Shown here: in pieces, positions 1 to 6,070 of the stretch
How positions within the stretch are numbered: position 1 is the stretch's first letter
Layout: the number at the start of each line of letters is the position of its first letter
Source: a virus
DNA: 6,070 nucleotides
Virus record (IMG/VR): IMGVR_UViG_3300045988_001464
Location: 1-6,070 of that record
Strand: one strand, 5' to 3'
Translations under genes and position numbers: made by a program
The notes under the pieces: model-generated
Seen by the model: the letters and a program-made list of their open reading frames with translations, nothing else
What the model was told of the DNA's origin: nothing
The model's database searches: none

Positions 1-55
1 AAATAATCCTTCGGATAGTTCGCATAGCGAAGCTTAAGCATATCGGGGTATAATG
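1..55. repeat. Terminal direct repeat, copy 1 (identical to 6016-6070); overlap from linearising a circular genome
   Basis: Base-by-base comparison: aaataatccttcggatagttcgcatagcgaagcttaagcatatcggggtataatg occurs at 1-55 and again at 6016-6070. The reading frame of the capsid gene is continuous across the implied junction 1/6015. Confidence 0.95.
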
Positions 56-767
56 TAATATAACTGGTACCTTGCCAATAATCCACATTATAAGCATAAG
101 CTAAATGCTTCTCCCATTGGGAATTGCTGAAGAAATCAAAATAAATCTTCTGATAAGTGAAAATAGGGAGCATATTTACTGCCTGACTTACAGAGTACAC
201 AAGGGGGTTTTCTCCATCGCTAAGACTATCAAGACCCAAATATTTCTTAGTAATCGCAGCCTTAGCCGTATTAGTCTTATCAATTATAGACCCATAGCCA
301 AGTAAATCCAATAACTTACAAGTACCATAGACATAGGGAAGACCAGCATCATCACGAGCATTAGGCTGGTCCGCAGTGTTCAGAGTAAGCAATAGACTAT
401 TAAACTGAGCCATAGTAGTATAAGGAACAGAACTTAATGCAGTAGTATTCTTATCACCACTTGCCGCACTCGTCATATAATCAGTCATTTGGGTAAATGC
501 CTGCGGAAGAGCACGGGAAATCAGACGTAACGGCACAGCGTAGAAGTCATAATACTCCTTAATACGAGTATAAGCAGCCGTATTAACAGGAACAGTACGG
601 GTAAACCAGTCAGAGGAAATACGATACTTAGTACCAGGAGTAGCAATCTGCCAATAGCAAGGAAGAATTTCGCCTACTTTAGCTGTAAACAATTTTTTCG
701 AACTTAAATCGAAAGAGGACCGATGGGTAGGAATCTTAGCATGGTCCAAAGGGTTAAAATCACTCAT
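1..767 (-). CDS. VP1: Major capsid protein VP1 (Microviridae F-like), N-terminal part; it runs off the window start and continues at 6015
   Basis: Not in the ORF track because it is open to the window edge. Manual translation from the ATG at 767-765 gives MSDFNPLDHAKIPTHRSSFDLSSKKLFTAKVGEILPCYWQIATPGTKYRISSDWFTRTVPVNTAAYTRIKEYYDFYAVPLRL...YQKIYFDFFSNSQWEKH...SYITLYPDMLKLRYANYPKDYF, with no stop down to base 1. The RSxFDLS...GxLxP...PG N-terminus is typical of gokusho/alpavirus-type VP1. Bases 767 + 961 (6015-5055) = 1728 nt = 575 codons plus stop, in frame. Confidence 0.92.
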   Translation of the reverse strand, partial: MSDFNPLDHAKIPTHRSSFDLSSKKLFTAKVGEILPCYWQIATPGTKYRISSDWFTRTVPVNTAAYTRIKEYYDFYAVPLRLISRALPQAFTQMTDYMTSAASGDKNTTALSSVPYTTMAQFNSLLLTLNTADQPNARDDAGLPYVYGTCKLLDLLGYGSIIDKTNTAKAAITKKYLGLDSLSDGENPLVYSVSQAVNMLPIFTYQKIYFDFFSNSQWEKHLAYAYNVDYWQGTSYITLYPDMLKLRYANYPKDY

Positions 768-785
768 AATTAATTAGTGTTAAAA

Positions 786-2465
786 TTAAACCATACGGTT
801 GAATATATTATTAGCATCATTAAGTTTCTTGTGCTTAATCATATCACGACAGAATGTTGCACTACGATACCAGAGTTGCTCAAGGAGTTGAACCGTTTCA
901 CATGAAACGTCCGACAAGACATCACGCTCCTGCCCGTTCGAAGGCAACGCAAACATACAATCCGAAAGTTCGGGGTATTGGGCACGGAGGTTATATGCAT
1001 TTCGTAAACTTTCATAATTCTTTTTCTTCTCATACTCTATGCCTTTCTTAATAATAAAATCAATACGACCGGAGTAAGCACTAATATCAGAACCGAAGCC
1101 AGGCAAATGCCAGTTACGGAAGAACTTAAAGGCAAATAAGAAAAGCCGATATAACTTATTAATATAAGATTCAATATCGACATCGCTAGAACTGTTACAG
1201 AACCTAGTAAGGCACCGAGCAGAATGTAATATAATCTTATCATCATCAGTAAGAATAGGATTAACTTTAAGATATTGATAATAAGTGCGGACAAGACTCA
1301 AAACTGAGTCCTGGGCATAGTCAATGAATCCGAATTTTGCAATTCTTTGAGGCGTTCGGTGTACAGCGAGAAGAATTCGAGCAATCGCAGTACCATCGTC
1401 ATTGCGAGCAGACGAGAATCGGGGCAATAAGGTACGGATATACGACATGGGTGGAGTTGACCGAACACTGATACCGTTGAAATTATAGACTCTTCCGTTA
1501 ACGACAGAATCGATTTTTTGCTCAATTTGCGCATAAGGATCTTCATTTTCCACGAAATCGCAACCTTTCTCAAAGAATCCGAGAGACGCTCTTGATCGGG
1601 GTTTAAACGAGCGGCATGAGCGATATAATAAGGGAGCAGAACTAAGGCTGTTAACGTAACTCGCAACGTACGAACTAGCGCCGCCAGCGGCACGTTGGAA
1701 ATCTGAACGACCGAGTTTCCAACTCTTAGCGTGACAGTATCGTAAAACCTCGGCGACTTTCTCCGAGTTCGTGAATAATAAGAGATGATAATGCGGGCGA
1801 AAATGCACGGGTCCGTACTCACCCACAGCGTAGAAATGTAACGGTTCATAAGATCCTAGTTTTAAAGATAAATGTTTGCGTAAGCGCTTAATATAATTCT
1901 GAACATCAACATAATTCAGGAAGGGTATAAGATTATCACGGCCGTATTGCGCAGAAGCGGGATAGTCCGTTTTATCAACGGCTTGCGTTTTACCGATAAA
2001 ACTACGAATAGCATCCATACTAAGAAACCAATTATCCTTAACAGGAACATATTCCTTAATCTCACGGTCAAACGGAACAGTGCCCTGAACCTGTTCGAAA
2101 AAAATATGACGCAACACGGAGTTATCATTACATTGATACTCGGAAACAGGGATATATTTATGATATTCATCACCAAAATGAATATCTCCTGAGATACCTA
2201 CAACGTCCTCATATTCACTATGCAAGACTTTACAATCAAATAGAGGGATATGTTCGTTATCATACGTAAGCGTAACAAAATAAGAATACTTAAAAGCACT
2301 TCCAGCGGTCTTCACGCGCATGGACGCTTTCTGAGCACGCTTATGGATACAATAATCGCATTGACCACAATCCACGGCAATGCGTGCACCAGTGTAACGA
2401 TTAGTAATAAATGAACGATGTTGACAATGGTCAACCGCTTTCAGTAAATCAGGAGAAAATTTCAT
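786..2465 (-). CDS. VP4: Replication initiation protein VP4 (HUH rolling-circle endonuclease, phiX174 gpA-like), 559 aa
   Basis: N-terminal Cys cluster CGQCDYC (aa 33-39). RCR motif I is FVTLTYD (aa 63-69). Motif II (HUH) is HYHLLLF (aa 225-231, nt 1785-1793 for HYH). Motif III with two tyrosines is YVASY (aa 266-270, nt 1656-1670). Stop is TAA at 788-786, 18 nt before the VP1 start. Confidence 0.95.
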   Translation of the reverse strand: MKFSPDLLKAVDHCQHRSFITNRYTGARIAVDCGQCDYCIHKRAQKASMRVKTAGSAFKYSYFVTLTYDNEHIPLFDCKVLHSEYEDVVGISGDIHFGDEYHKYIPVSEYQCNDNSVLRHIFFEQVQGTVPFDREIKEYVPVKDNWFLSMDAIRSFIGKTQAVDKTDYPASAQYGRDNLIPFLNYVDVQNYIKRLRKHLSLKLGSYEPLHFYAVGEYGPVHFRPHYHLLLFTNSEKVAEVLRYCHAKSWKLGRSDFQRAAGGASSYVASYVNSLSSAPLLYRSCRSFKPRSRASLGFFEKGCDFVENEDPYAQIEQKIDSVVNGRVYNFNGISVRSTPPMSYIRTLLPRFSSARNDDGTAIARILLAVHRTPQRIAKFGFIDYAQDSVLSLVRTYYQYLKVNPILTDDDKIILHSARCLTRFCNSSSDVDIESYINKLYRLFLFAFKFFRNWHLPGFGSDISAYSGRIDFIIKKGIEYEKKKNYESLRNAYNLRAQYPELSDCMFALPSNGQERDVLSDVSCETVQLLEQLWYRSATFCRDMIKHKKLNDANNIFNRMV

Positions 2466-2467
2466 AA

Positions 2468-2776
2468 TTATTTACGTTTATCAATTACTTGGTGACGATT
2501 ACGACAACCAAATGAAATATGAATAAATGTGGGATATAATATCAACTGATCAAATACATGAACATCATCCGAATATCTATGAATATATTCAAGTAAATGA
2601 TTATAAGAAGTAGAACCATAAGGTTTCATATCAATAGCCTCTCCAACCAAATGCTGAGATGTAGGAGCACCATTACAAGCTTTATTCTGTTCAGGAGTAC
2701 GTCTAGCACTAGTCACCGAAAAATGAACATTAGAGTAGAGCAGATACTCAAGAAAATGCATAAGAATATAATTCAT
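2468..2776 (-). CDS. Peptidase M15 (M15A / Peptidase_M15_3-like) zinc D-Ala-D-Ala carboxypeptidase-type cell-wall hydrolase; putative endolysin, 102 aa
   Basis: SARRTPEQNKACNGAPTSQHLVGEAIDM matches the family signature (S-x-x-R-T/S-P-x-x-N ... S-x-H-x(6)-D). The candidate zinc ligands are His42 (nt 2653-2651), Asp49 (2632-2630) and His86 in FIHISF (2521-2519). There is no N-terminal signal peptide or TM segment. The start overlaps the upstream peptide's stop (ATGA at 2776-2773), and its stop lies 2 nt before the VP4 ATG. Confidence 0.85.
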   Translation of the reverse strand: MNYILMHFLEYLLYSNVHFSVTSARRTPEQNKACNGAPTSQHLVGEAIDMKPYGSTSYNHLLEYIHRYSDDVHVFDQLILYPTFIHISFGCRNRHQVIDKRK

Positions 2777-2859
2777 AGTCCGATAGCATTAAGAATATAG
2801 CCTAATGCGGCAGAAACAGCACCGATAACAATTTTCCAAATATTACTACTTTTCATCAT
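2773..2859 (-). CDS. 28-aa single-pass membrane peptide (MMKSSNIWKIVIGAVSAALGYILNAIGL); candidate holin-like or lysis accessory peptide
   Basis: This is the only open frame bridging the end of the 64-aa ORF (2846) and the peptidase start (2776). It has a short polar, Lys-containing N-terminus followed by a roughly 19-residue Gly/Ala-rich hydrophobic helix. 15 of 28 codons end in T, matching the genome's genuine coding frames. Its start overlaps the upstream ORF by 14 nt, and its stop overlaps the peptidase ATG. The upstream part of track ORF 2773-3102 is rejected as an off-frame artefact. Confidence 0.5.
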   Translation of the reverse strand: MMKSSNIWKIVIGAVSAALGYILNAIGL

Positions 2860-3040
2860 TTTGAATTTTAAGCTCAACAAAGTTATTTTCTTCCTTAATC
2901 GAATCCACAATAACAATAAGACCCAATGAAGAAACTCGCTCAGAATAATTTCCGAGACCATCGAGAGAATCGACAATATAAGGCGAAATAACATCACGAC
3001 CAGTGTTTTTTTCCTTAACCGAAATAATAAACTTTTGCAT
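2846..3040 (-). CDS. Hypothetical protein, 64 aa, first gene downstream of the promoter
   Basis: MQKFIISVKEKNTGRDVISPYIVDSLDGLGNYSERVSSLGLIVIVDSIKEENNFVELKIQNDEK has ordinary soluble-protein composition and mostly T-ending codons. It sits about 45 nt downstream of the predicted transcription start. I recognise no family. Confidence 0.6.
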   Translation of the reverse strand: MQKFIISVKEKNTGRDVISPYIVDSLDGLGNYSERVSSLGLIVIVDSIKEENNFVELKIQNDEK

Positions 3041-3091
3041 AATTGTAAGAATTTTAAAAGGTTAATAATAGTTGTAACTTCTAACTGGGGG

Positions 3092-3122
3092 CAAATATAC
3101 AAACTATTTTCATAATTGCAAA
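3092..3122 (-). promoter_or_regulatory. Bacteroidetes-type promoter: -33 TTTG (3122-3119) and -7 TATATTTG (3099-3092), with a 19-nt spacer
   Basis: The minus strand reads cTTTTGcaattatgaaaatagtttgTATATTTGcccc. This fits the Bacteroides primary-sigma consensus TTTG / TAnnTTTG. I found no other exact TAnnTTTG on the coding strand by eye. It lies in the AT-rich end of the intergenic region, preceded by an A9 tract (plus-strand T9 at 3132-3140) and followed by the first ORF at 3040. Confidence 0.5.
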
Positions 3123-3160
3123 AGAAAACTATTTTTTTTTAGATCCTACCGTAGGGTGTG

Positions 3161-3229
3161 AGTTGTGCGTTTATGGACAAGAGAAAGGAGAAATCGAGAG
3201 GATAACTCGATTTTGCTTCGCACACAACT
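3161..3229. other. Nested stem-loop: outer stem 3161-3169 / 3219-3229 (9 bp, 2-nt bulge) enclosing a perfect 8-bp hairpin 3191-3198 / 3206-3213
   Basis: agttgtgcg pairs with cgcaca(ca)act. The inner hairpin is aaatcgag-aggataa-ctcgattt. The direct repeat gcttcgc occurs at 3215-3221 and 3234-3240. Confidence 0.6.
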
Positions 3230-3253
3230 AGGGGCTTCGCTTAATTAACAAGT

Positions 3254-3274
3254 GGGTGTATACAGAGGTGTATA
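3254..3274. repeat. Two tandem iteron-like copies of GGTGTATA (3255-3262 and 3267-3274, 12-nt period)
   Basis: The sequence reads gGGTGTATAcagaGGTGTATAgg. The same 8-mer, and the 9-mer GGGTGTATA, recurs at 3395-3403. Confidence 0.6.
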
Positions 3275-3279
3275 GGCAC

Positions 3280-3302
3280 GGCAAGGCAGAAACTGTCTTG
3301 CC
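3280..3302. other. 9-bp hairpin (ggcaaggca-gaaac-tgtcttgcc, one G-T pair)
   Basis: Pairing was checked position by position, from 3280-3302 inward to 3288-3294. It is followed by TTT on the plus strand. Confidence 0.6.
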
Positions 3303-3320
3303 TTTGCGCACCTACGTGCT

Positions 3321-3343
3321 AAAATACCGAAGCGGAACGCTTC
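3321..3343 (-). terminator. Possible weak intrinsic terminator for the minus-strand operon: hairpin gaagcg-ttc-cgcttc followed by ggTATTTT
   Basis: The 6-bp GC-rich stem is 3329-3334 / 3338-3343. The minus-strand T-rich tail is the complement of aaaata at 3321-3326. The same region can also fold into a longer 12-bp imperfect hairpin (3331-3363) that is followed by T6 (3367-3372) on the opposite strand. Confidence 0.3.
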
Positions 3344-3378
3344 TTTAAGGAAGTCGCTCCGCTCCGTTTTTTGATCAG

Positions 3379-3425
3379 GCCCTACGCGGGCGGCGGGTGT
3401 ATATCGCTCAAACGCCGCGATGGGC
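3379..3425. other. GC-rich stem-loop: core stem gcggcg (3390-3395) / cgccgc (3413-3418), 17-nt loop carrying the third GGTGTATA copy, outer clamp gccc/gggc
   Basis: The core stem is 6 G-C pairs. The loop 3396-3412 reads ggtgtatatcgctcaaa. Positions 3379-3382 pair with 3422-3425 across an internal loop. The 60 nt at 3361-3420 contain 37 G+C by direct count, visibly above the rest of the genome. Confidence 0.6.
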
Positions 3426-3431
3426 TTTTAG

Positions 3432-3457
3432 TCCTGAAGCATGCCAGGGTATCAGGA
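3432..3457. other. 6-bp hairpin tcctga / tcagga with a 14-nt loop, the first structure after the VP2 stop
   Basis: 3432-3437 pairs with 3452-3457. The loop contains the palindrome gcatgc. Confidence 0.45.
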
Positions 3458-3499
3458 TGCAATGTATAAATATACTCATATTTACGACACGTAGAAAGA

Positions 3500-4603
3500 T
3501 TATTTACGGCCAAAGTTACCAAAATGAGCACCAGCGCCAATAACATTACCAGCACCAGAGGCAACAGCACCAAGACCACGGGAGACAGAATCCCAATAAT
3601 GAGTACGGCCTTGTTTGCGAACCAACTCTGCGCCATATTCAGCAGCTCTCTGGTTTGCCATAGAAGTCTTATATTCCGTATGTTTACGAAGCTTAACATT
3701 CTTGTAATCATAAGTAGAATCACGATACTGCAATTCATGCGAAGCATTAGCAGCCTTGATTAAAGAATCAGCCGTCTCGGAAGCCACACGATTATCAATT
3801 TTCTTACCAGAAGCCTCAGCAGCAGTAAGAATAGCACGCTGAATTTCAGTCTGGATTTGCTTCTCAGTAAGAGCACCTTGAGTCTGGAGATTGGCTAAGG
3901 TTTGAGCCTTAATAAACAAATCAGCCTGTTGGTTCTGGTCCATATATTTATTCATAATACGTTGAGCATCAGAATTAAGCAAAATCTGTGCTTCTTGAGC
4001 AGCAGATATACGTTCAGCAAACTGGGCGTTTTTTAAATTCTGGGCCTCAGTAGACTGGTCCAAAGCAGCAGATACACGGCCCGTATCCTTATTCCAATAA
4101 CCGGAGGAGCCAATAGCTAGATTCTTCCAGTTAGTAAGACCTCTATAATAATCAGACAAAAGAGGAGTTACCGTATCAGTCTGACGTGCACGAGAGCCTG
4201 ATTCACCAGCAGAAGCCTCAGAAGCCTTAGCTTGAGCAAGGGAAGCAAGAGACTGAAACACGCTAGAAAAATTAGGCTTATAGGCCTGCATACTAGGAAC
4301 AGGAGCAGCAGTAGCAGCAGCTCCGCCTGAAGCAGGGGACCTAGAACCAGCCATAGCAGCAGAACCTTGAACAAACGGATTCAAACCGCGGGAAATCATA
4401 GCGCTAGGAGAGTTATAGGCATTATTCATACCCCACATCTGTTGCTGCCAATCACGTTGTATTTGGGCCTGTTGAGCATTAAACGCGTTTTGTTCACGCA
4501 TCATGCGGAGATTAACCTTATTCTGATGATTCTGATTAACCATACCGACAACATTGTCGGTAAGGTTTGCAGCCGAGGAAGCTATAGCATCAAATAATCC
4601 CAT
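3500..4603 (-). CDS. VP2: Minor capsid / DNA pilot protein VP2 (phiX174 H analogue), 367 aa
   Basis: The N-terminus MGLFDAIASSAANL...NKVNLRMMREQNAFNAQQAQIQRDWQQQMWGMNNAYNSPSAMISRGLNPF matches the conserved VP2 N-terminal block of gokusho/alpavirus-type microviruses. It is followed by an Ala/Ser/Gly-rich linker, a long Gln/Ala-rich helical segment and a Gly-rich C-terminus. The ATG overlaps the upstream stop (TAATG at 4605-4601). Confidence 0.85.
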   Translation of the reverse strand: MGLFDAIASSAANLTDNVVGMVNQNHQNKVNLRMMREQNAFNAQQAQIQRDWQQQMWGMNNAYNSPSAMISRGLNPFVQGSAAMAGSRSPASGGAAATAAPVPSMQAYKPNFSSVFQSLASLAQAKASEASAGESGSRARQTDTVTPLLSDYYRGLTNWKNLAIGSSGYWNKDTGRVSAALDQSTEAQNLKNAQFAERISAAQEAQILLNSDAQRIMNKYMDQNQQADLFIKAQTLANLQTQGALTEKQIQTEIQRAILTAAEASGKKIDNRVASETADSLIKAANASHELQYRDSTYDYKNVKLRKHTEYKTSMANQRAAEYGAELVRKQGRTHYWDSVSRGLGAVASGAGNVIGAGAHFGNFGRK

Positions 4604-5043
4604 TATTCAGGAGAGGCAGATGCGGAATCCGAAGACGGCGCTGCCTTTTGCTCTGCCAACATAGATTCGGCATAAGCCGATAGTTCAGACTTCTCACTAG
4701 CCAACTGCTGTAAAACAGCCTGACGTTCAGACATAGTTTGACAATGACGGGAGATAACACAATCGAAACGTTCTTCATCAGTCATACCGTCCATTATAGT
4801 AGACTGAGTAGGATGCATTTGAGCAAGAATATTCTGAACATTCATATCACCAAGCAAACGACGATACTTCTCCTGATTTAATAGAATCTGCGTCATATCA
4901 CATTGAATCAAATCACCGTCAGGAGACTCATCGTACATAACTGAATCATAGACAGACTGTTGATAACACGGATTATCCTCAATCAACTCGGGAACAACCT
5001 CGCTTTTAATATAATCAGGGTTTTTATAAGCAAAATTTCTCAT
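4603..5043 (-). CDS. Putative internal scaffolding protein (VP3-like), 146 aa, acidic
   Basis: It is a small acidic protein between VP1 and VP2, with mostly T-ending codons. It starts 11 nt after the VP1 stop, and its stop overlaps the VP2 start by 1 nt. The assignment rests on size, charge and position only. Confidence 0.55.
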   Translation of the reverse strand: MRNFAYKNPDYIKSEVVPELIEDNPCYQQSVYDSVMYDESPDGDLIQCDMTQILLNQEKYRRLLGDMNVQNILAQMHPTQSTIMDGMTDEERFDCVISRHCQTMSERQAVLQQLASEKSELSAYAESMLAEQKAAPSSDSASASPE

Positions 5044-5054
5044 AACAATACAAA

Positions 5055-6070
5055 TTAATAAGGTAAACCATTTCTATCCAAGTTCTGTACGGCATATACT
5101 TGGAAATTAACATTACACAACAACTGGTCAAATGCAATAGAACAGTTAGCAGCATCAACTTGAGGAACGAATATAGAATTCAGCTGTTGAGGACGAACTT
5201 TCATAGACTGGTAAGACCAAGCACCGGAAGAAGTCAATACCTGCCAGCCATCAAGAGGAGCAGACCAAAACTGATAAGCAGCACCAGCACGGAATCCAGC
5301 GTGAACGGTATCAATATTAGATTTCCATTGCCAATAACGGAGGTTATAACCAAGAGAACCAGAAACACTACGGCCAGGGTTATTCTGAAGATTCAGAGCA
5401 GGGACAACCTGCATACCAAGCTGATCAAATGCAGGTTGCGGGAAGTCAGAGACAGCAGTCACGGTCAGTTGAGGATTTTGGCCAGTCAGATTCCAATCCA
5501 GCATAGGTACAGCGTGATACACACACATAATTACCTGATGTTCAGCGCCACAGTCATAAGTAATAGTATGTCCGGAATTACTAGATACACCTTTGCCAGC
5601 AATAGAAGCCTGAGAAGAATCAGAATCAAGATTAGTATTAACTACCTCATTAATATTAATTACACTAGACCAACCGCCAATATAATGTGCATGATTGCCC
5701 ATGTATTCGGGGGCTTTAATACCAAATTGGGCGGCCATCTGGTCCGAATAATCCTTGCTAGCAAATTGAACTACTTCTTTCCAGCGCTGGAGATACTCTG
5801 TTGCACGAATTGAGAGAGCAGATAAATCAGAGTTTAATACAACATTACGAAGACCAGAAGTAGAAGAAACAGTTACACCAGCGCTACCATCAAGAACACG
5901 AAGAGGAGAAGACAAAGGGAGAGTAACAATACGATTAGAAGAAGCTCCAGCTTGATCAAAAGTCGGAGGTAGAACAGCAACCGAACCATACTGACTACTC
6001 GGGAACATGCCCATAAAATAATCCTTCGGATAGTTCGCATAGCGAAGCTTAAGCATATCGGGGTATAATG
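5055..6070 (-). CDS. VP1: Major capsid protein VP1, C-terminal part (6016-6070 duplicates 1-55; the real continuation is 6015->5055)
   Basis: Track ORF 5055-6056 begins at an internal Met (MLKLRYANYPKDYF...) that is also read at 41-39 in the N-terminal piece. The frame stays open up to 6070. Stop is TAA at 5057-5055. Codons are predominantly T-ending, as in the other genes. Confidence 0.92.
   Translation of the reverse strand, partial: LYPDMLKLRYANYPKDYFMGMFPSSQYGSVAVLPPTFDQAGASSNRIVTLPLSSPLRVLDGSAGVTVSSTSGLRNVVLNSDLSALSIRATEYLQRWKEVVQFASKDYSDQMAAQFGIKAPEYMGNHAHYIGGWSSVININEVVNTNLDSDSSQASIAGKGVSSNSGHTITYDCGAEHQVIMCVYHAVPMLDWNLTGQNPQLTVTAVSDFPQPAFDQLGMQVVPALNLQNNPGRSVSGSLGYNLRYWQWKSNIDTVHAGFRAGAAYQFWSAPLDGWQVLTSSGAWSYQSMKVRPQQLNSIFVPQVDAANCSIAFDQLLCNVNFQVYAVQNLDRNGLPY
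6016..6070. repeat. Terminal direct repeat, copy 2 (duplicate of 1-55)
   Basis: Exact 55-nt identity with 1-55. This is redundant sequence, not extra genome. Confidence 0.95.

Follow-up and report, generated by a model that had tools for sequence, protein, structure and literature searches.

The window, that is, the whole stretch of 6,070 nt that was analysed, carries a compact locus that is best read as encoding a membrane-acting lysis effector together with a dispensable, acquired endolysin, a reading that we hold with moderate confidence. The window represents a circular contig; subtracting its terminal repeat of 55 nt leaves a genome of 6015 nt, in which the locus lies just ahead of the replication gene. 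Its ORFs follow one another on the minus strand in the order 64-aa ORF, 28-aa ORF and 102-aa M15 peptidase, and their coordinates were confirmed. The features of the locus are:

3329..3343, minus strand: terminator-like hairpin and T-run, flanked by the pilot-protein gene and the promoter-like element.
3092..3122, minus strand: promoter-like element of Bacteroidota type (TTTG, 19 nt, TATATTTG), a motif match.
3040..2846, minus strand: 64-aa ORF ('A64'), an acidic, soluble, beta-rich protein with no assigned function.
2994..2773, minus strand: probable 73-aa long form ('B-long'), MLFRLILSILSMVSEIILSEFLHWVLLLLWIRLRKKITLLSLKFKMMKSS...AIGL, in the frame of the mini-ORF.
2859..2773, minus strand: 28-aa mini-ORF, MMKSSNIWKIVIGAVSAALGYILNAIGL, hydrophobic, the conserved core of the membrane component.
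2776..2468, minus strand: 102-aa zinc peptidase of M15A/Peptidase_M15_3 type, a putative endolysin.

The original prediction had described a small membrane ORF whose start overlaps the 64-aa ORF and whose stop overlaps the peptidase start, and this arrangement is confirmed. The last 14 nt of the 64-aa ORF overlap the start of the mini-ORF, ATG included (AAT GAT GAA AAG TAG becomes ATG ATG AAA AGT AG), and the overlap with the peptidase is 4 nt (ATGA), the mini-ORF TGA sharing bases with the peptidase ATG (CTATGAAT). Kyte-Doolittle hydropathy in a 19-residue window reaches a maximum of 2.0 in the mini peptide, 1.04 in the peptidase and 0.75 in the 64-aa protein; by this measure the mini peptide is the only membrane-like product of the three. 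It consists of a short polar basic N-terminus and one hydrophobic helix of ~22 residues, rich in small residues (GAVSAALG), with the hydropathy maximum spanning residues 10-28. With hydropathy as the sole predictor, at least one membrane-spanning helix is predicted.

The window contains 72 ORFs of at least 20 aa, so a 28-codon ORF is by itself within chance, and the mini-ORF is taken as real because of its conservation. We retrieved 151 related contigs (105 of clade 1 and 46 of clade 2) using the mini-ORF's own motif; so retrieved, all 151 contain the ORF, while the peptidase has diverged to ~50% identity between the two clades. The ORF has 27 aa in 99 of the 105 clade-1 contigs and 29 aa (MKSETKSKIWSAIIAAAVSLLTSIAQIFS) in the 46 of clade 2, with a nearly invariant core, WK.(V/I)IGAVSAALGY. 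In both clades, second codon positions are near-invariant and third positions free; codon-position entropy in the non-overlapped part is 0.28/0.016/0.685, and dN/dS is 0.09 at a pS of 0.39, against 0.21 for the peptidase. One relative (L042) has GTG in place of the ATG. Of 97 clade-1 contigs, 94 have the stop codon of the ORF overlapping the peptidase ATG; in clade 2 the usual arrangement, seen in 39 of 46 contigs, is a stop 3 nt ahead of that ATG. On this pattern of substitution the mini-ORF, which is unannotated in its GenBank relatives, is a real gene under purifying selection.

Clade 1 probably also makes a longer membrane protein. The long form starts from a conserved ATG (2994) that falls within the 64-aa ORF and is read in the +1 frame relative to it. 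From the N- to the C-terminus it runs through a hydrophobic segment, a basic loop and the conserved membrane helix; the hydrophobic segment that it has in addition to this helix reaches a hydropathy maximum of 1.9 (19-residue window). The overprinted part is the N-terminal 45 codons, and the conserved helix itself lies outside it. All long alternative ORFs of this genome are in +1 frames, and third positions are 46-65% T. For this reason, the hydrophobicity and openness of the upstream frame were dropped as stand-alone evidence, and only calibrated stop-avoidance tests and pS were used. Firstly, the +1 frame of the 64-aa ORF has 0 stops versus 4.1 expected under synonymous randomisation (P=0.0045), a test calibrated on four other genes. 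Secondly, among the 105 genomes, stop-creating synonymous variants in this frame number 1/22, versus 61/101 for other synonymous variants (P=7e-7), and such variants are undepleted in control genes and in +2 frames. Thirdly, pS is 0.19 in the overlap versus 0.39-0.48 in the flanks. The in-frame upstream ATG is present in 104 of the 105 clade-1 contigs. By these tests the frame upstream of the mini-ORF is kept open by selection in clade 1, and the overprinted two-segment form of 73 aa probably exists there. A clade-2 counterpart was not supported: 15 of 46 contigs lack the long form, and stop-creating variants number 1/6 versus 62/102 (P=0.08).

The 64-aa ORF that hosts this overprinted segment is itself a constrained gene, with frame-specific codon periodicity in its non-overlapped part (0.23/0.17/0.74) and a dN/dS of 0.15. 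Its relatives form 3082 clusters, all microviral. The protein has no match in Pfam, PHROG or NCBIfam, its AF2 model (pLDDT 76.8) has no significant match in the PDB, and these family and structure searches yielded no link to lysis. The three-gene lysis cassette that had been proposed is hence not established, since nothing ties the 64-aa protein to lysis.

The 102-aa protein is, as judged from its profile matches, a real, N-terminally shortened M15A/Peptidase_M15_3 enzyme. It matches Pfam PF08291 (Peptidase_M15_3; E=1.6e-8, 35 bits, cut-off 23.2) and PHROG 894, 'endolysin' (E=3.5e-13), and a profile of 52 homologues matches the zinc D-Ala-D-Ala carboxypeptidase 1lbu of the PDB (E=1.8e-11), followed by hedgehog N-domains and VanY. 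The zinc ligands H42, D49 and H86 (His-x6-Asp and a C-terminal His) are invariant in these homologues, which share 32-71% identity; S23, R26 and D76 are nearly invariant, and in alignment the motifs coincide with those that bind zinc in 1lbu and the hedgehog N-domains. The protein is ~35 N-terminal residues shorter than its homologues and, with its hydropathy maximum of 1.04, contains no signal peptide or membrane segment; the recognisable M15 zinc peptidase without a secretion signal that had been predicted is thus borne out. The AF2 model (pLDDT 77.5, residues 31-43 forming a low-confidence loop) matches predicted viral M15A peptidases in BFVD (E ~4e-5 to 1e-3, TM 0.55-0.66), and a Foldseek search against solved structures gave nothing significant, the best match being VanY at E=0.14. 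The M15 assignment is based on the sequence profiles and BFVD. The dN/dS of 0.21 indicates purifying selection, and the peptidase is therefore no passenger. Its homologues in dsDNA phages are annotated endolysins within canonical lysis cassettes; the protein is a putative endolysin, with peptidoglycan hydrolysis as its predicted activity. At 90% identity its relatives form 1916 clusters. A 21-aa N-terminal extension annotated in Dulem viruses 243, 238 and 226 was considered as a membrane helix fused to the peptidase and rejected, because it is not hydrophobic and arises by read-through from an in-frame ATG further upstream, overlapping the mini-ORF in a different frame.

A promoter-like element lies ~52 nt upstream of the 64-aa ORF and is the sole match within the window. 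The match alone is not significant, because the expectation is 0.28 and one match or more turns up in 49 of 200 shuffles. Of 57 relatives, 34 have the motif in this same place although their spacers vary, and the 16 inspected among those without a match (L005 aside) have TTnnTTTG as the -7 box. From this single motif the cassette would be co-transcribed. A consensus scan of positions 2400-3560 found 4 terminator-like sites versus 0.7 expected, and the hairpin at 3329..3343 may delimit the transcription unit on its upstream side. Close prophage copies were absent from 185,579 species genomes (best match 42% identity), so the host phylum is inferred; 9 of 20 matches in that search fall in Bacteroidales MAGs. 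The host is probably diderm, and no spanin-like gene was seen in the genome.

The gene order matches the holin-endolysin pairs of dsDNA phages, which agrees with the original prediction of a layout typical of such cassettes. In Bacteroides phage BS-TP2, the holin gp5 overlaps the start of the endolysin gp6 (PHROG 894) by 4 nt, the same stop/start overlap of membrane gene and enzyme as here; Stenotrophomonas phage Siara has an M15 endolysin, a holin/antiholin and spanins; and in dsDNA-phage (prophage-like) contigs of IMG/VR, the ORF that ends at the peptidase start encodes either a multi-helix protein of 102-109 aa or a single-helix product of 38 aa. These cassettes and the present one have in common a signal-less M15A-type peptidase directly after a small membrane-protein gene, in what is here a predicted single transcription unit. 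In contrast to them, the carrier here is a 6-kb ssDNA microvirus, the enzyme lacks ~35 N-terminal residues, spanins are missing, and the partner has 27-29 aa, or 73 aa half-overprinted on another gene, has no charged C-terminal tail and occurs also without the enzyme.

Holins measure roughly 60-150 aa and typically carry a charged hydrophilic C-terminal tail. The expectation of a membrane component far shorter than canonical holins holds for the 27-29-aa form, which falls below this range, but not for the likely 73-aa form of clade 1, which lies within it and is of ordinary class-II size. The protein ends in its hydrophobic helix (...YILNAIGL), the last charged residue being K9. Searches of Pfam, PHROGs and NCBIfam with the mini-ORF gave no significant holin-family match, and the best sub-threshold matches of the membrane protein were Phage_r1t_holin (E=0.033), PHROG 937 hemolysin (E=0.072) and PHROG 443 holin (E=0.13). 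Class II holins, such as the pinholin S21 68 that phage 21 combines with a SAR endolysin, have ~70 aa, two membrane helices and a glycine-zipper helix. The 73-aa form resembles them in its two hydrophobic segments with a basic loop between, and its C-terminal helix has a small-residue face (G-A-V-S-A-A-L-G). It differs from S21 68 in having no sequence similarity to it and in being missing from a third of clade-2 genomes. The peptidase here also differs in having no signal-anchor-release domain, and small holes would therefore be insufficient for its release.

A similar pairing occurs in Bajarodmic virus 1034, which belongs to a microvirus lineage separate from the cassette clades: a single-helix member of 31 aa, MSTKNKTFETILRVIIAVASALAGAFGYSQF, of the family DUF6486 (PF20096; peptides of ~31 aa) precedes a full-length M15 peptidase by 25 nt. 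This member resembles the mini-ORF in size, position and helix pattern (R/K-V/I-I-I-A/G-x-x-S-A-L-x-G). Membership of the mini-ORF in DUF6486 was rejected: neither the window peptide nor the clade-1 variants match the family model, a clade-2 variant reaches E=0.15 (12 bits; cut-off 22.7), and profile comparison with hhalign gives 29% probability over 15 columns.

The membrane ORF is followed by the peptidase in 143 of the 151 contigs, usually with overlap of the peptidase start. Seven close relatives have the peptidase nowhere in their sequence yet retain both the 64-aa ORF and the membrane ORF, the latter with an intact core; one of the seven is a complete circle, and IMGVR_UViG_3300045988_000161 is among them. 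A pure holin without an endolysin is not expected to cause lysis. Given these seven relatives, either the membrane protein acts on its own or those genomes lyse otherwise, and on this comparison it is not merely the enzyme's partner.

According to the favoured reading, a compact lysis cassette just ahead of the replication gene would be expressed from its own Bacteroidota-type promoter. Its constant element would be a very small membrane protein, the 27-29-aa single-helix peptide, and clade 1 would probably also make the 73-aa two-segment form, with its N-terminal half overprinted on the 64-aa gene. Late in infection the membrane protein would build up in the cytoplasmic membrane, where the small-residue face of its helix (GAVSAALG) could drive oligomerisation or contact with a membrane target, leading to a breach of the membrane. 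The 102-aa peptidase, having no export signal, would be translated via re-initiation at the overlapping ATGA; after the breach it would get to the peptidoglycan and cut the peptide stems, and the cell would burst. The peptidase would be a horizontally acquired, dispensable endolysin and the membrane protein the indispensable effector. Membrane insertion, lesion formation, enzyme release and the start codon or codons used are steps that we infer. A more specific proposal, which we make tentatively, is that the 27-29-aa peptide itself forms the lesion, acting in most genomes as a minimal holin alongside the truncated endolysin and, where the peptidase is absent, as the only lysis protein; the 73-aa form could then be an antiholin-like regulator or an enhanced isoform.

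Classical microviruses lyse their hosts by blocking wall synthesis, as phiX174 does with E, a 91-aa protein overprinted in the +1 frame of gene D. Among other single-gene lysis proteins, LysM of phage M has 37 aa and blocks MurJ (PMC12506998), and L of MS2 has 75 aa with a C-terminal membrane helix (PMC10688784). It is unlikely, at a level that still deserves weight, that the membrane protein is such a stand-alone lysis protein, which would block a membrane step of wall-precursor supply or trigger autolysis, the peptidase being a later, dispensable booster with no dedicated holin. A tiny protein with one helix, encoded by a very small genome and retained with an intact core in the seven relatives without a wall-degrading enzyme, is what this alternative would lead one to expect; LysM is of comparable size, the long form is overprinted in a +1 frame like E, and the lower dN/dS of the peptide (0.09) than of the enzyme (0.21) would suit a specific protein target better than a generic pore. 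However, the window and most relatives (143 of 151) encode, directly after the ORF, a wall-degrading enzyme whose homologues work with holins, this enzyme is itself under purifying selection, and the membrane ORF has no sequence similarity to E, LysM or L.

More doubtful is a non-lytic role for the membrane ORF in superinfection exclusion, as a burst modulator like phiX174 K, or as a replication or assembly anchor. Its adjacency to the peptidase would then result from genome compactness, and the enzyme would reach the wall otherwise, for example via a 69-aa ORF embedded in the Rep gene. Two further +1-frame ORFs inside the Rep gene are indeed kept open by selection, and one of them (1037..1246, 69 aa), conserved, overprinted and very hydrophobic, is an alternative holin candidate; its hydrophobicity is weak evidence, however, because hydrophobicity in +1 frames is largely a by-product of T-rich third positions. 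The persistence of the membrane ORF without the peptidase, its lack of a holin-family match and its missing charged tail would all fit a non-lytic role, but the arrangement has been kept in two clades despite a peptidase at ~50% identity, holins hold the same position next to the dsDNA-phage homologues, and an independent lineage has a similar mini-ORF before a full-length peptidase. As judged from the stop-avoidance analysis, current annotation of these microvirus genomes misses several conserved overlapping genes.

We consider it improbable that the peptidase is not an exported endolysin at all but either cleaves wall precursors in the cytoplasm (D-Ala-D-Ala or UDP-MurNAc-peptides; cf. VanX, VanY), thereby starving wall synthesis, or serves as a virion-associated entry enzyme. 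The lack of an export signal would suit both, the family includes cytoplasmic or membrane-side precursor-cleaving enzymes, with VanY among the profile matches, and a block of wall synthesis is how phiX174 E acts. Yet among characterised relatives those nearest to the enzyme are endolysins from phage holin cassettes, M15A and not VanY gives the strongest profile match, and VanX is absent among the listed matches; as for a virion enzyme, there is no sign of packaging, and a T=1 capsid leaves little room. That the mini-ORF is untranslated and conserved for a role of its DNA or RNA, for instance in signalling re-initiation at the peptidase, is hardly credible: it is short, unannotated in GenBank records and placed in a region of overlapping start and stop signals, but it shows three-base periodicity with near-invariant second and free third positions in two clades, a dN/dS of 0.09 at pS 0.39 and a maintained start codon (the 27-aa ORF in 99 of 105 clade-1 contigs, GTG for ATG in L042), it persists where there is no peptidase whose translation could re-initiate, and the window has zero Rfam family matches.

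Roux et al. (2012) found M15_3 peptidases in gut microviruses and proposed an endolysin role (PMC3394797), which was restated in 2022 (PMC9239249) and 2024 (PMC11499846); the present enzyme resembles those in its PF08291 match, gut origin and location ahead of the replication gene. In 5 of 11 genomes with a microvirus M15 peptidase a neighbouring 'unknown ORF' was recorded (PMC3394797 and later surveys), and the published literature on these peptidases, as far as searchable, reports no membrane partner, overprinted ORF or peptidase-less sister genomes. Of the unusual, largely uncharacterised lysis strategy in the original prediction, the membrane partner is unreported in the searchable papers; the peptidase part is not new, because the enzyme and its endolysin role have been in print since 2012. 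New here are the mini-ORF as a real gene, its probable overprinted 73-aa form and the seven relatives without a peptidase.

Microviruses outside the phiX174 group, whose way of lysing their hosts has yet to be established, are among the most abundant phages in mammalian guts, as the 1916 peptidase clusters and 3082 clusters of the 64-aa ORF illustrate. A lysis role of the enzyme had been suspected earlier; the membrane component that a signal-less enzyme needs is undescribed in the literature found. If our favoured reading is right, a holin-endolysin-type system has been squeezed into an ssDNA phage, partly via overprinting, and an unusually small membrane effector is defined; should the 27-29-aa peptide be that effector, no holin-like or lysis protein known so far would be smaller, and it would belong to a very abundant lineage of gut microviruses. 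The natural pairs of genomes with and without the peptidase would then separate the action of the membrane protein from the contribution of the enzyme, and the system would provide small, synthesisable parts for lysing Bacteroidales.

The window carries a 55-nt direct terminal repeat (1-55 and 6016-6070) and is thus a circular microvirus contig with a genome of 6015 nt. All of its genes are encoded on the minus strand:

spanning the contig ends, minus strand: major capsid protein, 575 aa
5043..4603, minus strand: 146-aa protein
4603..3500, minus strand: pilot protein, 367 aa
between the pilot gene and A64: non-coding stretch, 459 nt
3040..2846, minus strand: A64, a 64-aa ORF
2859..2773, minus strand: mini-ORF, the 28-aa hydrophobic membrane ORF
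2776..2468, minus strand: peptidase, 102 aa, a putative endolysin
2465..786, minus strand: replication protein (Rep), 559 aa

Both overlaps that the original prediction had proposed among A64, the mini-ORF and the peptidase are exact at these coordinates. The nearest GenBank records (79-86% DNA identity) belong to unclassified gut microviruses of dog, lemur and human origin; they annotate the peptidase and A64 and leave the mini-ORF unannotated. Only one site in the window, 52 nt upstream of A64, fits the promoter consensus of the Bacteroidota (TTTG, 19-21 nt, TAnnTTTG), and relatives keep it at that position although the spacers change. Two hairpins that resemble terminators and carry T-runs (3343..3329 and 3213..3191, minus strand) lie upstream of this promoter-like motif; the 459-nt non-coding stretch that holds them (hairpins at 3191-3343) appears comparatively G+C-rich by eye and gave no Rfam match. 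Together, motif and hairpins suggest that the cassette is one transcription unit and that the host belongs to the Bacteroidota; a search for prophage relatives revealed no close prophage.

The predicted M15 identity of the peptidase holds: the protein passes the Pfam threshold for Peptidase_M15_3, and it matches PHROG endolysin family 894. A profile of 52 homologues (32-71% identity) has as its top match 1lbu, the zinc D-Ala-D-Ala carboxypeptidase of Streptomyces albus (E=1.8e-11), followed by hedgehog N-domains, VanY and phage L-Ala-D-Glu peptidases, which at the profile level are the LAS zinc-peptidase group. Loss of the zinc ligands, named in the original prediction as a refuting outcome, did not occur: H42, D49 and H86 are invariant among the 52 homologues. 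The AF2 model (pLDDT 77.5) matched predicted viral M15A peptidases, several of them from marine microviruses, and gave no significant match to solved structures. Most homologues measure 130-150 aa, and the microvirus form is without about 35 N-terminal residues. Its N-terminus is neither hydrophobic nor basic, in agreement with the claimed absence of a secretion signal, and the first helix is part of the modelled fold; hence the peptidase is most likely made in the cytoplasm. Homologues in dsDNA phages are annotated endolysins within canonical lysis cassettes: in Bacteroides phage BS-TP2 the holin gene and the start of the endolysin gene share 4 nt, and the cassette of Stenotrophomonas phage Siara comprises endolysin, holin/antiholin and spanins. 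Likewise, the peptidase start in many IMG/VR dsDNA-phage contigs is the end of a 102-109-aa multi-helix protein or of a 38-aa single-helix ORF.

The mini-ORF is conserved, as the original prediction would have it. In 10 GenBank relatives, and in 56 IMG/VR relatives found via the peptidase, there is an ORF of 27-29 aa that stops at the peptidase start or shortly before it. A degenerate DNA pattern for the mini-ORF core gathered 105 distinct microvirus contigs (clade 1, that of the window; consensus MKSNNIWKIVIGAVSAALGYILNAIGL), and a second pattern gathered 46 contigs of a sister clade (clade 2; peptide MKSETKSKIWSAIIAAAVSLLTSIAQIFS, codon-position entropy 0.043/0.007/0.461), in which the peptidase shares only about 50% identity with that of the window. 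In the part of the mini-ORF overlapping nothing else, codon-position entropy is 0.28/0.016/0.685 and dN/dS is 0.09 at a pS of 0.39; the peptidase, with a dN/dS of 0.21, is under weaker constraint. By these comparative measures the mini-ORF is a real gene. The encoded peptide begins with a short stretch of polar and basic residues, followed by a single hydrophobic helix that has small residues along one face, and its C-terminus is without a polar tail.

Upstream, the mini-ORF frame continues without a stop through A64 as far as a conserved ATG at 2994, from which a product of 73 aa (the long form) would be read. Openness and hydrophobicity are by themselves weak evidence, since third codon positions in this genome are T-rich and all long alternative ORFs lie in the +1 frame. 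Three calibrated tests nevertheless support selection on the frame of the long form. Under synonymous randomisation of A64, 4.1 stops would be expected in the +1 frame, against none observed (P=0.0045), whereas in the control genes (peptidase, 146-aa protein, pilot and capsid) the observed stops agree with the expected ones. Stop-creating synonymous variants are depleted in A64 (see the list below), and in the +2 frames of the 105 genomes no depletion was found. Finally, pS is 0.19 where A64 is overlapped; the beginning of A64, which is free of overlap, has 0.42, and the neighbouring genes have 0.39-0.48.

Synonymous variants seen across the 105 genomes, +1 frame (stop-creating; other; P)
A64: 1/22; 61/101; 7e-7
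146-aa gene: 13/19; 181/237; 0.41
Peptidase: 6/11; 142/176; 0.054
Capsid: 41/65; 868/1086; 0.0025
Pilot: 25/42; 498/656; 0.026

A64 is periodic in its own frame, with second positions the most conserved, and is itself coding; the overlap region is therefore dual-coding. One clade-1 genome has the long form interrupted, and 15 of the 46 clade-2 genomes lack it, with 33 aa or fewer. The start of the mini-ORF is kept: 99/105 clade-1 contigs have a 27-aa ORF, and in contig L042 a GTG takes the place of the ATG. Going by this pattern, the short peptide is the conserved unit, with the 73-aa form as a probable extra isoform in the clade of the window.

Other overlapping ORFs were observed. A 183-aa ORF (MNRYISTLWVSTDPC...; 1298-1849, minus strand, +1 frame of Rep codons 205-388) keeps its ATG in 104/105 relatives, shows 0/18 of the stop-creating synonymous variants versus 173/349 of the others (P=8e-6), coincides with lower Rep third-position variability and has no family match; it appears to be under selection and is a candidate overprinted gene, comparable to phiX174 A*/B/K. 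A very hydrophobic 69-aa ORF (MMIRLYYILLGALLGSVTVLAMSILNL...LLLRKA; minus strand, 1037-1246, reaching 1294 if a TTG is taken as the start; +1 frame of Rep codons ~406-475) is open (62-83 aa) in 104 relatives (stop-creating variants 2/18 versus 71/135 of the others, P=8e-4). It is a further candidate for a membrane protein and competes with the mini-ORF as a holin candidate; codon bias accounts for part of its hydrophobicity. Local depletions of +1 stop-creating synonymous variants in pilot codons 1-60 (4424-4603; 1/9 and 0/4) and capsid codons ~141-180 (0/6) could reflect further short overlapping ORFs, or chance.

Full-length peptidases (~140-160 aa) of other microviruses have varied upstream contexts, some with no space for a partner. 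In Bajarodmic virus 1034 (L072, PQ007304.1), an annotated 31-aa single-helix ORF (515-610), a member of Pfam DUF6486 (E=1.8e-11), lies 25 nt before an M15 peptidase of 162 aa; the window's peptide is similar, yet fails membership. Because this member adjoins a full-length M15 peptidase, DUF6486, of which our literature search found no mention, may be lysis-associated. In Bajarodmic virus 550 (L075 519-1040, PQ006745.1) the peptidase frame is open for 26 codons before the annotated start; this hydrophobic extension (MRNTRNFQTPLLSFLFSGIVLIINLVMAM...) could denote a signal-anchor type peptidase or a codon-bias artefact. In Dulem viruses 243, 238 and 226 (L061-L063, 738-1112) the GenBank peptidase CDS begins at an upstream in-frame ATG (124 aa). 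The 21 residues thus added, read in a different frame from the conserved mini-ORF that they overlap, show no conservation at the protein level, and this start is probably a misannotation.

M15 peptidases of gut microviruses, with a probable role as endolysins, have been in the literature since 2012, with later restatements (PMC3394797, PMC9239249, PMC11499846), and the enzyme is thus already known. The literature search on them found neither functional work nor mention of a membrane partner; as far as it shows, the membrane partner, the overprinted long form and peptidase-less sister genomes are new. Seven of the 105 clade-1 contigs (IMG/VR contigs L134, L147, L154, L156, L167, L182 and L206) keep A64 and a membrane ORF with intact core but have no peptidase, have the replication gene about 55 nt downstream, and contain no M15 gene elsewhere; a 99-nt terminal repeat marks one of them as a complete circle. 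The peptide C-terminus is slightly altered in the seven (...LSAIGV). Although dispersed across the replication-protein tree, they have one AT-rich spacer allele (~55 nt) in common, a pattern suggestive of a presence/absence polymorphism that recombination has spread. One, L156 (IMGVR_UViG_3300014538_000037, 5571 nt), bears a deletion (rotated coordinates ~1000-1254) in which the promoter-like region is lost together with the first half of A64. Its membrane-protein frame is still open, now from a different upstream ATG (66 aa); the contig may represent a genome that is defective, or an error of assembly.

Judging from these relatives, the peptidase is dispensable and the membrane ORF has a role of its own. 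The observation in the original prediction is confirmed and its interpretation supported in part: the proposed lysis module keeps the support of the enzyme family and of the conserved membrane ORF, and its strict reading, a holin serving its endolysin, is weakened. The seven genomes bring in another possibility, with the membrane protein itself as primary lysis effector; the main rival, that it lyses alone with the enzyme as a booster, draws on their keeping the membrane ORF without any peptidase, and we hold it to be rather unlikely. The most likely mechanism, to which we give about an even chance, is that the small membrane protein would breach the cytoplasmic membrane, and the acquired, signal-less M15 endolysin would then degrade the wall.

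Follow-up and report, generated by a model that had tools for sequence, protein, structure and literature searches.

What is a small phage doing with 459 nucleotides that encode nothing? In the window—that is, the whole 6,070-nucleotide stretch of viral DNA analysed here—all long open reading frames lie on the minus strand, and the gaps between genes run from -1 to +69 nucleotides, with the exception of the one between ORF64 (2846-3040) and VP2 (3500-4603). The preliminary description of this DNA had pointed to that non-coding gap (3041-3499), to its GC-rich centre (37 of 60 positions G or C at 3361-3420) and to its short repeats, and all of these were recovered: gcttcgc twice (3215, 3234), gctcc twice (3356, 3361) and cctac(c)g three times (3145, 3311, 3381). 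The gcttcgc and gctcc repeats are the arms and loops of three mini-hairpins. The proposed extent, 3141-3460, had to be trimmed: the sequence is conserved up to 3441 and is lineage-specific from 3442 onward. The conserved, non-coding unit of this circular microvirus genome, which we call the element, has its boundaries at 3141 and 3441 and holds 50.5% G+C, compared with 40.7% in the remaining genome. Two stretches flank it:

3041..3140, minus strand: putative promoter region of the ORF64/lysis/Rep operon, recognised by scans, outside the folded element
3442..3499, minus strand: lineage-specific spacer from the VP2 stop codon to the element, alignable in 40% of relatives only, with 52% identity

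In the first of these, a Bacteroidota-type -33 box, TTTG (3122..3119), is followed after 19 nucleotides by a -7 box, TATATTTG (3099..3092), on the minus strand, with an A9 run (3140..3132) upstream of both. A scan for TANNTTTG gave a match at 3092-3099 on the minus strand, a sigma-70-like scan also flagged 3122 to 3094, and the ...TTTGCCCC box is kept in relatives. In the second, the VP2 stop falls 0-10 nucleotides past the word CCTGAAG in most relatives; the idea that VP2 terminates within this conserved block is true of few genomes only. Several database “hypothetical proteins” that overlie the element are probably not genes.

How widely is the element kept, and by whom? Its position and orientation are identical in 99 of 99 genomes, and at 89.1% identity among 98 relatives, it scores higher than any other genome segment (genes, 77-86%), a lead that is inflated because the relatives were retrieved by way of conserved blocks within the element itself. 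Among the metagenome and viral matches listed, an element-specific 23-mer hit microvirus-sized contigs only, all of 9.6 kb or less, and no integrated copy was seen. A host and prophage search of genome contigs with a 15-nucleotide pattern was uninformative, with chance matches among those listed, and a search with the 5' block of the H variant returned two chance matches. The host clue comes from elsewhere: 12 of the 18 spacers of one type I-C CRISPR array match the window's microvirus clade, and the host of the clade, as assigned from CRISPR spacers, is gut Bacteroidales.

Our answer to the opening question, to which we give an even chance, is that 3141-3441 acts in cis as single-stranded DNA that folds on the packaged strand, the gene-sense (minus) one, and that it most likely serves as a complementary-strand origin, or single-strand initiation signal. 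In other words, the element is most likely a replication start region hitherto undescribed, a reading that we favor because the gap is the most conserved part of the genome, because it holds about 10 hairpins, and because three of its mini-hairpin words are known from the start sites of related phages. The packaged strand is here taken to be the coding strand, as established for Microviridae.

Does the region fold, and is the fold kept? The preliminary description had staked its case on folding energies better than those of shuffled sequences and on stems conserved in relatives. Both strands beat shuffled controls, with RNA folding of 3041-3499 (z = -4.2 and -4.0) and with DNA folding of 3141-3441 (z = -4.5 and -5.0), and energy-based folding rates the two strands about equal. 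Computed with DNA parameters, the consensus architecture taken as a whole has only marginal stability (about -3.5 kcal/mol); the function would have to rest on local hairpins and not on a global fold. Covariation in relatives is abundant: across about 10 helices, 98.2% of cells are paired, compared with 36-47% in slid controls, two-sided changes are found in 22 pairs, compared with 4-9, and none of 500 shuffles reaches the pairing and two-sided values. The stem-loops that had been proposed at 3161-3229, 3280-3302, 3329-3343 and in the 3379-3425 area are borne out by this covariation; the one at 3432-3457, a composite of spacer (3442-3499) and element tail, is lineage-specific and not conserved.

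What kind of pairing is it? Of the cells in helices defined by Watson-Crick covariation, 4532 are Watson-Crick, 16 are G.T as read on the plus strand, 19 are G.T as read on the viral strand, and 42 are mismatched in other ways. That is, wobbles make up about 0.4%, are no commoner than other mismatches and are equal on both strands, and A:U pairs switch to G:C almost without G:U intermediates. Since wobbles are rare and strand-symmetric in these unbiased helices, the pairing looks DNA-like rather than RNA-like.

The element consists of two modules, of which the first is the more widespread:

3141..3250, minus strand: core module M1, shared by all four lineages
3161-3167/3223-3229, minus strand: P1 helix (viral strand AGTTGTG/CACAACT), which closes a three-way junction
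3168..3190, minus strand: pyrimidine-rich single-stranded stretch of 23 nucleotides, viral 5'-CTCCTTTCTCTTGTCCATAAACG-3', near-invariant in alignments A1 and A2
3191-3198/3206-3213 (within 3191..3213), minus strand: P2 hairpin, viral-strand loop TTATCCT (conserved GTTATC)
3214..3222, minus strand: mini-hairpin 1, viral strand T-GCGAAGC-A
3234..3240, minus strand: mini-hairpin 2, GCGAAGC on the viral strand, whose stem has only 2 bp

Read along the packaged strand, M1 runs from mini-hairpin 2 through the P1 5' arm, mini-hairpin 1, P2, the conserved single strand, the P1 3' arm and the small hairpin P0 to an A-run. It occurs in the main family (>230 genomes), in mar56, in the Dulem 245 family and in phiHBP1, an isolated Bacteroides fragilis phage in which nhmmer missed the module and a scan for mini-hairpin words recovered it. 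The Rep proteins of these lineages share only about 30-45% identity with the window's Rep, and the stems of M1 are fully re-coded from one lineage to the next. The P1 helix has seven arm types in 226 genomes, every one of them perfectly complementary, and its arms become ATTTCTA/TAGAAAT in mar56, CACTTAT/ATAAGTG in the Dulem 245 family and GACTTTCG/CGAAAGTC in phiHBP1; P2 has more than 25 arm types, with two-sided change in seven of nine pairs. Between these ever-changing stems, the single strand at 3168-3190 holds an invariant CTTG in all four lineages, followed by TC or CC, and the same class of motif recurs in mar56, the Dulem 245 family and phiHBP1. One CRISPR spacer targets this stretch. 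We consider it a candidate priming site and possibly a nick site.

The second module, likewise with covarying helices, is laid out as follows:

3251..3441, minus strand: exchangeable module M2, with a conserved tail that ends in CCTGAAG
about 3256-3274, minus strand: variable hairpin
3280-3285/3297-3302, minus strand: P5, established by covariation
3308-3311/3316-3319, minus strand: P6
3329-3334/3338-3343 (3329..3343), minus strand: P7 hairpin, established by covariation and also a terminator-like scan match
3356..3362, minus strand: mini-hairpin 3, viral strand GCGGAGC, within the invariant block GGAGCGGAGCGAC
3379-3382/3388-3391, minus strand: P9, with loop-to-flank pairing 3385-3387/3393-3395
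3403-3407/3417-3421, minus strand: P10

M2 is truncated or replaced in five genomes (L354, L356, L362, L364 and L369), it takes another form in mar56 and the Dulem 245 family, and genomes without it carry a plain hairpin and T-run terminator at the same place. We take this as evidence that origins here are modular and that the second module is exchangeable. In P7, A3330:U3342 switches to G:C (78 and 120 sequences), and on gene-sense RNA, P7 is followed by GGUAUUUUAG, so the hairpin may also serve as a terminator of the VP1-VP2 operon. The loop-to-flank pair C3385:G3395 is found as C:G (195), G:C (6) and U:A (6), with no mismatches. Two competing pairings in this module were set aside. The RNAalifold helix CGCUCCGCU/GGCGGCGGGUG would pair 3360 with 3395, a combination that reads C:C or C:A in 12 variants, and the covariation of 3385:3395 is, by contrast, perfect; and a terminator/antiterminator switch built on P7alt (3331-3336/3358-3363) leans on covariation of 3335:3359 that is better read as the free middle base of mini-hairpin 3.

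The three mini-hairpins are what ties the fold to a strand and to a possible function. In 231 genomes, the viral-strand words of mini-hairpin 1 include GCGAAGC (100), CCGAAGG (65), ACGAAGT (20), GCGAAAGC (20) and CCGGAGG (7), with a closing pair that is Watson-Crick in every case. Mini-hairpin 2 reads GCGAAGC (227), GCGGAGC (7) or ACGAAGT (2), the last a compensatory change within a stem of 2 bp; that so short a stem should be kept by compensation is understandable in d(GCGAAGC) but not in RNA. In mini-hairpin 3, variation is confined to the middle loop base (AGCGGAGCG, 218; AGCGAAGCG, 18; AGCGTAGCG, 1). On the viral strand only, the loops of the small hairpins follow the pattern G-N-A or G-N-A-A, with the middle base free: GAA, GGA, GTA and GAAA are seen, and in family 2, GAAA, GTAA, GCAA and GGAA. 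The word GCGNAGC occurs seven times where 1.95 occurrences are expected, a count that none of 200 shuffles reaches. All seven non-coding mini-hairpin words of mar56 lie on the viral strand, as do six words within 136 nucleotides of phiHBP1. The strand assignment is based on the loop motifs and on the one 2-bp stem, and GNRA and GNA loops are found in RNA too. What these words do elsewhere has been described: GCGAAAGC (in G4) and GCGTTAGC (in St-1 and alpha3) sit at primase primer sites for conversion of single-stranded to double-stranded DNA, CCGAAGG is located in ssiA of RSF1010, GCGGAGC and GAA-loop hairpins form the single-stranded promoters of N4, and mini-hairpins bind SSB poorly (PMC13037366).

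How might all of this work? After injection, host SSB would coat the viral strand, and the hairpins, above all the three very stable d(GCGNAGC) mini-hairpins, would remain folded and free of SSB. The M1 three-way junction, in which P1 closes mini-hairpin 1 and P2, would present the conserved 23-nucleotide single strand, and there a host priming enzyme could begin an RNA primer; our first candidate is direct priming by primase, of the kind known from the G4 origin, with RNA polymerase or a PriA primosome as alternatives. Extension of the primer would yield the double-stranded replicative form. M2 would be an exchangeable accessory cassette, possibly an auxiliary origin or enhancer, and its P7 and U-rich tract probably also end VP1-VP2 transcription on the mRNA. 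The start triplet of Escherichia coli primase, CTG, is absent from the conserved stretch, and the Bacteroidales primase may prefer another. A single-strand or complementary-strand origin had been suggested for this region from the outset, and it is the reading that compensated stems, Watson-Crick-only pairing and three words on the packaged strand support best; the CS-6 box of ssoA is absent.

Could M1 be a plus-strand (double-strand) origin instead? Rep (VP4, an HUH endonuclease) would then nick the single strand at or near the invariant CTTG, presented by P1, P2 and the mini-hairpins as they are extruded from supercoiled replicative form. Reps of the phiX174 and pC194 types cleave after CTTG, and this word is unvarying in the single-stranded stretch of four lineages, but the full CTTGATA nick consensus of those types is absent, and only CTTG is kept. 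Cruciform extrusion predicts the wobble-free, strand-symmetric covariation that we see, although the loop motifs are constrained on a single strand only. A universal M1 beside an exchangeable M2 mirrors the dso/sso layout of rolling-circle plasmids, but the plus origins of phiX174 and G4 lie within the rep gene and are not intergenic, and the mini-hairpin words are documented at priming and single-stranded promoter sites rather than at Rep nick sites (PMC13037366). We think a plus origin rather unlikely; it could also coexist with a minus origin elsewhere in the region, as would be the case if M1 were the dso and M2 the sso.

Function might also lie in the message. A gene-sense RNA element—a VP1-VP2 terminator, an attenuator or a stabilising 3' UTR—would tune transcription or decay into the ORF64-lysis-Rep operon, and P7 with GGUAUUUUAG as well as P2 with the pyrimidine tract were indeed flagged as terminator-like on the gene strand. 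The simple hairpin and T-run terminator at the same position in genomes that lack M2 fits such a role, and the GNRA and GNA loops of the gene strand are RNA motifs as well. One hairpin suffices for a terminator, however, and here there are about 10 with invariant linkers; M1 is kept even beside a separate simple terminator, G:U is nearly absent on the gene strand (19 of about 4600 cells), and the conserved 2-bp stem would be unstable as RNA. This makes the message an unlikely seat for the element's main function.

Two further readings look to RNA from the opposite strand. We allow a slim chance that the element acts at two levels, such that the folded viral strand recruits a host polymerase and a plus-sense RNA of about 100-300 nucleotides made from M1 and M2 is itself functional; it might be a primer like ColE1 RNA II, with a fold that governs the passage to DNA synthesis, or it might act as a stable antisense RNA with VP2 as a further target. 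Such a double role would bring the DNA mini-hairpins into line with features of the opposite, plus strand, namely its conserved terminal G:U pairs (G:C in the Dulem 245 family) and its purine-rich unpaired regions, and Microviridae would gain their first reported non-coding RNA, if it is real.

Slimmer still is the chance of a purely antisense structured RNA, some 300 nucleotides transcribed from the plus strand, divergent from the ORF64 promoter and convergent with VP2, that would regulate in trans or as antisense. Helices picked on the plus strand contain 548 G:U as against 24 A:C, where slid controls give 1.4-3 to 1, but this excess is circular because the helices were chosen in an orientation that allows G:U; it resides in terminal pairs, in the inconsistent pair 3286:3296 and in a long-range helix, and the unbiased wobble test, which counts 16 G:U for the plus and 19 for the minus strand in about 4600 cells, is symmetric. 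The long-range helix, P3 (3229-3237/3422-3430), is feasible on the plus strand only, but we rejected it: it has no two-sided covariation, its 5' arm is conserved where the partner is missing, and the GGGACTTCGTTT variant disrupts it yet compensates the local mini-hairpin 2. For all 81 sequences compared, the plus strand gives the consensus fold with the better energy, and unpaired regions and several loops are purine-rich there; the loop motifs, however, suit the opposite strand. A plus-strand promoter was considered and dropped, for the Bacteroidota -7 box (TAnnTTTG) is absent from that strand and the upstream motifs vary by lineage. With E up to 10, the one Rfam 15 match touching the region was to ylbH and at chance level (E = 7), and a tRNA/tmRNA scan found none. 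The structured non-coding RNA that the preliminary description had offered as an alternative thus has neither a family match in Rfam nor an RNA wobble signature, and we rejected the antisense RNA as lead explanation because its helices and P3 had been selected in the G:U-permitting orientation.

The least probable reading, to which we give hardly any credence, is some other DNA-level signal, either for packaging or for XerC/D attachment at folded single-stranded DNA as in CTXphi: the structure does lie on the packaged strand, GGTGTATA is present three times, and Alpavirinae-like proviruses occur in Bacteroidetes, but contigs with the element are at most 9.6 kb with no integrated copy among the matches listed, no two binding arms of the dif kind were identified (a XerCD site is unsupported), and microvirus packaging is coupled to Rep-driven synthesis, with no packaging site known to us. 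An RNA anti-CRISPR in the form of a solitary repeat unit was also discarded: 12 nucleotides (TCACACCCTACG) are shared with a type I-C repeat, in a subset of relatives only, and the second stem arm and handle are absent.

If the element is indeed a complementary-strand origin, why does it matter? Outside the phiX174/G4 group, the searchable literature on where the complementary strand starts gives tentative single hairpins only (PMC9865509), and the paper on phiHBP1, the first isolated Bacteroidota microvirus, makes no mention of the region (PMC13064476). The element, as the best-conserved segment of phages that are abundant in human and animal guts, offers a concrete candidate, and because its core of three-way junction, mini-hairpins and single strand is shared with a culturable phage, it is directly testable. 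Mini-hairpin DNA has been tied to priming sites in enterobacterial phages, and the element would carry that tie over to Bacteroidales.

Nothing that we have compared with the element is quite the same, but several systems share its parts. The N4 promoters, where GCGGAGC and GAA-loop mini-hairpins on single-stranded DNA are read by a polymerase (PMC13037366), have words in common with it, but N4 brings its own virion RNA polymerase, and its sites are early promoters and not replication origins. In the ssiA/ssiB system of RSF1010, which is served by the RepB' primase, the ssiA hairpin with CCGAAGG aids primase on single-stranded DNA (PMC13037366). This same word is the second commonest form of mini-hairpin 1 (65 of 231 genomes); ssiA, however, is a 40-nucleotide plasmid signal read by a plasmid-encoded primase, whereas this phage encodes no primase. 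The sso class (ssoA, ssoT, ssoU and ssoW) and the minus origin of M13/f1 are likewise folded single-stranded DNA, 150-300 nucleotides long and active in one orientation only; like M2, they are cassettes exchangeable between replicons, and the host enzyme that reads them is RNA polymerase or primase. Their architecture and hosts differ from those of the element, and the ssoA CS-6 word TAGCGT (and ACGCTA) is absent from 3041-3499. In the smallest microviruses, compensated intergenic hairpins have been tentatively tied to negative-strand initiation, as we do here, but in those phages there are one or two hairpins, 13-64 nucleotides long, for which no mini-hairpin words are reported, whereas the element has two modules and 300 nucleotides (PMC9865509).

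Close in its parts, too, is the primase-dependent oric of G4, St-1, alpha3 and phiK, likewise a non-coding stretch of the packaged strand with a cluster of stem-loops. There are real differences. The G4-type oric lies between genes F and G and the element after the pilot gene VP2; the hosts are enterobacterial in the one case and Bacteroidales in the other, and blastn of the region returned no enterobacterial microvirus among its matches. The G4 oric has three hairpins, and the element, with about 300 nucleotides, about 10 helices and three mini-hairpins, is bigger than either the G4 origin or the n' site of phiX174; its core is a three-way junction, and it has no CTG start triplet, both unlike the G4-type oric. 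Even so, the type of word that marks the G4 group, GCGNAGC or GCGNNAGC, stands on the viral strand at 3215, 3234 and 3356, where priming may occur. In G4, GCGAAAGC sits beside a single strand, and the element has GCGAAGC or GCGGAGC, with GCGAAAGC itself as a natural variant (PMC13037366). Exclusion of SSB, proposed for the G4-type oric, is what we propose for the element as well (PMC13037366).

The window is a complete circular microvirus genome of 6014 nt, as its 56-nt terminal redundancy (1-56 = 6015-6070) indicates, and its cut point falls inside the major capsid gene. Every gene lies on the minus strand, and because Microviridae package the coding-sense strand, the viral single-stranded DNA is therefore the window's minus strand.

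Features of the window, in gene order
769..1 joined to 6014..5055, minus: major capsid protein
between major capsid protein and VP2, minus: 146-aa protein
4603..3500, minus: VP2, pilot protein
3041-3499, after VP2 and before the 64-aa ORF: 459-nt gap with the element
3251-3441: M2, second module of the element
3141-3250: M1, with P0, P1, P2, mini-hairpins 1 and 2 and a conserved single strand
3122..3092 (in 3041-3140), minus (gene strand): Bacteroidota-type promoter (TTTG, 19 nt, TATATTTG)
3040..2846, minus: 64-aa ORF (ORF64)
2860..2774, minus: 28-aa membrane peptide, before the M15 peptidase
after the 28-aa peptide, minus: M15 peptidase
last, after the M15 peptidase, minus: Rep, 559 aa

The preliminary description had singled out a long, GC-rich, structured gap in a tightly packed genome, and that observation is confirmed: the gap is non-coding over its 459 nt, the remaining intergenic gaps run from -1 to +69 nt, 37 of 60 positions at 3361-3420 are G or C (the element as a whole has 50.5% GC vs 40.7% elsewhere), and every repeat it listed is present. 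Both strands fold better than shuffled sequences, whether as RNA (z about -4) or with DNA parameters (z -4.5 and -5.0). An Rfam scan gave no family for the gap, and a tRNA search of the window found none. A previously unlisted hydrophobic ORF of 28 aa (MMKSSNIWKIVIGAVSAALGYILNAIGL), 84% conserved in relatives, sits between ORF64 and the M15 peptidase and could be the latter's holin-like lysis partner. The promoter at 3122..3092 has an A9 run upstream, and all 4 genome-wide matches to TAnnTTTG are on the gene strand.

How widely is this gap shared? By blastn it was matched in 34 phage records (dog, lemur and human samples), with identity at or above the genome-wide value in the species compared. 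From IMG/VR a 23-nt block retrieved 98 contigs, and from metagenomes more than 118; among the matches listed, all were 9.6 kb or shorter, mostly about 6 kb, and many came from human gut. In 98 relatives, chosen through a block inside the element itself, 3141-3441 is the most conserved genome segment (89.1%, vs Rep 84.8%, ORF64 86.0%, capsid protein 77-83% and VP2 77.7%), and 3442-3499 can hardly be aligned. The element sits at the same place and faces the same way in 99 of 99 genomes, and in most relatives the VP2 stop comes 0-10 nt past its CCTGAAG end, so that there it occupies the entire gap.

In a curated model of nine helices and 99 sequences, judged against slid helices and 500 shuffles, 98.2% of cells are paired (36-47% in slid controls), 22 pairs are changed on both sides (4-9 in slid controls) and two-sided changes fill 315 cells (4-60 in controls); none of the 500 shuffles reached the model's values. 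Tallies over 208-231 unique sequences gave seven arm types for P1, every one perfectly complementary, more than 25 for P2, and C:G, G:C and U:A at C3385:G3395 with zero mismatches. This last pair defines a pairing of the P9 loop with its 3' flank, as a compact pseudoknot or an alternative hairpin, and its mismatch-free covariation refutes a helix proposed by RNAalifold.

No member of the main family lacks M1. The module recurs in Microvirus mar56 (Rep 45% identical; P1 ATTTCTA/TAGAAAT, P2 TTTTCGG/CCGAAAA), in the Dulem virus 245 family (P1 CACTTAT/ATAAGTG; Rep identity 33% across half of the protein) and in phiHBP1, an isolated Bacteroides fragilis phage whose Rep is 32% identical. The phiHBP1 copy, which nhmmer did not detect, has P1 GACTTTCG/CGAAAGTC, the same TGCGAAGCA as the window, P2 AACCGGA/TCCGGTT with loop GTTATC, a CCCTTGT stretch and then an A-run; an annotated "hypothetical protein" overlaps it. 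Such GenBank coding sequences over the element (phiHBP1, L350, 2326-2736; also L008:406-732, L006:682-834 and L005:112-408) are probably not genes, because the region's indels are not multiples of three and the covariation tracks helices, not codons.

M2 is truncated, or swapped for a simple hairpin and T-run, in the main-family relatives L354, L356, L362, L364 and L369; it differs in mar56 and the Dulem 245 family, where it is also rich in viral-strand mini-hairpin words. An insertion hot spot after 3249 (TTAATTAAC) holds an extra hairpin of ~35-40 nt (e.g., CCTAGATCC...GGATCTAGG) in a subset of the main family, and in two Dulem 245 family genomes (L382, L384) an insert of ~270 nt separates M1 from M2. 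Two genomes, L014 and L364, have in common an unrelated block (…GGTTTAGGTTAAAAAAATAGGGGAAGACAACAAGTGAGTC…) adjoining one or other module, which suggests recombination at the module boundary. On the plus strand, GGTGTATA occurs three times (3255-3262, 3267-3274, 3396-3403), two copies making a variable hairpin and the third lying in an invariant block before P10; it could be a protein-binding repeat.

Which strand carries the signal? Three tiny hairpins (3214-3222, 3234-3240 and 3356-3362) have fixed first and last loop bases and a free middle only as read on the viral strand, and so fix the strand as viral. Mini-hairpin 1 reads GCGAAGC (100), CCGAAGG (65), ACGAAGT (20), GCGAAAGC (20) or CCGGAGG (7); mini-hairpin 2 reads GCGAAGC (227), GCGGAGC (7) or ACGAAGT (2), the last of which preserves the 2-bp stem by compensation; and the loop of mini-hairpin 3 is GGA (218), GAA (18) or GTA (1). 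A second phage family has GNAA as the equivalent loop, with all four bases at N. GCGNAGC occurs 7 times in the window against 1.95 expected, a count reached by 0 of 200 shuffles. A 2026 review (PMC13037366) defines mini-hairpin DNA as GCGNAGC and GCGNNAGC; it places GCGAAAGC of G4 and GCGTTAGC of St-1 and alpha3 at the primase's primer site for turning microvirus ssDNA into dsDNA, finds CCGAAGG in RSF1010 ssiA, has GCGGAGC and GAA-loop hairpins forming the single-stranded promoters of phage N4, and describes SSB binding by mini-hairpins as poor.

Of the readings considered, the one with the best support is that the packaged strand folds into an ssDNA signal for replication, most probably a complementary-strand origin. 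This partly supports the ssDNA origin proposed in the preliminary description: the comparative evidence is strong, and the origin function itself we infer. In this model SSB would be kept off the region by stable hairpins, which would offer the conserved single strand (viral 5'-CTCCTTTCTCTTGTCCATAAACG-3') to a host priming enzyme; M2 would serve as an auxiliary cassette, open to exchange, and would end transcription as well. One rival is a plus-strand origin nicked by Rep in M1, for which the invariant CTTG speaks, but CTTGATA is absent.

Other rivals make the element RNA. It might be a gene-sense terminator or attenuator, and P7 followed by GGUAUUUUAG does look, on that RNA, like a terminator of the structural operon. 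Antisense ncRNA was the initial reading of a plus-orientation scan, which gave a long-range G:U-rich helix and a G:U to A:C ratio of 548:24, a signal lost on scrutiny. The excess came from terminal pairs, one inconsistently paired position and the long-range helix, which is without two-sided covariation, is disrupted by a variant that compensates a local 2-bp hairpin, and has a 5' arm still conserved in genomes lacking the partner arm. In helices picked by Watson-Crick covariation alone, there were 4532 Watson-Crick cells; G.T pairs numbered 16 when read on the plus strand and 19 on the viral strand, and other mismatches 42. Because wobbles are no commoner than other mismatches and favour neither strand, and because A:U to G:C switches occur nearly without G:U intermediates, the pairing is unlike that of structured RNA and is as DNA pairing predicts. 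A packaging or integration signal we place last, behind a replication signal in folded ssDNA.

A type I-C CRISPR-Cas locus (Cas5c, Cas8c, Cas7, Cas4, Cas1c) lies on two IMG/VR contigs, L363 (21.7 kb) and L366 (26.4 kb; L366:27-6679), and its Cas8c has its named homologues, 81-87% identical, in Bacteroides, Parabacteroides and Phocaeicola. Because 12 of the 18 spacers of this Bacteroidales locus match the window's clade, several at 100%, spacer matching assigns the clade to gut Bacteroidales as its hosts. Within M1, the conserved single strand is the target of one spacer (TTGTCTATAAACGTTGAACTCACAC...); type I-C systems target DNA, so this spacer is uninformative on transcription. Twelve nucleotides of the P0 region (3149-3160, minus TCACACCCTACG) are identical to the 5' part of the L366 repeat GTCACACCCTACGTGGGTGTGTGGATTGAAAC, a match with a rough chance estimate below 1 in 1000; it is probably a coincidence, because only a subset of relatives has it and the second stem arm is absent.

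We found no description of the element in the literature searched; with it, the question of how gut microviruses replicate becomes one that can be approached experimentally through phiHBP1. It lacks the CS-6 motif of ssoA. It would be a functional analogue of G4-type oric and the ssi/sso class, and it is larger and differently built than either; its mini-hairpin words are identical to those of the G4, RSF1010 ssiA and N4 sites.
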